In this document: piece after piece, positions 1 through 64,000 of the stretch
Layout of the letters: each line of letters starts with the position of its first letter
Position numbering within the stretch: the stretch's first letter is position 1
Assembly: GCA_045590555.1 (NCBI GenBank)
Contig: JAZNRC010000023.1
Location: 2,915 to 66,914 of the forward strand
Direction of reading: 5' to 3'
DNA length: 64,000 bases
Source: Lachnospiraceae bacterium
GTDB lineage: Bacteria; Bacillota; Clostridia; Lachnospirales; Lachnospiraceae
Program-made: the position numbers and the translations under genes
The notes under the pieces: model-generated
What the model was told of the DNA's origin: nothing
What the model saw: the letters and a program-made list of their open reading frames with translations, nothing else
Databases searched by the model: none

Positions 1-96
1 ACTATGAATGAACTTACTATTTTATTATATGAAATCCGTCTCCGACACGCAAGATGATTTGCCTGAAAACTCGTCGACAAAATTCGACAATTCCAC

Positions 97-1185
97 CTAC
101 AACTCCGTATAAAACATCCCCATCAGCAACTGCACACCGATAGACACCGCCGTAATCGCCGCCCAACAGGTAAAGCCCATAAGGATAGGCTTTCCGCCTT
201 TTTTAACCAAATTTATCAGATTGGTATTCAGGCCGATGGCGCACATTGCCATAGCAATAAAAAATTTCGCCAGCCACTTCATTGCCTTCACAAATGTACC
301 GCTATAAATAACCGTAAAATCGCTCTCCGGCAGAATTCCTACAATCGTGGTAACAATGGATGCCCCGATAAAATACAGAATAAACCAGGGAAATATCTTT
401 TTAAAAGAGAATTCACTTCCCTTATTCCCGGATTTCTTTGCCTTATAGGTACGAAACAATGCTAACGCCAAAGTAATGGGAATAATTGCAAGGGTTCGCA
501 CCAACTTAACGGTAACCGCAGATGAGAGAATTCCTTCCACTCCGTATAAGCCTTCCGCCGTGGACGCTACCGCAGTTACTGATGAAGTATCATTTACCGC
601 AGTTCCCGCAAAAATCGCGAAGCCTTCCGAACCAAAACCGATTGCCTGCCCAAAATACGGGAACACCAAAGCCGCAATCACGTTAAAAAGGAAAATAACC
701 GAAACCGACTGTGCCACTTCTTCATCATCCGCATCAATCACCGGCGCCGTTGCCGCAATGGCAGAACCTCCGCAAATGGAAGAACCAACACCGATAAGGC
801 AGGATACCTTTTTATCCATTTTTAAGACCTTCATCATAAGAAAGGCCACAATAAGCGACGTGCTAATCGTCGATATAATAACAGGCAGACTCTGACTTCC
901 CATCTTCGCAATGGTTCCGAGATTCAGGCTGAATCCTAAAATAATAACCGCCCACTGCAGAATCTTCTTAGAAGTAAATTTGATGCCGTCTTTTAAGTTA
1001 TTATGTGCGGGAAGCTTAGGCGCAACCATCGCAATAATCATACCCATTAAAATGGAGAATACTGGCGCGCCGATAATCTCCATTGAAAAGTTCCCTATTT
1101 TACATTCGCTTAGAACCGTTGCAATGCCTGCTATTAATATACAAAACAGTATACCTTTTATCTTTTTCATCTTATGTATCTCCAA
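97..1185 (-). CDS. YeiH/UPF0324 family membrane protein (putative sulfate exporter family)
   Basis: 362-aa ORF with ~10 hydrophobic segments and family motifs GSSICGGSAIAA and GTAVNDTSSV; alternative start MKKIKG at 1170. Confidence 0.85.
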   Translation of the reverse strand: MEIHKMKKIKGILFCILIAGIATVLSECKIGNFSMEIIGAPVFSILMGMIIAMVAPKLPAHNNLKDGIKFTSKKILQWAVIILGFSLNLGTIAKMGSQSLPVIISTISTSLIVAFLMMKVLKMDKKVSCLIGVGSSICGGSAIAATAPVIDADDEEVAQSVSVIFLFNVIAALVFPYFGQAIGFGSEGFAIFAGTAVNDTSSVTAVASTAEGLYGVEGILSSAVTVKLVRTLAIIPITLALALFRTYKAKKSGNKGSEFSFKKIFPWFILYFIGASIVTTIVGILPESDFTVIYSGTFVKAMKWLAKFFIAMAMCAIGLNTNLINLVKKGGKPILMGFTCWAAITAVSIGVQLLMGMFYTEL

Positions 1186-1322
1186 TTTTTATATCACCCG
1201 GTTATTCATGCAATTCATAACCACACTAATCATCATTTCTTTTTCATCCGGTTTAGATTCCTGATAACCAACAGAAATAATGACGTCAAGACTATAGAAT
1301 TTTATGGATTTGTCTGAATTTG

Positions 1323-1344
1323 CAATGTGCAAAAAATGCACATT
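1323..1344 (-). terminator. Hairpin immediately 3' of exoA
   Basis: CAATGTGC-AAAAAAT-GCACATTG inverted repeat just past the stop codon. Confidence 0.45.
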
Positions 1345-1359
1345 GTTCAAATCGCCGAT

Positions 1360-2115
1360 TTACACATCCATCTCTAACTCAACCGGACAATGGTCAGAAC
1401 CAAAGATATCCGTATGAATCTTCGCCCCTTTTAACTTATCCTTCAAGGCACCCGACACGATAAAATAGTCAATACGCCAGCCTGCGTTCTTGGCTCTTGC
1501 GCTGAATCGGTAAGACCACCAGGAATAAATATTCTCCATATCGGGATAAAAGTATCGGAATGTATCGATAAAACCGTTCTCCAAAACCGTACTGAACTTA
1601 CCACGCTCCTCATCGGTAAAACCGGCGTTTTTACGGTTGGTTTTGGGGTTCTTTAAGTCGATTTCCTTATGGGCCACGTTCAAGTCACCGCAGTACACTA
1701 CAGGCTTGCTCTCTTCCAGCTTCTTAATATAAGCAAGGAAATCATCTTCCCAACGCATACGATAATCCAAACGGGCAAGGCCGTCCTGGGAATTGGGCAC
1801 ATATACCGTAATCATATAAAAGTTCTCATATTCCAGAGTAATCACGCGACCTTCGTGGTCGTGCTCCTCCACACCGATACCGTAACTTACGCTAATCGGT
1901 TTATGCTTGGTAAAAATCGCGGTTCCCGAATACCCCTTCCTCTCCGCATAATTCCAGTACTGCTCATAGCCCGGCAAATCAAGTTCAATCTGCCCCTCCT
2001 GCAATTTGGTCTCCTGCAGACAGAAGAAATCCGCATCTATTTCATTAAAAAACTCCATAAAGCCTTTTTCGCGACAGGCTCTGATTCCGTTTACGTTCCA
2101 GGATATAAATTTCAT
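1360..2115 (-). CDS. exoA: Exodeoxyribonuclease III / AP endonuclease
   Basis: [42 protein letters not shown] motifs of the ExoIII family. Confidence 0.95.
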
Positions 2116-2379
2116 ATGTTATTCCTCTTTTCCGGCCTTTATTGTAAAATTTATTACTTTTACGCTATTTTGTAGCTACTTATCTTACAAGCGTCCAAAG
2201 TTCTGTATCAAAATATGTTTTAGTTCTTACACTATCTTAATGTCTTCCTTGGAATTTTACAAGAGAAAAAACAACGCACAAAGACAGGGGAGAGATACAG
2301 GCGCATCCCTCACCCTTAGAGTAGGGGGCGGTACTTGGACTTCCCGCCACAGAAATGAAAGAGTATTTCATTCTTTTAT

Positions 2380-2736
2380 CTATAGATTGTTTCTCTGTTC
2401 AGCCAGGCAAACAATCATGGTATTCACCAATTCTTTTCCTCTTGTTTCTAAAGAGGCGTACGACTGTGCCACCTGTGGTGGCATATAACTACCGCTCTCA
2501 TCTTCCAGGGTAATTACATATCGTAAATCCGTCTTCCCCAGTAAATAATCTGTGGTAGTATGAAAGTATTCAGAAATTCTAACAAGTACATCAATGGAAA
2601 CTTTAGTTCTGCCGTTTAATTGTTTGCTTAATGCAGACTGGGTCATATTCAACCTATTTGCTATATCAGCCTGCGTCATATTACTTTTCTGACACAACTC
2701 TCTGAAACGGATTGCAAAAATTTCATCTGTACTCAT
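2380..2736 (-). CDS. XRE/Cro-C1 helix-turn-helix transcriptional regulator
   Basis: MTQADIANRLNMTQSALSKQLNG...TTDYLLG HTH_3 pattern; ATG at 2736 follows AGAAGGGGG RBS. Confidence 0.85.
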   Translation of the reverse strand: MSTDEIFAIRFRELCQKSNMTQADIANRLNMTQSALSKQLNGRTKVSIDVLVRISEYFHTTTDYLLGKTDLRYVITLEDESGSYMPPQVAQSYASLETRGKELVNTMIVCLAEQRNNL

Positions 2737-2781
2737 TATAATTCCCCCTTCTGCTCTATTATAACAAGTATCACAAACAAA

Positions 2782-2823
2782 AATATTCCATATCGGAAAC
2801 AGCAATGTCCAATATGGAATATT
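2782..2823. promoter_or_regulatory. 12-bp perfect inverted repeat between the ABC operon end and the XRE gene (terminator and/or XRE operator)
   Basis: AATATTCCATAT (2782-2793) ... ATATGGAATATT (2812-2823), 18-nt spacer. Confidence 0.45.
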
Positions 2824-2831
2824 ATGAATAA

Positions 2832-3647
2832 TTATGACTCTAATGTGGAAATGACTTCAACACCCTTGTGGAAAAAATGTTTTAGTTTCTCACTCTTGGG
2901 ATGTTCAAATACCTCTTCCGGCGTTCCCATTTCTTCAATGATACCATCTGCTACAAAAATGACTTTCGTAGCAACTCTTCTTGCAAACTCCATTTCATGA
3001 GTAACCACAATCATGGTACTGTCAGATGATTTTAAACCCTCAATTACCTTCAGCACTTCGCCGGTTAATTCCGGATCCAACGCACTGGTAGGCTCGTCAA
3101 AACACAGAATATCCGGATTAAGTATCAATGCTCTCGCAATGGCTACACGCTGTTGCTGTCCGCCGGATAATTCGCAGGGATAAGCATACTTTTTGTCCGA
3201 AAGTCCTACCCTCTCCAAAAGCGCAATCGCCTGTCGTTCGATTTCTTGAAAAGCAATACGCTTCATCTCTCTGCCGCCACCGCTTTTTTTAATTCGTTCT
3301 GCCTCCAAAAGCTCAGCCGCCAAGGTCAGATTCCTTAACACATTATACTGGGGAAACAAATTAAACTGTTGGAAAACCAGCCCAAAATGCAAGCGGTTCT
3401 CGCGAAGTTGCGCCTCACTTAAATCCGCCGCCACTTCTGCATCATATATCACCTTATCATTCACCATAATAGTCCCTTCATCGGGAGTTACCAACTGGTT
3501 TAAACAACGAAGAAGCGTGGTTTTACCTCCACCTGAAGACCCGATAATCGCCAGAACCTCGCCCTTATCCAAAGTAAAAGAGATTCCCTTAAGTACTTCT
3601 TCTTTTCCGTATACTTTTCTAATATTATCAACCTGTAACAATGCCAT
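2832..3647 (-). CDS. Polar amino-acid ABC transporter ATP-binding protein (GlnQ-like)
   Basis: Walker A GSSGGGKTT, LSGGQQQRVAIARAL signature, FDEPTSALDPE, VTHEM. Confidence 0.93.
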   Translation of the reverse strand: MALLQVDNIRKVYGKEEVLKGISFTLDKGEVLAIIGSSGGGKTTLLRCLNQLVTPDEGTIMVNDKVIYDAEVAADLSEAQLRENRLHFGLVFQQFNLFPQYNVLRNLTLAAELLEAERIKKSGGGREMKRIAFQEIERQAIALLERVGLSDKKYAYPCELSGGQQQRVAIARALILNPDILCFDEPTSALDPELTGEVLKVIEGLKSSDSTMIVVTHEMEFARRVATKVIFVADGIIEEMGTPEEVFEHPKSEKLKHFFHKGVEVISTLES

Positions 3648-3671
3648 TTCTTTTACCTGCCTTTCCTCTTT

Positions 3672-4319
3672 CTAACCTGCGTAATAATTCAGTTTCTTCT
3701 CGATAAAACCGAAAAGGAGGGTCAAAACACCCGTGAAAAGCAGATAAAATGCGCCAATATAAAAGATAGGCCAAATGATTGCATGAAGTCCAACGATATC
3801 CTGAGCCGCCTTCAAAAGTTCCACAACGGAAACAACACGGGCAAGTGATGTATCTTTTACAAGGGTAATGACTTCATTTCCCATGGGGGGCAAAATTCTT
3901 TTAATGACCTGGAACAATACTACACGGAAGAAAATCTGGGTTTTGGTCATACCCAGCACCTGTCCCGCTTCGTACTGGCCAACGGGAATACTCTCGATTC
4001 CGCCTCGGTAAATCTCGGAAAAATACGCTGCATAATTTACAATAAAAGCCACTACAACCGCAGGAAAACGGTCTAAACCCTGGATGCCAAAAATCAGACC
4101 CGGTCCGTAAAATACCAAAATTACCTGAAGCATCAAGGGCGTTCCTCGAATCACCCACACAATACCTCTTGTCAGATAACGCAACGGCTTAAACTTGGAC
4201 ATGGAACCGAACGCAATGACCAGACCTAACGGCAATGCACCCACTAATGTAATTAAAAACAGAATTAATGTTACTTTAAAACCATCCAACAATTGTAATG
4301 TGACTTCTAAAAAACTCAT
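3672..4319 (-). CDS. Polar amino-acid ABC transporter permease
   Basis: IRGTPLMLQ and AYFSEIYRGGIESIPVGQYEAGQVLGMT (EAA loop), LVKDTSL. Confidence 0.93.
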   Translation of the reverse strand: MSFLEVTLQLLDGFKVTLILFLITLVGALPLGLVIAFGSMSKFKPLRYLTRGIVWVIRGTPLMLQVILVFYGPGLIFGIQGLDRFPAVVVAFIVNYAAYFSEIYRGGIESIPVGQYEAGQVLGMTKTQIFFRVVLFQVIKRILPPMGNEVITLVKDTSLARVVSVVELLKAAQDIVGLHAIIWPIFYIGAFYLLFTGVLTLLFGFIEKKLNYYAG

Positions 4320-4398
4320 ATGTACTCCTTCTCTTATGAGAAAATCATATCCGGTTACTTTTGCGGTACACCTTTTTTATTTTACCTTAATGTATAGA

Positions 4399-4424
4399 AA
4401 TAGGGCAAGCAAACTTGCCCTTTT
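4399..4424 (-). terminator. Hairpin between substrate-binding and permease genes
   Basis: AGGGCAAG-CAAA-CTTGCCCT inverted repeat. Confidence 0.5.
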
Positions 4425-4445
4425 TGTAATAAAATAAATTTTCTT

Positions 4446-5237
4446 TTAGTAAACTACGTTAACACCGTACTTTTCACCAAGCTCCTGCATGGTTCCGTCA
4501 GCCATAAGTTCAGCGATTGCACCATTAATCTTCTCTAAAGTCTGTGCATCTTCCAAACGTAAACCAATAGCATATTCTTCTTTTGCAAGTTCAATGCTGT
4601 CGATAATCATTAAATCACTGTAATCTGTTTCATCGGTAATTACCGCTCTTGCAAGTACATAGTCAAGTACGCAAGCCTGACATGTACCGGATTTAACTTC
4701 AAGGAGACCATCTTTCTGAGCAGATACGCCAACAAATTCATTGGTACAAAGAACAGCATCGTTTTCAATTGCGCTCTGACCTGCAGAACCGCTCTCTGCA
4801 CAGATGGTAATACCTGTTAAATCATCAATGGTTGCATATGTATCAGCGTTTGCCTTCTGGATTACAACAACCTGCTTATTCTCAACATAAGAAGTAGAGA
4901 ATGCCATATCTTCTTTTCTTTCTTCGGTAACGGTCAGGCCATTCCAGATACAGTCAATAGACTTAGACTGCAATTCAAATTCCTTCTGATCCCATTCAAT
5001 TACCTGGAATACAGGTTCTACGCCAAGCTTATCACATACTGCCTGAGCAAACTCAGTATCAAAACCGGTTAACTCGTTGTTCTCATCATAGTAATTCATG
5101 GGCTCATAAAGAGTAATACCAATTACCAGAGTTCCCTTGTCTTCAATGTAAGCCCAGTCCTCCTTCTTGGAAGAGCAGCCTGCTAATAAGGTTGCAACCA
5201 TAAGTGTTGCCAATAAAAGTGAAACAATTTTCTTCAT
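4446..5237 (-). CDS. Amino-acid ABC transporter substrate-binding lipoprotein (SBP family 3)
   Basis: Lipobox LLAGC; GTLVIG..YEPMNY..GFDTEFA, IDCIWNGLTVTEER motifs. Confidence 0.92.
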   Translation of the reverse strand: MKKIVSLLLATLMVATLLAGCSSKKEDWAYIEDKGTLVIGITLYEPMNYYDENNELTGFDTEFAQAVCDKLGVEPVFQVIEWDQKEFELQSKSIDCIWNGLTVTEERKEDMAFSTSYVENKQVVVIQKANADTYATIDDLTGITICAESGSAGQSAIENDAVLCTNEFVGVSAQKDGLLEVKSGTCQACVLDYVLARAVITDETDYSDLMIIDSIELAKEEYAIGLRLEDAQTLEKINGAIAELMADGTMQELGEKYGVNVVY

Positions 5238-5396
5238 TTTTCCTCCATTCCGGGGCTCTTTTTCCTTTAAAACAAAACCCGCAAATATACTTCTCTCTGC
5301 TAAAGCACTATCATACTAGCATGCAAAATCTGTCCTTGTCAACTGAATATATATAAAAAGCTGTACAGCATCCGCTTTCTAATTTTATAATTTCTA

Positions 5397-6635
5397 CTAT
5401 GAATTCAGGTAAGCAATCTGCTCTTCAGTTAAGACGTCGATAGATTTTCCTAAAAAGGCAAGTTTTCTAGCTGCTACATTGTTATCTACTTCCTTGGGAA
5501 CATCTATTAACTTAGTATTTAACTCGTTAGCGTGTTCTACAAGATATTTAGCAGACAATGCCTGGATTGCAAAGCTCATATCCATAATTTCTGCGGGATG
5601 TCCGTCGCCTGCTGCCAGGTTTACAAGACGGCCTTCTGCAAGGATAAAAATCCACTGACCGGTAGGAAGCTTGTAGCCCATAATGTTTTTACGCATTTCT
5701 TTCTTTTCTACAGCGATTTCTTTTAACCGTGCCATATCAATTTCACAGTCAAAGTGTCCGGCGTTGCAAAGGATTGCACCATCCTTCATTACTGCGAAGT
5801 CACTCTCGTCAATAACCTTATTACATCCTGTTACGGTTACAAAGAAGTCACCAAGTTTAGCTGCTTCATTCATAGGCATTACTTCAAATCCGTCCATAAC
5901 CGCTTCAATTGCCTTAATCGGGTCGATTTCAGTTACGATTACTTTAGCTCCCATACCCTTTGCGCGCATTGCCGTACCCTTACCGCACCAGCCGTAACCT
6001 GCAACAACCACTGTTTTACCTGCAACAATAAGGTTTGTGGTACGGTTAATGCCGTCCCATACAGACTGGCCTGTACCGTAACGGTTATCGAATAAATGCT
6101 TACAATCAGCGTTGTTTACTTTTACCATAGGGAACGCAAGCTCTCCTGCGGCATCCATTGCTTCCAAACGAATAATACCTGTGGTAGTTTCCTCGCAACC
6201 ACCGATTACGTTGGGAATCAAATCGCGGAACTCGGTATGCATCATATGTACCAAGTCGCCACCATCGTCAATGATGATGTTGGGACCTACTTCCAACACC
6301 TTACGGATGTGATGATTGTATTCTTCTTCGGTTGCATCGTACCATGCATGTACTTCAAGACCTGCCGCAACCAAAGCTGCCGCCACATCATCCTGAGTAG
6401 ATAAGGGATTTGAACCTGTTACGTACATTTCGGCACCGCCTGCTGCCAATACTTTACAAAGATACGCAGTCTTCGCTTCCAAGTGCACGGAAAGCGCTAC
6501 TTTCTTGCCGGCAAAAGGTTTTGTCTTAGAGAATTCCTCTTCCAACATTCTTAAAAGGTCACAATTTCTTTTAACCCATTCTATTTTACGTTCGCCGCTT
6601 TCGGCCAAGTTAATGTCTCTGATTTCGCTGTTCAT
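5397..6635 (-). CDS. ahcY: Adenosylhomocysteinase (SAH hydrolase)
   Basis: HLEAKTA, GSNPLSTQD, DDGGD, EETTTG, KHLFDNRYGTGQS, GYGWCGKG, EGRLVNL motifs; ATG 6635 spaced 7 nt from AGGAG. Confidence 0.96.
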   Translation of the reverse strand: MNSEIRDINLAESGERKIEWVKRNCDLLRMLEEEFSKTKPFAGKKVALSVHLEAKTAYLCKVLAAGGAEMYVTGSNPLSTQDDVAAALVAAGLEVHAWYDATEEEYNHHIRKVLEVGPNIIIDDGGDLVHMMHTEFRDLIPNVIGGCEETTTGIIRLEAMDAAGELAFPMVKVNNADCKHLFDNRYGTGQSVWDGINRTTNLIVAGKTVVVAGYGWCGKGTAMRAKGMGAKVIVTEIDPIKAIEAVMDGFEVMPMNEAAKLGDFFVTVTGCNKVIDESDFAVMKDGAILCNAGHFDCEIDMARLKEIAVEKKEMRKNIMGYKLPTGQWIFILAEGRLVNLAAGDGHPAEIMDMSFAIQALSAKYLVEHANELNTKLIDVPKEVDNNVAARKLAFLGKSIDVLTEEQIAYLNS

Positions 6636-6694
6636 ATTCATTCTCCTTCTAAAAGATTGTCTGCTCAAAAACACTTTCCTACAGACTTCCTTTA

Positions 6695-6724
6695 TTATAT
6701 ATGAAAAGAAGACCGACTGGCAAG
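6695..6724 (-). promoter_or_regulatory. Putative sigma-A promoter of ahcY
   Basis: Minus strand TTGCCA-N18-TATAAT. Confidence 0.5.
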
Positions 6725-6800
6725 CCAAAATGCAAGGGGCTTATGTTTTTTCCTTTTTCATAATATAATATTTCCGCCACGCTCCGTTTTCGCTCTTCAC

Positions 6801-7838
6801 CTACTCCTTCACCTCCTCATAGATTTCCCGAATCAGAAACAGGCTCACCGGTCCTAAAACAATTCCTCCCACGCTAAAAAAGTGAAGCCCGAAGAACACC
6901 GACAACAACACCAAAATCGGATACACATTCATTTTATCTCCGATTAACTTCGGCTCCAGAATTTGCCGTAAAAAAACACAGATTCCGTATACCGCAAGGC
7001 AGCCCACTCCCTGCCACACCTTTCCCTGCAAAAACTGAAAAATCGCAATGGGAAGTAAGACAATTCCGCTTCCCACAAATGGAAGCATATCAAGAAATCC
7101 GGTCAGAAAGCCCCACAAATACCAACGCTCAACACCGCAGGCAAAAAGCCCCGCCATTGCCACGGCAGATACGCACAGTACAATGATTAGCTCCGCTTTT
7201 ATATATATTTTAAGAAGCGTAAGAATTTTACGGCTCATCAGACGTACCTTTTCAAACGCCGCATTTTTCGACAATTGTGCCTTAATACGGTCATAGTCCT
7301 TAGTCAACAGAAGAATGGCAATCACGGTAACCACCGTAAAAAAGACACCTTCCGCCACAGTTCCCGCATAAGAATAAGAAGCGTCGATTGCTTTTGGTGC
7401 AAAATTATCCCTGATGCTGACTACCATATTCTCCGTACCCTCAATCACTCTCTGCTGTAACTGCTTTGAATCCAGTTGCATTTTATCCCCTATAAAATCA
7501 CAGCAGGTATCCAGGGCAGTTATACAGCAATCCATTAAGTAACCACTGTTTTGGCGAAAGTCCCCTACCATATCCATACCGCGACAAATCAGAAACCAAG
7601 CTGTCAGAAGTAGAAAAATTGCCAGAACCGCCAACAAAACCCCCGCCAGAATCCCCTCCGGAATTTTAATTTTCTGATGAAGCTTTTTTAGAAAAGGCAA
7701 AAATATCAGAACAAACAGAAAAGCGATAAAAAAAGGTGCCAGAAAAGGTAACAAATACTTAAAAAACAAAAGCACTCCCACCGTAACTATTAATAATTTT
7801 ACTATATTTTTTTCCCATAAACGCATTAAAAAACCCAT
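6801..7838 (-). CDS. AI-2E family transporter (YtvI-like)
   Basis: FLAPFFIAF, GFLDMLPFVGSG, RQILEPKLIGDKMNVYP, GGIVLGP motifs. Confidence 0.85.
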   Translation of the reverse strand: MGFLMRLWEKNIVKLLIVTVGVLLFFKYLLPFLAPFFIAFLFVLIFLPFLKKLHQKIKIPEGILAGVLLAVLAIFLLLTAWFLICRGMDMVGDFRQNSGYLMDCCITALDTCCDFIGDKMQLDSKQLQQRVIEGTENMVVSIRDNFAPKAIDASYSYAGTVAEGVFFTVVTVIAILLLTKDYDRIKAQLSKNAAFEKVRLMSRKILTLLKIYIKAELIIVLCVSAVAMAGLFACGVERWYLWGFLTGFLDMLPFVGSGIVLLPIAIFQFLQGKVWQGVGCLAVYGICVFLRQILEPKLIGDKMNVYPILVLLSVFFGLHFFSVGGIVLGPVSLFLIREIYEEVKE

Positions 7839-7905
7839 ACCAATCCCTCCGGAATTAGTATGGGCTCTTTTTTCTCTAACTACTCTTAAATTAATAAATT
7901 CGTAC

Positions 7906-10131
7906 CTATTGTTTTATTAACAGAATTTCCTCATCCGTGGACCAGGAAAATGATAATTGTACACTGTTTTCTTCCCGATATCCGGTATATTCCTTCCCAT
8001 ATACATAGTAAACCTCTCCCGGTTTTAAAATCGCTTGAGGAAGTTTTCCTTTCGTCAGTTCGCCTTCATCATCCGTCAGGCAATAATTTTCCAAATCAAT
8101 AACTGTCTGCCCGTTATTTTCTAAAACAACATAATCTTGCGAACCTTTTACATGGTACTGTGAAATAATAAGACTTTCTACGGATGCATCCACCTCCGAA
8201 TGAATCTTAATATCTAAAATTTCTGCCTTAAAATCACCCGGTATGATTTCCAGTACTTCACCAGCCCTGTATTCACCGTTTACGGTATATCCCGTTATCT
8301 TAATTCCGGGATTGGGTTCACACTCTATTCTCATGGGAACGTCTTCGAAATAATTACCGGTAAAACCACCGGTTATTTCGTATCCGTTTAATATAATTAC
8401 ATCTTCAAAATCTGCATTAATATTTACGGTAATTAAATTCTGCAGTTCCAGATAATTCTGCATTTCGCCAATTACAACACCGGGTCTGATTTGTCCGTAT
8501 TCGACAATTTCCGTCATCTCATTGAGTACATTATTTATATTATTGTCATCGCTTTCCAAAAGGGAACCTTTCAGCAAATCCGTATTCTGCATCATATGTT
8601 CCAGCTCTACGTAATGAAGACTGTTCATATCATACAACTCTTTTGCCACATTGTCCTGCTGAAATCCGGTATTCATGACATGCATGACTGCCTGAATAAA
8701 CAAGATTCTGAATTCTTCCTTCTTCATTAAAGCGGCAAAAAGTTCGGCAGACTCCTCTTCTTCGCACAGTGAAGCCAACCTCTCATGCGAAGGCTCGTAT
8801 CCGTAAGCTTCCACAACACGCAGTCCCAAACCATAATCCGTATCAAACAGCAGATACCGATATCTTCCGTCGAAAACTGTTCCTTCCTTATACTCCTCAC
8901 CTTCAGCAGGCTTATATGCATATACTTTTACATTATTCTGCGGCCAGTCAATATTGCCAATATAATATTCAATTGCCATATACAGCGCAAAATTTTCCAA
9001 ATCCAGTTTTTCTTTTACATATTCCCAGTTTTCCGGAGTTTCCAAATCCGACTGAACTACCTTGTTCACAAACGCATTATACTCATTATATACTTCCAGT
9101 TCTTCTTCGGTTTCTGCGCTGTCCGTCCAAACCTCGCTTAATGTTCCTTCACAAATATAGAATTCGCCTTCATAATCTCCGTATTTTTCCTGAAAATACC
9201 GATCATCATAGGTATTGTTAATCCAATAGACACCCTGATATCTGCCATTGACGAAAACCACTGCACTTTCCGCCACGAAAACATCCTGAAATCCGGATTG
9301 TCTTGCAAGTTCTCCCACCAACTCCGTTCGAATAAATCCATATCCGTTGTCATCTCCGGAATTGTGGAAAGAAAGCCTCTGATAATTATCAATTACCGTA
9401 TTGCTTGCATCCGAAACCAACTTATCCATAAACGGATAAAAGAATTCATTTAATCCCTCGTAGGCATCCCGTGCTATCAAACGAAAAGATTTCTGATTCT
9501 TGGCTCTTGTATAATTTCCGTATATTTTCAGCCCGCAATTCTGACTGACTACTTCTTCCCTTTCTGCGTCAAATATTGTTGCGTGAACTTCTATCTCTTT
9601 ATCAATCCAGAAATTTCCGTCAATCAACCCCCATATGCTGGCATCCGGATTTTCTTCCCAATACTGATCCCAACGGGCTCCTCTTGCAAAAATACCCTCT
9701 TCGTAACCGAATATATCTTCTTCTTTTCCTGTAATAGACACAACATAAGTTGTACTAAACCGTCCTGCGCCATTCACATCTACAAAATAATCTCGGTTGT
9801 ACACTTCCGATTGCGTGCCATCTTCAAAAACACAACAAAAACGATAGGAATAAACGGCTGTTTCATCCTGCAACTCAATATATATCGGTTCACTGTAAAT
9901 ATTAGGCTCGCCACTTTCTATATCCGGAAGCGTTCCGTCTGTAGTATAGTAAATCACTGCTTCCGATCCGGGTTTCACGGTTAAGTAGAATGATTCATTA
10001 TAAAATCCGCTCTCATGAGAAATTTTAACTTCATATCGATTCTCATATTTCTGATAAGCCCACAGCAAAACTATGGTAAAAAAAAGTAAAAATGCCCCAA
10101 ACAAAACTCCGGCTGTTTTTCTTTTATTCAT
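7906..10131 (-). CDS. CotH kinase family protein (N-terminal membrane anchor, Fn3-associated/chitobiase-like domain, C-terminal lamin-tail-like domain)
   Basis: IYYTTDGTLP; KSFRLIAR; NGRYQGVY; NIDWPQNN; RYLLFDTDYG; C-terminal YVVLENNG..IDLENYCLTD. Confidence 0.85.
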   Translation of the reverse strand: MNKRKTAGVLFGAFLLFFTIVLLWAYQKYENRYEVKISHESGFYNESFYLTVKPGSEAVIYYTTDGTLPDIESGEPNIYSEPIYIELQDETAVYSYRFCCVFEDGTQSEVYNRDYFVDVNGAGRFSTTYVVSITGKEEDIFGYEEGIFARGARWDQYWEENPDASIWGLIDGNFWIDKEIEVHATIFDAEREEVVSQNCGLKIYGNYTRAKNQKSFRLIARDAYEGLNEFFYPFMDKLVSDASNTVIDNYQRLSFHNSGDDNGYGFIRTELVGELARQSGFQDVFVAESAVVFVNGRYQGVYWINNTYDDRYFQEKYGDYEGEFYICEGTLSEVWTDSAETEEELEVYNEYNAFVNKVVQSDLETPENWEYVKEKLDLENFALYMAIEYYIGNIDWPQNNVKVYAYKPAEGEEYKEGTVFDGRYRYLLFDTDYGLGLRVVEAYGYEPSHERLASLCEEEESAELFAALMKKEEFRILFIQAVMHVMNTGFQQDNVAKELYDMNSLHYVELEHMMQNTDLLKGSLLESDDNNINNVLNEMTEIVEYGQIRPGVVIGEMQNYLELQNLITVNINADFEDVIILNGYEITGGFTGNYFEDVPMRIECEPNPGIKITGYTVNGEYRAGEVLEIIPGDFKAEILDIKIHSEVDASVESLIISQYHVKGSQDYVVLENNGQTVIDLENYCLTDDEGELTKGKLPQAILKPGEVYYVYGKEYTGYREENSVQLSFSWSTDEEILLIKQ

Positions 10132-10151
10132 ATTGTTACTCCTGCTTTGTA

Positions 10152-10820
10152 TTATGCCGTAACATCACCTTCATATGTCAGAAGTGAAACCTTCACATCT
10201 TTTAAATTTGACATTTTGTTAATCATTTCCTTTTCTTTGGCTGTTTTTAACTCAATAATCATTTTCTCGTTGTCATCTGCTATGTTTCTGGATTTTATTT
10301 TATAATACTGACAGTATTCCTTTAAAATTTCATCTATCTGATCCTCAAGACCGTCTTTTTTCCCATTCACAACCATAACATAAGGTGCCTTTAAAGAAGG
10401 CAGATGAGATAATATAAAAACGACTCCCGTTAATACAAGAGTAACGGCAATGGCTAATATATATTGCTTTGCACCACACATAATACCGCCGGCAACCGAC
10501 CAAAACAAAAAGAACAAATCCATCGGGTCCTTAATTGCGGTACGGTAACGAATGATAGAGAGCGCACCCACCATACCAAGTGACAATACTATGTTAGACT
10601 GAATGGTAACAATGATTGCTGTGGTAACCACCGTCATTCCCACAATTGCAATATTAAAATTCATATTGTATAAGGCTTTCTTCGCAAAAAAGCGATATAT
10701 AAAAAACAAATATAAGGCAATTAACAAAGAAAAACCAATTGCAAGTACCAACTGTGTACTTGATGTTCCGGTTTCAAATTGTTCCAAAATAGATGATTTT
10801 AAAAGATCTTTAAACGACAT
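10152..10820 (-). CDS. DUF4956 membrane protein
   Basis: IQSNIVLSLGMVGALSIIRYRTAIKDPMD motif; lies between VTC and CotH genes. Confidence 0.88.
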   Translation of the reverse strand: MSFKDLLKSSILEQFETGTSSTQLVLAIGFSLLIALYLFFIYRFFAKKALYNMNFNIAIVGMTVVTTAIIVTIQSNIVLSLGMVGALSIIRYRTAIKDPMDLFFLFWSVAGGIMCGAKQYILAIAVTLVLTGVVFILSHLPSLKAPYVMVVNGKKDGLEDQIDEILKEYCQYYKIKSRNIADDNEKMIIELKTAKEKEMINKMSNLKDVKVSLLTYEGDVTA

Positions 10821-10823
10821 ATT

Positions 10824-11516
10824 CTAAACTCCTCCGTATCTCCTAAAAGTTTCAGATAAATAATATTTTGAAAAAGTAATTCTCTGCATATGTTTTATAT
10901 CCAGAGTATCTTTTACAAATTCAGGTAGAAATTCCGTATATTTTACCTCTAAAAGATTCTGCCCCAAAGGAAGAATCGGTTGCATAAAAATGTCTTTTTC
11001 AAAAAAATGTTCCACATCTTCCGAAAAACATATATTCCGGTCAATGGTGATTCTCACATCACCGTCCGGATGAACATAGGGCTCTCGTTCATACTCCACG
11101 ATTACCCGGGGACGCAGATATTTTGTATGGTAAAGATACAAAAATCGGTTTATCAGTAAATTACCGGTAGGATATTCAAGTTCTTCCCCCTTATCCTCCA
11201 TAAGCTTTTGGCAAAACTCCCGGTTAATTAACGCTTTTTCTTTATGTATTTTACCGTTTACCTTCTGCTTACATTCCAAATGAATCACTGACGCATCGCA
11301 ATTGTAAATTCGGATCCTGTATTTGGTTCTGTTATCCACACCTCTTGCATTATCGGAATATGCCGAATTATCATAATCATCGAAGTAGAGGCTTCTTATA
11401 TTGTACCGATTCATCACATCTGTATGCGTGTCCGCCTCGCACAATTCCCGTAAATGCATTTTCAGATATTCTTCCTGCACGGAAGAAATCATATATTTAT
11501 TTTCATTACGAAACAT
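10824..11516 (-). CDS. VTC (polyphosphate polymerase) domain protein, CYTH-like
   Basis: RNENKY, YNIRSLYFDD, KYRIRIY, LECKQK, YEREPY, VRITID, LEVKY, FSKY. Confidence 0.88.
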   Translation of the reverse strand: MFRNENKYMISSVQEEYLKMHLRELCEADTHTDVMNRYNIRSLYFDDYDNSAYSDNARGVDNRTKYRIRIYNCDASVIHLECKQKVNGKIHKEKALINREFCQKLMEDKGEELEYPTGNLLINRFLYLYHTKYLRPRVIVEYEREPYVHPDGDVRITIDRNICFSEDVEHFFEKDIFMQPILPLGQNLLEVKYTEFLPEFVKDTLDIKHMQRITFSKYYLSETFRRYGGV

Positions 11517-11539
11517 TTTATCCTCACTTTTTTAGAATA

Positions 11540-12211
11540 CTATTCCTGCGACCATGGAAGGTCGGAAACCGTAAATGTCATTTCTTTCTTCGTCTTCGGA
11601 TGTATAAACGTTAATTCACAGGCACATAGTTTGAGTGAAGACGATTTTGACACCATACCGTATTTGGTATCGCCCAAAATAGGATGTCCCACCGCCGCCA
11701 TCTGCACGCGAATCTGATGATGTCTTCCGGTATACAGCTTTATCGCAATTTGTGAACAGACTTCACCATCTGATTCCAACTCTTTTTCCACTTTGTAAAA
11801 AAGTTTAGACTTTTTACCGGAGGCTGATACATAAGACTTATTTGCTTTCACGTCCTTTTGCAGAAAATGCTCTAAAACCGCTTCCGCGGGATTCATTACC
11901 CCATGCACCAGCGCCTTATATTGCTTATTCATCCTTCCATCCTGTACCTGGGAAGAAAGACAAGCTGCTGCCGCCTGATTCTTTGCAAACACTAAAACCC
12001 CGCTTACCGGCTGGTCCAAGCGATGCACCACACCAAGGTAGGGCTCTTTGCTTCCGTTTCTGCCCATGGATACATTCTCTGTCCGGGCAAGATAATTTTT
12101 TAATTCACTCACCATATCCTGCTGTCCCACGCCGGCAGTCTGCACTGCAATTCCCGCAGGCTTATAACACACCAGAATATCTTTGTCTTCAAATAAAATT
12201 TCCGTTTTCAT
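11540..12211 (-). CDS. RluA family pseudouridine synthase
   Basis: VHRLDQPVSG catalytic motif, TGRHHQIRVQMA..GHPILGDTKY. Confidence 0.92.
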   Translation of the reverse strand: MKTEILFEDKDILVCYKPAGIAVQTAGVGQQDMVSELKNYLARTENVSMGRNGSKEPYLGVVHRLDQPVSGVLVFAKNQAAAACLSSQVQDGRMNKQYKALVHGVMNPAEAVLEHFLQKDVKANKSYVSASGKKSKLFYKVEKELESDGEVCSQIAIKLYTGRHHQIRVQMAAVGHPILGDTKYGMVSKSSSLKLCACELTFIHPKTKKEMTFTVSDLPWSQE

Positions 12212-12213
12212 TG

Positions 12214-12903
12214 CTATACCTTAAACCGATAGCCTACTCCCCATATCGTTTCGATATATTCGGGTTTGTCGCTGCTACTCTCTATTTTCTCACGAATCTT
12301 CTTAATATGTACGGTTACCGTGGCAATGTCTCCTACAGACTCCATATCCCAGATTTCACGAAACAGTTCCGCTTTGGAAAATACGTGATTGGGATGTCCT
12401 GCCAGAAAAGTCAGCAAATCGAATTCCTTCGTGGTAAAAATCTTCTCTTCGCCCTCCACGAATACTCTGCGGGCAGTTTTATCAATGCGAAGACCACGGA
12501 TTTCTATTATTTCATTTTTGCTTTTTACCTGTCCCACCAAACGCTCGTAACGGGAAAGGTGTGCCTTTACGCGGGCCACCAACTCACTGGGACTGAAAGG
12601 CTTGGTCATATAATCGTCCGCACCCATGCCAAGTCCGTATACTTTATCCAAATCTTCCTTCTTGGCGCTGACCATAATAATGGGAATATCCTTCTGTTCA
12701 CGAATACTACGGCATACTTCATATCCCTCCATACCGGGTAGCATCAAATCCAGAATCACCAAATCATATTGATTTTTTAAAGCTTCTTCTGCACCTTCTG
12801 CTCCGTCTCCGCAAACGGCCACTTCAAAGCCATTCATTTCCAGATAATCCCTCTGGAGTTCAGCTATTGCCACCTCATCTTCTATAATCAGAATTTTACT
12901 CAT
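12214..12903 (-). CDS. OmpR/PhoB family response regulator
   Basis: IIEDE, LDLMLP, GADDYMTKPF, ETIWGVGYRF. Confidence 0.93.
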   Translation of the reverse strand: MSKILIIEDEVAIAELQRDYLEMNGFEVAVCGDGAEGAEEALKNQYDLVILDLMLPGMEGYEVCRSIREQKDIPIIMVSAKKEDLDKVYGLGMGADDYMTKPFSPSELVARVKAHLSRYERLVGQVKSKNEIIEIRGLRIDKTARRVFVEGEEKIFTTKEFDLLTFLAGHPNHVFSKAELFREIWDMESVGDIATVTVHIKKIREKIESSSDKPEYIETIWGVGYRFKV

Positions 12904-14603
12904 TCTACCGTTCCTCCTTCTTTGGAGTTATTTTCCTTCTCTTTTTTATTCCCGCTCTTTTTCTTTCCGCCGTCGGATTTCTTCGGATTAAAACGTTCCT
13001 TAATTCCCTTTTCCAAATCATTAATGCCGAAGTTATCCAGAGATAGTTTTTCTGCCTCTGTCTCAATTCGCTTAGCGGTATTTTTAATCATCTTTTCAAT
13101 CTTATTAAAAGGTCCGCTCTCTCCCGTTACGTCGGCAACCTCTTCCTCTATCATGCACTTACGCAGGGTAAAATGTATGGTAAGTCCTTTTCCTTCTTCC
13201 CCGGTAGCCCAGATTTCACCTCCGTGCTCCTCTACAATTTTTTTACTGATGGAAAGACCGATACCACTACCGCCCTGAGCAGAATTACGGGATGCATCCG
13301 TACGATAAAAACGCTCAAAAATCTTCTCCATATCATCCTTGGGAATTCCCTTGCCGTTATCCGCTATATCCACCCGCACCAAATTCTTCAAATCTGCTAC
13401 ATGAATCGAAATAAAAGCATCTTCCCTGCAACGATATTTAACACTGTTATTAATGATGTTATTAATGACGCGCTTTAACTGCTCCGGATCTGCCCATATC
13501 TGGACTCCGCTTTCGACTTCATTGGCATATTCAAAACGAATACCTTTCTGCTCTAAATCAAGACCGACTTCTTCAATACAGTCACCGAAATAATCCGTTA
13601 CGCTGATCTGATGAAAACGGTAAGGAATACTTTTGGCATCCAACTGGGAATACACTGTCAGCTCATTGATAAGCAAATCCATGTCATTTGCTTTATTATA
13701 AATGGTACGGATATATTTGTTCATTTTCTCCGGTGTATCCGCAACACCATCCATAATACCTTCCACATATCCTTGAATGGAAGTAATGGGCGTTTTTAAA
13801 TCATGGGAAATATTGCGGATTAATTCCCGGTTGGTCTTTTCCACCAACGCCTTTTCTTCCGCATTGCTTTTCAGCTGCTTTCTCATGCTCTCAAAATTAT
13901 CAAAAAGATCCTTAACCTCTCCTTTTTCTTTGGTAACAAGTTCTGTATCCAAGTCACCTTCGGCGATTTTCTGCATCGCAACTTTTAACTCATTCATGGG
14001 ACGGAACATACTGCGTCTCAGCCACAGAATAAGAAGAATACCCGTAACCACCAATACCAATATCATGGCAACCAGCATGGCAGTAACCAACGCCTCCGAA
14101 ACCATGGTATTTACTTTCGTTACCAGATATATACTGCCTTCACTGCCATCCGCAAATGTAAATTCCGCCTTTTTAACGAGACGACGAATATCCTTAAAAT
14201 AATACTCCAATTCCGTATCTGCCAGTCCCGTCAGCTGATGTATAACCGGATCATATTGGCTTTCTTCTGAAACATAATAAATTGACTGACCTTTCTTAAC
14301 TACCAAAAAGGCAGATACTTCACTCAGGCTCTCATCCATACCTGCAAGGAAATCCTTGTCTTCCAGCTTAGCAGGATCATTTATTGCACATTCTTCCATT
14401 ACATCGTAATGGTCACTGATAATTTCATCATAAGCCGACGCCGGATTGGATGCAAAAGAGAAACTGATACTGTCTTCTCCATAAGTATCCCTCATGCCCA
14501 ACACGACGGTAGCCCCGATAATCAGGTATGCGATGGTAGTCAACAGAATCGGCAAAACCACTATTATTATAAAAGTAATCCAAAGTTTGGTTTTTAACTT
14601 CAT
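12900..14603 (-). CDS. HAMP-domain sensor histidine kinase
   Basis: Two TM segments, ISHDLKTPITSIQGY H-box, NIINNSVKY, DNGKGI, GGSGIGLSI; start MKLKTK. Confidence 0.93.
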   Translation of the reverse strand: MKLKTKLWITFIIIVVLPILLTTIAYLIIGATVVLGMRDTYGEDSISFSFASNPASAYDEIISDHYDVMEECAINDPAKLEDKDFLAGMDESLSEVSAFLVVKKGQSIYYVSEESQYDPVIHQLTGLADTELEYYFKDIRRLVKKAEFTFADGSEGSIYLVTKVNTMVSEALVTAMLVAMILVLVVTGILLILWLRRSMFRPMNELKVAMQKIAEGDLDTELVTKEKGEVKDLFDNFESMRKQLKSNAEEKALVEKTNRELIRNISHDLKTPITSIQGYVEGIMDGVADTPEKMNKYIRTIYNKANDMDLLINELTVYSQLDAKSIPYRFHQISVTDYFGDCIEEVGLDLEQKGIRFEYANEVESGVQIWADPEQLKRVINNIINNSVKYRCREDAFISIHVADLKNLVRVDIADNGKGIPKDDMEKIFERFYRTDASRNSAQGGSGIGLSISKKIVEEHGGEIWATGEEGKGLTIHFTLRKCMIEEEVADVTGESGPFNKIEKMIKNTAKRIETEAEKLSLDNFGINDLEKGIKERFNPKKSDGGKKKSGNKKEKENNSKEGGTVE

Positions 14604-14756
14604 AGCTCTATCCCACTCTTGATTTTTATCTTCCCCCAGTATAACATAAACCGCAGAGAGCATAGGATATTTTTTCTAAAATTTTTATAAAAAAGCCATA
14701 AAACGCCGATGCTGTTTCCGTATCTATATCAGATAGCCCATTTAAAGGAGGTTTTT

Positions 14757-16070
14757 ATGAAAAAAAGATATCTTCGTTACATAGCAATACTCACTTTAAT
14801 TCCCTTACTATTCATAACCGGTTGCGGCAACAACCCTGCCTTTGAATTTAATATTATGGATGAGTTATTTGCAGAATTTGAAGAACCGGAAGAACCCGAC
14901 GTTGAAATTCCCTCAGACTATGAAAGACCCATACTTGCCGAGGATATGAATGAAGCCTATGTGGATTTTTCCATTGAATTATTCAAAAGAAGCCTGGCCG
15001 AAGGTGAAAACTCCATGATTTCTCCGGCTTCCGTGGAATTTGCCCTGGTGATGGCATTAAACGGTGCCGACAATGAAACTCTAACGGAAATGCTCACCAT
15101 ACTTTGTCCCGGTGCAACTCAGGAAGAAATCAATGCTTTTGTACAGGATTTGGACGATATGCTTACCTACAGTGAAAGTACTGCTTTTAATATTGCCAAC
15201 TCCATATGGTGTAACGAAAGTGTTTTAGGCGATTGTTTAAATGAAAGTTTTGCAGACGCCTTAAAAGAAGATATGAATGCAGAAGCTTATATGCTTCCTT
15301 TTAATGATAAAGCCGTAAAAGAAATCAATAACTGGGTGGATGATAATACAAACGGAATGATTACCGAACTTCTGGATGAAATCCCCCCCGAAGCGGCAAT
15401 GTATTTAATCAACGCCATTGCTTTTGAAGGCGAGTGGGAAGAAGCTTACGAAGATTATCAGATTAAAGAAGATGGCATTTTCAATAATGCTGCAGGTGAA
15501 GAAGAGCAGGCCAGAATGTTAAAAGAAACCGGCTCCCATTATTTTGAAAATGAAGATGCCGTTGGTTTTATGAAATATTATGACGGCAGAGACTATGCTT
15601 TTCTTGCCATGCTTCCTAAGGAAGAGGGAGCCATTGAGGATTTTGTTAATGAAATGACTGCGGAAGACTATATGACCTTTTATAAAAGCCATACCACGGA
15701 ATACGACGTAATAACGGAATTACCCTGTTTTACCTACTCTTATGATGTGACTATGAACGATGCTCTCATAGATATGGGCATGCAGACTCCTTTTTCGGAA
15801 GATTATGCCGATTTTTCTCTTATGGTCACTGACCCGGAAGTAGAATTATATATCAACAGAGTGATGCATAAGACCTATATTGAATTAGATGAAAACGGCA
15901 CCAAGGCCGCAGCGGTTACTGCAGTGGAAATGAACTGCGAATCCTGTGCAGAACCGGAACTTCGTGAAGTAAAGGAAGTCATTCTGGACAGACCTTTTGT
16001 CTATGCCATTGTGGATGTGGAAACCGGTTTACCGGTATTCATCGGAACCGTGAATTCGGTTGCGAAATAA
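14757..16070 (+). CDS. Serpin family lipoprotein
   Basis: Lipobox ITGC; NSMISPAS, INNWVDDNTNGMI, LINAIAFEGEW, ELDENGTKAAAVT hinge, DRPFVY signature; AAGGAGG RBS before ATG 14757. Confidence 0.93.
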   Translation: MKKRYLRYIAILTLIPLLFITGCGNNPAFEFNIMDELFAEFEEPEEPDVEIPSDYERPILAEDMNEAYVDFSIELFKRSLAEGENSMISPASVEFALVMALNGADNETLTEMLTILCPGATQEEINAFVQDLDDMLTYSESTAFNIANSIWCNESVLGDCLNESFADALKEDMNAEAYMLPFNDKAVKEINNWVDDNTNGMITELLDEIPPEAAMYLINAIAFEGEWEEAYEDYQIKEDGIFNNAAGEEEQARMLKETGSHYFENEDAVGFMKYYDGRDYAFLAMLPKEEGAIEDFVNEMTAEDYMTFYKSHTTEYDVITELPCFTYSYDVTMNDALIDMGMQTPFSEDYADFSLMVTDPEVELYINRVMHKTYIELDENGTKAAAVTAVEMNCESCAEPELREVKEVILDRPFVYAIVDVETGLPVFIGTVNSVAK

Positions 16071-16097
16071 GAGGTCGCATCTGACAGAATTATAAAT

Positions 16098-16231
16098 AAA
16101 AGCAATATATCAATTCTTCGCGGGGACGCTCTCGCTTGGTTGTCCCACGTAGCGGCACCTAGGGTTGCAAAATACGCAACCCAAATGCCGACGGGTACAA
16201 ACACCCCTTAAAGAAATGATATATTGCTTTT
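16098..16231 (+). repeat. Long-hairpin dispersed element, copy E1 (ACGCTCTCGCT family)
   Basis: 15-bp outer IR AAAAGCAATATATCA/TGATATATTGCTTTT enclosing nested stems; shares a 25-nt and a 19-nt exact block with 18094-18233 (reverse strand). Confidence 0.85.
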
Positions 16232-16242
16232 TTCATTTTTAC

Positions 16243-17373
16243 TTAATTCAAATCAAACGTGATATTCCAGTCACCTTTGATACTGTCGTCACGGACTTCA
16301 CCTTCTCCCCAAATAGTGCAGGTTTCCAGTTGTTCTTCCGTAATTACGAAATAGTATTCCTCCATCGATATTTTCTCATTTGCAACATCTTCCTGCCAGC
16401 CCACAGCCAGATTCGGATGGATTTGGTTGCCGGCTTCATCCAGCATATAAATGTTCATATGACGGTCTGCTTCCCTGAAATTTCCCCGGCAAAGCTGGAT
16501 GCGAAGAATACCGTCCATGTAAGCAATACCTGTGATTTTCATTTCATCAGGACTTATATTGTCCAAAGGTATATCCATTACCAGATGACCGGGACGAGGA
16601 TCAACTTCATTCCCGGGTACCGTAAGCTTATCCAGTGCCGGATGCATCTGCTCCATACCACTGCGTCCGTTCAGGCTTACGGACTTTACCTCCACGGATT
16701 GCACCATATCATTCAACCGGATTTCCTCCTGAAAGCTTTCACAATCAGTCAGTAGCTGATGCACGCTAAATTCCATTCTGTCTGTATCAAAGCTACCGTC
16801 CGTACTCATCAAATCAATCTGAAAATACGCTTTATCCTGTTCTGCATCATATTCCATAAAAGCACAACCGCCCACATTGCTGTCTTCACCGTAACTTTGC
16901 AAATTGTAACTGTCATACATATCTACCATTCCGTGTATATAATCGCTGGTGCCATCATCCGTAAAAGAGACCAAAATCTCTGCCCTATTTCCTTCCACAT
17001 ATGCAGCTTCCAAAGTAAGAACAATGCCACGGTCGGTGTCCGTTTCCTGTATGGGAATCAGATAATCCAGAAGCCCCGGTGCCTTACGCTCCAAAACCCC
17101 ATAAAATGCAGGTATGTTCTCAGCCGCAACCGGTGCTCCCAAAACAACAGACAGACAGACAATCAGCATCATTGCTGCCATCGTAGGGAGAATTCTTCGC
17201 GTTATTTTCCCGGCTGGCATTGCTTTTTTCTTCGTATTTTTATCCTGCAACAGTTCTATTTTATAATGATTTCTTTTATCAAAAGACCCTATCCACTCTG
17301 CCACCTGCGCTTCGCTAACTTCACCTTGAAAGGCAATTTTATGATAAGCACTTTTATATGTATCCTGAAACAT
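16243..17373 (-). CDS. Anti-sigma factor-like membrane protein (DUF4179 type)
   Basis: Single TM after N-terminal cytoplasmic part, TDRGIVLTLEAAY domain start; ATG overlaps the sigma stop (TAATG). Confidence 0.75.
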   Translation of the reverse strand: MFQDTYKSAYHKIAFQGEVSEAQVAEWIGSFDKRNHYKIELLQDKNTKKKAMPAGKITRRILPTMAAMMLIVCLSVVLGAPVAAENIPAFYGVLERKAPGLLDYLIPIQETDTDRGIVLTLEAAYVEGNRAEILVSFTDDGTSDYIHGMVDMYDSYNLQSYGEDSNVGGCAFMEYDAEQDKAYFQIDLMSTDGSFDTDRMEFSVHQLLTDCESFQEEIRLNDMVQSVEVKSVSLNGRSGMEQMHPALDKLTVPGNEVDPRPGHLVMDIPLDNISPDEMKITGIAYMDGILRIQLCRGNFREADRHMNIYMLDEAGNQIHPNLAVGWQEDVANEKISMEEYYFVITEEQLETCTIWGEGEVRDDSIKGDWNITFDLN

Positions 17374-17912
17374 TACACATCCTCCTTTAACCAATCTTTT
17401 AGCATTTTACGCGCTCTGGTAAGTCTGGTCCGCACATTGGAAGGCCGCAAATTAAGAGCTCCGGCAATTTCTTCAATGCTCATTTCCTCATAGTAAAAGA
17501 GGTGTATCACTGCCCTATACTTTAACGGCAGGCGTTTCACTGTTTCCACAACCAGTTCCTCTTCTTCAGTTAACTCTTTCTTCCCTTGCCCGGCATTCAT
17601 ACAATCGGTTTTACAATACCTACTGCCTGAATCTTCGTCTTCTTCCAACGAATTCATACTTACCACACGTTGTCGCCATGCTGTTTTCCATAAGTTTTTA
17701 CATAGATTGGTTGTAACACGGATAAACCACGCCCTCTCATGCTCGCTATTTTCAAAAATCGGATTCGTGCGGATATATCGCAACATAACTTCCTGTCGGA
17801 TATCCTCTGCATCCTGATTTGTTTTTACCATGGAAAAGGCAAGGCGATACACACAATCTGAATTTCTCTTTATAATCTCTGTCATTTTTTCTACGCGTAG
17901 ATCATTCTGCAT
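17373..17912 (-). CDS. ECF RNA polymerase sigma factor (sigma-70 family)
   Basis: VYRLAF..QDAEDIRQEV, AWFIRVTTNLCKN, LPLKYRAVIHLFYYEEMSIEEIA, VRTRLTRARKML. Confidence 0.92.
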   Translation of the reverse strand: MQNDLRVEKMTEIIKRNSDCVYRLAFSMVKTNQDAEDIRQEVMLRYIRTNPIFENSEHERAWFIRVTTNLCKNLWKTAWRQRVVSMNSLEEDEDSGSRYCKTDCMNAGQGKKELTEEEELVVETVKRLPLKYRAVIHLFYYEEMSIEEIAGALNLRPSNVRTRLTRARKMLKDWLKEDV

Positions 17913-17935
17913 CTCACCACCCCTTTCACTTAATA

Positions 17936-17962
17936 TACAAATCAACATTCGAAAAAGCTACA
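17936..17962 (-). promoter_or_regulatory. Possible ECF-type autoregulatory promoter
   Basis: Minus strand TGTAGC-N16-TGTAT upstream of the sigma RBS, resembling TGAAAC-N16-CGTA. Confidence 0.3.
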
Positions 17963-18000
17963 AATTCACAATTATAAAATTTTTAAATCTTTTTTACTCA

Positions 18001-18037
18001 AAAAAGCTGTACAGACCATCCAATCCATACAGCTTTT
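18001..18037 (-). terminator. Rho-independent terminator after the Mrp operon
   Basis: AAAAGCTGTA...TACAGCTTTT inverted repeat flanked by A/T runs. Confidence 0.6.
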
Positions 18038-18093
18038 CATTCACTATAATACTACCCATTCTCTTGTCTTTTTCATTTTATAAGCAATACACA

Positions 18094-18233
18094 GCCGTGA
18101 GAAGAATATATATTGCTTTAAGGGGTGTTTGTACTCGCCGGTATTTAGGCTGTGTTTTTTACAGCCTTATATACCGCTGCGTAGGACAACCAAGCGAGAG
18201 CGTCCCCGTAAGCATATATATCCTTCTCACGGC
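18094..18233 (-). repeat. Long-hairpin dispersed element, copy E2
   Basis: Outer IR GCCGTGAGAAG/CTTCTCACGGC; AGCGAGAGCGT at 18193-18203; co-linear with E1 with compensatory changes. Confidence 0.85.
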
Positions 18234-18258
18234 GTCCTCTTATAAAATAAGCGTCCCC

Positions 18259-20391
18259 TTACCGTAAAATAACCCAAATCAAATAAATAATGGTCAATAC
18301 CAACCCCAGGCAGAACAGAATCAATCCGTAAGATAAACTTCTGGCAATAATCTGATTATTCTCTGCCTGCTCTTCCCAACGTACCGCAAAAATATGCTCG
18401 AAAGATTTACGGATGGGGTTCTTTTTGCAAACGGTCTTATTCAACACCCAAACTACTTTATCCACTATTACAGCCGCAATATGAGTAAGCGGATTACCTT
18501 CCGGAAGTTCATGTGGAAGCGGGCTGTCCTTATACACCGTTTTGCGAAGCCATACCACAGGAGCATCCACAATACGATCCAATACCCTGCATATAATTCC
18601 ACAGATAAACGGAATAAATTTAATAAAAACAGGTCTGTAAATACTATTTTCCAAATCCATCCACTTTGGCCAGAAATCACCATAGATGTCCTTGCCGCTT
18701 TCATCCTTCTTCATAAGACAGATTCGCACAAGCGCATAATACAGAATCACTCCGATGGCGATAGATATCAAAGAACCTTTCATATTGTGGAAAACAAAAT
18801 AATGCACGGAATGGTCAAGAAGACCTACGTTAAAAATATTCTGTCCGAAATCCATTACAAAATCTGCCGTCACATTGGGTATCATGCCGATTACCGGAAT
18901 TAGAACGGCACTGCCAAGCAAAGCAAATCCGCTTCCGAAATTCATATACTTCTTTTTTGCATCGAATTCCGCCTGCTTCTCTTCGTCCCCGTTTTTCTCT
19001 ATGAAAATGCAAATATACAATTTTAGCATATAAGCTAAAGTACAGCCTCCGGCTAACAAATAAAGCATTTCCACATAACCGGGAACCGAAGGAACCTCCA
19101 GCATTCCTTCATGAATCAAAGTTTTTCCGATATAGCCGTTAAAAAACGGAATACCTGAGATACCCAGTACACCCAGTAAAAACGCTATATTGAGCAAAGG
19201 TTTTTTACGACCGAAGCCTCGGATATCATTTAAATTCAGCTTATGAGTATTCATGTAAATCACACCTGCCGCCATAAAAAGTACCAGCTTTAAAATAGAG
19301 TGATTCACCATATAAATCAAAGTTCCTCTTGCCGCCAGCACATTTTCTCCGTGAGATATGGCAAGAATTGCCACGCCGGTTAAAATAAAACCAATCTGAG
19401 ATAGGGAGGAACAAGCCAGCACCCTTTTTAAATCCACGGAAAACAATGCCAACAGCGCTCCCAGAAGCATTGTTACCACTGCAATTGCCAGCAACATATA
19501 TCCAAACCATTCCGTATATCGGAAAACATGCACCGAAATCATAATAATACCAAAAATACCTGTTTTGGTAAGTACACCCGATAAAAGTGCCGATGCCGGT
19601 GCCGGTGCCACCGGATGTGCTTTGGGCAACCAAATGTGCACGGGAAAGGCACCTGCTTTTACCGCAAATCCGAATAAAATGCAGATTCCCGCAGCAATAA
19701 TCTGTCCGGGTAACTCAATAATATCACCCAGCATAATTCGCATCTGATAGATAATTTCGCTAAACATCAGGGTTCCCAGACTGTCCCACAGCATAAAAAT
19801 ACCCATCAGCATAACCATACCGCCGATTATGGAAATGCCCAAATAGGTTTCCGCTGCTTTTAAGGCTTCCGGCTTTTCCTCCTGCGCTACCCAAACGTAA
19901 GAAGTTAAGGACATAATCTCGAAGAAAATAAAAGTGGTAAAAAAGTCCGCCGAGAGGAAAACACCCATAGTCGCCCCCAGGGTTACCAGAAGAAAGGCAT
20001 AAAAGCGGTTACGGTTGCGATGCTTTGCAAAATATTCGGGACAAAGCAAGGTAACCATCATCCACATAAATGCCACAACCAAGGCGTATACACTGCGAAA
20101 ACCGTCTAAGGTAAAATGAATCCCCATGCCGCAAATGTCCGGAATTTCCAATCCAAACTTCATCAGGCTTCCCACAAGAACCGGAGATTGTGCGCCTACT
20201 GCCATTAACGTTTTGCCGGATTCGTTATATCCCAAAAGGACCGTAAATGCCACCAGCGCAAATTCACTTATGGTGATAAAATTTGCCGCCAAATTGCGGG
20301 CAGTCTTCCATCTAAGCCCGACAAGATAAGAAATCAGGGCTCCCAACATGGGATAAAAAATCATTATGGCAATTAAAATATCATATCTCAT
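18259..20391 (-). CDS. MrpD/NuoL-like proton-conducting antiporter subunit (4th, with C-terminal extension)
   Basis: FFEIMSLTS, KAGAFPVHIWLPKAHPVAPAPASALLSGVLTKTG, LKRVLACSS. Confidence 0.88.
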   Translation of the reverse strand: MRYDILIAIMIFYPMLGALISYLVGLRWKTARNLAANFITISEFALVAFTVLLGYNESGKTLMAVGAQSPVLVGSLMKFGLEIPDICGMGIHFTLDGFRSVYALVVAFMWMMVTLLCPEYFAKHRNRNRFYAFLLVTLGATMGVFLSADFFTTFIFFEIMSLTSYVWVAQEEKPEALKAAETYLGISIIGGMVMLMGIFMLWDSLGTLMFSEIIYQMRIMLGDIIELPGQIIAAGICILFGFAVKAGAFPVHIWLPKAHPVAPAPASALLSGVLTKTGIFGIIMISVHVFRYTEWFGYMLLAIAVVTMLLGALLALFSVDLKRVLACSSLSQIGFILTGVAILAISHGENVLAARGTLIYMVNHSILKLVLFMAAGVIYMNTHKLNLNDIRGFGRKKPLLNIAFLLGVLGISGIPFFNGYIGKTLIHEGMLEVPSVPGYVEMLYLLAGGCTLAYMLKLYICIFIEKNGDEEKQAEFDAKKKYMNFGSGFALLGSAVLIPVIGMIPNVTADFVMDFGQNIFNVGLLDHSVHYFVFHNMKGSLISIAIGVILYYALVRICLMKKDESGKDIYGDFWPKWMDLENSIYRPVFIKFIPFICGIICRVLDRIVDAPVVWLRKTVYKDSPLPHELPEGNPLTHIAAVIVDKVVWVLNKTVCKKNPIRKSFEHIFAVRWEEQAENNQIIARSLSYGLILFCLGLVLTIIYLIWVILR

Positions 20392-20461
20392 ACATAACTC
20401 CATTATAACGTTGTTTCTATCAAACCTTTATATTTTATACTTCACATATGACAAATTATTT

Positions 20462-21937
20462 TTATAAGAGCCCATTGGCAATTTGAGTAAAATAATCCAC
20501 AATGGGGCCGGAGTACAGTCCGAACAATACACATCCTGCTGCAAAGATATACAACGGAATCAACATTCTCCATCCCGGATCCTTAATATTCCCGAACTCT
20601 TTATCATCTTCTTCCGGAGTGAGGACAAATGCCCTTATCACAATTGTCATCATATAAATACCGGTTAAAAGTGCAGAAATCAGCAATGCGGCAATTCCCA
20701 CATAAGCCAATACATTTCCGCTGTCTACCGCTGCCTTGGTCAGGTTCCACTTACTTACAAAACCGCACAGTCCCGGAACACCCATAAGTGCCAGAGATGC
20801 CAAGGTAAACAAGGTAAAAATTTGAGGCATTTTTTTACCCAGACCGTTTAACTGATGCACAAAGGTTTTACCGCTCTGTACAATCACGGCACCGGCACAC
20901 AGGAAGGACAATATCTTCATAAAAGCATGGAATACCATATGACTCAAACCGCCTACCAAGCCCAAAGGTGACATTAAAACCACTCCAAAGAGGATATAGG
21001 ATAAGTTGCTGACGGTAGAATAGGCCAGACGTCTTTTAAAATGGGTTTCTTTTACCGCCATGGAACATCCGTAAACAATGGTAAATACCACAAGTCCCAT
21101 CACAACGTACTGCGCCCAGGTTCCTTTTAAGAAATCCGGACCAAACATATAGTAAGTCAAACGCATGGTTGCAAATGCACCTGCCTTTACTACCGCAACC
21201 GCATGAAGCAGAGCCGTTACCGGCGTAGGTGCCACACCCGCCTGCGGAAGCCATGAACTTAAGGGGAAGATGGCAGCTTTTACACCAAATCCCATAAATG
21301 CGAATACATACACCAGCAATAAAATATTTTCGCGACTGCCGATGGCAGCTAAATCCAGTACACCGCCATAGGTGAAATCAGGGGTTAAGCCGTAAGTAAT
21401 GACGAAAATCATTCCGATAAACGCAAATGCCGCACCACCGATGGAGTAATAAAGATATTTTCGACTGGCAAGAATGGCCTCTCTGGAACCGCTGTGCATA
21501 ACCAGCGGGAAGGTAACCAAAGTCAACATTTCATAAAATCCGTACATGGTTAACACATTGGCCGCCATGGAAATACCAAGAGTAACGCCGTATGTCATGG
21601 TATAAAACATGAAAAAGGATTTTTCTTTTCCTTCATGCTCCATATATTCAAAAGCATACAACGTGGCAAGAGGCCAAAGAAAAGCTATCATCGCCGTAAA
21701 TACGCTTCCCAGACCATCCAATTGGAAAGATATACTCAAATCACCAAAAAAGTGAATCAGATTCATAGTCTCGCCGGGAGGATTAAATAATATAAAAAAT
21801 ACCAAAATACTGGTAAGTACCACAACCGACTCTACATAAATATGCATGCTTCGTTTCTTTTGAAAAGGAAGAACCGGCACCAAAGCACCGCCAAGTACCG
21901 GAAGTGCAATTGCAATTGGCAAAATATATGATGGCAT
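20462..21937 (-). CDS. MrpD/NuoN-like antiporter subunit (3rd)
   Basis: FYEMLTL, KAAIFPLSSWLP..APTPVTALLHAVAVVKAG, KRRLAYST. Confidence 0.88.
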   Translation of the reverse strand: MPSYILPIAIALPVLGGALVPVLPFQKKRSMHIYVESVVVLTSILVFFILFNPPGETMNLIHFFGDLSISFQLDGLGSVFTAMIAFLWPLATLYAFEYMEHEGKEKSFFMFYTMTYGVTLGISMAANVLTMYGFYEMLTLVTFPLVMHSGSREAILASRKYLYYSIGGAAFAFIGMIFVITYGLTPDFTYGGVLDLAAIGSRENILLLVYVFAFMGFGVKAAIFPLSSWLPQAGVAPTPVTALLHAVAVVKAGAFATMRLTYYMFGPDFLKGTWAQYVVMGLVVFTIVYGCSMAVKETHFKRRLAYSTVSNLSYILFGVVLMSPLGLVGGLSHMVFHAFMKILSFLCAGAVIVQSGKTFVHQLNGLGKKMPQIFTLFTLASLALMGVPGLCGFVSKWNLTKAAVDSGNVLAYVGIAALLISALLTGIYMMTIVIRAFVLTPEEDDKEFGNIKDPGWRMLIPLYIFAAGCVLFGLYSGPIVDYFTQIANGLL

Positions 21938-21952
21938 GATTTCTCTCCCTTC

Positions 21953-23449
21953 CTAGAATACTTTTGTCGGAATCCAAAGAATGTAATCTGCAATCACTTC
22001 AGAGAACACACCTCCGACAAAGCTTAAGACAACAAGTATGATAATAGGTATCCACATCCACGGGGATGCTTCTTTTCTCGGGTTACTTTCATAATCAAAG
22101 TCCTTCCCCGGGAAAAATCCCTTCATGGGAATCGGTAATAAATACCCTGCCGTCAATAATGCACTGGCAAGTAAAATTGCCGGAATCAGATAACGGAACA
22201 CCCCAACTTTAGCTGCCAGAGCACCGGTAGCAAGGTACCACTTGCTGACAAATCCGCCGGTGGGCGGAATACCGATTAGTCCAAGAGACGCAATGGTAAA
22301 TCCCCAGGTGGTAAGAGGCATTTTTTTACCGATACCCGTTAATTCATCTACGCGTTCCTTCCCGGTTTCATGAATAAAAGCACCCGCGCACAGGAACAGC
22401 GCCGTTTTAATTAATGCATGGAATACCACATGTAAAACCGAGCCGGTAAGCGCTGTAGGCTCTAACACCGCCAAGCCCAGTAAAATGTAGGAAATCTGGC
22501 TCACCGTAGAATAAGCAAGACGCTTTTTTAACACTTTCTCCCGATACGCCAGCAAAGAGCCCATAAAAACAGTAATCAGGGCCAGAATCATCCATACGGT
22601 CTGCACCCAGGTTCCTCTTAAAAAGTCCGGTCCCACGATATAATACACCACTCGGATTAGTGCAAGAACACCAGCCTTTACAATCACACCGGATAATACC
22701 GCCGAGGCCGGAGCCGGGGCTACGGGATGTGCCGTAGGAAGCCACGCATGCATAGGGAACATACCGGCTTTTACACCAAAACCGATGATTGCCACCATAA
22801 CCGCTACCAAAATCAAAGTAGGATGCTCAGAAACTTTTGCCATATCCAAGGCACCACCGGGCGTAAATGCCAGCGTGGTGGTATTCTGATACAGGAAGTA
22901 AATGGCAAACAGTCCCATATAGGCACCTGCCAAAGAATAAAAGATATATTTTAAGCCTGCCATAATGGCTTCTTTGGTTTTCGTTTGCATAACCAGGGGA
23001 AAAGATAACAGCGTCACCATTTCAAAAAATAAGTACATGGTAACCAGATTCCCTGCAAAGTCCAACCCCTGCAATACACCGTAAGTCATAAGGAAAAAGC
23101 CGTAATAATTCTTTTCACCCTTCATATAACGGAAAGAAAACAAACCCGCACATACGAAAGCAATCATTGCTACCCAAGCAAACACCACGCCGACCTGATC
23201 CACACAAAACATCACCGGGATACCGTCAAGCAAGGTAAATAACTCCACCGGTTTCTTTGCAATGCCTCTGACAAGCACGTAAGCGCTGCTTCCTACCGAT
23301 AAAAACATCAGAACGCTGAACAAAATATGCATTTTTATAAAAGGTCTTCTTGCCTCTTCTTTTGCTGTCAATGCCTTTTTCGGCATCAACAATATCAGCA
23401 GACCTCCCAAAACAGGTATCAGAATCGGTAACAATACAAGATAATTCAT
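21953..23449 (-). CDS. MrpD-like antiporter subunit (2nd)
   Basis: FFEMVTL, KAGMFPMHAWLPTAHPVAPAPASAVLSG, KKRLAYST. Confidence 0.88.
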   Translation of the reverse strand: MNYLVLLPILIPVLGGLLILLMPKKALTAKEEARRPFIKMHILFSVLMFLSVGSSAYVLVRGIAKKPVELFTLLDGIPVMFCVDQVGVVFAWVAMIAFVCAGLFSFRYMKGEKNYYGFFLMTYGVLQGLDFAGNLVTMYLFFEMVTLLSFPLVMQTKTKEAIMAGLKYIFYSLAGAYMGLFAIYFLYQNTTTLAFTPGGALDMAKVSEHPTLILVAVMVAIIGFGVKAGMFPMHAWLPTAHPVAPAPASAVLSGVIVKAGVLALIRVVYYIVGPDFLRGTWVQTVWMILALITVFMGSLLAYREKVLKKRLAYSTVSQISYILLGLAVLEPTALTGSVLHVVFHALIKTALFLCAGAFIHETGKERVDELTGIGKKMPLTTWGFTIASLGLIGIPPTGGFVSKWYLATGALAAKVGVFRYLIPAILLASALLTAGYLLPIPMKGFFPGKDFDYESNPRKEASPWMWIPIIILVVLSFVGGVFSEVIADYILWIPTKVF

Positions 23450-23526
23450 CTTTGCACTCCATTCTTATATATTTTCTGCATAGCAGAATATATGGCTCGC
23501 AGAAATTTTACTTTACACAACATCAT

Positions 23527-25017
23527 TTAGCGGAACATATTTAAACCGCTTTCGATAAGACTTACAATGGTTGTAGACCACATTCCCAACACGACGTTTA
23601 ATACAATAAAACACACAATGGATACCACATAAACCGGATTTTTAATTTTTAGGGAAATCGGCGGCTGGTTCTCTACCGGTGAATACAAACGAATAATGGT
23701 CTTCATAAAATAAATCGCATTTAATATGGTACTTACGGCCAATGCAATTAAAGTAATCAGCATCTTGGTATCCGCAAGGATAGCTGCCTGGCTGAATAAA
23801 AGCTTGCTTACAAAGCCCGAAAAAGTAGGGATACCTACCATGGACAGGCCGCCTACCGTAAAACCGATACCTGCAATCACGTTTCTTCTTCCGGCACCGG
23901 TTAAATCAATAAATGCCTTGCTTCCTCCGGAAGTGTCCCTTAGACCCATGGATGCAATAAACAACAATGCCTTCGTTGCTGCATGGGAAAAAATATGGAA
24001 TACGGAAGCTACCATACCGGCTTCACTTCCCAGTCCGAATCCCACGTAAATATAACCAATCTGCGCAACAGAAGAAAAAGCAATCATACGCATAATATCG
24101 TTTTCCCGAATGGCATCCAGGGAACCTACAATCATACCCAGTACACCAAATACAAATAAAATATTAATAATTTTACTATCTACGAAAACATCAAAACCAA
24201 TTACGCGGTAAATGATTTTTATAACCAAAAAAATATAACCTTTTGACACCAAACTGGACAACATTGCCGCAGAGGAAATCGTAGAATAACCATAGGCATC
24301 CGGCAACCATGAGTGGAACGGATACAACGCGCTCTTAATGGCAAGACCCACACAAAGCAGGGCAATCGCCATTACAAGAGGAATCTGATACTCTCCTGTT
24401 GCCGTCAGTCCTTTTACCGCTTCCTGAATATTACTCATCAGCAAATGACCGGTTAAATCATACAAAATACAAATACCGATTAAAAACAAGCCGGAACCCA
24501 AAAGGCTCATAATCATATAACGAATTGCCGCTTCGATGGTACGACCGTTTTGAATTACCATAATCAGCCCGCAGGCCGCAATGGTATTGATTTCCACAAA
24601 AACATATGCCGTAAACAAGTCGTTGGTATAAACCATGGCAAGAAGGGAACTCAGCAAAAGATTTGTCATAATAAAATACAAATTATGTCTGCTTTCTTCT
24701 ACATCTTCATAAAAATGCTTGCGACCGCCCAATAAAGACAAAATCATGATAATGCAGAAAAAGGTTGCCATTAAAGCTTCAAGAATCCCTGCACGAATTT
24801 CATTACCCCAGGGCGCGGGAAACTTACCCATGGTATAGACAAAAAAGTCGCCGTTTGAAATGGTATAGCCCAGCACGCATACCGACAACCCCATGACAAT
24901 GAACAAAATAACCATATTCAGGCGCTTTGCCCACTTACCTTTTAAAGCAGAAGATATAATTGCCGCCATCATGGACAATACGATGGAGAAGGCCGGGAAA
25001 TTACATACAAAATCCAT
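23527..25017 (-). CDS. mnhD: MrpD/MnhD antiporter subunit (1st)
   Basis: DLFTAYVFVEI, KSALYPFHSWLPDAY, MIAFSSVAQIGYI. Confidence 0.88.
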   Translation of the reverse strand: MDFVCNFPAFSIVLSMMAAIISSALKGKWAKRLNMVILFIVMGLSVCVLGYTISNGDFFVYTMGKFPAPWGNEIRAGILEALMATFFCIIMILSLLGGRKHFYEDVEESRHNLYFIMTNLLLSSLLAMVYTNDLFTAYVFVEINTIAACGLIMVIQNGRTIEAAIRYMIMSLLGSGLFLIGICILYDLTGHLLMSNIQEAVKGLTATGEYQIPLVMAIALLCVGLAIKSALYPFHSWLPDAYGYSTISSAAMLSSLVSKGYIFLVIKIIYRVIGFDVFVDSKIINILFVFGVLGMIVGSLDAIRENDIMRMIAFSSVAQIGYIYVGFGLGSEAGMVASVFHIFSHAATKALLFIASMGLRDTSGGSKAFIDLTGAGRRNVIAGIGFTVGGLSMVGIPTFSGFVSKLLFSQAAILADTKMLITLIALAVSTILNAIYFMKTIIRLYSPVENQPPISLKIKNPVYVVSIVCFIVLNVVLGMWSTTIVSLIESGLNMFR

Positions 25018-25019
25018 TT

Positions 25020-25394
25020 TTATAAGCCCTCCTTACGCAGCTGTGTGGATACCTCATCCAAATCCAAAGTGTGATATCTCTGATACATACGAATCGTCAA
25101 AGATAACATCAAAGCCGTTACCGATACGGATACTACGATACCCGTAAGAACCAAACCGCTGGGAATCGGGTTAATATAATTTTCCGCATCCGTTACACCA
25201 TTGGCAATAATAGGCGCCAGTCTTCCCTCGATATAACCTTTTTGCGCCAGAAAAAGATAAATCGCCGTATCCATGATGTTAAGACCGAGAATCTTTTTTA
25301 TCATATTTTTCTGAAGGAGAAGGTTTGTAAAACCGATGCCGAAGATAATCATGGCAATTACTTCCCCGTAATTTGCAACTAAATTAGGTCCCAT
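25020..25394 (-). CDS. mnhC: MrpC/MnhC subunit
   Basis: NMIKKILGLNI, NPIPSGLVLTGIVV motif. Confidence 0.9.
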   Translation of the reverse strand: MGPNLVANYGEVIAMIIFGIGFTNLLLQKNMIKKILGLNIMDTAIYLFLAQKGYIEGRLAPIIANGVTDAENYINPIPSGLVLTGIVVSVSVTALMLSLTIRMYQRYHTLDLDEVSTQLRKEGL

Positions 25395-25396
25395 TT

Positions 25397-26347
25397 TTAT
25401 AATCCTCCTCTCTTGAATAATGCATAGAAGGAATACACCGTACAGGCAACCTCCGAACCGACAAATAAGTTAATGTAAAAGATCATACCCGCACTGATAA
25501 TATTGCCGGGGGTTCCTAACGGGAAGATATTGGGAATGCCGTTGGCACCCGTATAAAAGTAGTACGTCATAACACAGCCGTAGAGAATCAGGGCTGTAAT
25601 CTTAATACACTTATATACCTTCTCATTAAAAAACTTACGGATTTTTTCTGCACCAAAAGCACCGCTGTAAAGAATTAAGCCGGAACCGATAATGGCACCG
25701 CCGGAAAATCCTCCACCGGGAGATAAATGACCGTTTACAATAACATAAAATCCAAAAATCATGAGCACCGGAACAATAATTCTTGCCACATACTGCAGAA
25801 TTTTATCGTCCTTGGGTTCTAAGTTTTTGGGAAGGTTTTTTAACTTCTCTTCACTAACCATAAGCAGAATCATAACACAGCTGGAGGCAATGAAAAGCAC
25901 ACAGGTTTCACCAAAGGTATCAAAACCTCTGTAATTAAGAATCATACCGGTTACCGTATTGATAACACCGGTTTCTGCCGTGCCCTGTTCAACGTAGCGT
26001 TCCGCCACTTCATTTACCGTAGGGTTATTCGGATTTCCGGCTTCAGGCAAATAAGAAGCGCAAATCACCAAGGCAATCATAATCACAGCACACAAAACAA
26101 CGGCGCTGATACGATAAACTACCTGAAAGAACTTAATTTCCTTGTTATGATCAATGTCATATATTTTATCATGAAGCTTAATATGATCGATTTCTCGTTT
26201 TTTTACCGCAATGGGCAGCTCATGAAACTCCTCCTGTACCTGCATTTCCATGTTGCCGATATAAGGATCTTTTTCACCGGATAACCACTGCCAAAAACGG
26301 AAGGAACCTGTCTTTTCATATTCATTTTGTGAACGTAATTTACTCAT
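25397..26347 (-). CDS. mnhB: MrpB/MnhB subunit (MbhE-like + MnhB domains, long N-terminal extension)
   Basis: NTVTGMILNYRGFDTFGE and GHLSPGGGFSGG motifs; AGGAGG RBS before ATG 26347. Confidence 0.88.
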   Translation of the reverse strand: MSKLRSQNEYEKTGSFRFWQWLSGEKDPYIGNMEMQVQEEFHELPIAVKKREIDHIKLHDKIYDIDHNKEIKFFQVVYRISAVVLCAVIMIALVICASYLPEAGNPNNPTVNEVAERYVEQGTAETGVINTVTGMILNYRGFDTFGETCVLFIASSCVMILLMVSEEKLKNLPKNLEPKDDKILQYVARIIVPVLMIFGFYVIVNGHLSPGGGFSGGAIIGSGLILYSGAFGAEKIRKFFNEKVYKCIKITALILYGCVMTYYFYTGANGIPNIFPLGTPGNIISAGMIFYINLFVGSEVACTVYSFYALFKRGGL

Positions 26348-26654
26348 GGTGAGACTCCTCCTTTCCGGAGGTATTCTCCACACCGGTAGGCGAAGGCCCT
26401 TTCTTAGCCACCATTTCATCAATGGTTTTAATTTTCTTCAAAGTTACAAAGAACAATACACTGGTAATTCCGGCACCTACCGCAGCTTCCGTAATGGCAA
26501 GATCGGGAGACTCCAAAAGAATCCAAATAATTGCCATAACCGTACTGTAGGACATAAAAATAATCACGGAATTCAGCAAGTTCTTTGAAAAACTAACAGA
26601 AATCGCACAAATTACCAGAAAGATTAACAAAAGGAAAATAATAATATCATTCAT
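26340..26654 (-). CDS. DUF4040 / MbhD-like (MrpA C-terminal-derived) subunit
   Basis: LESPDLAITEAAVGAG motif. Confidence 0.85.
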   Translation of the reverse strand: MNDIIIFLLLIFLVICAISVSFSKNLLNSVIIFMSYSTVMAIIWILLESPDLAITEAAVGAGITSVLFFVTLKKIKTIDEMVAKKGPSPTGVENTSGKEESHHE

Positions 26655-27015
26655 TTTCATTCCCCTTTCTTTCCTCAGTCAAAGAGGCAATGTCATCAAT
26701 TTTTTCATATTCCATGGAATCCGGGCTCGTGGTAACCTCCAATTTGGCAATCAAATGAGAGGCAACCGGAGAAGCCAGCCATAAGAATACAATAATACAC
26801 AATAATTTTACGGTGGTAAAATTCAAACCGTTCATCAGCATAAGTCCTGCTATACATGCAGAAAGTCCCAAGGTATCTCCCATGGCTGCCGCATGCATTC
26901 GGTTTAATACATATTTAAAACGGAAAACACCGCTGATTTCAACAAAAAAGATAACCAAACCCAACGTAATCAATGCTGCACCACCGACAAATCGAATCCA
27001 TTCCCAAACAGCCAT
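26647..27015 (-). CDS. mnhG: MrpG/MnhG subunit
   Basis: RFKYVLNRMHAAAMGDTLG, SPVASHLIA. Confidence 0.9.
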   Translation of the reverse strand: MAVWEWIRFVGGAALITLGLVIFFVEISGVFRFKYVLNRMHAAAMGDTLGLSACIAGLMLMNGLNFTTVKLLCIIVFLWLASPVASHLIAKLEVTTSPDSMEYEKIDDIASLTEERKGNENE

Positions 27016-27365
27016 TATTCGTCCTCCTCTTCCACACCTTCCAGTTCTTCGGCGGATAACTCGTCTCTATGCGCCTTTTTATAAACGCCGGTGTAAATTT
27101 TGGTTAAAACAATTACCGCCAGAAAGCTTACCATGGCATAAATTAAACAGATATCCACCAGATAACCTTCAATCATAACGGAAAGAATCGCAATAATAAC
27201 AATAATAATGGTTCCAATCATATTTACCGCAACAACACGGTCTGCAAGTCTCGGTCCTGCTACCGCACGGATAAAACAAAGAATGGCCATAATCGCCAGA
27301 ATTACAATCACGATATAAAAGAAAATACCATAAGCACCTTCCAGTGCCGAAATTCCACTATGCAT
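27015..27365 (-). CDS. mnhF: MrpF/MnhF subunit
   Basis: RAVAGPRLADRVVAVN, DICLIYAMVSF. Confidence 0.9.
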   Translation of the reverse strand: MHSGISALEGAYGIFFYIVIVILAIMAILCFIRAVAGPRLADRVVAVNMIGTIIIVIIAILSVMIEGYLVDICLIYAMVSFLAVIVLTKIYTGVYKKAHRDELSAEELEGVEEEDE

Positions 27366-27831
27366 GGTCCACCCCTTTCTCCAGCTTCTTCAGAAGATGA
27401 ACAAAAACTGAGTCGTCCATACCCACAGCCAACTCCTTATCCAGACAATGTACCACAAAATCACCATTGTCCATGGAAACCGTAATGGTACCCGGTGTCA
27501 ATGTAATGGAATTGGCCAAAAGGAAGTTCGCAAAGCCGGTTTTTAAGGGTGACTTAAAAGAAACCAGCGCCGGCTCTATCTGATATTTTACGGAAAAAAT
27601 CATTTTTACTACCGCAAAATTTGCCTTCAGGATTTCCACCACCAAAACAATCACATACCACAATAAAAGAAAGAAATTCTTAAAAAGCCAGATTTCCTTC
27701 CTGATACTGTAGTCCATAAATTTACATATAAAAGCAAACATCAGGGTTGCCACGGCCACGCCAAAAAGTACCACTTCCAAGGTGATACGGCCATTTAAAA
27801 TAACCCAGATTGCAAAAAACAAAAGATACAT
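27358..27831 (-). CDS. mnhE: MrpE/MnhE subunit
   Basis: LANSITLTPGTITV, VVHCLD motifs; AGGAGG RBS. Confidence 0.92.
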   Translation of the reverse strand: MYLLFFAIWVILNGRITLEVVLFGVAVATLMFAFICKFMDYSIRKEIWLFKNFFLLLWYVIVLVVEILKANFAVVKMIFSVKYQIEPALVSFKSPLKTGFANFLLANSITLTPGTITVSMDNGDFVVHCLDKELAVGMDDSVFVHLLKKLEKGVDHA

Positions 27832-27878
27832 AAATGCCTCCTGTTATTTTTAGTGAAGAGTATTCTGTCAATGAACAG

Positions 27879-28517
27879 TTATCTTTTTATGATATATTTA
27901 CAGATAGGGTTCCCCATAGAGGAGAATTTCTCCTCATATTCCGTCATAATATTGCCTTCCACCATTTCCGGGTCAGCATGCAAATCATAAGAAAGTTTCA
28001 CGATTTCCCAGCCGGCCTCCGGTACTTCTTCCACTGCAAAATCAAACAATGCACGGTTGTCGGTTTTAAATTCAATAATACCGTCAAGCTTAAGACATTC
28101 ATTGTAGCGGGCAAGAAATTCACGGCTCTCAAGACGGCGTTTGGCGTGTCGGTCCTTGGGCCAGGGATCTGAGAAATTTAAGTAAATACGATCTACCTCT
28201 CCCTTATCAAAGACTTCATTAATATCCTCCGCATCCATGCGAATAAAAACGAGGTTAGGAAGTTCCTCTGCTTCCATTTTCTGAATTGCCCGAAGGAGCA
28301 CCGTGGAATACTTCTCAATTCCCACAAAATTAATTTCCGGATTTTCTTTGGCAAGCTGCATAATAAACTTACCCTTTCCCATACCGATTTCAATGCGGAT
28401 GGGATTATTGTTGCCAAAAACTTCATTCCATTTTCCCTTACGTTCTTCCGGGTCGTGAATTACAAATCTGCTGTCCGCAATATATTCTCTGGAACCTGTT
28501 ACATTTCTAAGTCGCAT
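27879..28517 (-). CDS. trmB: tRNA (guanine-N7)-methyltransferase
   Basis: IEIGMGKG, GIEK, DAED, NFSDPWPKDRHAKRRL, KTD, TEYEEKF. Confidence 0.96.
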   Translation of the reverse strand: MRLRNVTGSREYIADSRFVIHDPEERKGKWNEVFGNNNPIRIEIGMGKGKFIMQLAKENPEINFVGIEKYSTVLLRAIQKMEAEELPNLVFIRMDAEDINEVFDKGEVDRIYLNFSDPWPKDRHAKRRLESREFLARYNECLKLDGIIEFKTDNRALFDFAVEEVPEAGWEIVKLSYDLHADPEMVEGNIMTEYEEKFSSMGNPICKYIIKR

Positions 28518-28951
28518 ATTCTTTCTCCTATGCTCTCTGATTTATAATAAGCAAACCATATCGGATTGCTCCTCTGTGTTTTTACCATACTTTAAATGTC
28601 TTATAAACACACCAAAAACGCATTGCCCATTCTTTCAGGCACAATGCTTCCGATATTTACCCTTTTTACACGGTTCATTACAAACCGCGTTTATTTTACA
28701 CCTTTTTAGCCTAAAAGCAAAGGGGATTTGTGAAAAAGATGTGAAATTTGCCGTTTCTTAGGAGATTCATAAGGACGAAAGAGTGATTGGTTTTTCTTTT
28801 TCGCCTGAAAATAAAATTATGTTTTTACGTATTTTCTCTTTGGTTTTGCAGTAAAATGGTGTATGATAATAACTGTGTAAAAACAGAGGATAAACAAAAT
28901 ATGCACGCCGATTAGATTAGCTACAGAACATTTTTAAACGAGGATTCTTTC

Positions 28952-30445
28952 ATGTTGATAAAAAAAATAAAAACCTGGGGGGCTCTGGCCGTAAGTATAG
29001 CAATACTTGCCGGTTCCGTACTTACGGTACATGCCGAACCCATTGATTATATGGCGGAAATGGAAGCCCGCAAAAGCCTTCCCGTACAGACCAATGAAAT
29101 TCCCGGCTGGCCGCAAGGACCTGCCGTCGGTGCACAATCAGCTATTCTGATGGATGCCAGGACCGGAGCCATTTTATATGCCAAAGGAATTGACGAAAAA
29201 CATTATCCCGCCAGTACTACAAAGATTATGACCTGTCTTCTTGCAGTAGAAAACAGTGACTTAAATGAAATGGTTACCTTTTCCCATGAAGCGGTTTTCA
29301 GTATTGAACCCGGTTCTTCCAATATCGGTATGGACGAGGGGCAGTCTATTACCATGAATCAGGCTTTACACGGTATCCTGATTCTCTCTGCCAACGAAGT
29401 TGCCAACGCCGTAGGCGAACATGTGGCAGGTGATGCTGATAGTTTTGTTGCCATGATGAATGCGAAGGCTGAAGAGTTGGGTTGTACCAACACCCATTTC
29501 ATGAATGCACACGGTCTGCACCATGAGAATCATTATACTACCGCCAGAGATCTTGCTACCATTGCAAGAGAATTCTTTAGTCATGACGTACTGGCGAACA
29601 TATCAGGTATGACCTACTGTACCTTCGAGGCCACGGAAACCCAGCCCGATTCCTTCTCTCTTGCCACCAAAAACATGCTGGTAAAAGGAAAAGAATATGA
29701 GTACGAATGGCTGGTGGGAAGCAAAACCGGCTATACCTCCCAGTCACGCCAGACCTTGGTCTCCTGCGCCAAAAAAGACGGTATGGAACTGATATGTGTA
29801 GTCTTTGTGGAAGAATCCCCATACCAGTTCACCGACACCATCGCCCTATTCGATTACGGTTTTGAAAATTTTCATATGGTTAAAATTGCGGACCACGAAA
29901 CCGGATATACCATGGCAAATACCGGATTTTTGGAGTCAGGCTCCGACATCTTCGGCAATTCCCAGCCTTTTATCAATCTGGCAGAAGATGCTTATGTGGT
30001 CGTTCCCAATTCTGTGTCTTTTGAAGAATTAACATCGAAACTGGTATATGATACGGATTACTCCGGTGCCGTAGCGGAAGTACAATACTTTTATGAAAAT
30101 AACTATGTTGGCGAAACTTACGTACAGGTTTCCGCCCAGACATCCACGGTTTTCGGACCCAACGGAGAAACCGGTCCCTCACCGGCATCTTCCGAAGTAA
30201 TTACAAGTGAAGAAGCTGCTGCGGAGCATAAACCCGTTACCAATGAAGGTGACGATACGATTTATATTAATATCAAAGTGGTAATTATTGTTATTGTTTC
30301 CATAGTTGCCCTTGTTATCGGTATACTGCTGTTTCGCACCATCTCCAATAATTTCCACTTTGCCAGACGGCGAATGGCCAGAAGAAGAAGAAAAAGGAGA
30401 CGCACCAAGTACGACTCCTCTGAATTTAAAAATCTGAAATTTTAA
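28952..30445 (+). CDS. D-alanyl-D-alanine carboxypeptidase (peptidase S11) with C-terminal TM anchor
   Basis: YPASTTKIM (SxxK), SAN, SKTG triad motifs; C-terminal TM followed by basic tail. Confidence 0.92.
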   Translation: MLIKKIKTWGALAVSIAILAGSVLTVHAEPIDYMAEMEARKSLPVQTNEIPGWPQGPAVGAQSAILMDARTGAILYAKGIDEKHYPASTTKIMTCLLAVENSDLNEMVTFSHEAVFSIEPGSSNIGMDEGQSITMNQALHGILILSANEVANAVGEHVAGDADSFVAMMNAKAEELGCTNTHFMNAHGLHHENHYTTARDLATIAREFFSHDVLANISGMTYCTFEATETQPDSFSLATKNMLVKGKEYEYEWLVGSKTGYTSQSRQTLVSCAKKDGMELICVVFVEESPYQFTDTIALFDYGFENFHMVKIADHETGYTMANTGFLESGSDIFGNSQPFINLAEDAYVVVPNSVSFEELTSKLVYDTDYSGAVAEVQYFYENNYVGETYVQVSAQTSTVFGPNGETGPSPASSEVITSEEAAAEHKPVTNEGDDTIYINIKVVIIVIVSIVALVIGILLFRTISNNFHFARRRMARRRRKRRRTKYDSSEFKNLKF

Positions 30446-30459
30446 AAACATTATAAAAA

Positions 30460-31119
30460 CTAGCTGATAGGAACCTCTGCCGCTTCCAAAATATCATAAT
30501 ATTTGGAGAGCTCCAGAGGTTCAAATGCTTTTTTATCCACAATTTGACCGTGTTGCAGGATTCCTTCCTGCGCCACAATCAGAATGGCCATATCTCCCAT
30601 TTCTATACGCTTTTTGATGTTTGCATAGAGAAAATCCCTGTTACCCATGGGCGTAACCACGCGGAAAAACCTCTCATAGAACTGCACGGTCATGGTCACC
30701 GGCTCTCCGTAAAAATCCCTAAAATTATTATATGATACGGTTGCTCCGTACAGATAGCCCAGCCAGGACATCATAAAAACATAGATACCCACCACAAGGA
30801 ACAAAATCCAAAGAAGGTACAACCGTAAGGGATATACAAACACAAAAGATCCCAGCATAAGAAGCAAACCTGCAATAAAAGTGTTGCGTCTCCATTTTTT
30901 ATGAAAAATTCCATAAGTATGGCGGGCATATCTTTTATTCATTTCTTTGGTCAGGATAAAAGTGTTTTCCAAAAGAACTTCACCAATCAAATCCTTTTTC
31001 ACGCCTGCCTGCGCAACATTTCGAAAAGGCTTTGACTTATCCTGCTGTCCCGGTATGAAATTTTGGTTATAGCGTTTCCGTTTGACGCCGGGGTTTACAT
31101 TATTTACACTTTTACTCAT
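30460..31119 (-). CDS. YcxB-like two-TM membrane protein
   Basis: Two TM helices followed by VQFYERFFRV..RDFLYANIKK pattern. Confidence 0.55.
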   Translation of the reverse strand: MSKSVNNVNPGVKRKRYNQNFIPGQQDKSKPFRNVAQAGVKKDLIGEVLLENTFILTKEMNKRYARHTYGIFHKKWRRNTFIAGLLLMLGSFVFVYPLRLYLLWILFLVVGIYVFMMSWLGYLYGATVSYNNFRDFYGEPVTMTVQFYERFFRVVTPMGNRDFLYANIKKRIEMGDMAILIVAQEGILQHGQIVDKKAFEPLELSKYYDILEAAEVPIS

Positions 31120-31131
31120 TGCCTGCCTCTT

Positions 31132-32097
31132 TTATTGGGTTTTGGTTCCTGCTGCCTTTCTTTTTTCCCGGCGCAGTTCCCGGATATGTTCACGTTTAGC
31201 CACAATCTCAGCAACTTCATCTTCGGAAATAAATTTCTGGGTTTTTACAACATATACGCCACCGCTTTCCGTCTTTTTAAGACGAATCTTACCCTTCATA
31301 CATCCATGCTTCTCACATACGGATATGCTGTAGAAATGCTTGGGGTTGGCTGCAAACCAGCGAATTTTTTTACGAAGGTTCTTTTTACACAAATAACATC
31401 TGGTAGATGTGACTTCTCTGTCCTGCATAGCCGCTGTTTTGTCTTCAAATTCCCTGGAAATATACTTTGCATAGTCGTGGAACAACACATTTACTTCGTC
31501 TTCCCGACGCTTAGGCACATGAAAAACATCATAAGAGTAGTTCTCAAATACAAATACTTCCGTAATGGACGCCATGACCTTCGCCGTATAATAAGCATCA
31601 GAAAATGCTCTATGGAAGGGTATGTCCTGCTCGATTTTCAAATAATCTACCGCGTATTCCAAAGAACGTCTGATTTTACGGTCTTTATCATATGCAATAC
31701 TGAACAGCTTCTGTACATCCAGATAAGGAAACGGTCTTGCCGCCAGAGGGGGCATATTATGATACTTCATATTCCGCTGAAGCTCCATTAAATCCTGAGT
31801 GCCCCAGGTACAGAAGATATAATTATCACCGCACCACTCAAAAAACTCTTCCATGGTTTCCACAAACGGCTTGCCCTGCTTTAGTTCCTTCATATGCAAT
31901 TGTATTAACTTACCGGTCACCCGGTTCATCTCCGTATATACCGACGGCTTCACAATCTGCGTAAACTCTCCGATGATCTGCCTGTCCTCATTCAAAAGAA
32001 TGGCACCCACTTCTACAATTTCGAAGGGCAAATCCGAATTTACGGCATCCGTTTTGTCCGGCTGATTCCATTCCAAGTCTAAAACAACGTAATTCAA
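31132..32097 (-). CDS. DEDDh 3'-5' exonuclease (KapD/ERI1-like) with Cys/His-rich C-terminal domain
   Basis: VVLDLEWNQ, EIVEVGA, CTWGTQD, HRAFSDA; TTG start after GGAAGG. Confidence 0.82.
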   Translation of the reverse strand: MNYVVLDLEWNQPDKTDAVNSDLPFEIVEVGAILLNEDRQIIGEFTQIVKPSVYTEMNRVTGKLIQLHMKELKQGKPFVETMEEFFEWCGDNYIFCTWGTQDLMELQRNMKYHNMPPLAARPFPYLDVQKLFSIAYDKDRKIRRSLEYAVDYLKIEQDIPFHRAFSDAYYTAKVMASITEVFVFENYSYDVFHVPKRREDEVNVLFHDYAKYISREFEDKTAAMQDREVTSTRCYLCKKNLRKKIRWFAANPKHFYSISVCEKHGCMKGKIRLKKTESGGVYVVKTQKFISEDEVAEIVAKREHIRELRREKRKAAGTKTQ

Positions 32098-32156
32098 GGT
32101 TTTCTTCCTTCCGTGAAGTAAAAATTTAGTCACCTGGTACGTGACGTCTGATATTA

Positions 32157-32594
32157 TTATATCTTTTTATTTGTATCCTCGCAAGATAGGTCTCTTAACA
32201 CTGTATCAAATGCCGGAAACTCTTTTTTTAGGAATAGCGGTTTTCCGTCTTTATTTAAAAAGCAGTGCATGCTTTTTCCTTTTAGAATCAACTCTCCGGT
32301 AGCAGAATTTGTCATTGTGTATCGAATTACCAGCTTAATACCGTTATAACTTTCAATTTCGGGACAGATACAGACTTCGTCATCAAAAGTAGTCGATTTC
32401 TTGTATTCGCATTCAATGCCGATTACCGGAGAAACAATGCCGTCCGCTTCCAGTTTGGCATAGCCAAAGCCTATCTGATCCAAAAAATCCACTCTGGCTT
32501 CTTCCATCCAGCGCACATAATTGGAATGATGGGTGATGCCCATTTTATCCGTTTCGTAATAATTAACTTTATGAATGTATTCCTTCATTCCCAA
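32157..32594 (-). CDS. Acyl-CoA thioesterase (YbgC/4HBT family)
   Basis: YYETDKMGITHHSNYVRWMEEAR motif. Confidence 0.9.
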   Translation of the reverse strand: MGMKEYIHKVNYYETDKMGITHHSNYVRWMEEARVDFLDQIGFGYAKLEADGIVSPVIGIECEYKKSTTFDDEVCICPEIESYNGIKLVIRYTMTNSATGELILKGKSMHCFLNKDGKPLFLKKEFPAFDTVLRDLSCEDTNKKI

Positions 32595-32824
32595 TCATCT
32601 CCCGACTATACGATTTATTCAAACATTACTAACATATTATCACGTTTTGTATTTTCCCGATAGCAGTTTTTTGGCTTAAAACATTGATTTAATTTGTGAA
32701 CATGGTTATAATGTACGCGTACACAATGAGCCAAGCGGTTGCAACGCAGAGATTTGACCAATGTGCGCGAAACATGATGAACGATTTGAAATCATGTAAT
32801 TATCTAAAAGGAATTAAGATAAAA

Positions 32825-33265
32825 ATGAAAAAATTACTTGAATTATATCGCAAGCACGAAGAAATTGTTAATTACCTGATTGTAGGAGTATGTACCACCA
32901 TCGTAAGTCTCCTGTCCTATCTGATTTCAACCCGTACTTTTCTGGATGTGGAGAATCCGGTTCAATTGCAGATTGCCAATATTATCAAATGGGTTTCCGG
33001 CGTTGTATTCGGCTATTTTACTAACCGTCGCTTTGTTTTTAAAAGTAAAAATAAAAACATGCTGGGAGAATTCCTTTCTTTCTCCGGCTCCCGTGTAGCT
33101 ACCCTCTTCCTGGATATGGGTATTATGGGACTGATGGTTTCCGTTATGGGCATCTGGGATATTATTGCTACCGGCGTATCCATGGTTCTGGTAACCGTCG
33201 CAAACTATGTTTTAAGTAAATTGATTGTCTTTCGTAAAAAGAAGAGCAAACCTGAGGGCAATTAG
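32825..33265 (+). CDS. GtrA family protein
   Basis: EIVNYLIVGVCTT, YFTNRRFVF, ANYVLSKLIVF; start MKKLLELY. Confidence 0.88.
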   Translation: MKKLLELYRKHEEIVNYLIVGVCTTIVSLLSYLISTRTFLDVENPVQLQIANIIKWVSGVVFGYFTNRRFVFKSKNKNMLGEFLSFSGSRVATLFLDMGIMGLMVSVMGIWDIIATGVSMVLVTVANYVLSKLIVFRKKKSKPEGN

Positions 33266-33297
33266 GTTAGAATATCTATTTTTATAGAGAATAATCT

Positions 33298-33346
33298 GAC
33301 AATAAAAAACAGAGCCGCAATATCTGCGACTCTGTTTTTTATTGTC
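33298..33346 (+). terminator. Long terminator hairpin after gtrA
   Basis: GACAATAAAAAACAGAG...CTCTGTTTTTTATTGTC 17-bp perfect IR. Confidence 0.75.
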
Positions 33347-33446
33347 GACGTCTTTTTATTGTTTTTATATATCTGCCATGCTACCCTACAAGTATCTGAA
33401 TTTCATTTCGGTGTTCCCGAGATATTCCCAGAGAATCATTTTAACA

Positions 33447-33477
33447 GGATAAATAACTCAATAAAGGACTTTACACC
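33447..33477 (+). repeat. Left 31-bp inverted repeat flanking small gene
   Basis: GGATAAATAACTCAATAAAGGACTTTACACC; 29/31 match to reverse complement of 33734-33764. Confidence 0.9.
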
Positions 33478-33498
33478 CCGACATAGCCATCTTATAAT
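33470..33498 (+). promoter_or_regulatory. Sigma-A promoter of small gene
   Basis: TTTACA-N17-TATAAT; the -35 lies inside the left IR. Confidence 0.7.
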
Positions 33499-33530
33499 AT
33501 AAACATATTATATGTAAGGTGGTGGAAAGT

Positions 33531-33710
33531 GTGGAAGATATGAATCAGTTTGAAGTAATTAATAATACTATTGATTATTATAAAGCATTACAAGCCATAA
33601 AACGTGCTAATACTTGCGATAATAAAGTACTGGATTATGAAATTAAAACTACTAAAGTCAAACTCGAAAAATTCGGAATTAATCTGCATGATTTAGATTT
33701 TGAAAATTAA
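33531..33710 (+). CDS. Small (~59 aa) hypothetical protein
   Basis: AAGGTGGT RBS 7 nt before GTG; own promoter and terminator; amphipathic helical sequence MEDMNQFEVINNTIDYY...KFGINLHDLDFEN. Confidence 0.75.
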   Translation: MEDMNQFEVINNTIDYYKALQAIKRANTCDNKVLDYEIKTTKVKLEKFGINLHDLDFEN

Positions 33711-33733
33711 ATCATTAAGTAACCTGTTAATTC

Positions 33734-33764
33734 GGTGTAAAGTCTTTTATTAAGTTATTTATCC
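33734..33764 (-). repeat. Right 31-bp inverted repeat flanking small gene
   Basis: GGTGTAAAGTCTTTTATTAAGTTATTTATCC. Confidence 0.9.
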
Positions 33765-33777
33765 GTCCTTTCATATA

Positions 33778-33812
33778 AAAAAGCGGCCTCCTCTAAAAGA
33801 AGAGACCGCTTT
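33778..33812. terminator. Bidirectional terminator between small gene and pyk
   Basis: AAAGCGG-cctcctctaaaagaagaga-CCGCTTT with A/T flanks, between convergent genes. Confidence 0.7.
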
Positions 33813-33815
33813 ATT

Positions 33816-35231
33816 TTATACTACCTGTACTTTAATCATATTGGTGGTTCCGGAAATACCGATGGGCACACCGGAAGTAATAACCGCCACATCACCTTTC
33901 TCAAGGTAACCATTTTCTTCAGACACATTAATCGCATGCTCAAAAAGTCCGAAAACTTCCTGTTTTTCACGCACAACCAAAGGTGCCACACCCCAAGATA
34001 AGTTGAGCTGACGGCTAACCTTTTCGTCGGTGGTACATCCGATTACATCACAGTCGGGACGATATCTCGATATCATATAGGCCGAACGACCGGATTTGGT
34101 TACGGTTACAATCGCCTTAGCATTCAAGTCATGGGCGGTTGTACAGGTTGCATGACAAATAGCATCGGTAATATCGGGGTTTGCCTTGCGGTCGCGGTTA
34201 AAAAATCTCTTGCGGTAATCAATATCCGCCTCCGTACGCTCTGCAATGCGAACCATAGTCGCCAAAGCCTGCACGGGATATGCCCCTGCTGCCGTTTCAC
34301 CGGATAGCATGATGGCACTGGTGCCGTCGTAGATTGCATTGGCAACGTCAGCTGTCTCTGCACGGGTAGGTCTGGGATTCTTCATCATGGAATCCAACAT
34401 CTGTGTTGCAGTAATAACTACCTTACCTGCTTCGTATGCCTTCTTGATAATCATTTTCTGAATCACAGGCACGTCTTCTCCGGGAATTTCCACACCCATA
34501 TCACCACGGGCAACCATTACACCGTCGGAATTGGCAATGATATCATCAATGTTTTCAACACCTTCGCGGTTTTCGATTTTGGCAATAATATGAATATTCT
34601 GTCCGCCATTCTGGTCAAGCAACGTACGGATTGCAATCACATCATCCTCCGTACGTACAAAAGATGCCGCGATAAAATCCACATCCTGCTCAATACCAAA
34701 AATAATATCCTGTTTGTCCTTTTCACTTAAATACGGCATAGAAAGATGAGCATCCGGCACATTAACACCCTTTTTATTGGAAATCGTGCCACCATTTAAA
34801 ACCTTACAAACAATGTCCTTGCCCTCTAATTTCAGAACAATCATTTCAATAAGACCGTCATCAATGAGAATGCGGGTTCCCATGGACACGTCTCTGTAAA
34901 GAGTAGGATACGACAGGCTTACACCCTTCTCAGTTCCTGGCTGCTCATCAGAGTATAAAACAAACTCCTGCCCTTCTTTTAACTCTACTTTACCGTTCTC
35001 GAAATCGCGAATACGAACCTCAGGTCCCTTGGTATCCAAAAGGATGCCCACAGGCTTGCCTGCTGCCGCCCTCGCTGCTTTTAAACGATCCATTCTAGCT
35101 TTATGTTCTTCGTAACTGCCGTGTGAAAAGTTGCATCTGGCAACATTCATACCGGTTTCGATTAATTTCTCTACAATACCTTCTTTGTCCGTTGCAGGAC
35201 CCATTGTGCAGATGATTTTTGTTTTACGCAT
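33816..35231 (-). CDS. pyk: Pyruvate kinase
   Basis: MRKTKIICTMGP, ARCNFSHG, LDTKGPE, IAKIEN, DGVMVARGDMGVE, ATQMLDSM, MLSGETA. Confidence 0.97.
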   Translation of the reverse strand: MRKTKIICTMGPATDKEGIVEKLIETGMNVARCNFSHGSYEEHKARMDRLKAARAAAGKPVGILLDTKGPEVRIRDFENGKVELKEGQEFVLYSDEQPGTEKGVSLSYPTLYRDVSMGTRILIDDGLIEMIVLKLEGKDIVCKVLNGGTISNKKGVNVPDAHLSMPYLSEKDKQDIIFGIEQDVDFIAASFVRTEDDVIAIRTLLDQNGGQNIHIIAKIENREGVENIDDIIANSDGVMVARGDMGVEIPGEDVPVIQKMIIKKAYEAGKVVITATQMLDSMMKNPRPTRAETADVANAIYDGTSAIMLSGETAAGAYPVQALATMVRIAERTEADIDYRKRFFNRDRKANPDITDAICHATCTTAHDLNAKAIVTVTKSGRSAYMISRYRPDCDVIGCTTDEKVSRQLNLSWGVAPLVVREKQEVFGLFEHAINVSEENGYLEKGDVAVITSGVPIGISGTTNMIKVQVV

Positions 35232-35416
35232 ATAGATACTCTCTTTTCTTTTATAATAGGAGACCAATATCCCCTGAAATCGACATACACAGCTATTATG
35301 GCAAATTATGGGATAAGCGTCAACCTTTTTGGCTATTTTTCAATGATTATCCTTATACTAAAATAGATTTCCCCATCTAATATTCTTTATACCTAAGATT
35401 AATATTTTCACTAATA

Positions 35417-35478
35417 TATACATGAAAAAACCACAGACCGCCGGAAGCCTTTCATCGGCTCCGGAATATCTGTGGTTC
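35417..35478 (-). terminator. Nested hairpin/terminator after surface protein gene
   Basis: AACCACAGA...TCTGTGGTT outer stem with inner CCGGA-AGCC/GGCT-CCGG hairpin. Confidence 0.55.
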
Positions 35479-35508
35479 TTATTTTTAGATTATCAATAAA
35501 TCAAAAGA

Positions 35509-36963
35509 TTACTGAATATCGGTTTCGTAATTGTAGTATTCAATATTTGTTGTAATACATTCTCTTACGAAGTCATCCAAGGTTGCATAGCCTCTGGTAT
35601 AGAGAGTTGAACTATTATCTTCTCCATCCGGCGTGTACTCATAATAGTACTCGCTGTAGGGAACATAATAATCTACCACATCCGCTACACACACGCCTTC
35701 GCTGTTTACAACAGGAGCATCAAATCTTACTACGTAATAGAATTCAACAGGCTGGTAATATTCCTCGTCCCACCACCAGTTCGTAAATTTCCATGTTGCA
35801 TTTACTTTATATACCATATAAACATAACTCTGGTCGTTACGTCCGGGCTTCGGAGTTAACATATAACTTCCCTGCCATACAAAGGAATCTACTCTGTTTT
35901 CATCACCCCAACCGTTAGCCACATAAGCATTGAAGTTATCCTGACCCTGTGCAATCATAGCATTTAATGCATCAATGTCGATTTCATCAAGAGATGATAC
36001 ATAGTATTCCAAACCTTCTACGGTATATTCCTTCTCAGTTGCAGAAGGACAGATTCCGTAATTTTCGATACATGCAGTAGTTGTATCTGTCCAGTAAGAT
36101 GTGCCAAGAGTAACTTTAACGGTATCACCGTTAGATAAATTGTAGTTATTATCTACGTAGTAATACAGGTCTGAATACACACCGCTGAAATCATTCTGGA
36201 TAATCTGAACCTGACCATTAGGTGCAATACCGCTAAACTGTAATTCGATATTTTCAAAGGGATCAAACATCTGAACTGCCTGTAAACCTTCTACCACATA
36301 GGTTTCTTCTTCGCACTTAAGTCCGTAATTGAAGAAATCACCAAATGCATCATCCTGACAAGGCCATGTAAGTGTAACTTCCTGACCGTTGGAAAGATTA
36401 TTTCTCTGGCTTAACTCTGTTGTTACAAGATCAAGATATACTTCTGCGGGAGAATAACCCCATGAGCTGTAGAATGAGAATTCAGGATTCTCCATAGCCT
36501 TTCTGCTAAACTTAATCTTATCGCCATATTTTTCCATAAATGCGATTTCATCTACTATAACTTGCGCATTACCGATGGTATCATATCCCGTAAACTGAAC
36601 AGTAACATAGTCGTTCATATCAATTTTCTTAGGCCATAAAATAATGGCAAGAATAATACCTACTAATAAAACAAAGCCTGCAATTAAAGCTACTACGATA
36701 CCGATTAAGATACCCCATTTTGCTTTAGAGCCTTTCTTTGCTTTCTTCTCGGGTGCTTTAGCAGCTGCGGGTGCAGCTTCGGGTGCCTTCTCTGCTGCAG
36801 GTGCAGCTTCGGGCGCTTTCTCCTCTGCAGGAGCAGCTTTCGTTTCCGCTACTTTCTCTTCTGCGGGAGCTTCTGCCTCCGTTGCTTTCTCTTCTACAGG
36901 TTCTGCAACGGTTTCGGGCGCTTTTTCTTCAACAACTTCAGTTGTCTTCTTGTTTTCGTCCAT
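35509..36963 (-). CDS. Single-TM membrane protein with Ala/Glu/Pro-rich N-terminal repeats and a duplicated extracellular domain
   Basis: EKAPEAAPAA repeats, one TM (WGILIG...AIILWPK), two copies of V.F.G...G...NLSNG..V....Y.VEGL domain. Confidence 0.75.
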   Translation of the reverse strand: MDENKKTTEVVEEKAPETVAEPVEEKATEAEAPAEEKVAETKAAPAEEKAPEAAPAAEKAPEAAPAAAKAPEKKAKKGSKAKWGILIGIVVALIAGFVLLVGIILAIILWPKKIDMNDYVTVQFTGYDTIGNAQVIVDEIAFMEKYGDKIKFSRKAMENPEFSFYSSWGYSPAEVYLDLVTTELSQRNNLSNGQEVTLTWPCQDDAFGDFFNYGLKCEEETYVVEGLQAVQMFDPFENIELQFSGIAPNGQVQIIQNDFSGVYSDLYYYVDNNYNLSNGDTVKVTLGTSYWTDTTTACIENYGICPSATEKEYTVEGLEYYVSSLDEIDIDALNAMIAQGQDNFNAYVANGWGDENRVDSFVWQGSYMLTPKPGRNDQSYVYMVYKVNATWKFTNWWWDEEYYQPVEFYYVVRFDAPVVNSEGVCVADVVDYYVPYSEYYYEYTPDGEDNSSTLYTRGYATLDDFVRECITTNIEYYNYETDIQ

Positions 36964-37067
36964 TGTATTCTCCTTTACCTTTTGTAATAAGTAACCATTT
37001 GTTACCATTTCATTTTAAAACTAATGGTATAAAAGGTCAACTGTTTTTAATACGGGCAAAGATTTAA

Positions 37068-37970
37068 TCACTTCCCACACTTTGCTTTATATTCCGTAGG
37101 CGTACAGCCCAATACCTTATGAAACGTCTCCGCAAAATAACTGGAACTGCCGAAGCCGCACAACATGGCAATATCCGTCATGCTGTTTTTGCCGGCCATA
37201 AGAAACTCCACGCTCTTGGATATACGGTACTCCGTCAAATATTCCACCGGCGACTTGTTTAAGTATTTCTTAAAAATCTGGCAGCAGGCACTGCGGGAAA
37301 CAAGACCTGCCATTGCGATTTCATTTAAGGATATTTTCTGCTGATACTGCTGCTGAATAAAACCTATCATGCGATGCATCGCTTCCAATTTCTTGGCATC
37401 CACATAAGAAACCGTCTCAGGCGCAGCCTTGACCAAATCTTTTAAAAGGAAACAAATGCGGTAAATTAAGGACATCATTTCCAGTTCATATCCTTCATCT
37501 CTTCCTCGGGTAGTTATATTTAAGCGCTCTACCAGGCTCATTACTTCTTTCTCCCGCATAATTTCAGGACGCAAAATCAAGAAAGACGGCATGTTTTTCC
37601 CTGCTATTGCCTCCAAATACTTATGTGCCATCTTAGAATCCAACATTCCCGGATGAAAAATGGTGCAGGCAAACGTGCATTTATACACATCTTCCCAGAA
37701 ACCGTAATGCATTCTGGCAGAATTTACGAATATCATCTGACCGGCTTTGATTTTACATTTTACGCCGTCCACGCAATACCACATCTCGCCTTCTTTAACA
37801 TAGATAAACTCAAAATCATTGTGCCAATGATTCACCATGGGCTGCATATATTCTTCCTGGCGCGTCACAGTTGCTTTCACAGGAATTTCAGGGATATTGT
37901 AATCCAGAATCTCCGAAGAATTATCCATGATTTCGATTGCATATACTCTGTTTACTTCTCGTTCCCACAT
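37068..37970 (-). CDS. AraC family transcriptional regulator (cupin + HTH)
   Basis: HWHNDFEF cupin; YLNKSPVEYLTEYRISKS; CGFGSSSYFAETFHKVLGCTPTEYK. Confidence 0.92.
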   Translation of the reverse strand: MWEREVNRVYAIEIMDNSSEILDYNIPEIPVKATVTRQEEYMQPMVNHWHNDFEFIYVKEGEMWYCVDGVKCKIKAGQMIFVNSARMHYGFWEDVYKCTFACTIFHPGMLDSKMAHKYLEAIAGKNMPSFLILRPEIMREKEVMSLVERLNITTRGRDEGYELEMMSLIYRICFLLKDLVKAAPETVSYVDAKKLEAMHRMIGFIQQQYQQKISLNEIAMAGLVSRSACCQIFKKYLNKSPVEYLTEYRISKSVEFLMAGKNSMTDIAMLCGFGSSSYFAETFHKVLGCTPTEYKAKCGK

Positions 37971-38041
37971 AAGAAAACTCCTTTTATCCTTCTTTCTGAA
38001 TTTTGTCCGTTTTCTGTCACTTCACTACGCATACCGTAATC

Positions 38042-39412
38042 TTACTCTTCCGCCAGCTTACCGTCGGTTCTTGTCAGATTCTTAAGCCATTTGTATTTAC
38101 CGAAATTCCAGAATACCGCCGGAAGTTTAATGATTTCATCGGTATTGATTAAAATATATACCCATAAAACCGGCAACTTTAAGATAAAAGCCGCTACCAG
38201 ACCGATAGGCACCGTAACGGCCCACATGGTAACAATATCGCAGATACAACCAAACTTGGAATCGCCGCCCGCCGGGAAAATACCCGCCACAACGGTCATG
38301 TTAATGGATTTGCCGGCCACGTAATAAGAACACACAAGCAACATTACCTTAAGATAGCCTTGCGCCGTATCCGTAAGACTACTAAACATAGGTACAAACG
38401 GAATTACGCAGAGTACGATTACTCCGGCAATGATACCGGTTATAATGGCAATTTTTAATAAAAGCTTACCGTAGGCCTTGGCCAGATCTCTTTTACCCTG
38501 TCCAAGAAGGGCCCCTACCATAACACTGCTTGCGATAGCTACGCCGGTACAAACGCAGATAGAAAGGTTTTTGACAATATTAGCAATGGAGTTGGCTGCT
38601 GCCGCGTCGCTTCCCAAGTGCCCCATAATTACGGAATACATAGTAAAACCTAAGCCCCAGCCCAGCTGGTTTCCAAAAAGGGGCAAGGTATATTTCCAGA
38701 AATCTTTTACAAGGACTTTGTCACTGCGAAGCACGTATTTTAAGCGGATTTTCACACTGCCGGGCATAAACATTACAATCATCGCCCATACCGCTTCTAC
38801 TAATTTAGACAGTACGGTGGCAATGGCCGCTCCCGCAACACCAAGTTCGGGAAAAGGTCCGATACCAAAGATCAGCAATGCATTAAAAACAATGTTCACA
38901 ACCACAGATACCGCACTGATTACGGCGCAGGTCCCGGCCTTCTCGCAGTTCTTCATAATGGTAAGGTACACCTGTGAAATCGCAAGAAGCAGGTAGGAAA
39001 GTCCCACGTATCTTAAGTAAACGGCACCATATTCAATCAAAACAGGGTCTGAAGCAAACGCCCGCATCATAAGCCCCGGTGTAAAAATCGCACCTAACAT
39101 AAAAGGAAGGGATACCAGCACGGTATATTTCAAGCCGATGCCCAAAATTTTCTCAATGGAATCCTTATCCTGAATTCCCCAGTACTGCGCTGCAAAAATC
39201 GACACACCTGAAGTAAGGGCAAATTCGAACAGGGTAAATACAAACATAACCTGCGTCGCCAAAGATACCGCCGATAAGGCGTCCTGATTTAAGAATCCCA
39301 TCATCACCGCATCGGATACGCCTACCAAAGCCAGCATCAACTGTTGAAATGCCATGGGTACTACAAGTCTTATTAATTTTTTATAAAATTCTTTTTTTTC
39401 TGCTCTATTCAT
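38042..39412 (-). CDS. MATE family efflux transporter
   Basis: 12 TM pattern; DAVMMGFL..ALSAVSLA, FNALLIFG..FPELGVAGAAIAT. Confidence 0.92.
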   Translation of the reverse strand: MNRAEKKEFYKKLIRLVVPMAFQQLMLALVGVSDAVMMGFLNQDALSAVSLATQVMFVFTLFEFALTSGVSIFAAQYWGIQDKDSIEKILGIGLKYTVLVSLPFMLGAIFTPGLMMRAFASDPVLIEYGAVYLRYVGLSYLLLAISQVYLTIMKNCEKAGTCAVISAVSVVVNIVFNALLIFGIGPFPELGVAGAAIATVLSKLVEAVWAMIVMFMPGSVKIRLKYVLRSDKVLVKDFWKYTLPLFGNQLGWGLGFTMYSVIMGHLGSDAAAANSIANIVKNLSICVCTGVAIASSVMVGALLGQGKRDLAKAYGKLLLKIAIITGIIAGVIVLCVIPFVPMFSSLTDTAQGYLKVMLLVCSYYVAGKSINMTVVAGIFPAGGDSKFGCICDIVTMWAVTVPIGLVAAFILKLPVLWVYILINTDEIIKLPAVFWNFGKYKWLKNLTRTDGKLAEE

Positions 39413-39603
39413 AGTAATTCTATATTAAACTCCTTTTTGCGATTTTGCAATGTGATTTTAGTACGGTATTGATTTAATATCTATAATTTTTTGTGTATAT
39501 TTTATAACAATCGTACAGTTTTATGGTTTTTGCCCGGTTTCTACCCATTTCTTACGCCGATAAATGCTTTTTTATCGGCTGTTAAAATGTTGCGCTCTTA
39601 CTC

Positions 39604-39636
39604 TTTTATCGGAAATTTGGCCCCTTTCGTCGGAAA
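39604..39636 (+). promoter_or_regulatory. Candidate LytTR-type direct-repeat operator
   Basis: TTTTATCGGAAA and TTTCGTCGGAAA with TCGGAAA cores at 39609 and 39630 (21-bp period). Confidence 0.4.
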
Positions 39637-39762
39637 ATCCCCTTTTGTCACTTTTCTTTAAAATCTTACTTTGTTAATATCTCTCTTGATATTTCATATC
39701 GCATAACACTTTCTTTTATAAAAACGCAACCCCAAATTTACAGATAGTAAAAGGAGACCATT

Positions 39763-41028
39763 ATGAAAAAGTTACAATATTTATTATTAATATGCGTATT
39801 GGTATTTTGCCTTGCAGGTTGCTTAAATCCTGCAGAAAACGATACAAACGAAGTAATCGGTAACGACGAGGTTGTAGCCGGAAACGAGTCCGAAGACTAC
39901 GATGATTTTGAAGAGACCGAAAATGAAGAAGAATTCGTGGAAGACGAGGAGGAAGAGGTTGAAGCAGATTATACGGAAGAGGCAGAAGATATATTAAACC
40001 AGGTAGATACCTTTTTTGAGGCTCTGTCTACAGGTGACATTGATACTCTTGTAAGTATGTGCGACGAGGAGCAGGAATATTACGAATACCTGACCGCTAT
40101 GAGCGAATATGACTTCACTCCCGAATTTTTGCAGATACTCTACGGTGATACCCGATATTATATCGAAGAAGGTGCAAAAGAAGAACTTATGGATGATTTG
40201 GCGTCTTTCCACGAAGACGGAGACGATGACTACATATCCATTGATGTAGTATATTCTTATAGATATATGTTTTTAATGGGTGCTGTATATCCGACTGCAT
40301 TTGAAGATGGTACTTTGATTGAGGAATACGCAAGATACGACAGTAACGAAGTGGCGCTTGCAGACTTAGCCAAAGCAGTTCCCCTTATCCCCTGCGTAAG
40401 CAATAAAGATTTTGAGATTAAGATAAAAGAAGACGGTTCGATTGTAATTGCTCTAGACGACGTAATCGGCAATATGGAAATCGAAGAAGTGGGGGATATT
40501 AACGAAAAATATCCCATGCATTATGCGGAAGAATTTTTAGAAGTAAGTACCGTTGATGTTATTGTGGGAGAAGTAGGAAACGGTTTCCATGAAAACAATG
40601 ATATCTTATTGGAAATTGACAGATTACTGACTGCTAAAGACTATGTCGGACTGGAAGAATATCTCGGAAGCGTAACCGGTGTGGATTACAAAACCAAATA
40701 CGGTGAAGATTACGGCAGTTATGAAGAATTAACCGATAGCCAGAAGGCATTCGTGGATGAATTCATCAATGACGGTTTTGATTATCAATTGGTTGGACTT
40801 TTGAATGCTGACCCTGACAGCCCGATGTATAATTACAGAACAGCTTCATTTATCCTTACGAGTCCCCGATTAGAAATCACCGATCCGGCAGTATCCCAAT
40901 GGTATTGGGACAATGATATTAAAGATATTACCATATCCTATTCCGTATCCACTGATTTACCGCTGTACGACGAATTCATTTACCGCTACTACACAGTAAT
41001 TGCATACGCAAAAGAACATATTGAATAA
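39763..41028 (+). CDS. Highly acidic lipoprotein of unknown function
   Basis: Lipobox LAGC; Glu/Asp-rich linker; AAGGAG RBS. Confidence 0.8.
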   Translation: MKKLQYLLLICVLVFCLAGCLNPAENDTNEVIGNDEVVAGNESEDYDDFEETENEEEFVEDEEEEVEADYTEEAEDILNQVDTFFEALSTGDIDTLVSMCDEEQEYYEYLTAMSEYDFTPEFLQILYGDTRYYIEEGAKEELMDDLASFHEDGDDDYISIDVVYSYRYMFLMGAVYPTAFEDGTLIEEYARYDSNEVALADLAKAVPLIPCVSNKDFEIKIKEDGSIVIALDDVIGNMEIEEVGDINEKYPMHYAEEFLEVSTVDVIVGEVGNGFHENNDILLEIDRLLTAKDYVGLEEYLGSVTGVDYKTKYGEDYGSYEELTDSQKAFVDEFINDGFDYQLVGLLNADPDSPMYNYRTASFILTSPRLEITDPAVSQWYWDNDIKDITISYSVSTDLPLYDEFIYRYYTVIAYAKEHIE

Positions 41029-41044
41029 AATGATTTCAGATTCC

Positions 41045-41075
41045 CCGTTGTTATTTCTGTAATGACAACGGGGTT
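41045..41075 (+). terminator. Terminator after lipoprotein gene
   Basis: CCCCGTTGTTATT...AATGACAACGGGG followed by TTT. Confidence 0.7.
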
Positions 41076-41152
41076 TACCTTTGATATACTTGGTTTAATA
41101 ATTTTAGGATTAAAACATACCTCAGCAATACTATTCTATAAAGGACAATAAC

Positions 41153-41890
41153 ATGAATGCATTAAATACTTACCGGGTACATATCTGCGACGACATAAAA
41201 GAACATGCATCAGAACTTCAGAATCTCCTGCAGTCTCTCGGTGCAAACCTGCACTTTGAGATTACGGTCAGTTCTTCAGCAGACGAGTTTCTTACTCTGC
41301 TCTCTTCCATCGAAAGGGGCGATTCCAATCCCTGCGACATCATTTTTATGGACATTCGTATGCCCGAAAGCGACGGCATTATCTTAGGTAAAAAAATAAA
41401 GGAACTCTGTCCCGATACTTACCTAATCTTTACTACAGCTTATTCCGAATATGCCGTAAAAGGATATGAAGCCGCAGCCTATCGTTATCTTCTGAAACCC
41501 TTGAAACCCGAGGATTTGACTACTTTGATGACAGACATCCGGGCCGAACTGGATAAAAAGAAAAAAATCCTGATTAACGGCAAAAAGGACAGCACCTATG
41601 TAGCCCTAAAAGATATTCTCTACATCAGTGCCGAAGATAAGTACGCCATTGTGTATACGAAAAACGGCCATTTTATCAGTGATACGAGTTTAAACCGGTA
41701 CGAAGAGCAATTGGGCACCTATGGATTTTATCGGATTCACCGTAAGTATCTGGTGAATGTTTATCACCACCGCAGTTTAAACGATAATTGCGCAAACCTA
41801 AGCGATGGCAGCTCTCTGCCCGTAAGCAAGACCAAAATCGGTACCTATCGAAACTTTGTTTTTGCTTATATGCGCGAAAAATTAGTGTAA
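41153..41890 (+). CDS. LytTR family response regulator (AgrA-like)
   Basis: ICDD, IIFMDIRMP, AVKGYEAAAYRYLLKP, FYRIHRKYLVN, LPVSK. Confidence 0.93.
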   Translation: MNALNTYRVHICDDIKEHASELQNLLQSLGANLHFEITVSSSADEFLTLLSSIERGDSNPCDIIFMDIRMPESDGIILGKKIKELCPDTYLIFTTAYSEYAVKGYEAAAYRYLLKPLKPEDLTTLMTDIRAELDKKKKILINGKKDSTYVALKDILYISAEDKYAIVYTKNGHFISDTSLNRYEEQLGTYGFYRIHRKYLVNVYHHRSLNDNCANLSDGSSLPVSKTKIGTYRNFVFAYMREKLV

Positions 41891-41902
41891 GGTGGAAATT
41901 TT

Positions 41903-43204
41903 ATGTTAGAAGTAATTCAGGTTGCAATTCTTGTTATGACCAACGTTTTTGTGGTCTTAAATACCATTTTAATTCTAAAATATGTTTACGGGCGGGATAT
42001 GCGTTATGATGCAAAATCCCTGCTGATTACCGCCCTGGCGTTCCTTGGAATGGACATTCTTATTTCCTTATTACCGCAAAACCTGGAGTGGCTGGGCGTA
42101 ATCGGAATGTATTCCGGTCTCCTTTTGGCGGTCATTTTTATGTGTCGCTCCAAACACTTTGTTACGGTACTTCTGATTATTCCCGCCATTCTTTTTTATG
42201 TCCAGACAGGGTCTATCTTAACCACGTTGGAACTTTTTACGGGGTTGGACAAATTTCAAACCGTGGCAAGCAACGGAGAGGTTATTACTCCCTTATTTAT
42301 ACTGTGCGATCCCTTATTTTTTGTGATTCTGCTTCTGCTGATTCGCCATACAGACCGCCGAATTCAGAATACCGCCTTAAATGCAATTGAAGTGGTTGTG
42401 CTTCTTATTTTTAACGCAGTAGGCTACTTTGCCGCCGGCATCATCCGTACCTTAAAAGCTGAGAATCTGTATTATTTTGTAATATCTTCCCTGATTCTCT
42501 TTGCTTTTGAAATACTTCTTCTTTATGCAGTATATCATCGGAAGCGTTCCGGCTACTACCGCCGGTTGTCCCAGGAATACAAGAAACAATTTGAGGAAGA
42601 GTATACTTTCTTTAAAGACTATAAAACAACCCAGGAAGATACCATACGGTTCCGCCACGATTGGAAAAATCATATGCTTTTGATTCGTGAAATGCTTGCC
42701 AAAGGCGAGTATGACAAGGCGGAAGAATATTTTAGCAACTTAAGCGGAAATACTCCGGAAGGAAAAGGCAATACAGCTACCGGTTGTGAATTGGCGGATA
42801 TGATGATTGGCATTAAAAGCGAGCAGATGGAAGATTTAGGAATCACGTTTCGCTTTACCGGGAATCTTGTGGCACTGAATCGGTTAGAGCAGGTAGACTG
42901 TTGCATCCTTTTATCCAATCTTCTGGATAATGCCATGGAAGCAAATGCTAAAATAAAAGACAACCGATACATTACCCTTATCAGCCGACAAACAGAAAAT
43001 CTTTTGTATATAGAAATGAAAAATCCTTCTACGGAAACGCTTCAAAAGGAAGGAAACCGCATTCTTTCTACCAAAAAGACCGACGCCCCTTCGGGTATCG
43101 GCCTTGAAAATGTGGATGCAATTGTGCGAAAATATCACGGCGAATGCCGTATTTTTATCGAAAGCGGGGAATTTGTTTTCCAGATGCTTCTACCGGAGGA
43201 GTAA
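41903..43204 (+). CDS. GHKL (AgrC-like) sensor histidine kinase
   Basis: Multi-TM N-terminus; FRHDWKNH H-box; LSNLLDNAMEA; SGIGLENV. Confidence 0.92.
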   Translation: MLEVIQVAILVMTNVFVVLNTILILKYVYGRDMRYDAKSLLITALAFLGMDILISLLPQNLEWLGVIGMYSGLLLAVIFMCRSKHFVTVLLIIPAILFYVQTGSILTTLELFTGLDKFQTVASNGEVITPLFILCDPLFFVILLLLIRHTDRRIQNTALNAIEVVVLLIFNAVGYFAAGIIRTLKAENLYYFVISSLILFAFEILLLYAVYHRKRSGYYRRLSQEYKKQFEEEYTFFKDYKTTQEDTIRFRHDWKNHMLLIREMLAKGEYDKAEEYFSNLSGNTPEGKGNTATGCELADMMIGIKSEQMEDLGITFRFTGNLVALNRLEQVDCCILLSNLLDNAMEANAKIKDNRYITLISRQTENLLYIEMKNPSTETLQKEGNRILSTKKTDAPSGIGLENVDAIVRKYHGECRIFIESGEFVFQMLLPEE

Positions 43205-43246
43205 ATAAATGCTCCTCCTTTTTATTGCAATAAACCGTATTAATCT

Positions 43247-43696
43247 CTATATCATCTCTTCCGAATCATAAAGAATCGTAAACGGCCCGTCGTTCACCAG
43301 CGATACCGCCATATCAGCACCAAAAATACCTGTTTCGGTTTTGATACCGCTCTCTCGACATTTTCCAATGATATATTCGTACATTTCGTTGGCAAAGTCC
43401 GGTGCTCCTGCCCGTATAAAAGAAGGGCGGTTTCCTTTTTTACAATCTGCATACAGGGTGAACTGGGAAACCAAAAGTAGCTCTCCGCCCACATCTTCAA
43501 GCGCCAAATTGGTCTTGCCTTCCGCATCCGCAAAAATACGAAGACCCAGAAGCTTCTTTACAAGCTTGTCTGCAATTTCTTTGGTATCTTCATTAGACAC
43601 CCCGATGAAAACAAGAAAACCCTTGCCGATTTCGCCGGTAATCTTGCCTTCTACCTCAACTTTCGCTTCTTTTACACGTTGGATTACGAATTTCAT
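43247..43696 (-). CDS. dtd: D-aminoacyl-tRNA deacylase
   Basis: [34 protein letters not shown]. Confidence 0.96.
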
Positions 43697-43934
43697 TGTC
43701 AATCTCCCTGCCCTTTAATGGCTTACAATTGTCTATTTCTATGGAAAGAATATTTTAAAAATTATCCTTTTTTATCACACAAATTTAACGTTATTTGTGA
43801 TATACTACCTTTCAGACGGCTTCTACATAATGATCCGCCAACTTTATTAGTATAACGTAACTATTCAGAACACCATTCACAAAATCGCGACTCTGAATAT
43901 TTACAGTATAACATAAGAATGAGAGGAAATAAAA

Positions 43935-44318
43935 ATGAATATTGCAGTAACTTACGAAAACGGACAGATTTTTCAGCATTTCGGCCATACCGAACAGTTT
44001 AAGGTATACGAAATCGACAACAACACAGTGGTAAAAAGCTTCGTAGTGGACACAAACGGCCAGGGCCACGGCGCATTGGCAGGCTTTCTTTCTTTAAACA
44101 ATATCGAAGTTTTGATCTGCGGCGGTATCGGCGGTGGCGCACAGATGGCTTTAGCGGAAGCGGGCATCAAGCTTTACGGCGGTGTAAGCGGAGACGCAGA
44201 TGCAGCGGTAGAAGCTTATCTTGCAGGAAACTTGGATTTTAACCCGAATGTACAGTGCAACCATCACGGACACGACCACGGCGAAGGACACAACTGTGGA
44301 AATCACAGCTGCCACTAA
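43935..44318 (+). CDS. NifB/NifX (FeMo-co biosynthesis-like) family protein with His/Cys-rich tail
   Basis: IFQHFGHTEQF, VLICGGIGGGA, C-terminal CNHHGHDHGEGHNCGNHSCH. Confidence 0.88.
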   Translation: MNIAVTYENGQIFQHFGHTEQFKVYEIDNNTVVKSFVVDTNGQGHGALAGFLSLNNIEVLICGGIGGGAQMALAEAGIKLYGGVSGDADAAVEAYLAGNLDFNPNVQCNHHGHDHGEGHNCGNHSCH

Positions 44319-44329
44319 AAAATAAATGG

Positions 44330-44358
44330 ACAAACATGTTTAAAAAAAATATAATTAG
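44330..44358 (+). promoter_or_regulatory. Sigma-A promoter of rubrerythrin
   Basis: TGGACA-N17-TATAAT; ATAATTA...TAATTAT inverted pair overlaps the start region. Confidence 0.5.
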
Positions 44359-44390
44359 TTCATAGTAATTATAAAAAGGAGGTTACACCT

Positions 44391-44927
44391 ATGTCTAAAT
44401 ACGCAGGTACACAAACAGAGAAAAACTTAATGGCTGCTTTTTCCGGAGAATCAGAGGCCAGAAACAAATACACTTATTTTGCTTCCAAAGCAAAAAAGGA
44501 AGGCTATGAGCAGATTGCTGCCCTTTTCTTAAAGACAGCTGACAACGAGAAAGAGCATGCTAAATTATGGTTTAAGGAATTGGAAGGCATTGGCAATACC
44601 GCAGAGAACCTTGTTTCTGCTGCTGCAGGCGAAAACTACGAATGGACCGATATGTACGCAGGTTTTGCAAAAACTGCTGAAGAAGAAGGTTTCCCTGAGT
44701 TAGCAGCGAAATTCCGTATGGTAGCAGCAATCGAGAAACACCATGAAGAACGTTACCGCGCATTGTTACACAATGTGGAAACAGCAGAAGTCTTCAAGAA
44801 GAGTGAAGTGAAGGTTTGGGAATGCCGTAACTGCGGTCATATCGTGGTTGGCACCAATGCTCCCGAAATTTGCCCGACTTGTGCACACCCTCAGGCATAC
44901 TTCGAAATCCACGCAGAAAATTACTAA
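44391..44927 (+). CDS. rbr: Rubrerythrin
   Basis: [30 protein letters not shown]...CPTCAHP rubredoxin domain. Confidence 0.95.
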
Positions 44928-44951
44928 TTATATGTACGTTTAAATTATTGG

Positions 44952-44980
44952 GCTTATGCATTCATTTCGACTGCATAAGC
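44952..44980 (+). terminator. Terminator after rbr
   Basis: GGCTTATGCA...TGCATAAGCC followed by T-run. Confidence 0.75.
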
Positions 44981-45055
44981 CTTTTTTATAAAAAAAACGG
45001 GACCTGCCATATGTTTTCCATGACAGACCCCGTTTTACTTATTAAGGCACTTTTC

Positions 45056-45214
45056 TTAGTATTCTTTGTTCTTATTGGACTTGTTGTCCGCTTTATCGGA
45101 ATAGTTGTTCTTAGAAGCATTCTTCGAATTGTTCTTTGAGTTATTCTTTGTGCTGTTCTGTGAATTGTTGTCGTTATACGCATTGTATGACTTATCGTTG
45201 TAGTTGTCCTTCAT
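45056..45214 (-). CDS. Small Asn/Lys/Ser-rich low-complexity protein (52 aa)
   Basis: GGAAGGAGAGG RBS before ATG 45214; KNNS-type repeats; downstream hairpin AAAACGGG...CCCGTTTT. Confidence 0.6.
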   Translation of the reverse strand: MKDNYNDKSYNAYNDNNSQNSTKNNSKNNSKNASKNNYSDKADNKSNKNKEY

Positions 45215-45415
45215 GATGCACCTCTCCTTCCAATTGAAATCTTCTTCTTTTTGCATTCTATGATAAATGAAGCGCAGACAGGTTTACATTTTTAAACACA
45301 TCCACGTTTCTGAAATTATTGTGTGCAATGTTTTCTTTTTATAAACTGGTATTTTTTGTTTGTTTTGATATATTAGACCACTTTTATGCTATACTGGATA
45401 CATATTTTAAAAAAA

Positions 45416-45443
45416 TGAAACCTAATACAATTTTTATGTGTTT
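45416..45443 (+). promoter_or_regulatory. Possible ECF-type autoregulatory promoter
   Basis: TGAAAC-N16-GTGT upstream of ECF sigma. Confidence 0.35.
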
Positions 45444-45497
45444 TATAGATATAAGCGCCTAATTTATAAATACGTATTTAAAACGAAGGAGAAAACA

Positions 45498-45971
45498 ATG
45501 ACAGAGGAATTATTCTGCCACTATTATGAAAAATATAAGAATACTGTGTATTCGGTGATATTTAACTATGTGCAGAATACAGAAGACACCGCAGACCTTT
45601 TACAGGAAGTATTCATCAAACTTTATGCCGGTGAGAATCATTTTGCCGGCGACGAGCATATGAAGGCCTGGTTGATTCGTGTCTCCGTAAATTTATGTAA
45701 AAATCACTTAAGGAGTTCTAAGATTCGAAAAATAGTACCTTTAGAGGAAGAAATTCCCTTTTTTGATAAAAAAGAAGACAACGAACTGATTAAAATTGTT
45801 TTTACATTGCCGGAGAAGTACCGAATCCCCATCCACTTGTTTTACTATGAAGAATACAGTATTAAAGAAATCGGTGACATCCTGAATATGCCGGAAGCCA
45901 CCGTCAAAATCAGATTAAAAAGAGGTCGGGAGAAACTAAGCAAAATTTTAAACAAGGAGGACTGGTTATAA
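45498..45971 (+). CDS. ECF RNA polymerase sigma factor
   Basis: DLLQEVFIKL, KAWLIRVSVNLCKN, LPEKYRIPIHLFYYEEYSIKEI, VKIRLKRGREKL; AAGGAG RBS. Confidence 0.92.
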   Translation: MTEELFCHYYEKYKNTVYSVIFNYVQNTEDTADLLQEVFIKLYAGENHFAGDEHMKAWLIRVSVNLCKNHLRSSKIRKIVPLEEEIPFFDKKEDNELIKIVFTLPEKYRIPIHLFYYEEYSIKEIGDILNMPEATVKIRLKRGREKLSKILNKEDWL

Positions 45972-47254
45972 TGAAAATCAGCGATATTTACATAGAACAA
46001 ACCAACCGGTTCTGCGATGCCAACTGCAAAATTACCGCTGAAGATATTCTTGCAAAAGCAAAATTCAGGCAAAATGATAAAGATATTAAAAATATCGATT
46101 CAACAAATGCAGAATCAAAATCCAATATAAAAGAATTTAAATCAACCGGAACAAAATACCGCCAATCAGCGTTTCGCCTAAGCCATATAATCGCCGCATG
46201 TATCTGTTTTGTATTACTGGCCGGTACCGGTGTTCTGGCATTTGGCGGAAACAGCGGATATTTGTTGAGCAATGCCGGTGCAACCATGCTTTCTCTGGAT
46301 GAACAAAAAATGGAAATCTTCCTTTTAGAGAACTGGAAAGACTACACTTCGGCTGCACTTGTACAACAGGGATATATTTACGAAATTAATAAAGTCATGG
46401 AAAATAATGATTACAAGGTAGAACTGATTGCTGTTACCGGTGATGTGAACGTTCCCCGCCTTCTTATTGACTTTTATATCAAAGACGAAGAAGTGGCAGA
46501 AGAAAATGACCGCATTTTCTTGAATGTCTATATTTTAGACAAGGACGAATATTTCCATAACAGATCCAACTATTCTGCTTGTGGTGCTTACGGTGTTAAG
46601 GATAAAGAAATAACCAATCTATACCATGTAAACATTGAATGTGCTCCGGCCTGGATTACCACAGGAGAGGAAGTTGTAATTGCAGTATCCTCTGTATATA
46701 CAGACCTGTCACCGGATACAACCGAAGACTTGTCTTACTGGTCTAATATGAAAGAAGAAATGGCTGAAATCGGCGTAACTCCGGACTTTACCATGAATGA
46801 AATGAGTTTCTATTACAGCACTACCATTCCGACGAATGCTTTTTCTACTATAACAACCCGTCGCTACCATGATGTGGTATTTAGCAGTAGCAAGTATGAT
46901 TACGAATTGAACTCTGTGGACTATGGACATTATAATTTGAATATGACTTTTAGATTTGATTATCCGGACGGAACCGCTACGGATTATGCTAATAATAAAA
47001 CTTTCGTGGAAGAACGACTGTTTCTGAACTGGAAGAATCTGGCTACCGAAATGTGCCTGATTGTCGACGGTGAGGTGTATACCTTGGAAGAAGACGAGTT
47101 TGGCTCCGTAACTTGGGACTTTGAAGGAAAAAACGGTCCTTCCAACTATTGTTATATTTATATAAATTTCCCTAATGTGGATTATTATACCGCCGAAAGC
47201 ATCATCCTTCAGGTCGGTGACGTATCCTATGATTTAAAAGAAAGTGAGTTATAA
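45971..47254 (+). CDS. Anti-sigma factor-like membrane protein (DUF4179 type)
   Basis: Translationally coupled to sigma (TAATG); one TM (IAACICFVLLAGTGVLA) then extracytoplasmic domain. Confidence 0.72.
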   Translation: MKISDIYIEQTNRFCDANCKITAEDILAKAKFRQNDKDIKNIDSTNAESKSNIKEFKSTGTKYRQSAFRLSHIIAACICFVLLAGTGVLAFGGNSGYLLSNAGATMLSLDEQKMEIFLLENWKDYTSAALVQQGYIYEINKVMENNDYKVELIAVTGDVNVPRLLIDFYIKDEEVAEENDRIFLNVYILDKDEYFHNRSNYSACGAYGVKDKEITNLYHVNIECAPAWITTGEEVVIAVSSVYTDLSPDTTEDLSYWSNMKEEMAEIGVTPDFTMNEMSFYYSTTIPTNAFSTITTRRYHDVVFSSSKYDYELNSVDYGHYNLNMTFRFDYPDGTATDYANNKTFVEERLFLNWKNLATEMCLIVDGEVYTLEEDEFGSVTWDFEGKNGPSNYCYIYINFPNVDYYTAESIILQVGDVSYDLKESEL

Positions 47255-47263
47255 AATGAGTAA

Positions 47264-47297
47264 AAAGACTGTCATAAAATATTGTTATGACAGTCTT
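47264..47297 (+). terminator. Terminator after anti-sigma gene
   Basis: AAAGACTGTCATAA...TTATGACAGTCTTT. Confidence 0.75.
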
Positions 47298-47419
47298 TCC
47301 TCTTATTCCGGTAGATTTGGATTGATTTTAGCCATTAGTGCTTTTATAATCTAGTATAAAATACGATTTAGGAAAAAGCGACAAATCATGTTAATGATTT
47401 TTCCTAGAAAGGGACAGAA

Positions 47420-48232
47420 ATGAACAAAAAACTTAAAATTGTTTTGATTGCCATTGGAATCTTACTTTTAACCGCACTGCTTTACTTTGCCGTGGTTCAT
47501 CCCCGCGTAAAAACATACTTAATGATGCAGGCGATCTACGAAGAATTTGGCGGTAATCGTGATATTGGTATGCCCATCATAGAGTATGACCAGTCTCATG
47601 TAACGGATGACTCTCTGGTGATGACAGACTTCGGGACTTTCAGCCTTGGTATCCCTTCTGATTGGGAAAACCAAAGTAAGGAAGACTCTGATATTATTAT
47701 ATATCGTACCATTGGCGTAGACGTTGGTGAAAAGGCGGATTGCGAGAGTATGGCTTTTAGTCCCACAGGTTCTGATTATTCGAATTTGGCAATTCTGAAT
47801 AATAAAGACTTGTATGAAGAATCTGAACTTTCAGACGCAAATATAAGACACTTGGAAAATGGCTACGAAAAATTAGGCTACGGTTTGCCGGATAGTGCTT
47901 ACACAACCTTAAAATGTGCATATTCCATTACCCCGGAAGATTACAACTTTTATATTTATGATAAATCCCTTGCGTATACATATGTTCTTGTTCATAGGGC
48001 CGGCTCACCGTATTACTCAAACGGTGATACCGCTAAGATCTACTATTACGAAACCGATGATGTCTGTGTACTGATTAACGAGCAGTACAGACCGGATTAC
48101 GATGGTAAGTATCATTTTAAAATAGAATTTTATGATGCGAATGATTTAAATACAGGATATACGTTCACTATGACCGTGGATGATAAGGAAACCGGTTATG
48201 CAATTATTAATTCTCTAACATTTGATGAATAA
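47420..48232 (+). CDS. Hypothetical membrane-anchored protein
   Basis: 270-aa ORF, N-terminal signal anchor, GAAAGGGA RBS. Confidence 0.7.
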   Translation: MNKKLKIVLIAIGILLLTALLYFAVVHPRVKTYLMMQAIYEEFGGNRDIGMPIIEYDQSHVTDDSLVMTDFGTFSLGIPSDWENQSKEDSDIIIYRTIGVDVGEKADCESMAFSPTGSDYSNLAILNNKDLYEESELSDANIRHLENGYEKLGYGLPDSAYTTLKCAYSITPEDYNFYIYDKSLAYTYVLVHRAGSPYYSNGDTAKIYYYETDDVCVLINEQYRPDYDGKYHFKIEFYDANDLNTGYTFTMTVDDKETGYAIINSLTFDE

Positions 48233-48277
48233 AACATATTTTATAACTTATTTATTATAAAAATTGTGGCATATAAT

Positions 48278-48319
48278 AAGCCCTCTGCTTTGTTGATATT
48301 CATCAAAAGCAGAGGGCTT
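48278..48319. terminator. Bidirectional terminator
   Basis: AAGCCCTCTGCTTT...AAAGCAGAGGGCTT between convergent genes. Confidence 0.75.
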
Positions 48320-48354
48320 TGTAATTCATTTACATTGTGTGATATTCTTTTATT

Positions 48355-49713
48355 TTACACTTCTGAATCTTCGCTATAGGCTGCTTCACCGCTCCCATCT
48401 CTTAATTCAAACTTACCAATCATTTCTTCCAATCCAATCGCCTGTGCGGAAAGCTCCTGACTGATTGCAGAGGTTTCTTCTGCAGATGCAGAATTGCTCT
48501 GAACTACTGTAGAAATCTGATCGATTCTTGCCTGAATCTGCTTTAACATATTAGCCTGTTCTTGAGAAGCCTCAGCTGCACCTGCTGCCATACCTGCAAA
48601 AGATTCCATGTTGGTAAGGGCTGTTCCGATAGATTCCATGGTATATTCGACCATAATACTTCCGTTTTCTATTTCGGTAAGAGACTTACTGATCAATTCT
48701 CGGGTAGTAACCGCTGACTGACGGCTGTCTGCCGCCAACTTACCAATCTGATCTGCTACTACAGCAAAACCTTTGCCCATTTCACCGGCTCTTGCAGCTT
48801 CAATGGATGCATTTAATGATAAAAGATTGGTCTGCGCCGCAATTTTTTCGATTGCGGTAATAATATCTTCGATTTCCTTGGAAGTATTGGTAATGCGTTC
48901 CATTGCTTCCGTAAGTTTACTAATTTTTTCACGGCTGCTTGCTGCGTCATCCGCTGCATCTTTCGCACTGTTTGCTGCTGTCATTGCATTTCTTGCACTG
49001 TCTTCGGAAATATTGGTTACATCTGCGATGGTTGCAGTAAGTTCATCTACTGCACATGCCTGTTCGCTTGCACCTTCTGCCAATTCCTGTGCACTGCCTG
49101 CCAACTGCTCGGAACCAATCATTACATGCCCTGCAGATTCCTTAATCTGACGCAAGGTAGCATCTAACTGACTGTTTAACTGATTCATGGCTATAATCAA
49201 AGTTTCAAAATCGCCTACATACAATTCAGATGCAACGGAAGTAACATTAAAATTACCTTCTGCCATCTCAGAAAGTAAACTTCCGGAATCGTTTATCACA
49301 GCTTTTAATTGACCGCATGTATCTTTTAAATCCTGTGCAAGTTCTCCCAATTCATCGCCACTTTCATATGTAATCTCGATGTCAAAATCGCCTGCTTTTA
49401 ACTTGTTTACAGCTTCTTTTAATTCAAAAATCGGTACTGTAATGGAATCTGCCAAACTACTTGAAACGGTTTTACACAAAATAATGGTCAGCATTTCCAC
49501 AATCAGTAACACAATAATCACAACAATACCCAGTGTAATAGGCAGTCCGTTCTTTGCCATATTAATACATAAAAGAATAATTCCTGCCATCGCAATCATT
49601 GCAGTGATGGAAACTCCGGCGATTATAGGGCCAAACCCCAAACTGAATTTCTTCTGCATCTTAGCATTTAAAAGTCTTTTGTTTAATTTTACTTTCTTCT
49701 GTTTCTTTGCCAT
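48355..49713 (-). CDS. Methyl-accepting chemotaxis protein (HAMP + signalling domain)
   Basis: [37 protein letters not shown] hairpin-tip motif. Confidence 0.93.
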
Positions 49714-49825
49714 TGTAATGTCCTCCCAATTTATTTTTCGTAATTTTATTTGCTTTTTTCCCCTATTTAAACAAACTTGTCTTCTTTTATTATATCATTT
49801 ATACGCCGAATGAAAAGAAAAAAAT

Positions 49826-49862
49826 AAGCTTTTATGAAATTTTTTCTATCATAAAAGCTTAG
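49826..49862 (-). terminator. Terminator after ilvN
   Basis: TAAGCTTTTATGA...TCATAAAAGCTTA perfect IR. Confidence 0.65.
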
Positions 49863-49871
49863 AATTTTATC

Positions 49872-50378
49872 TTATAAATTCGCTTCCTGACGGATGGTGG
49901 CATCTCCGCGTTGCAGGGCCACAATACCTGTTCGGCAAATTTCCACAATACCAAAATCTCGCATAACATTAATAAAATCATCAATGTGTCGTCTTTCCCC
50001 TGTCACCTGTAAAACCAGAAAATCTCTGCTGTAATCCACAGTTTTGGCTTCAAAAGCCTCTGCTGCCGCCCGAATTTCTTCACGATTTTCCGGAGAATTC
50101 GTCACTTTAATTAAAAGCAACTCCCGGCTTACGGAATCTTCATTGTGAAGTTCCTTAATCGAAATCACATCCGGCAACTTATAAAATTGATTGATTAACT
50201 GTTTCTTTATGCTCTCTTCGCCCTCGAATAATATTGTAATTCGTGAGTAATCCGGCGATTCTGTCTCGCTAACGGTAAGGCAAGAGATATTAAACTGGCG
50301 GCGACGGAACATTGAGGTAACACGGTTCAATACTCCGGACTGGTTATTAACCAGAATTGCAATTGTATATTTCTCCAT
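49872..50378 (-). CDS. ilvN: Acetolactate synthase small subunit
   Basis: ILVNNQSGVLNRVTSMFRRRQFNI ACT domain; RELLLIKV; EICRTG. Confidence 0.93.
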   Translation of the reverse strand: MEKYTIAILVNNQSGVLNRVTSMFRRRQFNISCLTVSETESPDYSRITILFEGEESIKKQLINQFYKLPDVISIKELHNEDSVSRELLLIKVTNSPENREEIRAAAEAFEAKTVDYSRDFLVLQVTGERRHIDDFINVMRDFGIVEICRTGIVALQRGDATIRQEANL

Positions 50379-50379
50379 C

Positions 50380-52047
50380 CTAGTCACCTACCTTTACAAT
50401 CAAGTCTTCCATAGAACCTCCTGGGGGAAGTGTAGGAAGTACAAACTCATCTTTATCAATTCTGCAATCGATGAGAAAAGGTCCGTCGCAGGCAAACCCC
50501 TTATCTAAAGCATCCTTTAACTCATCCAAAGTAGTAGCAACCGCACCGTCCGCACCAAAGGCCTGTACTAATTTCACGTAGTCGGTCTGACGCTCCAACA
50601 CGGTGTTGGAATAATGCCTGTCAAAAAACAGCGTCTGCATCTGACGCACCATACCTAATACACCATTGTTCATAAGAAGGATTACCATAGGCACGCCATA
50701 GGTTACCGCCGTTGCCATTTCATTTAAATTCATACCAAAGCTTCCGTCTCCGGTTACCAGTACGGAGCGTTCCCCGGTTGCCATAGCCGCACCGATGGCT
50801 GCACCCATACCAAAGCCCATGGTTCCCAAGCCACCGCTTGAAATAAATTTACGACTATGCTTAAATTCCAAAGTTTGTGCCGCCCAAACCTGGTGCTGAC
50901 CTACATCTGTCGCTACGGGCGTCGTATCTTTCAAATATTTATTTAAAAGTGACAAACAATTATAAGGAGTCATTCCCTCCCGATTATCTGCAACTTTCTT
51001 CTCTTCTTCTTTATAGGAGGCTACCTGTGCCATCCACTCAGGACGCTCTGCCTTGTTAATCATAGGTAAAAGCTTCTCAAGGGTCATTTTAATATCGCCG
51101 CGAAGCATATGGGTATCGTTGGTATTTTTACCAAGTTCCGCACCCTCGATATCTATATGTACGATTTTGGAAGTTTCCGCGAATTTGCCGCGGTCGCCGG
51201 TAACACGGTCGTTAAAACGAACACCCAAAGCAATGATACAATCCGCATTATTCATTGCTACCGTAGACGCGTAATGTCCATGCATCCCGTGCATTCCAAG
51301 GAATCTGGGGTGATCGGTAGGTACAGCCGAAATACCCATCATGGAGCATCCCATAGGCGCATCAATCAAATCCGCCAACTTGCACATTTCTTCCTGCGCA
51401 CCGGAAGTAATCATACCGCCACCAAAATAAATATAGGGTCTTTTTGCCCTGTTAATACATTCCACTGCCGGTTCGATACGAATATCCTTCGCACAAATTC
51501 TGCCCCCGGGCACTACCTTCTCTGCGGGCTCATACTCGCACATTGCCATCTGAATATCCTTGGGCACGTCAATTAAAACGGGACCGGGACGGCCGGAAGC
51601 CGCAATCACGAAAGCTTCGCGAATGGTATCTGCCAACCCTTCCACATCACCCACAAAATAGTTATGCTTTGTAATGGGCAGCGTAATACCGGTAATATCA
51701 ATCTCCTGAAAACTGTCTGTACCGATTTGGGAACTCATAACGTTACCTGTCACCACAACCATAGGTACGGAATCAATGTATGCAGTAGCAATACCGGTCA
51801 CAAGATTGGTTGCCCCGGGGCCTGAGGTAGCAATTACCACACCGGTTTCACCCGTCGCTCTTGCATAACCATCCGCCGCATGGGCTGCGCCCTGCTCGTG
51901 GGCTACCAACACATGCTTGATTTCGTCCTGATATTTATATAAAGAATCATATACATGAATAATCTGACCACCGGGATAGCCGAATACGGTTTTACATCCC
52001 TGCTCTACTAAGGTTTTAACAACGATATCTGCTCCTGATAATAACAC
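50380..52047 (-). CDS. ilvB: Acetolactate synthase large subunit
   Basis: FGYPGG, HEQGAAHAADGY, TSGPGATN, SSGGLGTMGFG, GDGSFGMN; GTG start after AGGAG. Confidence 0.96.
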   Translation of the reverse strand: MLLSGADIVVKTLVEQGCKTVFGYPGGQIIHVYDSLYKYQDEIKHVLVAHEQGAAHAADGYARATGETGVVIATSGPGATNLVTGIATAYIDSVPMVVVTGNVMSSQIGTDSFQEIDITGITLPITKHNYFVGDVEGLADTIREAFVIAASGRPGPVLIDVPKDIQMAMCEYEPAEKVVPGGRICAKDIRIEPAVECINRAKRPYIYFGGGMITSGAQEEMCKLADLIDAPMGCSMMGISAVPTDHPRFLGMHGMHGHYASTVAMNNADCIIALGVRFNDRVTGDRGKFAETSKIVHIDIEGAELGKNTNDTHMLRGDIKMTLEKLLPMINKAERPEWMAQVASYKEEEKKVADNREGMTPYNCLSLLNKYLKDTTPVATDVGQHQVWAAQTLEFKHSRKFISSGGLGTMGFGMGAAIGAAMATGERSVLVTGDGSFGMNLNEMATAVTYGVPMVILLMNNGVLGMVRQMQTLFFDRHYSNTVLERQTDYVKLVQAFGADGAVATTLDELKDALDKGFACDGPFLIDCRIDKDEFVLPTLPPGGSMEDLIVKVGD

Positions 52048-52346
52048 TTGGAACTCCTTCCTTCATTAACCGGGGTTTATCTTAATTCGAAAAGCAAATC
52101 TACGCCCATTGTACTACATTTCCGTAAAAGTAGCAAATTGAAGAAACAAATTTCATAGTTTTTCCTGTCCGCACAGATTAGTTTATTAAATTTTAATGAT
52201 TTGACCCCCTTTTTCGGGGGCTTGCAACTTTTACACCTACTTATTTTTGTGATATTATTACAATATACGGGCTTTTATGAATATAATTTTTGCATTAACA
52301 TAACTAAATGCTCATATATACAGATAAAAGAATTTTCGAGGCACCA

Positions 52347-53546
52347 ATGAAGAAGAAAAAAGAAACCTGGGTGAAAGCCCGCCACAATTTTTTTGTAAAA
52401 TTATTTTTTCCCCCTGTGGGGCTCTATACAAAGCTAAAATATCACATAGACGTTGAGAAATGTCGGGATAAACGTCAATACCTGATTCTTATGAATCATC
52501 AGACAGCCTTTGACCAGTTTTTTGTGTCTATGGCATTTTACCGGCAGATTTACTTTGTGGCGTCGGAAGATTTATTTTCCAAAGGCTTTGTGTCTTCCGT
52601 TATTCGATTCGTAGTCAATCCGATTCCCATCAAAAAACAGTCCACAGACTTAAAAGCCGTTATGAACTGCATGAAAGTTGCCAAAGAAGGCGGCACCATT
52701 TGTATGGCACCGGAAGGCAACCGTACTTTCAGCGGTAAAACCGAATATATGAATCCTGCGGTAGCCCGCCTTGCCCAGAAGTTAAAGCTTCCCATCGCGA
52801 TTTTCCGCATCGAAGGCGGTTACGGTGTGCATCCCCGTTGGGCCGATGACGTACGCAAAGGTAAAATGCGTGCCTTCGTCTCCCGTGTTATCGAACCGGA
52901 AGAATATGTGAAAATGCCTGCGGAAGATTTCTGCACCCTTATTAATCAGGAATTGTACGTAAACGAAGCAGTGGCGGATGCCTGCTTTTATCATAAAAAC
53001 AGTGCAGAGTATCTGGAACGTGCCATGTACGTCTGCCCCGACTGCGGTTTGTCGGAATTTTACAGTGAGAAAGACATTACCCAGTGTAAAAAGTGCGGAC
53101 TGAAGATTCAATACCTGCCCACCAAGGAATTAAAAGGCGTAGACAAGGAATTTCTTTTCCGCTTCGTAAACGATTGGTACGAGTATCAGAAAGCTTTTGT
53201 GAATAAGCTAAATCCTGCAGATTATTGCGATAAGCCTATGTATACCGAGAAAATTTCCCTGTCGGAAGTCATTTTATACAAGAAGAAAGTGCCTATGTTT
53301 GACGGCGAACTCAGTCTTTACGGCGACCGCTTTGAAATAAAAGGTATAGAAGAATTAGTTCTTCCTTTTGATAAAATTTCTGCGGTTTCGGTGCTTGGCC
53401 GAAATATAATCAACATCTACTACGGTGATAAGCTGTATCAGATAAAAAGTGATAAGCGTTTCAACGCATTAAAATACGTAAATATTTATTATCGTTACAG
53501 AAATACACTTGGAGGAGAAAACGATGAACAATTTTTGGGACTCTAA
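52347..53546 (+). CDS. Lysophospholipid acyltransferase family protein (PlsC-like, C-terminal Zn-ribbon-like region)
   Basis: NHQTAFD (NHxxxxD), APEGNRT; CPDC...CKKC. Confidence 0.85.
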   Translation: MKKKKETWVKARHNFFVKLFFPPVGLYTKLKYHIDVEKCRDKRQYLILMNHQTAFDQFFVSMAFYRQIYFVASEDLFSKGFVSSVIRFVVNPIPIKKQSTDLKAVMNCMKVAKEGGTICMAPEGNRTFSGKTEYMNPAVARLAQKLKLPIAIFRIEGGYGVHPRWADDVRKGKMRAFVSRVIEPEEYVKMPAEDFCTLINQELYVNEAVADACFYHKNSAEYLERAMYVCPDCGLSEFYSEKDITQCKKCGLKIQYLPTKELKGVDKEFLFRFVNDWYEYQKAFVNKLNPADYCDKPMYTEKISLSEVILYKKKVPMFDGELSLYGDRFEIKGIEELVLPFDKISAVSVLGRNIINIYYGDKLYQIKSDKRFNALKYVNIYYRYRNTLGGENDEQFLGL

Positions 53547-54912
53547 TGTCTGGGGAACATTTAACTTATTTGCGATGCTTTTAATCAGCTTGCTGATTGC
53601 GAATATTCTAAAAAGAAGAATTAAATTCCTGCGCTATTCTCTGATTCCCACATCGGTTTTAGGTGGTATTCTTCTTCTGATTGTTGCAGAAATTGTAGGC
53701 GCTTTTACGAAAGTACCTTTCTTTGATACTAATTTCTTTGGCGGCAACGGCTATGCAATGCTTGAAATGATTACTTACCATACCCTGGCACTGGGTTTTA
53801 TTGCTTCTACTTTTAAGGCGGCTAAGGGCAAGCTTGGTAAGCAGCGTACCATCGAAATTTTTAACACAGGTGTAACCACCGTATCCACATACCTGCTTCA
53901 GGCGATTGTGGGCTTTGCCATTACTATGATTGCAACCTTTGTAATTAAGGATTTCTTTGCGGCAGCAGGCGTTTTGCTTCCCTTTGGTTTCGGTCAGGGC
54001 ACCGGCCAGGCTATGAACTACGGTAACATTTACGAAACCGAATACGGCTTCGCCGGCGGCAAAAACTTCGGTCTTACCGTTGCGGCTTTAGGTTTCTTAA
54101 GTGCCAGCATCGGCGGTGTGATTCACTTAAATATTTTAAAAAAGCGCGGTAAAATCGTATTGGGTGGCGAAGAAAAAGTAGAAACCAACTTAGGACCGAT
54201 TCAGGGTGAAAATGAAATTCCCATGAACGGAAGTATGGACAAAACCACGGTACAGATTGCTTTTGTTGCGGTTGCTTACCTGATTGCATTCGGTATTATG
54301 CAGGGCTTGGGCGCTCTTTTACCCGGTATGAAATCCGTAATCTTCGGTTTTAACTTCTTGCTGGGTACGCTTTCCGCAACCCTTGTAAAAACCGTGATGA
54401 ACTTCTTAAACAAGAAACAAATTGTAAAACGCGAATACTTAAATGACTTCTTAATGACCCGCGTCAGCAACTTCTTCTTTGATATTATGGTTGTGGCCGG
54501 CGTTGCGGCAATCCGCTTAAGTATTCTTGAAAATTACTGGGGCATTATTTTAATTCTCGGTGTTGTAGGACTTTTGATTACCTACTTCTACAACCGCCTT
54601 GTTGCCGTAAAACTCTTCAAGGAGTATCAGGAAGAACAGTTCCTTACCATGTATGGTATGCTCACCGGTACTGCCAGCACGGGTATCATTCTTCTTCGTG
54701 AAATCGATAATGATTTCCAGACACCTGCTGCCGACAACATGGTTTATCAGAACTTCCCGGCAATTGTATTTGGATTTCCTATGATGCTTCTGGCAACCCT
54801 TGCACCTCAGAAGCCGGCGCTGACTATGGTGATTTTGGTTATTTTCTTTATTGTGATGAATGTGATTTTATTTAGATCATTTATTTTTAGAAGGAAGAAG
54901 AAAGCGGAATAG
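53524..54912 (+). CDS. Sodium/glutamate symporter (GltS/ESS family)-like transporter
   Basis: IPTSVLGG, FGFGQGTGQA, YGMLTGTASTG motifs; start overlaps the acyltransferase 3' end. Confidence 0.8.
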   Translation: MNNFWDSNVWGTFNLFAMLLISLLIANILKRRIKFLRYSLIPTSVLGGILLLIVAEIVGAFTKVPFFDTNFFGGNGYAMLEMITYHTLALGFIASTFKAAKGKLGKQRTIEIFNTGVTTVSTYLLQAIVGFAITMIATFVIKDFFAAAGVLLPFGFGQGTGQAMNYGNIYETEYGFAGGKNFGLTVAALGFLSASIGGVIHLNILKKRGKIVLGGEEKVETNLGPIQGENEIPMNGSMDKTTVQIAFVAVAYLIAFGIMQGLGALLPGMKSVIFGFNFLLGTLSATLVKTVMNFLNKKQIVKREYLNDFLMTRVSNFFFDIMVVAGVAAIRLSILENYWGIILILGVVGLLITYFYNRLVAVKLFKEYQEEQFLTMYGMLTGTASTGIILLREIDNDFQTPAADNMVYQNFPAIVFGFPMMLLATLAPQKPALTMVILVIFFIVMNVILFRSFIFRRKKKAE

Positions 54913-54964
54913 ATTTAAATTATACAAAAATATGACTTATTTAATATCCGAATAAAAGAACTCA

Positions 54965-54996
54965 AAAAGGATTGTGGAATTATCCACAATCCTTTT
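54965..54996. terminator. Bidirectional terminator between symporter and tRNA
   Basis: AAAAGGATTGTGGA-ATTA-TCCACAATCCTTTT 14-bp perfect stem. Confidence 0.75.
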
Positions 54997-55000
54997 ATAA

Positions 55001-55072
55001 TGCTCCCAGCAGGAATCGAACCTGCAACTAGCCCTTAGGAGGGGCTTGTTATATCCATTTAACTATGGAAGC
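55001..55072 (-). tRNA. tRNA-Arg (anticodon CCT), CCA not encoded
   Basis: GCTTCCA/TGGGAGC acceptor stem, AGCCC-CTCCTAA-GGGCT anticodon arm, GGTTCGATTCC T-arm. Confidence 0.95.
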
Positions 55073-55231
55073 CTATATGAATATTTTGCGAGACGAGCTC
55101 CTATAATTTAAATGAAATGTCTCACTAAAATAAATTTGCAAGCGGGAAAGCGCTCACTTACCCGCCTGCATTATTATATCATTTTATCTTATGAATGAAA
55201 ACATATTTTATGCTTTTATAAAATATATTTC

Positions 55232-56308
55232 TTATTGCTTCGGCTGCCAGGGCCAATCGTTGTTAGCGGTTTCCTGTGTGCCATAACTGCTATTCTGACC
55301 GTAGGTATTCGTTCCGCCATAAGTATTCGTTCCACCGTAGCTACTGCTCTGACCGTAGGTGTCCGTTGCACCATAAGTATTGGTTCCACCGTAGCTGCTG
55401 CTCTGACCGTAGGTGTCCGTTGCACCATAAGTATTCGTTCCACCGTAACTGCTACTCTGGCCGTAGGTATTCGTTCCACCATACGAAGTGTCCCCGTATG
55501 TACTACCATCATAAGTCGGATTATACTGATTTGATGCGCCATAATCGGTTCCGCCAAAATTATTTCCACCATAATTTACGCCACCGTATATATCCGTACT
55601 TCCGGTTTGACTTATACCCATGTATGTATTGCTCGCAAATTGTTCTTTCTCTTTTTTACCCTGTAAAAACAGAAATCCTAAAATTCCCAACGTAATCACA
55701 TCTAAGAAAATACCGATTCCTAAAGTGATTCCGGAAGCCTTCGTATTTCCTCTGGTAATCATATAAGGACATATTAACTGATTGATTTCACTGTTTGTAT
55801 AGCCACAACTAAGCAGATATTCTTCCATCAGGCGCTTTTCTTCAGAATCCATCTTTTCCAAGGTACCATCAATATACAGAGTTGTCATGCCATAATCTAT
55901 AGTACCTGTAGTATCATAATACCAGGCATCACTTTCTGCCAAAACCTGTTCAATTACCATATAATCATTGGGATGCGTAAGACGCAAACCAACATAATAG
56001 TCAATATCATAATATCCCTGCTCGTCTACAAACAAATGAGGGATTGCATAACCGCGGGCAGATTCTCTGGAGTCTGTAACAATTCCATAAGTACTCTGTT
56101 CACGGGTCTCATAATAAAACTGTCCCCACACCATATCAATGGTAACCTGAACATGATCACCTGCCTCTAAGGTTCCCCAGTCCACAGTATCCATATTAAT
56201 AGGGGCTTGCGACATTTTAAGAATATCCTTTCCCCCTAAAAAGGTTAGCACAATACCCAGTACACCAATAAAAAATAATACTCTTGTTCCAAGTTTCATC
56301 TTTTGCAT
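55232..56308 (-). CDS. Two-TM membrane protein with C-terminal YG-hexapeptide low-complexity tail
   Basis: N-terminal signal anchor, extracytoplasmic domain, second TM, then (YGGTNT/YGQSSS/YGATDT)n. Confidence 0.8.
   Translation of the reverse strand: MQKMKLGTRVLFFIGVLGIVLTFLGGKDILKMSQAPINMDTVDWGTLEAGDHVQVTIDMVWGQFYYETREQSTYGIVTDSRESARGYAIPHLFVDEQGYYDIDYYVGLRLTHPNDYMVIEQVLAESDAWYYDTTGTIDYGMTTLYIDGTLEKMDSEEKRLMEEYLLSCGYTNSEINQLICPYMITRGNTKASGITLGIGIFLDVITLGILGFLFLQGKKEKEQFASNTYMGISQTGSTDIYGGVNYGGNNFGGTDYGASNQYNPTYDGSTYGDTSYGGTNTYGQSSSYGGTNTYGATDTYGQSSSYGGTNTYGATDTYGQSSSYGGTNTYGGTNTYGQNSSYGTQETANNDWPWQPKQ
55279..55590 (-). repeat. 18-nt/54-nt intragenic tandem repeats
   Basis: 54-nt period at 55351, 55405, 55459, built from 18-nt YGxxxx modules. 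Confidence 0.9.
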
Positions 56309-56386
56309 TCACTCCTTAAAATTTCCTTTTACACAAATGATTATATATTACACAAACTTTTATATCAACTGCATTTGTTTTTTTAC

Positions 56387-57280
56387 CTACACATCCGGAT
56401 AATTCACATATCCCTGCATCCAAATCACACCTTTAAAACGTCTGCCCACCGCCGGCTCTCCGTATAAATCCTCCTTGTTGATACATACATCAAAGAGCAA
56501 ATCATTAGCAGATACCGTCATAATGTAACATTCTTCTCCGGTAAAAGAATTCCGAATTTGGCGGCAATCTTTTATTTCACCCAGCACGGAATACTGGTCA
56601 CACTCCACACCATAGGGCATAAAAAATGTATCCACCAGAGAGTAAATATCCTCGGTATAAATTCGCTTAGAAATATTCGAGTACATGTCCATATCATCAA
56701 GCGTCAGTGTTTCAATAGCTTCCTCATCACCCTGTCTTGCCTTGGTAAGCAAGGCATTTCTCTTGGTGATGACCTTTCGCACCTTCGCCTCATCTTCTTG
56801 ATGTTTCTCGATAGGCATCATAATTCTGCCCTGACAGGAAAGTGCACTCAACGAAAGCGTATATGGCGTACCATAAAAACGACCGCTGTTCTTTAATTTT
56901 AAACTTGTAATCATATTTTGAAGAAAAAAGATTAAAATCACTCCGACTTTTACGTCATCGCATACGCCAGCATAAGATTCCTTCTCTGCGTGTCGCTCAA
57001 TCGTGATTTCTTCCACGGAACTGATTACCTTAGACCTTAAATACGGAAAATAGTATCTGGCGCCGGAGTTCTCCAAATCCTCAAAGTCTTCGAACTCACC
57101 CCGGACACAAATTCCGATATCGTCGGCAAAATCCTTACAATATTCGCCCAACATACTTTTATCGTCCGTAGAAATATAATTTTTTTCATCTGCCTCGGAA
57201 ATGACTCCTTTCAGAAGCTCTTCCATCTCTTTATAGGTTTTATATTTGCTAAAACCGATAGCGCGCAAGTATTTGTGCAA
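56387..57280 (-). CDS. DUF3881 family protein
   Basis: MHKYLRAIGFS start, YGVECDQYSVLGEI, GEPAVGRRFKG..WMQG; TTG after AGAGGTG. Confidence 0.82.
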   Translation of the reverse strand: MHKYLRAIGFSKYKTYKEMEELLKGVISEADEKNYISTDDKSMLGEYCKDFADDIGICVRGEFEDFEDLENSGARYYFPYLRSKVISSVEEITIERHAEKESYAGVCDDVKVGVILIFFLQNMITSLKLKNSGRFYGTPYTLSLSALSCQGRIMMPIEKHQEDEAKVRKVITKRNALLTKARQGDEEAIETLTLDDMDMYSNISKRIYTEDIYSLVDTFFMPYGVECDQYSVLGEIKDCRQIRNSFTGEECYIMTVSANDLLFDVCINKEDLYGEPAVGRRFKGVIWMQGYVNYPDV

Positions 57281-57399
57281 GAATTTCACCTCTTTTCTGA
57301 TACATTTATAACTTATCTTTTTTATCAAAAAGAAGATATCACATCTTAAATAACTCTCTATTAAAAATTTTATCTATAAAAAACATAATTTCTTACAAA

Positions 57400-57552
57400 G
57401 ACAGGAGTAGGTTTTATATATTTCCTTAAGAACCTTATGAACTGCGTCGGCGCTTAACGAATGCAGACATAGTCTGTATGAGTTTAGCATCCGCTACGTT
57501 GTTCATAGAGCGAGAGCGTGTTCGCAAGGAATTATATAAAACCTACTCCGTC
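57400..57552 (-). repeat. Long-hairpin dispersed element, copy E3 (diverged)
   Basis: Outer IR GGAGTAGGTTTTATATA/TATATAAAACCTACTCC; AGCGAGAGCGT at 57509-57519, CCGCTACGT at 57491-57499, CGTCGGC at 57445-57451. Confidence 0.82.
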
Positions 57553-57564
57553 CCATTATAAAAA

Positions 57565-58842
57565 TTATCTAATTTCGCTCTTTCCACCCATATAAGGTCT
57601 CAATGCCTCAGGAATACGAACGGAACCGTCTTCCTGATAGTTATTCTCCAAGAATGCAATAAGTGCACGGGGTGTAGCCAATACAGTATTGTTTAAGGTA
57701 TGCACATAGTAAGTACCGTTTTCACCCTTGGTACGAATTTTCAAACGTCTTGCCTGCGCATCACCTAAAGTTGAGCAAGAACCAACCTCAAAATATTTCT
57801 GCTGTCTGGGGCTCCATGCTTCCACGTCGCAGGATTTTACTTTTAAGTCAGCTAAGTCACCGCTACAGCATTCCAAAGTACGAACGGGAATGTCTAAACT
57901 GCGGAAAAATTCTACCGAGTACTGCCACATCTTGTTGTACCAATCCATGGAATCTTCGGGTTTACATAAAACTACCATTTCCTGCTTTTCAAACTGATGC
58001 ACACGATATACACCACGCTCTTCCATACCATGAGCGCCTACTTCCTTACGGAAACAGGGTGAGTATGAGGTCATGGCAATGGGTAACTGGCTTTCTTCCA
58101 CGATTTCGCCCTGGAATTTGCCAATCATGGAGTGCTCGGAAGTACCGATTAAGAATAAGTCTTCACCCTCAATTTTATACATCATTGCTTCCATTTCCGC
58201 AAAACTCATAACGCCGTTTACCACGTCACTACGAATCATAAAAGGCGGAATGCAATAGGTAAATCCTTTATCAATCATAAAATCTCTGGCATAGCTAATC
58301 ATAGCTGAGTGAATTCTTGCAGCATCGCCCATTAAGTAGTAGAAACCTTCACCACTGGTTCTTCCTGCAGCCTTCTTGTCCAAACCATTCATACTATTAA
58401 TAATATCTGCATGGAAAGGAACTTCGTATTCCGGAACAACGGGATCGCCGTACTTCTGGATTTCAACATTTTCGGAGTCATCCTTACCGATGGGAACACT
58501 TTCATCAATGATATTAGGAATTACCATCATGATTTTGGTAGTTTTTTCTTCCAGCTCTTTCTGCTTTGCTTCAAGCTCTGTTAAACGCTGTGCACCTTCG
58601 GCAACCTGCTTTTTTACTTCTTCAGCTTCTTCTTTTTTACCCTGAGCCATTAACGCACCGATTTGCTTCGCAATTTTATTTTTATTTGCTTTGATATCAT
58701 CAACTTCCTGCTGTGTTTTTCTTCTTTCAGCATCAAGTTCAATTACCTCATCCACCAATGCAATCTTCTCATCCTGGAATTTCTTTCGGATATTCTCTTT
58801 TACCAATTCCGGATTTTCTCTCAAAAACTTAATATCAATCAT
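57565..58842 (-). CDS. serS: Serine--tRNA ligase
   Basis: MIDIKFLRENPE, LIGTSEH, CFRKEVGAHG, GVYRVHQFEKQE, VHTLNNT. Confidence 0.97.
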   Translation of the reverse strand: MIDIKFLRENPELVKENIRKKFQDEKIALVDEVIELDAERRKTQQEVDDIKANKNKIAKQIGALMAQGKKEEAEEVKKQVAEGAQRLTELEAKQKELEEKTTKIMMVIPNIIDESVPIGKDDSENVEIQKYGDPVVPEYEVPFHADIINSMNGLDKKAAGRTSGEGFYYLMGDAARIHSAMISYARDFMIDKGFTYCIPPFMIRSDVVNGVMSFAEMEAMMYKIEGEDLFLIGTSEHSMIGKFQGEIVEESQLPIAMTSYSPCFRKEVGAHGMEERGVYRVHQFEKQEMVVLCKPEDSMDWYNKMWQYSVEFFRSLDIPVRTLECCSGDLADLKVKSCDVEAWSPRQQKYFEVGSCSTLGDAQARRLKIRTKGENGTYYVHTLNNTVLATPRALIAFLENNYQEDGSVRIPEALRPYMGGKSEIR

Positions 58843-58958
58843 GACTTCCTCCATTTTAGGCTCTTGCCTTATTTTATTATTATCTTCTTTGCTGTTTTTA
58901 TTTTATAAAAAACAATTTAGCAATATATTTTTGAAAAGGTCTAAAAGAATTTCAAAAC

Positions 58959-59471
58959 CTACTCTTCGTTCATTGCCTTCTCTAATGCATATCTTTCTTC
59001 ATTGCCCAAGGCTACATCACTTTCACCATTTTTGATTTTTTTGGTGTAAGAATAGCAACCATCACTGCTATGTACTGAATTCAGAACAAAACCATCGTTT
59101 TCTTCATCCAACATAACAAGACAAAAACTCAGCTTTCCGCCCATCTCCTTAAATGCATCATATTTTACGATAGCACATTTCTGGAAGGTTGTTTTATGTT
59201 TTTTATACAAGTCTTTAATTTGTCTGGAATGAGCATCCGATGTTTTCTTTAAAATATCATGTGTCTCACACAATTGCATAATCTGATTTTCTAAAGATTT
59301 GGCATTTTTACCCTGCAAAAACTTATCGTATTTTTGACGAAGTTTTTTATTCTGATTTATTTGAATAATTACCAGAACAGCTAAGGCAATAATACATACC
59401 AACATAAAAATGAAAATATAAGCAATGTCCAAATTTCCCAGGCCCATTGACTCAAATAATTTACTGTTCAT
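58959..59471 (-). CDS. DUF4446 family protein
   Basis: N-terminal TM; VKYDAFKEMGGKLSF, DGCYSYTKKIKNG. Confidence 0.82.
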   Translation of the reverse strand: MNSKLFESMGLGNLDIAYIFIFMLVCIIALAVLVIIQINQNKKLRQKYDKFLQGKNAKSLENQIMQLCETHDILKKTSDAHSRQIKDLYKKHKTTFQKCAIVKYDAFKEMGGKLSFCLVMLDEENDGFVLNSVHSSDGCYSYTKKIKNGESDVALGNEERYALEKAMNEE

Positions 59472-59604
59472 AAGTTCTCTCCCCGTTTGTACTTTATACT
59501 TGTATTTTGAAAATTCGTACATATTTATATTAAATTACTTTTGTAATTTTTATATAATAACCTACAATACGTGGCATACATTTTAAAATACATCATATAT
59601 ATTG

Positions 59605-60510
59605 TTATTTCATAATAATATCTATCAAACGATCTAATTCCTCGTGAGAGAAGAATTCCACTTCAATCTTCCCTGCACCATTTTCTTTTGCTACGATGCT
59701 GACTTTGGTACTGAGTTTTCCTTTTAATGTTTCTTCGATTTCCTGATAGATTGCGGTGAGCTGCTTTTCTTTGCTCTTTTTCTGTACCTTTGTTTTTCCT
59801 AAATTTTTAACTAATTTTTCTATGTCACGTACAGATAATTTTTCATCGAATACTTTCTGAGCTAAGATGTATTGTTGCTCCGGATCTTCAATTGCAAGTA
59901 AAGCTCTGGCATGTCCGGTAGTAATCATTTCATCAATCACCATCTGCTGCACTTCATCGGATAATTTCAACAAACGCATAGAATTGGTAACCGCAGTACG
60001 ACTCTTGGATACACGTTCTGCTACTTCATCCTGCTTTAAATTAAATTCCGTTAAAAGTCTTTTATATGCTTGTGCTTCTTCGATAGGATTTAAATCTTCA
60101 CGCTGAATATTTTCAATTAATGCAATTTCTACAATTTCCTGTTCCGTTAAGTTACGAATGATAACCGGCACTTCTTTTAAACCGGCAATATTAGCTGCTC
60201 TCCAACGACGTTCACCTGCGATAATTTCATAATAATCATCTCTTTCCTGTACAAGAATAGGTTGAAGAACGCCAAATTGCTTAATGGATTCTGCCAACTC
60301 CTGTAATGCATCTTCATCAAAGTTTTTACGGGGCTGCTCACGATTAGGTTCCACTTTTGAAATTTTTACGTTTACAACGCCATCTTTATCAGCAACCTTC
60401 GTAGGTTTTTCTACTGTTTTAGTAACTCCACCACTGGGAATTAATGCATCAAGACCTTTTCCGATTCTTGCCTTTTTTCCTGCTTCTTTACTCTGTCCGC
60501 CTAATGCCAT
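59605..60510 (-). CDS. parB: ParB/Spo0J chromosome partitioning protein
   Basis: IGKGLDALIP, PNREQPRKNF, IIAGERRWRAA, ENIQREDLNPIEEA. Confidence 0.96.
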   Translation of the reverse strand: MALGGQSKEAGKKARIGKGLDALIPSGGVTKTVEKPTKVADKDGVVNVKISKVEPNREQPRKNFDEDALQELAESIKQFGVLQPILVQERDDYYEIIAGERRWRAANIAGLKEVPVIIRNLTEQEIVEIALIENIQREDLNPIEEAQAYKRLLTEFNLKQDEVAERVSKSRTAVTNSMRLLKLSDEVQQMVIDEMITTGHARALLAIEDPEQQYILAQKVFDEKLSVRDIEKLVKNLGKTKVQKKSKEKQLTAIYQEIEETLKGKLSTKVSIVAKENGAGKIEVEFFSHEELDRLIDIIMK

Positions 60511-60623
60511 TCTTTTTTCCTCCTCTTACGCAACCCTTCCCCCGGGTATATGTTTACTCTTGTCTAAATTATTTATACTTGAACTGGTTTCTCTTATTTC
60601 TTCATTATTTAATAAGATGATTT

Positions 60624-61388
<765 letters not shown>

Positions 61389-61547
61389 ATTACACTCCAT
61401 TTCTTAATAGGATTTCTTTTTTCTCTCTTTTCCCAGCTATGAGATTATACCACTAAATGAAAATATTATCCATATGAAAAATCTTTTTTTCTATAAGAAA
61501 ATTTTTATTTTTTATCCTCAATTTCCTATATATTGTGGTAGTGGATT

Positions 61548-61556
61548 TGTGGATAA
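61548..61556 (-). promoter_or_regulatory. DnaA box
   Basis: TGTGGATAA = reverse complement of consensus TTATCCACA. Confidence 0.6.
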
Positions 61557-61638
61557 AAGGGGTATAAATATTAAATATGGAATGTTTCACGATATTTAGT
61601 AAAATGTTTCACATTTTTTAGACTATATATTGATAAAA

Positions 61639-61654
61639 TGTTTCACGTGAAACA
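61639..61654. other. parS site 1
   Basis: TGTTTCACGTGAAACA, perfect match to the Firmicute parS consensus, upstream of parAB. Confidence 0.93.
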
Positions 61655-61689
61655 TAATATCTTGTGTTTGTAGGAAATAGCATGTTTAA

Positions 61690-61705
61690 TGTTTCACGTG
61701 AAACA
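61690..61705. other. parS site 2 (within a 32-bp perfect palindrome)
   Basis: ATGTTTAATGTTTCACGTGAAACATTAAACAT at 61682-61713. Confidence 0.93.
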
Positions 61706-61720
61706 TTAAACATATCATTA

Positions 61721-61729
61721 TGTGGATAA
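61721..61729 (-). promoter_or_regulatory. DnaA box
   Basis: TGTGGATAA, 16 bp from parS2. Confidence 0.6.
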
Positions 61730-61787
61730 CAAATCATATAAAAGTAAAATAAACACAAGATATTGATAAAATATAAAATTCAATCTA

Positions 61788-62426
61788 TCATAAATCAATA
61801 TAATGATTTTTTATTGCATAGATAGCAGCCTGAGTTCGATCGTTAACACTTAGTTTTCTATAGATATGCTCTAAATGATTCTTTACTGTTTCTTCTTTAA
61901 TATGTAAAAATAAAGCTATTTCTTTATTCATCATACCGGAAATAACGCACTTTAATATTTGCAACTCTCTTTTTGTTAATGTTCGCCTTTTATTCTGTTT
62001 ATTCAAATGATACTGAAAATAATATTTCTCTAATCTATGATCAATATACTGCTTCCCTTGATAAACGAATTGTATTGCAATATCTAACTCAGAAAAGCTG
62101 GTATTTTTTAAAACATATCCATCTGCACCAATATCTAAAGCAAAAGATAGATGATAATAATCATCATAACACGTTAAGAAAATTATTTTAATATGATAAT
62201 ATCTTTGCTTAATTTGTTCAAAAATTGTAAACCCATCTTCGCCGGGTATACGAATATCTAATAAAAGTACGTCTACTGTATTCTCGGTTTTACTTAAAAG
62301 TGATATGCATTCTTTTGCGTTATAAGCAGAAAAAACAACCGTATAGTTACGGCTGTTTTCAAAAATATAGCGAATACCATTACAAAAAATAGAATGATCA
62401 TCAACAACACCAATTCGAATACTCAT
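61788..62426 (-). CDS. NarL/LuxR family response regulator (DegU-like)
   Basis: VVDDH, LLDIRIP, GADGYVLK, LTKRELQIL..GMMNKEIA..TVKNHLEHIYRKL.VNDRTQAA. Confidence 0.92.
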   Translation of the reverse strand: MSIRIGVVDDHSIFCNGIRYIFENSRNYTVVFSAYNAKECISLLSKTENTVDVLLLDIRIPGEDGFTIFEQIKQRYYHIKIIFLTCYDDYYHLSFALDIGADGYVLKNTSFSELDIAIQFVYQGKQYIDHRLEKYYFQYHLNKQNKRRTLTKRELQILKCVISGMMNKEIALFLHIKEETVKNHLEHIYRKLSVNDRTQAAIYAIKNHYIDL

Positions 62427-62443
62427 ATCTTCTCCCTCCGGAA

Positions 62444-63109
62444 TTATAGTATTTGTTCAAAATCTTTGGTAAGGGATAAGATATCATCCTTTAATTTTTT
62501 AAGTTCTAACTTCGCGCGCATAGGATCATTATCCATATATTTTTCTATCATATCAATTGTATGGATAAGAAAAGAAAATTTCTCAGTTGGTCCTTCTTTT
62601 AATCTTTTCATTAAAAGATTTTCTTTCTGTTCATACTCTTTTATGATAGCATCTGTTCTTTCTTTTAAAATTCTTTTTTCTTCCTCAAAAGAATCTCTGG
62701 AATCGGAAACTTCTTTCAATATAGCTTTATTACTCTCTAAAATGGCAATAGTAGAATCTAATCTTTTAATTCTCTCTTCACTGCTTTTTTTAATGTCTTC
62801 AAGATTAGAAAGTTCATCTTTTTTCTTTTGCGTATCAGAGAAGTCAATTACCTTTCCGGTATCATATAGACCATCCGAAACAGAGCTTGTATTTTTAGAA
62901 ATTACTCCTCGAGGTGAAAATACAAAAGCATCACTATTTTGATGAGTAGATAAATAAGAAAGATATTTTTCTGCTTCTTTCATATCATTTGTAATTTGCT
63001 CTAAACTTTTCTTTTCTCTGTCCAGTTCTTCACAATAACTTAAATACAATTCTTTCACGGAATCATAAACGGAACTAACTTCAGTAAGGAAAATTTTCTG
63101 TTCTTCCAT
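62444..63109 (-). CDS. DegS-like coiled-coil protein with degenerate HisKA_3 and no ATPase domain
   Basis: Long coiled coil; RLKEGP in place of the (I/L)HDGP H-box; stop 18 bp before the RR start. Confidence 0.6.
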   Translation of the reverse strand: MEEQKIFLTEVSSVYDSVKELYLSYCEELDREKKSLEQITNDMKEAEKYLSYLSTHQNSDAFVFSPRGVISKNTSSVSDGLYDTGKVIDFSDTQKKKDELSNLEDIKKSSEERIKRLDSTIAILESNKAILKEVSDSRDSFEEEKRILKERTDAIIKEYEQKENLLMKRLKEGPTEKFSFLIHTIDMIEKYMDNDPMRAKLELKKLKDDILSLTKDFEQIL

Positions 63110-63176
63110 AATACCCCCTGTAAAAAAACAACACAATAGTCTCACATTTTTATCGAAATAATACTTAATTTTTTAA

Positions 63177-63950
63177 TCAACACAACGGTTCCTTTGCAGG
63201 CAGACCTGCTTTTCTCGGATATTTCTTCGGTGTGCTTTTCTCTTTCTGTATTACAAGTAAATTACGATATATATCCGAATTAGGTAAATGAAAATCAATT
63301 TGTTGTTTAATATTTCCACCTAAAATTGTAATTGAATTACCGGCAAGTGACATTTCATCTGCCAATCGCTCTGATTTATACGAAATAAAATTTCCACCAA
63401 TTTTAACAAAAGGAAGACAATATTCAGAAAGAGTAGAAAGATTAGCTACTGCTCTGGATACAGCAAAATCATAGCTTTCTCTATGTTGTTGATTTTTTGC
63501 TAAATCTTCTGCTCGGGAATGTATTGTTTTTATATTTGTAAGTTCAATCGTCATAATTACTTCATTTAAAAAATTAATTCTTTTATTTAAAGAATCCATT
63601 AAAGTAAATTGTGCCTTCGGAAAAAGAATTGCCAAAGGAATACCCGGAAAACCTGCACCGGTTCCTACATCAATCATAGTAAAATGCTTTTCTGATATAT
63701 TTTTGGAAAGCATAACTTTATCTTCAGAAATATCTTTTATATTTTTCAAATATTGTACAAAAGATAAACTGTCCAAAAAATGTTTTTTCAATACTTCATC
63801 AAATTCCGTAATAGCAGTTAAATTCATAAAAGAATTCCACTCTACCAGCAATTCATAAAATTTCAGAAACTGTTCATCCTGTTTCTCTGTAAGAACAATT
63901 CCCCATTCGGACAAATCCTTATGAAATTGTGTCAGATCGGATGTATTCAT
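63177..63950 (-). CDS. rsmG: 16S rRNA m7G527 methyltransferase (GidB)
   Basis: NLTAITE, KHFLDSL, DVGTGAGFPGIPL, SRAVANL, YPRKAGLP. Confidence 0.96.
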   Translation of the reverse strand: MNTSDLTQFHKDLSEWGIVLTEKQDEQFLKFYELLVEWNSFMNLTAITEFDEVLKKHFLDSLSFVQYLKNIKDISEDKVMLSKNISEKHFTMIDVGTGAGFPGIPLAILFPKAQFTLMDSLNKRINFLNEVIMTIELTNIKTIHSRAEDLAKNQQHRESYDFAVSRAVANLSTLSEYCLPFVKIGGNFISYKSERLADEMSLAGNSITILGGNIKQQIDFHLPNSDIYRNLLVIQKEKSTPKKYPRKAGLPAKEPLC

Positions 63951-64000
63951 TATAAACCTCACTTTTATATATTATCTCAAAAAACAAATTTATTCTGAAT

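Follow-up and report, generated by a model that had tools for sequence, protein, structure and literature searches.

Three intergenic hairpins (E1, E2 and E3) in a 64-kb stretch of Lachnospiraceae DNA, the whole of which is referred to here as the window, belong to a large family of dispersed repeats. Judged from sequence comparison, this family is probably a REP/REPIN- or MITE-like, non-autonomous and mobile DNA repeat, built as a long palindrome, located in intergenic positions and sister to the TwoAYGGAY motif. The initial annotation of the window had set two readings side by side, a strand-polarised structured motif of 3'-UTRs and a REP/MITE-like DNA hairpin, and empty sites, deletions, an inversion and replacements among related strains make the second the better of the two. 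A core that is conserved family-wide, loci at which copies are dispensable and an absence of orientation constraint form a combination characteristic of selfish, non-autonomous mobile repeats, and the occurrence of doublets that are present or absent as whole units adds to this reading. Presence and absence could also come from deletion and homologous exchange between strains, and neither an excised intermediate nor a de novo insertion was seen.

The 11-mer ACGCTCTCGCT has three exact matches in the window, against a chance expectation of 0.31, and the rods that contain it are 134-146 nt long (Table 1). The three intervals as first annotated fold with z-scores of -7.7 to -9.8 relative to shuffled sequence, their complementary strands fold equally well, and E1, E2 and E3 are the longest spaced inverted repeats of the window (inverted repeats I1, I2 and I5). 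When copies from other genomes are used to build a covariance model, it matches exactly these three in the window, at 67-78 bits. Exact 11-mers, fold scores and model matches thus agree that the look-alike rods are real copies of one family. The genes said to lie upstream, a serpin (E1), an Mrp-type antiporter subunit (E2) and serS (E3), are borne out by Pfam, and the stated distances of 13-28 nt from their stop codons are correct: the serpin stop is at 16070 and E1 starts at 16098, the Mrp subunit stops at 18259 and E2 starts at 18233, and serS stops at 57565, with the earlier E3 interval starting at 57552. That earlier interval (57400-57552) does contain a real hairpin, but its bounds are shifted to those of Table 1 by the GGAC/TGT frame described below, which places the start of E3 16 nt 3' of the serS stop. 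E1 is without this frame and has A-run and T-run sequence on either side of its arms, and E2 lies 5' of the Mrp operon's own terminator.

Table 1. Positions of the hairpin copies, their parts, allelic changes and neighbouring TwoAYGGAY RNAs (window coordinates unless a locus is named)
Feature	Position	Strand	Details
E1 hairpin, 134 nt, between convergent serpin and DUF4179 genes	16098..16231	+	fold z -7.75; model match 16114-16215, 75.2 bits
E1 11-nt bulge ACGCTCTCGCT	16126..16136	+	exact match, model
E2 hairpin, 140 nt, 3' region of Mrp operon	18094..18233	-	fold z -8.45; model match 18114-18215, 78.1 bits
E2 11-nt bulge	18193..18203	-	exact match
E2 5' frame motif GGAC, directly 5' of first paired G	18234..18237	-	
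E2 3' frame motif TGTGTAT, directly 3' of last paired C	18087..18093	-	
E2 outward extension, ~21 nt	18238..18258	-	present in window, L140 and L125; absent from L142, L144 and L145
E3 hairpin, 146 nt, 3' of serS	57404..57549	-	fold z -9.83; model match 57422-57531, 67.4 bits; bounds from GGAC/TGT frame
E3 11-nt bulge	57509..57519	-	exact match
E3 5' frame motif GGAC	57550..57553	-	
E3 3' frame motif TGT	57401..57403	-	
E3 deletion, 158 nt	57375..57532		contigs of three metagenomes (X1, X3, X5); 57374 joined to 57533, 4-nt microhomology
TwoAYGGAY RNAs 3' of subfamily-A copies	L025:4506-4671, L043:2414-2578, L106:6220-6385, L077:4804-4885		RF01731

The element is one continuous rod, 130-250 nt long across the family, in which the 3' strand is uninterrupted and the 5' strand carries the 11-nt bulge and an AG bulge; the part above the bulges consists of three pairs, then an internal loop of the UAA/UAA type, then an apical hairpin that varies from ~20 to more than 100 nt. 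The apical third of the rod is conserved in sequence and asymmetric. The 11-mer, which had been described as an invariant unpaired segment, is indeed unpaired, but it forms a pure 5'-strand bulge and not one side of an internal loop. Its invariance holds for the three window copies, where the match is exact, but across the family it is nearly and not strictly invariant, the bulge having the form RCGCT-NN-CGCT with one to three changes in 16 model matches that lack the exact 11-mer searched for. The structured nature claimed for the family is strongly supported by covariation: 84.2% of cells are paired as opposed to 59.2% after shuffling, and the real alignment has a covariation score of 0.505, compared with 0.145 when shuffled and at most 0.105 in partner-slid controls. 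Changes on both sides are seen in 31 of the 34 pairs, and the Y position of ACGYAGCGG has the R position of CCGRCG as its covarying partner (C-G 78 times, U-A 32 times). Basal arms, 20-75 nt long and often perfectly paired, are free to vary provided that pairing is kept. They differ between copies of one genome, the cores of which are near-identical, in line with the outer stem having been noted as different at every locus, but within some lineages arm sequences are common to several loci. RNAfold applied to wide flanks over-extended the stems, and arm alignment was therefore used instead.

A pattern in which the 11-mer is combined with ACGYAGCGG, the second conserved block, has at least 119 matches in the genome contigs of a collection with one genome per species. 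Among the matches listed, the hosts are nearly all Lachnospiraceae with several copies per genome, and they include Oribacterium, Blautia, Robinsoniella, Acetatifactor, Eisenbergiella, Roseburia, [Clostridium] symbiosum and many MAGs. A covariance model, R1, built from 30 copies, has 119 matches in the 725 kb of retrieved loci, some of them missed by the pattern. Beyond the one copy per locus that seeded the retrieval, 27 R1 copies remain, or one per 31 kb, a spacing near that of the three copies in the 64-kb window, and in one genomic run ~140 contigs pile onto a single copy. A copy number of a hundred or more per genome is therefore realistic, in agreement with the early suggestion that there would be many.

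The plasmid collection has no match to the pattern, and among 2.9 million viral contigs there are nine pattern matches, with true copies on one contig only and the remaining eight being non-members. The contig in question, IMGVR_UViG_3300032038_000233 (L130, classed as viral), carries two G+C-rich (73-76%) members at 8597-8706 and 1699-1812. Two copies are also found on a Bacteroidota-binned contig labelled Muribaculaceae (L070, JAMPHJ010000094.1), one of them nearly identical to the copies of L087 and L089; mis-binning is here more likely than true presence outside Bacillota. A search of the whole window against Rfam 15 at gathering thresholds gave no match except for one tRNA gene (55001-55072, minus strand, 66 bits), and no family was found at E values up to 10 for E1/E2, E3 and a subfamily-A copy. 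The permissive matches, all sub-threshold, are to generic long-hairpin models (plastid 3'UTR, and MIR408 on both strands), and a sub-threshold CRISPR-repeat match at 17236-17265 lies outside the elements. Literature searches on the 11-mer, on Lachnospiraceae repeats or MITEs and on REP/RAYT in Clostridia returned nothing relevant. The family is previously uncatalogued in Rfam and in the literature searched, and the first impression of an unfamiliar element is upheld.

All three window copies carry the 11-mer on the strand of the upstream gene, from which a polarity relative to transcription had been proposed. Over ~90 loci, copies between co-directional genes have the same orientation as these genes in 28 cases and the opposite one in 24, a further 17 copies lie between convergent and 11 between divergent genes, and a single operon holds both orientations (panB-[+]-panC-[-]-panD). 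These counts and the pan operon, together with the inversion of E1 in sister strains, refute the reading as a strand-polarised 3'-UTR motif, and since orientation is random at this scale, the three-out-of-three polarity in the window is due to chance. As the genes of Firmicutes are mostly co-oriented with replication, the lack of a preferred orientation with respect to genes also makes it unlikely that copies are held in one orientation towards the replication fork.

No consistent promoter or terminator owned by the element was found; its 5' extensions are rich in G, and neither E2 nor E3 is followed by a U-run. TATAAT-like strings 5' of E2 and E3 were considered as a promoter of the element and rejected, as they belong to the A+T-rich palindrome extension and other copies have a G-rich 5' flank. 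In place of the short G+C-rich stem and U-run of an intrinsic terminator, E2 is followed by TGTGTAT and E3 by TGTCTTT, and T-runs beside the element occur at E1 only, next to its long A+T-rich stem. The idea that the element inserts into terminator stems is likewise not upheld: a related site lacking E2 has a separate terminator of its own, and outgrowth of the palindrome is seen instead.

These features bear on the possibility that the family is a multicopy structured ncRNA, acting as an sRNA or protein sponge or as a cis element parallel to TwoAYGGAY, in which the bulges and the UAA loop bind a protein or a target RNA and spread is secondary. Covariation is strong and the conserved nucleotides are the unpaired ones, both as expected of an RNA, and E2 is transcribed, as its place 3' of a stop codon but 5' of the operon's terminator implies. 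On the bulge-bearing strand of the long arms, G:T-type mismatches exceed A:C-type mismatches (110 vs 65), which would fit RNA or a folding that matters solely on this strand; the model-defined helices, however, show no such wobble excess (122 vs 118), so that the two results conflict. The neighbouring TwoAYGGAY is catalogued as a probable RNA and has been proposed to act as a Csr/Rsm sponge (10.64898/2026.09.22.753630), but the frame common to the two families puts the bulge strand opposite the Rfam strand of TwoAYGGAY. With orientation random to transcription units and mixed within one operon, with E1 flipped between near-identical strains, with copies freely deleted within one population and with the lack of a consistent promoter and terminator of its own, an ncRNA is an unlikely account of the family; an RNA role would need to tolerate both random orientation and free copy loss.

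Random orientation would be less of an obstacle for a host-domesticated REP-like element that serves independently of orientation, whether in mRNA 3' end protection, RNase III processing, bidirectional termination or the binding of a nucleoid protein or topoisomerase. The functions of REP and BIME elements in E. coli offer an analogy, and the intergenic location, the conservation of the core across genera, the equal folding of the stem on both strands and the long stem of E1, which is set between convergent genes and has T-runs on either strand, are all in keeping with such a role. Nevertheless, copies are lost or swapped at their loci without visible constraint, a generic hairpin service would not need a conserved asymmetric core, and copies are tolerated 14 nt 5' of an internal ribosome-binding site in an operon and so are not strong terminators. 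Domestication of this kind is thus quite improbable, and a mobile, non-autonomous DNA repeat remains the preferred reading, which the behaviour of individual loci supports.

At the E1 locus, the whole interval is inverted, with zero differences, in a contig of metagenome X3 and in L122 and L123, which are independent ENA assemblies. The flanks of L122 and L123 are 98-99% identical to the window, and the two flanks of the X3 contig differ from it by 5% and 1.5%. The breakpoints of the inversion lie inside the 15-bp perfect arms (an inverted repeat). L124 has E1 in the same orientation as L122 and L123 and then diverges into another copy, and in L120 and L125-L127, E1 is replaced by a family member of ~250 nt with 75-nt arms. 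Strains that encode an identical DUF4179 protein carry E1 in either orientation or another family member altogether. The surrounding block of serpin (14709-16070), DUF4179 protein (16243-17394) and ECF-type sigma factor (17373-17948) genes is syntenic in all related contigs, and the serpin/DUF4179 spacer is a hotspot at which different family members replace one another.

Two orientations of E1 among near-identical strains, with breakpoints within 15-bp arms, are also what would be expected of an inverton, in which a site-specific recombinase flips the segment between inverted arms and thereby controls neighbouring genes, and the invertible switches of Clostridioides difficile are similar in size to E1. 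However, a single locus flips, the orientation of E2 being identical in every retrieved allele that carries it, and the two E1 orientations come from different samples, at the level of contigs. The outer stem and the flanking T-runs are unchanged by the flip, no promoter lies inside, no recombinase is evident, and more than 100 copies with unrelated arms cannot have one common recombinase site within these arms. As the flip is also an expected by-product of template switching at a palindrome, an inverton is very improbable, and the inversion is more readily placed among the rearrangements of a long-palindrome repeat.

E2 is present in most close strains, including L120, L125 and L140, and absent from the L127/L128 lineage (73% protein identity). 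In L144 and L145, which encode an identical sigma factor, the E2 core and 3' arm are deleted and the 5' flank and 5' arm remain, the deletion joints lying at TAT(T)GCTTA and TATA repeats (microhomology). Outside the coordinates first given for E2, the palindrome reaches 18075-18248, and the 21-nt extension found in only some strains (Table 1) repeats the 3' flank, CTTATAAAAT, in inverted form (18075-18086; z = 4.1 for the E2 outer helix), indicating that the palindrome has grown outward to these limits. At E3, a weaker pairing carries on outward to 57378-57575 (the extended arms are I1). The E3 deletion takes out 29 nt of flank together with the bulge, core and 3' arm and spares GGAC and 17 nt of the 5' arm; in run X3, this allele (depth 15.9) is found beside the filled one (depth 54).

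Partial alleles are for the most part deletions and not pristine empty sites. All four (L144:1340-1503, L145:335-487, window:57375-57532 and L154:2689-2769) keep the 5' flank and the 5' arm, in the orientation of the element itself, and have lost the bulge, core and 3' arm. Such alleles are read as the outcome of slippage when a polymerase enters from one side, which explains the one-sidedness only in part. A search for further half-elements found none. These alleles prompted a model in which the 3' arm is copied from an existing 5' flank at insertion; it was rejected as the main explanation, as the empty site lacks both arms and arms travel with copies within subfamilies; it is further disfavoured by the microhomology joints of all partial alleles, which fit slippage.

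Empty sites at orthologous loci, whose comparison had been proposed at the outset, do exist. Two convergent copies lie between an aminotransferase gene and bacA in a [C.] symbiosum-like locus, and the closest relative (98% protein identity) has at this position a clean 39-nt spacer, GGCG followed by TGAAAGGAGC, from which the whole doublet and both arms are missing. The same spacer is 22 nt long with no trace of a copy in a 92% relative, and holds a remnant in a 95% relative. The E2-less lineage mentioned above is another such case. The sole clean pair of filled and empty sites, that of the [C.] symbiosum-like locus, offers no more than an ambiguous candidate for a target-site duplication, a 4-bp GGCG that overlaps the arm. 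A reshaped copy is found in L058 (3700-3830), where the right half is the reverse complement of the left half, so that the 11-mer is on both arms and the model matches both strands.

Copies also occur as doublets. Among the 11 pairs of copies within 400 nt of each other, 10 are convergent, one is tandem and none is divergent; the TGT ends of a doublet face each other, the arms of its two members are unrelated to each other, and in one doublet both members are either there or missing together. The GGAC/TGT frame that marks these ends has the form (G-rich)-NGGAC / G-hairpin-C / TGT.T; as NGGAC / G-hairpin-C / TG(T) it is found in 34 of the 124 complete copies, E2 and E3 among them, across different arm subfamilies; the other 73%, including E1, are without it. 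Extra pairing carries on outside the frame in a subset of copies, in which GGAC/TGT thus becomes an internal loop. Between the two convergent copies of L096 there are ~five tandem repeats of ~45 nt (TGGCTGCTGGATATGCTTTCC...ATTCGCTTTCCAAGTA; 4048-4317), and repeats are reported to flank TwoAYGGAY in Pseudomonas as well (10.64898/2026.09.22.753630).

The frame also connects the family to TwoAYGGAY. Subfamily A consists of GGGGnTTGGATnAGAGGAC, a 148-nt hairpin and TGTGTATCGAAAAGC, in this order, and lies 140-255 nt 5' of a TwoAYGGAY RNA (RF01731, 51-100 bits; Table 1). All four complete TwoAYGGAY copies in this neighbourhood are framed in a like manner on the Rfam-minus strand (G-rich...GGAC / GCAA.AG...CT.TTGC / TGTTTT), so that a hairpin copy and its TwoAYGGAY neighbour again form a convergent doublet. 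TwoAYGGAY was looked for and not found near other subfamilies, the association being confined to one clade, and the link between the two is thus a common chassis and not a general co-occurrence. In Pseudomonas, TwoAYGGAY is reported to be multicopy, strain-variable, linked to REP arrays and enriched in doublets, 68% of which are divergent in the Rfam orientation, and the authors of the preprint suggest a mobile-element-like expansion in addition to the sponge role (10.64898/2026.09.22.753630). Divergent doublets in the Rfam orientation have the same geometry as the convergent doublets of the hairpin family.

Taken further, these parallels might mean that the GGAC/hairpin/TGT frame is a modular mobile chassis that moves as a convergent doublet by means of an enzyme acting in trans, with TwoAYGGAY and the bulge-bearing rod as interchangeable cargos, a proposal that is speculative and rather doubtful at present. 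If it were true, TwoAYGGAY, a 15-year-old orphan RNA motif, and the hairpin family would both stem from a single new class of mobile elements, based on single-strand hairpins and shared by gut Clostridia and Pseudomonas, as cargo variants of one system, and the cargos may be selected for their action as RNA or DNA decoys. The two families resemble each other in being multicopy, intergenic and not tied to particular genes, in the long basal stem, and in the frame (in Lachnospiraceae loci) and doublet geometry, neither of which is part of the Rfam definition of RF01731. They differ in that TwoAYGGAY has two AYGGAY-loop hairpins on a common basal stem, whereas the hairpin family has a single rod with an 11-nt CGCT-NN-CGCT bulge and one variable apex, and the RF01731 model matched no copy of the family in the window or the loci.

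Comparison with established systems gives a similarly mixed picture. With REP/REPIN-RAYT systems, described mostly in Proteobacteria, the family shares dispersed, intergenic, high-copy palindromes, singlets and inverted doublets, with the doublet as the apparent unit of gain and loss, independence of gene orientation and evolution as a population within a genome. REPs, however, are 20-40 nt long, with a conserved 5' GTAG and conserved stems, whereas the hairpin family has 130-250 nt, variable stems and a conserved asymmetric centre, and its GTAG-like tetranucleotide lies inside the element, in just those copies that have T at the Y position of ACGYAGCGG. When 1,541 ORFs from ~119 loci of up to 8 kb were clustered all against all, this revealed no transposase or recombinase recurring near the copies, and neither a RAYT gene flanked by copies nor an autonomous parent element was found in these loci; the genes between paired copies are ordinary, such as panC and, by eye, a carbonic-anhydrase-like gene. 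MITEs such as Correia, RUP and bcr1 are similar in size range, intergenic spread, hairpin potential, co-transcription with neighbours and presence or absence between strains, but they keep the terminal inverted repeats of a parent IS and target-site duplications, whereas here it is the centre that is conserved and the termini that vary, a parent IS was not found and there is no clear duplication. The attC sites of integrons have in common with the family a variable stem and loop, symmetry-breaking unpaired bases that mark one strand and a recognition by structure, which for the hairpin family is presumed. In contrast, the R''/R' boxes (RYYYAAC / GTTRRRY), cassette arrays and intI of attC are absent here, and the copies are dispersed between housekeeping genes and have a conserved apical core. 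Finally, template switching at quasipalindromes accounts for the perfect locus-specific arms, the E1 flip, L058, the E2 extension and the microhomology deletions of E2 and E3, but leaves the multiplication of copies and the conservation of an asymmetric core unexplained.

A mechanism that would accommodate these observations has two parts. In the first, the asymmetric bulges of the folded single strand may allow a DNA enzyme that acts in trans, from a gene elsewhere, to recognise the hairpin and read its polarity; this enzyme would copy or move the hairpin or doublet much as the extrahelical bases of attC, or GTAG and the hairpin of REP/RAYT systems, are used. In the second, palindrome dynamics would take over after insertion: intrastrand template switching would keep the arms complementary, flip or symmetrise the centre and extend the stem, and slippage at microhomologies would delete copies. 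Template switching, inversion or extension and slippage are known behaviours of long palindromes, and with them no selection on RNA is needed for arms to be specific to a locus and yet perfectly paired. The single-stranded DNA intermediate, the enzyme and an effect on neighbouring transcripts are inferred only.

Lachnospiraceae are among the most abundant bacteria of the human and ruminant gut, and a repeat that occurs there about once per 20-30 kb matters in practice. Metagenome assemblies are broken or wrongly joined by it, with contigs that end or switch inside copies, and it makes strain-level structural variation beside housekeeping genes. Within single species, its copies also document in nature how palindromes flip, become symmetrical, extend and slip. 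Palindromes of another kind occur in the window at 61570-61718, where a cluster of perfect palindromes on ATGTTTCACGTGAAACAT (I8, I11, I13 and I17) forms what looks like an array of operator-type sites, unrelated to the hairpin family.

Follow-up and report, generated by a model that had tools for sequence, protein, structure and literature searches.

To our knowledge, very little is on record about small interspersed repeats of gut Clostridia. ERIC (IRU) and Correia (CREE) sequences of Proteobacteria are 100-150-nt imperfect palindromes found in transcribed intergenic regions in either orientation, with conserved terminal inverted repeats and, for Correia, a TA duplication; they form long RNA hairpins able to alter mRNA processing and stability. 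REP, BIME and REPIN sequences are associated with RAYT transposases; these extragenic palindromes lie at the 3′-ends of genes, and their hairpins change by compensatory substitution. Their conserved part is a stem-forming 20-40-mer with a GTAG head, and the insertion of IS1397 and ISKpn1 into REP loops is a precedent for mobile DNA targeting the loop of a palindrome. The attC sites of integrons are imperfect palindromes at gene 3′-ends as well, with conserved extrahelical bases and a variable tip, and act as folded single strands. In the Bacillus cereus group, bcr1 repeats (~155 bp) are intergenic, transcribed with neighbouring genes and patchily distributed between close relatives; their long predicted fold is kept by compensatory changes, and the structure is lost in some copies (PMC3184786). 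SPRITE, RUP and BOX of Streptococcus pneumoniae are small interspersed repeats with predicted RNA-level structures, SPRITE being a mimic of Rho-independent terminators with a bias to gene ends, and the same source names ERIC and Correia among published small-repeat precedents (PMC3184786).

The three elements described here, E1, E2 and E3, belong to a family of small non-coding, hairpin-forming interspersed repeats that had not been described before and that is restricted, in the sampling so far, to one clade of Lachnospiraceae from herbivore guts. All three lie in the window, i.e., the whole 64,000-nt stretch of Lachnospiraceae bacterium contig JAZNRC010000023.1 (positions 2,915 to 66,914) that was analysed (Table 1). 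Public runs containing the stretch are sheep, goat and other gut metagenomes, and the related genome records are from Lachnospiraceae only. E1 is placed between the convergent serpin and DUF4179 anti-sigma genes, and its arms AAAAGCAAUAUAUC/GAUAUAUUGCUUUUUU resemble a terminator acting in both directions whose loop houses the core. E2 is found in sense orientation 26 nt past the stop codon (18259-18261) of the Mrp-type gene.

Table 1. Coordinates of the repeat copies and of neighbouring features in the window.
Feature	Position	Strand	Remarks
Unoccupied site: short palindromic terminator GCTGT/ACAGC + TTTTT	5355..5375	-	3′ of AdoHcyase gene; L018 has a 139-nt copy there
Serpin	14709-16070	+	Pfam
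E1 full hairpin + T-run (16228-16233)	~16096..16233	+	R1 136 bits
E1 core	16122..16207	+	Same-genome contigs match ~16112/16123 to 16201/16206 only, flanks unrelated
DUF4179 anti-sigma-like protein	16243-17394	-	Pfam
ECF sigma factor	17373-17948	-	Pfam
Hairpin + T-run between E2 and ECF sigma gene	18001-18037	-	Conserved in L006 and L017
E2 full hairpin	18094..18233	-	Outer stem GCCGUGAGAAGG.../...CCUUCUCACGGC enclosing core; R1 154 bits, E 1e-36
E2 core	18122..18207	-	GGGG...CCCC; unit common to dispersed copies
Two partial repeats of core 5′ motif (GGGGACGC, GAGGACGCC)	18231..18258	-	Directly 3′ of Mrp stop codon
Proton_antipo_M (Mrp-type) subunit, last in row of such genes	18259-20403	-	Pfam
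E3, third, divergent copy	57400..57554 (model match 57407-57548)	-	R1 54.7 bits, E 2e-11; R2 88.9 bits
serS	57565-58854	-	E3 directly follows

A few features of the surroundings are recorded here in their own right. Tandem partial copies of the core 5′ motif (AAGGGGACGC...) follow the Mrp stop codon, two in the window (18231-18258) and three at 4380-4435 of L006, a Lachnospiraceae metagenome-assembled genome; GGGACG-like motifs are also seen 3′ of the serS and jag stop codons. A perfect parS-like palindrome, GTTTCACGTGAAAC (within atgtttaatGTTTCACGTGAAACattaaacatg), is present at 61700-61730 (−) upstream of parA/parB, and the loci of relatives show jag-trmE-gidA-gidB upstream in the same order, followed by parA, parB, DUF4446 and serS. 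Because of this palindrome and gene order, the right end of the window should be close to the replication origin. In L025 and L046, the DUF6709 gene, the second gene after serS, is followed by an SBP/Glt_symporter neighbourhood; in its place, L026 has a phage-integrase/HTH_17/YqaJ/RecD2-like block (13954-21243) that is likely an integrated element.

The initial annotation had reported two blocks shared exactly by E1 and E2, and both are present: a 25-mer, CGGGGACGCTCTCGCTTGGTTGTCC, at 16121-16145 (+) and 18184-18208 (−), and a 19-mer, GTACAAACACCCCTTAAAG, at 16195-16213 (+) and 18116-18134 (−). Within the window, neither has a further match with up to 3 mismatches (0 expected by chance). A structure-guided alignment of the two elements contains 33 differing columns. 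Ten base pairs are changed on both sides and all ten are still Watson-Crick, where about seven pairing-preserving double substitutions had been claimed; every swap then listed recurs (ACGU/ACG to ACGC/GCG, CGGCA/UGCCG to CGGUA/UACCG, CCC/GG to CCU/AG, GGGUUGC to AGGCUGU and UUCUU to UGCUU). Six of the ten belong to the core (CG to UA, UA to CG, CG to UA and three in the terminal hairpin) and four to the outer stem. Only two pairs carry a one-sided change, the other differences being unpaired positions or indels. E2 is not simply the terminator, as had been argued: TTTTTT follows the E1 stem at 16228-16233 whereas no U-tract is found 3′ of the E2 stem, and a separate hairpin with a T-run stands at 18001-18037. 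Both elements fold into long rods of much greater stability than shuffled sequences (z-scores −7.4 and −8.5), as do their reverse complements (−8.2 and −8.7). A coding interpretation was discarded: E2 has an AUG frame of 18 codons, but E1 lacks an AUG and has a stop in that frame, and substitutions, inspected by eye, track helices and not codons.

The core (~86-95 nt) consists of a 4-bp closing helix, an asymmetric junction with an invariant 11-mer loop, a long bulged stem and a variable tip. The closing helix is GGGG/CCCC in E1/E2-type copies and GAAC/GUUC in E3-type copies; despite this exchange, E3 keeps the loop ACGCUCUCGCU and ACGUAGCGG...CCGACG. On its 5′ side the junction is the nearly invariant ACGCUCUCGCU, on its 3′ side a short A-rich stretch. 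The 11-mer forms a 2-bp mini-hairpin (G3:C10 and C4:G9) that itself covaries, with G:C replaced by A:U in L027a (ACACUCUUGUU). The long stem has two constant bulges, a single A and an AG (ACGYAGCGG...CCGRCG), and the 3′ strand of an internal loop retains a conserved YAAR. Just 3′ of a stop codon, the core is always located at the centre of a longer palindrome that is specific to the locus: GCCGUGAGAAGG/CCUUCUCACGGC in E2, GGGACGGAGUAGG/CCUACUCCUGUC in E3, ACCCCCCAAAAAUAAAUCCUUC/GAAGGAUUUAUAUUUUUGGGGGU in L020b and GCUGUGUGGAU/AUCCACACAGC in L018c. E3b-type copies have common arms, (G)YTGTRTGGATTATTTT.../...AAAATATCCAYACAG, while dispersed E1/E2-type copies have only GGGG...CCCC in common. At the core and arm boundaries examined no target-site duplication was seen, and ATAAAA direct repeats flank only an outer unit in L027. 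This unit (6978-7202, 225 bp) has perfect 23-bp terminal inverted repeats, AGTCCCAATTCGGTTATTTGTGT, ATAAAA at its flanks and a core copy at its centre; it has the look of a classical MITE, and L025, L026, L028 and the window lack it at the corresponding site.

To search for further copies, a covariance model (R1) was built from five sequences: E1, E2, two copies from L006, which is syntenic with the window at ~80% identity, and one divergent copy from L010, the isolate Lachnospiraceae bacterium V9D3004. In the window, R1 returned E3 as the third copy. Orthologous neighbourhoods of relatives were gathered via homologues of the sigma factor and SerS, and R1 and R2 found in all 14 copies or remnants (three in the window and 11 in relatives), distributed over seven loci and ~275 kb of related DNA; six loci near serS, from one close relative and from more distant ones, had no copy. 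The neighbouring genes (serpin, Mrp, serS, jag, response regulator, AdoHcyase) are unrelated across copies. Comparison of Logan contigs from four metagenomes with the E1-E2 region gave, in each sample, about six further core contigs whose depth equals that of the organism, with ~88% identity to the E1 core stretch and unrelated flanks thereafter. Since these contigs match the core only, the ~86-nt GGGG...CCCC core is the conserved, dispersed unit.

Beyond these relatives, a scan of GTDB with an 18-mer (one genome per species) returned 15 matches, of which two were real, both in Lachnospiraceae (L006 and L010), and the others at chance level. The whole window searched against Rfam 15 at the gathering threshold contains no related family and a single match, a tRNA gene (55001-55072, −, 66 bits); a permissive search (E ≤ 10) over 15900-18400 and 57380-57580 gave chance-level matches only. 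Likeness to group II intron domain V, tRNA, K-turn or T-box was rejected, being unsupported by the sequence, the tRNA model or Rfam. There was no blastn match of E2 to PLSDB plasmids or INPHARED phages. Among IMG/VR viral contigs, the gapped E1/E2 pattern had 0 matches and a loop-plus-stem pattern 15, none confirmed by R2, and the gapped pattern had 0 matches in JGI metagenome contigs. The single 20-mer match in JGI data (L019) is to high-GC, coding-looking DNA and not to the element. Over 26 nt at 652-677 (GGGGACGCTCCCGCTTGGTTGCCCCA), L019 (Ga0315912_10190902) is identical to the L006b copy; the match exceeds the 20-nt query in length, has no hairpin context and is probably due to chance.

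Copies are gained or lost between congeneric genomes and strains, flip, homogenise and erode by internal deletion. At the AdoHcyase site, the L018 copy (L018c) is antisense to both neighbours, and L020 and the window have, at the exact point it occupies, a short terminator GCTGT(GT..AG)ACAGC with a T-run. The copy at the Mrp site is kept in four genomes; in L021-24, the Mrp-to-sigma gap is 82 nt long with a simple terminator and no copy. The serS site is empty in L027, L028 and L046, retains the 3′ half in L025 and is reduced to nearly nothing in L026, and the response-regulator site is occupied in L027 only. The distal stems are deleted in the serpin-site copies of L017 and L018 (L017b and L018a), and L016 has a 5′ stub only. 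Erosion extends to the window's own species, in which strains X2 and X3 have lost most of E3 (~57371-57532) between TTTTATA repeats. Dispersed copies and insertion polymorphism between related genomes, two of the features by which a MITE is recognised, are both present.

Inversion and exchange are seen in the same material. L006 is collinear with the window in reverse orientation and both flanks of its serpin-site copy align plus/minus, while the copy itself aligns plus/plus to E1; the unit at this site, bounded by GCATCTGACATAGA/TCTATGTCAGATGC, has the opposite orientation in L017 and L018. These flips are the outcome of recombination between the arms of the element. On the core alignment, E2 (Mrp site) and L006a (serpin site of another species) are 100% identical in spite of their non-orthologous sites, compared to 72-80% for the flanking genes, and E1 is similar to the copies at the Mrp site in L006 and L017. 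L020a and L020b (9713-9844 and 11734-11867), 2 kb from each other in one genome, have cores 94% identical, above the identity of either to its positional ortholog, which indicates concerted evolution or recent duplication.

An alignment of many copies, as proposed in the initial annotation, confirms the dominance of double changes: in the 14-copy alignment, fitted to the model, standard pairs occupy 94% of cells, 38 of 45 pairs show double changes, and two-sided changes amount to 127 cells versus ~12 one-sided. For this small sample (14 copies, several orthologous, in an alignment fitted to the model), the covariation score is 0.569, against 0.204 in shuffles and ~0.1 (about five times lower) with slid 3′ partners, and 0 of 500 shuffles reach any of the observed measures. 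Covariation is thus as expected of a cis-regulatory structured RNA; the strand-specific signature and consistent gene context of such RNAs are absent. A bias towards G-U pairs had been suggested as the mark of RNA function, and the count of paired cells (550 Watson-Crick, 13 G-U, 10 A-C) does not favour it. The antisense strand is equally or more stable in 13 of 14 copies, and half-compensated intermediates are rare on both strands. Since G-U pairs are about as frequent as A-C and the antisense folds as well or better, the pairing has no RNA-specific signature. The two causes originally put forward for the E1/E2 pattern, selection on single-stranded structure or palindrome correction, therefore stand only in part. 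A structural constraint is evident from the double changes and the shuffles, RNA-specific selection is not, and palindrome correction by itself falls short, as every subfamily retains the asymmetric loop ACGCUCUCGCU together with the A and AG bulges. Other DNA-level processes are directly visible in the serpin-site inversion, the homogenised copies and at least four independent internal deletions.

With moderate confidence, we take the E1/E2/E3 family to be an insertion-polymorphic palindromic repeat analogous to bcr1, SPRITE and ERIC, selfish-DNA-like rather than a dedicated RNA gene. Only hairpin-competent copies would propagate or persist, and arm-to-arm correction together with copy-to-copy exchange would remove half-compensated intermediates; E1 and E2 would differ by clean Watson-Crick swaps because the fold is needed for persistence and correction and exchange purge what lies between. 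The fixed loop and bulges presumably serve as the recognition surface of a putative protein. As neither a transposase, nor a target-site duplication, nor an autonomous parent element was found in the loci examined, it is solely the presence/absence patterns that point to mobility, and some of the "empty" sites (GCTGT...ACAGC) could be deletion footprints and not pre-insertion sites. Sited between stop codon and terminator, the copies are probably co-transcribed as giant 3′ UTR hairpins and, by analogy with other small bacterial repeats, could secondarily influence termination or mRNA decay.

The local arms often have the A-tract/stem/T-tract layout of terminators, as in E1 (AAAAGCAAUAUAUC...GAUAUAUUGCUUUUUU), L025a (...AACUGUCUUUUUU) and L018c (AAAAAGCUGUGUGG...CCACACAGCUUUUU). 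T-runs accompany E1, L006a, L025a and, on the opposite strand, L018c, and are lacking in E2, E3, L010 and L027a. In many cases the palindrome is probably the intrinsic terminator of the adjoining gene. The simplest reading is that cores occupy the apical loop of intrinsic terminators; the order of events could also be the reverse, with short terminators as the residue of interior deletion. The 18001-18037 hairpin has as its left arm GCTGTATGGATT, the sequence that also forms the outer arm of E3b-type copies elsewhere, at loci unrelated to it (L018 19060.. and L027 7014..), and the arm GYTGTRTGGATT recurs at unrelated loci (L018c, L027a) as well as in this left arm. Due to this match, 18001-18037 may be the deletion remnant of another copy. 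Consensus scans for a promoter upstream of E1, E2 and E3 gave nothing beyond shuffle expectation. A riboswitch or leader for the sigma gene was rejected, since relatives keep the sigma operon without E2.

The main alternative, that the core is a cis-acting structured RNA of 3′ UTRs, held in the loop of a terminator hairpin, with the transcript under selection and spread secondary, appears to us rather unlikely. Such an RNA might act in protein binding, processing or stability, or tune termination. The very strong covariation, which includes the 2-bp mini-hairpin, agrees with it, as do the loop and bulges invariant across sub-families. So does position: copies are found 0-40 nt past a stop codon, in sense, at the Mrp, serS, L010 and response-regulator sites, and a copy is sense to its upstream gene in 4 of the 5 informative (non-convergent) sites. 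As for transcription, no RNA run indexes the E1/E2 region; one contig from metatranscriptome X28 extends out of serS into the 5′ half of E3, and contigs from X25 and X28 contain an E2-type core with other flanks. These contigs fit 3′ UTR co-transcription weakly, as they are unstranded, assembled and possibly DNA. Against RNA-level selection stand the balance of G-U and A-C pairs with an antisense strand that folds as well or better, the antisense placement of L018c, the inverted serpin-site copy, the frequent loss and erosion, even intraspecies, and the lack of any common gene class.

The repeat interpretation does have a feature speaking against it in its plain form: an asymmetric loop that stays invariant, and bulges that stay fixed, across sub-families with fully diverged helices point more to a functional RNA or a protein-binding structure than to an ordinary MITE. 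The core might be a new class of structured three-way-junction hairpin module with an invariant loop and extrahelical purines, bound as RNA or ssDNA by a dedicated putative protein and installed in the apical loops of terminators, a proposal we regard as unlikely. If true, the module would be either the substrate on which a new mobilisation system targeting hairpin loops acts, or a portable tuner of termination and 3′-end stability for the gene upstream.

It is improbable that the elements work as ssDNA or cruciform DNA recognised by a recombinase or transposase specific for hairpins (HUH/Y1-type, IS110-like or a loop-targeting IS), with the conserved bulges as extrahelical bases that would set strand choice. 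Symmetric, essentially Watson-Crick-only pairing with fixed unpaired bases would suit this mode of action, and so would cores exactly at palindrome centres, the arm-bounded inversion and the L027 unit with its terminal repeats, ATAAAA direct repeat and central core. However, no candidate enzyme gene lies beside any copy in the loci examined, neither a conserved cleavage or target motif nor a target duplication was seen at core boundaries, and orientation relative to replication is inconsistent, the serpin-site copies and L018c being on the other strand. Very improbable is a mobile or invertible sigma/anti-sigma cassette (inverton or dif-module like) with E1 and E2 as its inverted-repeat ends: E1 (+) and E2 (−) do flank the ECF sigma/anti-sigma pair in inverted orientation 1.9 kb apart, but the idea is largely refuted by the L006 copies, which are direct repeats with the same gene order, and by X1-X4 DNA contigs, which drop minor variants and have no strand-switch joints at E1/E2, while L016 and L018 retain the cassette without the upstream copy, the Mrp-to-sigma interval of L021-24 is free of copies, and copies occur at unrelated loci too. 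Inversion was seen between species only, both orientations in one population not being detected in the X1-X4 contigs.

Returning to the palindromic repeat that we favour, E2 belongs to a new family of small repeats whose terminator-nested architecture is unusual, and is not a unique regulatory RNA. The family is a clean natural example of how helices are kept up by paired substitutions. Searches for structured RNA repeatedly yield false positives from constraint at the DNA or propagation level, and a Watson-Crick-only, strand-symmetric signature helps to separate such constraint from true RNA selection. The constant nesting of cores in terminator palindromes suggests either a mobile element targeting terminator loops or that many terminators of these genomes are element leftovers; both scenarios would matter for operon annotation, for breaks in MAG assembly and for the 3′ UTR biology of an abundant, mostly uncultured rumen and hindgut lineage.

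Each of the described systems shares part of this picture. From textbook MITEs the family differs in that the inner core and not the terminal repeats is common to dispersed copies, that no target duplication is seen at the core and that every copy is set in a local palindrome. ERIC and Correia are palindromes of similar size found in both orientations, as here, but lack the invariant asymmetric junction loop of the present family. In REP and REPIN the stem is the conserved part, whereas here stems vary and the inner loop and bulges are conserved; the GTAG head is absent and no RAYT was seen beside copies in the loci examined. As in attC sites, structure is conserved above sequence and extrahelical bases are fixed, but copies are dispersed and not cassette-bounded, with no R″/R′ boxes (RYYYAAC/GTTRRRY) in E1/E2 and no integrase or array beside copies. 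SPRITE, RUP and BOX are small interspersed repeats of a Gram-positive host too; they belong to another host clade, have no sequence similarity to the E1/E2 family, and differ in that the terminator-like part is here a variable local arm and the conserved part a bulged three-way core in its loop. The likeness to bcr1 is that of a Firmicutes intergenic repeat of similar size with patchy distribution and compensatory changes. No sequence similarity links the two, and bcr1 behaves as a classical MITE with 5-bp direct repeats, whereas the E1/E2 family, with no duplication found at its core boundaries, shares an inner core only, each copy carried by a palindrome specific to its locus.

What the first reader, a model, noticed from the sequence alone, without database searches (positions are those of the whole stretch)
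33447..33764. Small self-contained gene cassette enclosed by 31-bp inverted repeats
Seen: GGATAAATAACTCAATAAAGGACTTTACACC (33447-33477) and its 29/31 inverted copy (33734-33764) bracket a 256-bp interior. The unit contains a sigma-A promoter (TTTACA-N17-TATAAT, with the -35 inside the left repeat), an RBS and one ~59-aa ORF. It sits between two strong terminators (33298-33346, 33778-33812). The right repeat places a second TTTACA pointing back into the gene, with only a weak -10 (TTAATG/TAATGA). The mRNA should start after the left repeat, so the pair probably acts at DNA level. No target-site duplication and no recombinase is visible. Inference: candidates are an invertible segment, a non-autonomous gene-carrying mini-element, or twin operator/-35 modules driving sense mRNA and an antisense RNA (toxin-antitoxin-like or regulatory switch). 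The protein is not hydrophobic, so it is not a classic type I toxin. From memory it resembles small uncharacterised Lachnospiraceae proteins, which I have not verified.
Basis: partly seen in the sequence, partly recalled or inferred. Interest (0 to 1): 0.75.

Follow-up and report, generated by a model that had tools for sequence, protein, structure and literature searches.

The report
Repeat-framed small-protein gene cassette
The 31-bp inverted repeat is real and frames one member of a widespread, apparently undescribed family of self-contained small-protein gene cassettes in gut Lachnospiraceae and their mobile elements, in which the promoter module recurs inverted behind the gene; it is not an invertible switch or a jumping element.

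Summary
In detail: 33447-33477 and 33734-33764 are a 29/31 inverted repeat with 0 matches expected by chance. They enclose a TTTACA-N17-TATAAT promoter, a strong ribosome-binding site and a real 59-aa gene (GTG 33531).

It is not a local oddity. At least 100 loci carry the same design around at least 7 unrelated small ORFs:
- a left module, TTGATAATTGAATAAAGGCTTTACAC, holding the -35;
- an ORF of 38-67 aa;
- an inverted copy of the module;
- usually a short third copy that pairs with the inverted copy as an RNA terminator hairpin (97.7% paired, with compensatory changes).

The window's lineage lost the third copy. Its right arm is still conserved (0.81-0.83 identity against 0.36-0.58 for neutral sites), and its length co-varies with the left arm.

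About a third of the loci lie in an integrative mobile-element backbone, where different ORFs occupy identical promoter/terminator frames.

Contigs from four metagenomes show one orientation. I found no target duplication, no nearby recombinase and no conserved antisense -10.

Best reading: both arms are sites for one shared DNA-binding regulator of a small-protein regulon. This is inferred; the factor is unknown. The small protein is a helical hairpin of unknown function.

The parts
33298..33346 (+). Intrinsic terminator of the upstream gtrA-like gene; isolates the cassette from upstream transcription
   Evidence: 22-nt arms, 95% complementary, 5-nt loop, flanked by A/T runs; GtrA Pfam hit for 32696-33262
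33447..33477 (+). Left arm: promoter module. The inner 18 nt (33460-33477, AATAAAGGACTTTACACC) are the family-wide conserved core; the outer 13 nt are lineage-specific
   Evidence: Mean pairwise identity among relatives is 0.89-0.92 for the inner part and 0.50-0.53 for the outer part. The same motif stands upstream of 106 cassettes
33470..33498 (+). Sigma-A-type promoter TTTACA-N17-TATAAT (type A layout); start of transcription inferred near 33505
   Evidence: 11/12 match; -10 identity 1.00 among relatives; the 17-18 nt spacing is kept in about 49 cassettes; the metatranscriptome contig covers 33529-33758 and not the left arm
33516..33525 (+). Ribosome-binding site AAGGTGGTGG
   Evidence: Read from the sequence; AAAGG[CT]GGTG is conserved in nearly all cassettes
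33531..33710 (+). Small-protein gene, 59 aa from GTG 33531 (open frame from 33519; the conserved MNQFEV starts at 33540); predicted helical hairpin, function unknown
   Evidence: ATG 33540 is ACG in one strain; helices 10-30 and 36-52, pLDDT 79.6; no Pfam, NCBIfam or PHROG family
33717..33724 (+). Conserved AAGTAACC motif just after the stop codon (adds a stop in a second frame); role unknown
   Evidence: (A)GTAAC(C/T) recurs after the stop in most cassettes
33734..33764 (-). Right arm: inverted copy of the promoter module in the 3' untranslated region. In canonical cassettes it forms the 5' half and loop of the terminator hairpin; here its pairing partner (the third copy) is lost
   Evidence: Inner 18 nt are 0.81-0.83 identical among relatives, against 0.36-0.40 for the adjacent 3'UTR and 0.33-0.34 downstream. 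The canonical hairpin is supported by 97.7% pairing and compensatory changes
33778..33812 (.). Two-way intrinsic terminator shared by the cassette and the convergent pyruvate kinase gene; replaces the family's own hairpin terminator
   Evidence: 15-pair stem with 7 GC pairs plus a T-run; pyruvate kinase Pfam hits for 33819-35267

Best explanation
WHAT IT IS (well supported, about 0.85). The locus is one chromosomal member of a family of modular, monocistronic small-protein expression cassettes. They are found in Lachnospiraceae chromosomes and in an integrative mobile-element backbone.

The canonical cassette has four parts:
- a 26-nt left module, TTGATAATTGAATAAAGGCTTTACAC. It carries two alternative -35 boxes, TTGAAT and TTTACA. 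These are used with a -10 placed either 18 nt after the first box (type B) or 17 nt after the second (type A, as in the window);
- a strong ribosome-binding site and an ORF of 38-67 aa;
- an inverted copy of the module;
- a short third direct copy, AAGGCTTTACACC, plus a U-run. It pairs with the inverted copy in the mRNA to form the terminator.

In the window's lineage the third copy was lost, and the pyruvate kinase terminator is used instead.

HOW THE ARMS WORK (inferred, about 0.4). The whole module is kept whichever -35 box is in use, so it is read as a unit by something other than sigma-A. The right arm stays conserved without its RNA partner, and its length co-varies with the left arm. 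The left arm is not part of the gene's own transcript.

I therefore propose that both arms are binding sites for one shared trans-acting DNA-binding regulator with a two-part site (TT[GC]AATAA and CTTTACAC). One site overlaps the core promoter and the other lies behind the gene. Together they put many small-protein genes under common control, as conjugative plasmids do with repeated promoter-operator modules ahead of their establishment genes.

The conserved 5' and 3' modules also serve as homology for swapping ORFs between cassettes.

The single confidence value given (0.5) is for the combined statement.
For: 1. The repeat is non-random.

2. Both arms flank the homologous gene in 15 other genomes whose neighbours are unrelated. 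Conservation starts and stops at the arms.

3. Census over 950 kb of retrieved DNA: 106 +/- motif pairs (85 unique) in 100 loci. They enclose at least 7 unrelated ORF families. The left motif is almost never found without a small ORF and a right copy.

4. Two promoter layouts share one motif: about 49 type A and about 51 type B.

5. The pairing of the inverted copy with the third copy is an RNA hairpin. 97.7% of cells pair, and 21 cells show changes on both sides; 0 of 500 shuffles reach this. G-U wobbles fall on the + strand.

6. In the clade that lacks the third copy, mean pairwise identity is:
- left arm, inner part: 0.89-0.92
- -10 box: 1.00
- right arm, inner part: 0.81-0.83
- codon position 3: 0.56-0.58
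- 3'UTR: 0.36-0.40
- flanks: 0.31-0.37.

7. Matched length changes in both arms. Canonical arms read AATAAAGGC / AATAAAGAC. In locus L012 (a related genome whose 4-kb stretch holds at least 6 cassettes in tandem) every cassette reads AATAAGGC / AATAAGAC. The window clade reads AATAAAGGAC / AATAAAAGAC. The window, L001 and L002 also share an extra GGATAAATAA outer segment in both arms.

8. The metatranscriptome contig covers the ORF and the right arm but not the left arm.

9. 32 loci lie in a backbone that encodes a DnaJ-like protein, RadC, a sigma-70-like protein, a GmrSD_N-like protein and a serine recombinase.

10. L059 and L115 have near-identical flanks, promoter and terminator but different ORFs.

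11. Precedent for repeated promoter-operator modules on Gram-positive conjugative plasmids: PMC8708921.
Against: - No regulator has been identified, and no binding has been tested.
- The two arms differ systematically (left TTGAAT..AAAGGC, right TTCAAT..AAAGAC), so they are not interchangeable copies.
- The spacing between the arms shows no helical phasing, so there is no sign of phased looping.
- Outside three lineage events, the outer 20 nt are no more alike within a cassette (0.67) than left arms are between cassettes (0.77).
- The start of transcription is inferred from the promoter and one low-depth contig, not mapped.
- Conservation of the right arm could reflect an RNA role in the 3'UTR.
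- The metagenome scan used an exact 26-mer, which biases the census toward canonical and mobile-element copies.
Confidence: 0.5

Rival explanations
1. RNA-level pairing. When the unit is transcribed from an upstream promoter, the left arm is in the RNA. It then pairs with the right arm (26-31 bp) and out-competes the hairpin between the right arm and the third copy. The cassette's terminator would therefore stop only transcripts from its own promoter and let operon transcripts pass. The long stem could also be an RNase III site.
For: The two arms are about 90-100% pairable over the inner 17 nt, and the commonest difference is a G-U wobble on the + strand (169 against 72 transitions). The right arm does act as an RNA hairpin half in canonical cassettes. 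Cassettes lie directly upstream of co-oriented genes with no promoter in between: C1 (a conserved 105-aa backbone ORF of unknown function), the sigma-like gene and the GmrSD_N-like gene in the mobile element, and MATE transporter genes in L010, L011 and L014.
Against: In the window a strong terminator lies 100 nt upstream of the left arm, and no third copy is left to antagonise, yet the right arm is conserved. A G-G mismatch at one position is kept in 34 of 51 cassettes. The only transcript contig lacks the left arm.
Confidence: 0.12
2. Non-autonomous mobile insertion cassette (MIC- or MITE-like). The arms would be terminal inverted repeats recognised by a transposase encoded elsewhere.
For: The unit sits in a different genomic context in nearly every genus and also inside mobile elements. 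Conservation ends at the arms. Contigs of a roughly 93%-identical relative lose similarity 8 nt left and 7 nt right of the arms.
Against: There is no target-site duplication. No element with these ends and a transposase turned up in 950 kb of retrieved DNA. The right arm is embedded in an RNA hairpin with compensatory changes, and the third copy lies outside the supposed end. The position is syntenic and stable in three species and four metagenomes. ORF exchange breakpoints lie inside the arms, at the ribosome-binding site and the right arm. No match in 50,697 phage records.
Confidence: 0.1
3. Integron-like cassette system. The palindrome formed by the right arm and the third copy would be an attC-like recombination site, and the direct copies of AAGGCTTTACAC (left inner part and third copy) would be crossover cores for a site-specific recombinase.
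For: One small ORF is followed by one imperfect 45-bp palindrome. L012 holds a same-orientation tandem array of at least 6 cassettes. Different cassettes occupy the same slot of one mobile-element backbone. A serine recombinase is present on that backbone.
Against: Arrays are rare: 96 of 100 loci hold a single cassette. Every cassette has its own promoter. No integron integrase was seen. The one resolved exchange (L059 against L115) has its breakpoints at the ribosome-binding site and the right arm, not at the direct cores. Cassettes occur in both orientations in the slot.
Confidence: 0.07
4. Convergent sense and antisense promoters. The right arm would drive an antisense RNA against the small mRNA (type I toxin-antitoxin-like or a regulatory switch).
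For: The right arm carries the same -35-like boxes facing inward. In about 40% of type B cassettes a GATAAT lies 17 nt from TTCAAT.
Against: In the window clade no hexamer with A2/T6 lies 16-18 nt from TTTACA (TTAATG, CTAAAA, GTAATG, TCTTTA ...). The critical G of the -35 is C in almost all right arms. The protein is hydrophilic and helical, with no toxin family hit.
Confidence: 0.07
5. Invertible DNA segment (phase-variable switch) flipped by a recombinase acting on the arms.
For: Geometry only: 31-bp inverted repeats around about 260 bp that contain a promoter.
Against: A complete gene with its own promoter lies inside and terminators lie on both sides, so flipping would change nothing. Orientation relative to the ORF is fixed by definition, and orientation relative to neighbours is the same in L001, L002 and the contigs of four metagenomes, with no strand-switch joints. 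No recombinase is nearby. The arms differ systematically.
Confidence: 0.03
6. Functionless local inverted duplication.
For: None beyond its existence.
Against: Both arms are conserved well above neutral sites across at least 6 lineages and in more than 100 cassettes.
Confidence: 0.02

Closest known systems
Establishment-gene regulons of Gram-positive conjugative plasmids (p576 promoter/Reg576-operator modules; pLS20 EGeRS1), PMC8708921
   Same: One conserved promoter/regulatory module is repeated in front of several small, mostly uncharacterised mobile-element genes. This implies common control by one element-encoded factor. They cluster in an accessory, anti-defence-like region.
   Different: Here the module also recurs inverted behind each gene and again, in part, as the 3' half of the terminator. 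No regulator is known. The units are monocistronic, and some are stranded in housekeeping chromosome regions such as this window.
Mobile insertion cassettes and MITEs (my recollection: MIC231 of Bacillus cereus; Correia elements of Neisseria)
   Same: Short inverted-repeat-bounded units that carry a passenger gene or promoter and terminator signals, and that are scattered over genomes.
   Different: No target duplication, no cognate IS and no sign of recent movement. The arms are differentiated into a promoter module and a terminator half.
Integron gene cassettes with attC sites
   Same: A small ORF followed by an imperfect palindrome; one tandem array; different cassettes at one slot.
   Different: Each unit has its own promoter. 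There is no IntI or attI. The palindrome is shorter (about 45 bp) and behaves as an RNA terminator. The observed exchange looks like homologous recombination.
Invertible promoters (my recollection: fimS, Bacteroides and Clostridioides difficile switches)
   Same: Inverted repeats of 20-30 bp around a promoter-bearing segment of 200-300 bp.
   Different: The whole gene lies inside, only one orientation is seen, and there is no recombinase.
Repeated palindromic terminator-like elements (my recollection: REP/BIME, BOX, RUP)
   Same: A sequence-conserved hairpin is reused behind many genes and acts as a terminator or stabiliser.
   Different: Here the hairpin sequence is also the promoter module of the same gene, and it always comes with a small ORF.

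Membership tests
Sigma-A (sigma-70 type) promoter | -35 and -10 hexamers close to TTGACA/TATAAT, 16-18 nt apart | tested here: met
   TTTACA-17-TATAAT, 11/12; -10 invariant and spacing kept in relatives. Activity was not tested; one metatranscriptome contig shows the gene is expressed.
Intrinsic terminator (canonical hairpin of the right arm with the third copy) | GC-containing RNA hairpin followed by a U-run, with pairing maintained in evolution | tested here: met
   For the family: 15-pair helix, 97.7% paired, 4 pairs with compensatory changes, T-run after the stem. For the window itself: not met, because the third copy is lost and 33778-33812 is used instead.
Invertible DNA switch (inverton) | Both orientations present in a population | tested here: not met
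   Contigs of 4 metagenomes are colinear with no joints; the orientation is the same in L001 and L002. Contigs miss rare variants, so low-frequency flipping is not excluded.
Invertible DNA switch (inverton) | Site-specific recombinase nearby, and a regulatory consequence of flipping | tested here: not met
   Neighbours are a peptidase, an exonuclease, a thioesterase, GtrA, pyruvate kinase and an AraC-type regulator. The gene, its promoter and the terminators are all inside or symmetric.
MITE / mobile insertion cassette | Target-site duplication flanking the terminal repeats | tested here: not met
   Flanks are TTTTAACA and GTCCTTTC; no consistent duplication in other cassettes.
MITE / mobile insertion cassette | Cognate autonomous element with the same ends; presence/absence polymorphism | tested here: inconclusive
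   No such element was seen in 950 kb of retrieved DNA, and no polymorphism in 4 metagenomes. Whole genomes could not be searched.
Integron gene cassette | attC with conserved core and inverse-core sites, recombined by an IntI integrase at an attI platform | tested here: not met
   No tyrosine integrase or attI next to the cassettes or the L012 array. The palindrome acts as a terminator. Recombination itself is not testable here.
Type I toxin-antitoxin / cis-antisense pair | Small hydrophobic toxin plus a conserved antisense RNA promoter | tested here: not met
   Hydrophilic helical hairpin; no conserved antisense -10. Antisense transcription itself was not measured.
Single-stranded-DNA promoter of conjugative leading regions (Frpo type) | Local hairpin that rebuilds -35 and -10 in the transferred strand; genes all in one orientation relative to transfer | tested here: not met
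   The -10 lies outside the repeat, the ORF would sit in the loop, and cassettes occur in both orientations in the mobile-element slot.
Repeated promoter-operator regulon (p576-like) | The same module ahead of several genes | tested here: met
   106 cassettes with at least 7 ORF families share the module.
Repeated promoter-operator regulon (p576-like) | A cognate repressor that binds the module | not testable with these tools
   No candidate was shown to bind. A sigma-70_r2-like protein and a 105-aa protein are linked to the mobile-element copies, but neither is in the window.

The most novel reading that the evidence does not exclude
Gut Lachnospiraceae and their integrative elements would carry a previously unrecognised promoter-bearing gene-cassette system. 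It consists of small helical proteins in standardised frames made of a left module, an inverted copy and a third copy. The triple repeat would be the operator set of an element-encoded regulator, giving a burst of establishment or anti-defence proteins on entry into a new cell. It would also be the handle by which ORFs are swapped between frames. Copies such as the one in this window would be stranded or domesticated members.
Probability: 0.2. Interest if true: 0.8.

Novelty: new variant of a known kind. Interest (0 to 1): 0.6.

Why it matters
Small proteins are the least understood part of gut bacterial genomes. Here more than a hundred small-protein genes from at least seven unrelated families share one 26-nt control module and one terminator, which points to a single unknown regulator and a common biological occasion for their expression. 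Because many copies sit next to RadC, a sigma-like factor and a recombinase on integrative elements, and ORFs are exchanged between identical frames, the cassettes may be a toolbox for element establishment or host manipulation. The motif gives a simple handle to find the genes, to fish for the regulator, and to build compact, insulated expression units for Lachnospiraceae, which are hard to engineer.

Tried and rejected
- Rfam scan of 32500-34500 at E<=10: only sub-threshold chance hits to the terminators.
- Pfam, NCBIfam and PHROG scans of the target protein and four other cassette proteins: nothing significant. The best were SAM_DprA at E=0.0018 for a family F2 protein and HATPase_c_5 at E=0.052 for the target, both below cut-off.
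- Structure search of the AlphaFold model against the PDB: no match below E=1, only generic helical hairpins.
- Exact search for the 31-mer in one genome per species: no hit, because the outer arm is lineage-specific.
- Search for a canonical cassette in 50,697 phage records: no match.
- Scan of viral contigs with the window-type core: only unpaired chance hits.
- RNA runs: one low-depth metatranscriptome contig for the window and nothing usable for a canonical cassette, so no 5'-end or antisense mapping was possible.
- Helical phasing of the distance between the arms: none.
- Long-range mRNA fold: RNAalifold pairs the right arm weakly with the ribosome-binding site through G-U pairs (-10 kcal/mol consensus). 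I judged this unconvincing.
- An apparent anti-SD/SD covariation upstream of the -10 rests on a single event and lies in untranscribed DNA, so I dropped it.
- Sigma-H, sigma-G/F, sigma-K, TcdR-type, Spo0A-box, CodY and cre readings of the motif, checked by eye against consensus sequences I remember: none fits.
- Literature searches on the topic and on the motif strings: no description found.
Full report
1. THE OBSERVATION

The window has a 31-nt inverted repeat with arms at 33447-33477 and 33734-33764. The arms match at 29/31 positions and lie 256 nt apart. With up to three mismatches these are the only two copies in 64 kb, and none is expected by chance.

- Promoter: TTTACA-N17-TATAAT at 33470-33498, an 11/12 match, with its -35 inside the left arm.
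- Ribosome-binding site: AAGGTGGTGG follows the promoter.
- Reading frame: open from 33519 to 33710.
- Terminators: 33298-33346 upstream and 33780-33812 downstream.
- Neighbours: a GtrA-family gene upstream and a convergent pyruvate kinase downstream, among ordinary housekeeping genes and with no recombinase.
- Outer flanks: no direct repeat.

The description is therefore correct.

2. THE GENE IS REAL

The protein has 92 relatives (clusters at 90% identity) that are 70-100% identical to it. A profile search finds 181 representative clusters, almost all stand-alone proteins of 52-95 aa.

Across species, codon positions 1 and 2 are 0.91-0.94 identical and position 3 only 0.56-0.58.

The start is most likely GTG 33531, giving 59 aa. 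It aligns with the ATG of relatives. In one natural strain the internal ATG at 33540 reads ACG.

The predicted fold is a helical hairpin with helices at 10-30 and 36-52 and a pLDDT of 79.6. No Pfam, NCBIfam or PHROG family matches, and no PDB structure matches below E=1. Its function remains unknown.

3. THE ARMS TRAVEL WITH THE GENE

Fifteen loci from other Lachnospiraceae and Acetatifactor genomes encode the homologue. Only two of them, L001 and L002, share the window's neighbours. The rest sit in unrelated contexts.

In nearly all of them both arms are present, and sequence conservation begins and ends at the arms.

4. IT IS A GENERAL CASSETTE DESIGN

The motif core recurs in these loci as +/- pairs around other small ORFs. 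One contig, L012, holds at least six such units in tandem.

I scanned viral and metagenome contigs with the motif. The retrieved DNA totalled 950 kb and gave 106 cassettes, 85 of them unique, in 100 loci. They enclose at least seven unrelated ORF families of 38-67 aa. The target family and its divergent paralogues are the largest group.

The canonical unit reads, in order:
- cAcATTGATAATTGAATAAAGGCTTTACAC;
- a -10 box;
- AAAGG[CT]GGTG;
- the ORF;
- CTAAGGTGTAAAGTCTTTATTGAATTATCAAGGCTTTACACCTTTTTTAATT.

Two promoter layouts use the same motif:
- type A: TTTACA-N17/18-TATAAT, about 49 cassettes, including the window;
- type B: TTGAAT-N18-TGnTATAAT, about 51 cassettes, where CTTTACAC lies in the spacer.

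The whole motif is kept in both layouts, including the part that sigma-A does not need. It is therefore read as a unit by something else.

Motif hits outside cassettes fall into four groups: diverged right arms, third copies, contig ends and chance hits in coding DNA. The left motif was not seen directly driving a large gene.

5. WHAT THE RIGHT ARM IS

In canonical cassettes the right arm pairs with a short third direct copy (AAGGCTTTACACC) that is followed by a T-run.

On 32 distinct sequences the 15-pair helix is 97.7% paired. Four pairs show compensatory changes, in 21 cells; 0 of 500 shuffles reach this. G-U wobbles fall on the + strand. This is an RNA terminator hairpin. A diverged example, L117, keeps the pairing while drifting away from the left arm.

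The right arm is thus ancestrally the 5' half plus the loop of the cassette's own terminator.

6. THE WINDOW'S LINEAGE

The window, L001-L005, L007 and L008 lack the third copy and end at other terminators. L015 keeps a degenerate third copy. Even so, mean pairwise identity among these nine sequences is:

| Region | Identity |
|---|---|
| Right arm, inner 18 nt | 0.81-0.83 |
| Left arm, inner part | 0.89-0.92 |
| -10 box | 1.00 |
| Third codon positions | 0.56-0.58 |
| 3'UTR | 0.36-0.40 |
| Flanks | 0.31-0.37 |
| Outer 13 nt of each arm | 0.50-0.58 |

The right arm therefore has a function that does not depend on the terminator.

The arms also change length together:
- canonical arms: AATAAAGGC / AATAAAGAC;
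- every cassette of L012: AATAAGGC / AATAAGAC;
- the window clade: AATAAAGGAC / AATAAAAGAC.

The window, L001 and L002 also share an extra GGATAAATAA segment in both arms. This is why the repeat here is 31 nt rather than about 26.

The neighbouring fixed difference between the arms (G against A) is kept. Simple gene conversion between the arms is therefore an unlikely cause.

Outside these events there is no general concerted evolution of the outer arms. Identity is 0.67 within a cassette, against 0.77 for left arms between cassettes.

Inversion. Contigs of four sheep, goat and other gut metagenomes are colinear with the window, in one orientation and without joints. The arms carry no variants. 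The whole gene with its promoter lies inside, so flipping would have no consequence.

Mobile mini-element. There is no target duplication, no cognate element and no presence/absence polymorphism. The position is syntenic in three species. On the other side, the unit lies in different contexts in different genera. Contigs of a roughly 93%-identical relative lose similarity just outside the arms.

Antisense or toxin-antitoxin. In the window clade the hexamers 16-18 nt from the inward TTTACA lack the essential A2/T6. In type B cassettes GATAAT is present in only about 40%. The -35 G is C in almost all right arms.

RNA stem. The left arm lies upstream of the inferred start of transcription. The only transcript contig, at low depth, covers 33529-33758.

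8. LINK TO MOBILE ELEMENTS AND ORF SWAPPING

Thirty-two loci lie in one conserved backbone. It encodes:
- a DnaJ-like protein (C0);
- a 105-aa ORF of unknown function (C1);
- a sigma-70 region-2-like protein (C3);
- a GmrSD_N-like protein (C2);
- a RadC-like protein;
- a serine recombinase.

None of these is in the window.

Cassettes of different families occupy the slot between the divergently transcribed C0 and C1 genes, in either orientation.

L059 and L115 are near-identical in flanks, promoter, 5'UTR and terminator, yet they carry unrelated ORFs. The breakpoints lie at the ribosome-binding site and at the right arm. One relative, P0085, is a chimera of two families. The conserved 5' and 3' modules therefore act as homology for exchange.

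Some cassettes lie directly upstream of co-oriented genes with no promoter in between: C1 followed by the sigma-like gene, or MATE transporter genes. There they also supply the promoter and an attenuator-like hairpin.

9. MECHANISM

Shown:
- the repeat is conserved;
- the left arm is the promoter module;
- the right arm is a terminator half in canonical units;
- the right arm is conserved without its RNA partner;
- the lengths of the two arms co-vary.

Inferred: both arms are sites for one shared DNA-binding regulator with a two-part site, which places many small-protein genes under common control.

The nearest precedent is the repeated promoter-operator modules ahead of the establishment genes of Gram-positive conjugative plasmids (PMC8708921).

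I put this mechanism at about 0.4. The main alternatives are read-through RNA pairing (0.12), a trans-mobilised cassette (0.10), integron-like recombination (0.07) and antisense control (0.07).

Weaknesses: no factor is known, the arms differ systematically, there is no phasing, and the start of transcription is unmapped.

10. NOVELTY

I found no description of the motif or of this architecture. The building blocks (promoter, terminator hairpin, repeated regulatory module, mosaic recombination) are all known kinds. The combination appears new: one module used as the promoter, inverted as the terminator half, and always wrapped around a small ORF.

I rate it a new variant of a known kind and moderately interesting. 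The window's own copy is a stable chromosomal member, not an active switch.

Noticed in passing
window 32696-33346, compared with L001 2736-3000 and L002 2790-3000: The GtrA-family gene and its terminator stand between the thioesterase gene and the cassette in the window. They are absent from the two syntenic relatives, which instead have a 146-aa membrane-protein ORF between the cassette and pyruvate kinase. The cassette's neighbours therefore turn over while the cassette stays.
   Followed up: partly
window 33541: In one metagenome (run X3) the T of the internal ATG 33540 is C (ATG to ACG). This argues that translation starts upstream, at GTG 33531.
   Followed up: partly
L011 2730-3000: Between the left arm and the ribosome-binding site there are two tandem copies of a segment of roughly 80 nt (gatataatgagtgcaaacgag...ttttgcacat). 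Each copies the -10 region, so this cassette has a stretched, duplicated leader.
   Followed up: no
L012 2290-4052: A tandem array of at least six cassettes in one orientation alternates three ORF families and both promoter layouts. It is the only real array among 100 loci.
   Followed up: partly
P0085 (relative of the target protein): The protein is a chimera. The first 50 residues belong to the target family. The C-terminus (EGMSAEKIIEIIKY...) matches the MTGKE..IIKYIET family of other cassettes.
   Followed up: no
L002 1425-2104: An 81-aa ORF and a 145-aa ORF are inserted between the exonuclease and thioesterase genes. From memory they look like a HicA/HicB toxin-antitoxin pair. They are absent from the window and from L001.
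   Followed up: no
window 33717-33724 and the matching place in most cassettes: A conserved (A)AGTAAC(C) follows the stop codon and creates a second-frame stop. Its role (tandem stop or something else) is unexplained.
   Followed up: no
L010 3189-3290, L011 3189-3290, L014 1986-2100, L026 (viral contig) near C1: Cassettes lie directly upstream of co-oriented larger genes (MATE-type transporter genes; the operon of C1, the sigma-like gene and the GmrSD_N-like gene) with no visible promoter in between. There the cassette may act as a portable promoter plus leader and attenuator.
   Followed up: partly
L042 4266, L044 940, L052 1765: Shorter versions of the terminator hairpin (GTAAAGTCTATTTAATTCAAGGCTTTACAC plus a T-run) stand alone behind other genes. 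The hairpin is therefore also reused without the promoter module.
   Followed up: no

Follow-up and report, generated by a model that had tools for sequence, protein, structure and literature searches.

The hairpin that follows serS in the 64,000-nt stretch of DNA analysed here (the window), which we call E3, truly belongs to a structured repeat that exists in many copies in gut Lachnospiraceae and is undescribed. What is new about it is that the orthologous copies of E3 are almost unchanged across related species, so that at least this copy does not evolve neutrally. A literature search found no description of the repeat family, whose hosts, the Lachnospiraceae, are dominant gut bacteria. E3 lies on the minus strand just beyond the serS stop codon (TAA, 57565-57567), upstream of a gene for a DUF3881 protein. 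Its parts, together with the adjoining genes and the two other copies in the window (E1 and E2), are listed below in window positions.

57565..58842, minus strand: serS (seryl-tRNA ligase, 425 aa, the form on record; Pfam PF00587 and PF02403), with E3 in its 3' flank
57400-57554, minus strand: E3, 155 nt, 10-15 nt 3' of the serS stop
57549..57554, minus strand: 5' foot GGGACG, starting 10 nt past the serS stop
57533-57549, minus strand: 5' arm of outer stem P1, GGAGTAGGTTTTATATA, 17 nt, perfect
57520..57532, minus strand: inner P1 ATTCCTT, GC internal loop and P2 5' strand GAAC, from sequence and fold
57509-57519, minus strand: unpaired 11-mer bulge ACGCUCUCGCU (ACGCTCTCGCT in DNA letters), near-invariant in the family
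57491-57499, minus strand: P4 5' strand A-CGU-AG-CGG (ACGTAGCGG), a helix strand with a 2-nt AG bulge
57452..57490, minus strand: P4 extension AUGC/GCG, UAA/UAA internal loop, AAC/GUU, CUC...UCG mismatch box and tip ("type B"), from the fold
57461-57479, minus strand: tip hairpin ATACAGAC-UAU-GUCUGCAU (in DNA letters ATACAGAC-TAT-GTCTGCAT), from the fold
57445-57451, minus strand: P4 3' strand G-CCG-ACG (GCCGACG), from fold and covariation
57421..57442, minus strand: P3 3' strand GTTCATA, AG, P2 3' strand GTTC, UU bulge and inner P1 AAGGAAA, from sequence and fold
57404-57420, minus strand: 3' arm of P1, TATATAAAACCTACTCC, which with the tail UGUC makes up the segment 57400..57420
56387..57280, minus strand: DUF3881 gene (Pfam PF12997; also called in the orthologous loci), downstream of E3
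16120..16209, plus strand: core of E1, type A tip
18120..18209, minus strand: core of E2, type A tip

E3 forms a rod-like hairpin of 146 nt (57549 to 57404) with a predicted fold energy of -66.5 kcal/mol on the sense strand (z = -8.6, equalled by 0 of 200 shuffles) and -72.7 kcal/mol on the antisense strand (z = -10.4). Within it, P2 pairs GAAC (57520-57523) with GTTC (57430-57433), P3 pairs TATGAAC (57501-57507) with GTTCATA (57436-57442), the UAA/UAA internal loop joins 57484-57486 to 57454-57456, and the inner stem sets ATTCCTT against AAGGAAAT, with one extra A. At the base, GACGG of the foot pairs with CC-U-GUC at 57400-57405, one U being bulged; the tail reads CCUGUCUUUGUAAG, and tails of the form CUGU(N)U are seen again in other family copies. 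The motifs that the original prediction had listed for E3 (GAAC/GTTC, TATGAAC/GTTCATA, ACGCTCTCGCT, ACGTAGCGG, GCCGACG, the tip, and CTTAA at 57426-57430) were all found on the minus strand. The perfect 17-bp outer stem was likewise as described, but it stands 15 nt from the serS stop rather than the 13 nt given, with the GGGACG foot at 10 nt.

Other copies were sought in public genomes with the pattern ACGCTCTCGCT-N(4-20)-ACGYAGCGG, which gave at least 119 loci among the matches listed. The window was then scored, with filters off, by two covariance models: R1, made from 10 copies from other genomes and none from the window (an 89-position core with a hand-drawn structure), and R2, built from E1 and E2 only. 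R1 gave 83.3 bits for E2, 76.0 for E1 and 43.1 for E3 (E 1.3e-8), the next best score in the window being 13.7 (E 0.65). R2 gave 114.5 bits for E2, 111.4 for E1 and 29.9 for E3 (E 7.5e-5), with the next best at 13.5. E3 had been proposed as a member of the E1/E2 family, and the score of 29.9 bits from the model that knows only those two copies, versus a background of at most 13.5, confirms it; this was the very check that the original prediction had set for refuting membership. On the fetched loci, R1 made 135 matches among those listed, many undoubted members scoring 40-55 bits. E3 holds the family signature, namely the unpaired ACGCUCUCGCU bulge 5' of P3, the CGY-AG-CGG/CCG-RCG helix and the UAA/UAA loop, and the 64-kb window holds three family copies only. 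Neither of the words shared by the copies is a common word: the 11-mer occurs three times in the window, each time in one of E1-E3, versus 0.31 expected, and both occurrences of the 9-mer fall within elements, while in approximately 1 Mb of fetched loci 125 of the 142 occurrences of the 11-mer lay inside model matches. A scan of the window against Rfam 15 returned a tRNA as its sole match; E1 and E2 had no Rfam match, and for E3, at E values up to 10, the best was a plastid 3'-UTR hairpin at 14.8 bits, versus a gathering score of 65.6.

The stems of the family covary strongly. The alignment of 115 model-guided matches was fitted to the structure, so that its absolute numbers lean toward it, and the slid controls are equally biased; in it, standard pairs filled 89.8% of cells; column shuffles gave 63.6%, and sliding the partner by 1-3 columns gave 33-44%. 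The covariation score was 0.552 versus 0.153 in shuffles. Changes on both sides were found at 27 of the 30 core base pairs, in support of covarying stems across the family. As the Y/R pair of ACGYAGCGG/CCGRCG, 76 copies have C-G and 32 have U-A, and none shows a change on one side only. Furthermore, E2 and 76 other copies carry CGC/GCG in P4, copies from an impala-gut assembly read AGCAG...UGCUG (CGG/CCG replaced by CAG/CUG), and one of the latter reads AUGU...ACA (CGU/ACG replaced by UGU/ACA). Because of these compensatory variants, comparison of the copies proves that ACGTAGCGG forms a helix with GCCGACG, in which CGU/ACG and CGG/CCG flank an AG bulge; two of the four motifs that had been taken for fixed loops are thus strands of a covarying bulged helix. 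A pairing of the 11-mer (through UCGCU) with AGCGG of the 9-mer was ruled out, as the CAG/CUG variants keep P4 yet break such pairing.

The truly unpaired, near-invariant parts of the family are the 11-mer, the AG bulge and the UAA/UAA loop. Each position of the 11-mer is 93-100% conserved in 106 copies, although most copies were found through that very word; more generally, conservation of the unpaired motifs is partly by construction, most copies having been found via two such words. Those found by the model only carry mild variants, e.g., GCGCUCUCGCU and ACGCUUUCGCU.

Two main kinds of tip occur in the family: type A, a plain hairpin with an AAAAUAC-like loop, as in E1 and E2, and type B, xCUC-(hairpin)-UCGx, which E3 shares with 49 further copies among those listed. 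Among the listed copies, E3 is closest to L058, with 81% over the core, and then to L060, with 76%; the two match it in the ATTCC....GAAC / GTTCTT..GGAAT inner stem and P2, in ACGTAGCGG and in CUAAACUC...UCGUUAAG. These two share an element of 153-159 nt at 79% identity, and the rest of their 8-kb flanks is unrelated. ATTCC....GAAC is also present in the subfamily copies L153-L158, and a pattern specific to the subfamily located five more copies on five contigs of the single impala-gut assembly. Additionally, L135, a near relative of the window organism (SerS 98% identical), is from the assembly that contains L060. Judged by these stem and tip patterns, the E3 subfamily (GAAC/GTTC stem, CUC-hairpin-UCG tip) recurs in other ruminant-gut genomes. 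The change from GGGG/CCCC to GAAC/GTTC is a trait of this subfamily, since the same stem is found in L058, L060 and the impala-gut copies. The earlier description of E3 as a highly diverged copy with near-complete stem turnover therefore does not hold, as the differences on which it was based are subfamily traits common to copies in other genomes.

At least 113 real copies are found in Lachnospiraceae assemblies, about 6 of the at least 119 loci being chance matches in high-G+C coding DNA. Carriers among the matches listed include Oribacterium, Blautia, Eisenbergiella, Acetatifactor, Robinsoniella, [Clostridium] symbiosum, Roseburia and others; cultured ones among them are Eisenbergiella tayi DSM 26961, [Clostridium] symbiosum and Lachnospiraceae bacterium AM48-27BH. 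As had been predicted, the family is old rather than the result of a recent duplication. The family is absent from the 2.9 million viral contigs of IMG/VR; a phage origin was rejected, the 12 pattern matches there being chance matches in coding DNA, none of them found by the model. Many copies stand at contig ends, and some form the centre of palindromes longer than 230 nt.

With respect to neighboring genes, crude gene calls (longest non-overlapping ORFs) placed the listed copies as tandem sense in 26 cases, tandem antisense in 26, convergent in 12 and divergent in 13; with a looser ORF threshold the counts were 33, 27, 18 and 15, respectively. The family has no preferred orientation relative to transcription. 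E1, E2 and E3 each lie directly 3' of a gene on its sense strand, which is not a family rule, and a purely strand-specific, after-gene RNA reading for the whole family is ruled out by the 26 sense and 26 antisense copies. These counts bear directly on the possibility that E3 is a dedicated cis-acting 3' UTR RNA whose 11-nt bulge and AG-bulged helix are bound by a protein or RNase controlling serS mRNA stability or DUF3881 read-through, the other copies being its regulon. The shared sense-strand, 3' position of E1-E3, the strong covariation and the invariant unpaired motifs are all consistent with it. The equal split between sense and antisense copies and the 13 copies between divergent genes argue the other way, as antisense copies would show complementary loops, and so does the failure of E1, E2 and E3 to match any Rfam family; overall we consider this explanation unlikely. 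A slight excess of G.U over A.C in sense copies (41:22, versus 28:26 in antisense copies and 143:90 overall) also leans toward RNA, although these counts are biased by the aligner, and as a test of strand the asymmetry was set aside as weak and not decisive.

In 35 of 117 copies, E2 and E3 among them, GGACG stands upstream of the core by 28-34 nt, whereas a single copy of the 117 has it downstream. All eight pairs of copies spaced by less than 500 nt are ordered plus then minus, with their tails facing. Similarity between paralogues stops at the core in some pairs (cores approximately 90% identical, outer stems unrelated) and 15-60 nt outside the core in others, according to subfamily; from such comparisons the elements look like nested layers. 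All-against-all clustering of 1,499 ORFs around 119 listed copies (approximately 0.86 Mb) revealed no recurrent transposase-like or RAYT-like gene, the recurrent neighbors being response regulators, AraC regulators, ABC ATPases and similar common families only. Genes between paired copies are housekeeping genes, and E1 and E2 flank an ECF sigma/anti-sigma operon. No direct repeats were recognised as target-site duplications at copy ends, no terminal inverted repeat with a duplication was seen, and no filled-versus-empty site pair with clean ends was found, the serS locus showing deletions only. Mobility is therefore an inference from the distribution of the copies only.

In kind, the E3 family is closest to the REP/REPIN and ERIC/Correia/bcr1 intergenic hairpin repeats, from which it is set apart by its size, its internal invariant motifs and the depth of its covariation. 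The REP, BIME and REPIN elements of Proteobacteria are mobilised by RAYT, a Y1 HUH enzyme, and REPs often lie at gene 3' ends, where they stabilise mRNA or bind host proteins. Like these, the E3 family is non-coding, intergenic, hairpin-forming and many-copy; it is long-lived in its lineage, keeps pairing while sequence drifts, and has a conserved asymmetric 5' motif and inverted doublets of fixed polarity. However, its unit measures 90-260 nt compared with 20-40 nt for a REP, its invariant part is a mid-rod 11-nt bulge and bulged helix rather than a GTAG head, most of its copies are single with close doublets tail-to-tail (8/8), no RAYT-like gene lies near the listed copies, and its hosts are Firmicutes. 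ERIC, Correia (NEMIS), bcr1, RUP, BOX and SPRITE elements are imperfect intergenic palindromes of 100-200 nt that differ from strain to strain, are often co-transcribed with their neighbors and can act like terminators or in RNA processing. Copies of ERIC, Correia or MITE type are alike through recent descent, whereas E3-family copies from a single genome differ in their stems, by compensatory changes, while the unpaired motifs stay fixed, and the terminal inverted repeat and target duplication of a MITE were not seen. A PATE-like relationship to IS200/IS605 elements would fit the GGACG word on the 5' side only, but that word is in only 30% of the copies, there is no orientation bias to genes and no TnpA was found. 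Integron attC sites offer an analogy of logic only, with presumed recognition of a folded strand, conservation in spots, extrahelical bases and a variable paired centre; the E3 family, in contrast, has no integron integrase context, is dispersed rather than arrayed, and has no fixed orientation to the gene. Finally, the position of E3 directly past a stop codon resembles that of a Rho-independent terminator, but its AT-rich stem of approximately 60 bp contains internal loops, and there is no U tract. A scan of 57150-57650 for the intrinsic terminator consensus called none, and E3 is not a canonical intrinsic terminator.

The history of E3 itself was examined in contigs fetched for SerS homologues. 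The gene order ParB, DUF4446, serS, DUF3881, DUF6709 is kept throughout the relatives, and it is the spacer between serS and DUF3881 that varies, as follows (serS values are nucleotide identity to the window).

Window: spacer 284 nt; E3 intact
L126-L133: serS ~92%; spacer 279-281 nt; E3 intact
L120-L124: serS 99.4-99.8% (L120, L121); spacer 126 nt; 158-bp deletion, with GGGACG and the 5' arm left
L137: serS 87%; spacer 191 nt; core deleted, with both P1 arms, P2' and tail kept
L159: serS 87.5%; spacer 219 nt; 5' half of the core deleted
L125, L134, L136, L135, L162: serS 87-92% (L125, L135, L162); spacer 81-208 nt (L125, L135, L162); unrelated, plain hairpin AGGGGCTTA...TAAGCCCCT and ACTACTTTTGTAA
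L138, L139, L160: serS 86-88% (L138, L160); spacer 55-57 nt; small palindrome GGCTAGGGG...CCCCTAGCC
L161: serS 85%; spacer 90 nt; a different hairpin
L140: serS 83%; spacer 20 nt; none

Presence of the element after serS in relatives, which the original prediction had left to be checked, thus holds for L126-L133; in the others E3 is deleted in part, or the spacer has another hairpin or, in L140, none. The intact allele comes from four independent metagenome samples with zero internal changes, and the P1 5' arm GGAGTAGGTTTTATATA is unchanged in L126-L133, L137 and L159. As judged from this distribution, E3 was present before lineages now 8-13% apart in serS diverged. Three different internal deletions have eroded it since, and it is not universal at the site. 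The 158-bp deletion of the L120 group has a 4-nt TATA microhomology at its junction and is carried by L121, whose DUF3881 gene is 100% identical to that of the window. An interpretation of this allele as an empty site was ruled out, as the more distant L126, L137 and L159 carry E3 or its remains. Because such near-identical strains (flanking genes 99.8-100% identical) have lost E3 through this deletion, any benefit of the element would be modest, and the loss also counts against a dedicated 3' UTR RNA. At the site of E3, relatives have simple hairpins with a T-rich tail; when the alternative "T-type" spacer was aligned to the E3 spacer, the 3' arm and tail were similar but nothing else was convincingly homologous.

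Constraint on E3 was measured in an alignment of the window with L126 and L127 that covered serS, the spacer and DUF3881. Only 2 of the 155 E3 sites differ (1.3%), compared with 21.8-22.5% of third codon positions in serS and 23.5-23.8% in DUF3881, 0.7% and 2.5-2.7%, respectively, of codon positions 1 and 2, and 6-9% of aligned columns in the rest of the spacer. The difference from third positions has a Fisher p of 3e-13, and that from the rest of the spacer a p of 0.005 for L126 and 0.04 for L127; the comparison concerns a single locus in metagenome contigs, with third positions that are not strictly neutral. The two changes are at the first base of the foot (57554) and at 57451, which is G in the window (a G.U pair) and A in clade-B orthologues such as L126 and L127 (an A-U pair), and differences return within 3-10 nt on either side of E3. 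E3 is thus shown to be under purifying selection of about the strength seen at codon positions 1 and 2, a strong constraint that appears as 1.3% divergence versus 22-24% at third positions. The constraint on the orthologous copies, including the pair-preserving G.U to A-U change, would also suit the 3' UTR RNA discussed above.

These measurements also bear on the alternative that E3 is purely selfish or decaying MITE-like palindromic DNA with no host function, its conservation coming from recent exchange or re-insertion. Such DNA would be multi-copy, as the family is, with its many copies at contig ends; non-orthologous copies do have only the element in common, and the serS site shows three independent internal deletions as well as alternative spacer alleles. 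However, divergence in the retained parts of E3 amounts to 5.4% in L137 and 4.7% in L159, where third positions differ by 34-46%; E3 divergence therefore rises with distance yet stays 8-17 times below the synonymous-like rate, which points to vertical descent under purifying selection and not to recent transfer. Divergence of 1.3% at 22% third-position divergence and of approximately 5% at 34-46% is not near zero, as recent transfer would have it, differences begin within 3-10 nt on both sides, and the listed copies have neither a nearby transposase nor a terminal inverted repeat with target duplication. We regard a purely selfish element as quite improbable. Selection among transposing copies cannot explain one conserved orthologous copy, so the constraint acts at the level of the host or on some property of the locus, and E3 probably serves the cell and is not junk.

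The explanation we favor, tentatively and at somewhat short of an even chance, is that E3 is a vertically inherited copy of a dispersed REPIN-like hairpin repeat that has been co-opted as the 3'-end structure of serS. The repeat has three layers: a long outer stem differing from locus to locus, a covarying middle (P2, P3 and tip), and a nearly invariant asymmetric centre made up of the ACGCUCUCGCU bulge, the CGY-AG-CGG/CCG-RCG helix and the UAA/UAA loop. A trans-acting, lineage-conserved factor would read this centre on a folded single strand, more likely of DNA than of RNA since orientation to genes is random, and the same factor may account for both the spread and the persistence of the family. 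E3 occupies the exact place of the relatives' serS terminator hairpin, and there it could serve as a transcript stop, as protection of the 3' end, or as insulation from the DUF3881 promoter. Because several lineages have deleted the core, it is dispensable in the short term, and because family-wide orientation is random, a single RNA-level role for all copies is not possible.

The same lack of orientation is also what would be expected of a DNA-level chromosomal site, where the DNA would extrude a hairpin or cruciform to which a topology, replication or segregation factor binds, whichever way transcription runs. By analogy, gyrase and IHF bind the BIMEs of E. coli. The restriction of the element to sequence between genes, the availability of its invariant asymmetric motifs on either strand as DNA, the GGACG on the 5' side, and the tail-to-tail order of all eight close pairs (<500 nt), which suggests a DNA-level rule, would fit such a site. 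Strict replication polarity, however, should bias the sense and antisense counts if most genes follow replication, and no bias is seen; we consider a site of this kind rather unlikely.

Beyond the proposed co-option of E3 at serS, the family could represent a new structured nucleic-acid module in which a Lachnospiraceae-wide factor reads the 11-nt bulge and the AG-bulged helix while host selection keeps copies such as E3, a proposal that we put forward as doubtful. If true, it would amount either to a domesticated new single-strand DNA mobile system providing gene-end hairpins or to a new widespread RNA-processing or RNA-protection signal. The combination of invariant unpaired motifs, deep covariation and measurable purifying selection offers a handle on a nucleic-acid-binding or mobilising activity, and the family bears on how gene ends are constructed in Lachnospiraceae genomes. 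For annotation, such hairpins are best masked or given a name, so that they are not taken for riboswitches or terminators. The repeat is also common enough to break metagenome assemblies of Lachnospiraceae. In Logan contigs, one from a metatranscriptome runs through the whole of E3, and others break within it, as is usual for assemblers at palindromes. A 35-nt tip segment at approximately 2,900-fold depth (runs X38 and X40) was rejected as expression, being a multi-copy, DNA-like signal in a complex sample.

The core of the hairpin repeat (its 89-position covariance-model region) is enclosed in one abundant subfamily by an outer stem of ~28 bp, which is itself flanked by conserved asymmetric ends, 5' GGGGGTTGGAT..GGACGT and 3' ACTGTGTATCGAAAAGCC. 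This stem is hypervariable from copy to copy but perfectly complementary inside each copy, which suggests that one arm is corrected against the other, or that one arm is made by templated synthesis. Some family copies lie within an additional outer layer that has terminal inverted repeats of the type TAGGCAATTGCGAAAC...GTTTCGCAATTGCCTA, and the E3 subfamily (copies with the GAAC/GTTC stem) carries a separate outer layer of its own, GTCCCAATTCG.TGTTTGTG. The family elements look like nested palindromes.

Core flanks of L004, L007, L011, L015, L026, L045, L063, L080, L099, L103 and L109: subfamily with the hypervariable outer stem
Outer flanks of L006, L018, L028, L097, L119, L032 and L093: additional outer layer with terminal inverted repeats

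Family members also occur in close pairs. Among the matches listed, all eight pairs (8/8) lying <500 nt apart have a + copy followed by a - copy, with the tails facing and the 11-mers (the near-invariant unpaired bulges) distal. The same arrangement, at a spacing of 1.9 kb, is found for the window copies E1 and E2 (16120-18209), which together enclose an ECF sigma / DUF4179 anti-sigma operon. The stretches separating paired copies show no conservation.

L041, L053, L022, L066, L095, L063, L099 and L032: close-pair loci

In complex samples (sequencing runs X38 and X40), a 35-nt segment of the type-B tip, the E3 kind of rod end (TGCTAAGCTCGAAAATACCTCGCTAAGCACCGGCG; L022:6038-6072), had contig depths that add up to about 2,300-2,900, compared with about 5 in its flanks. 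This total, which includes a variant copy with the 11-mer ACGCTTACGCT in an 8.2-kb contig of depth about 120, is probably a multi-copy DNA signal; alternatively, it may reflect expression.

The position 3' of serS, occupied in the window by E3, holds two further recurrent hairpin alleles in relatives, the first of which has a 3' arm and tail similar to those of the E3 outer stem.

serS 3' flank of L125, L135, L136 and L162: hairpin AGGGGCTTA-loop-TAAGCCCCT, then ACTACTTTTGTAA
serS 3' flank of L138, L139 and L160: near-perfect palindrome GGCTAGGGG(ATAT/GCAT)CCCCTAGCC

Upstream of serS, the spacer separating it from the DUF4446 gene differs among close strains (38, 65, 116, 151, 298 or 435 nt), with the window carrying the 116-nt form; the inserts in this spacer gave no match to the element model.

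58843-58958: DUF4446-serS spacer of the window
L125-L128, locus coordinates about 1065-1501: variable DUF4446-serS spacer

Elsewhere in the window, the sole Rfam match is a tRNA gene, and the top non-family match of the R1 model (built from 10 copies from other genomes) scored 13.7 bits, falling on a palindrome that contains AATGTTTCACGTGAAACATT and is perhaps the operator of a regulator or a further hairpin.

55001-55072 (-): tRNA gene
61637-61719: long AT-rich palindrome (repeat I18)
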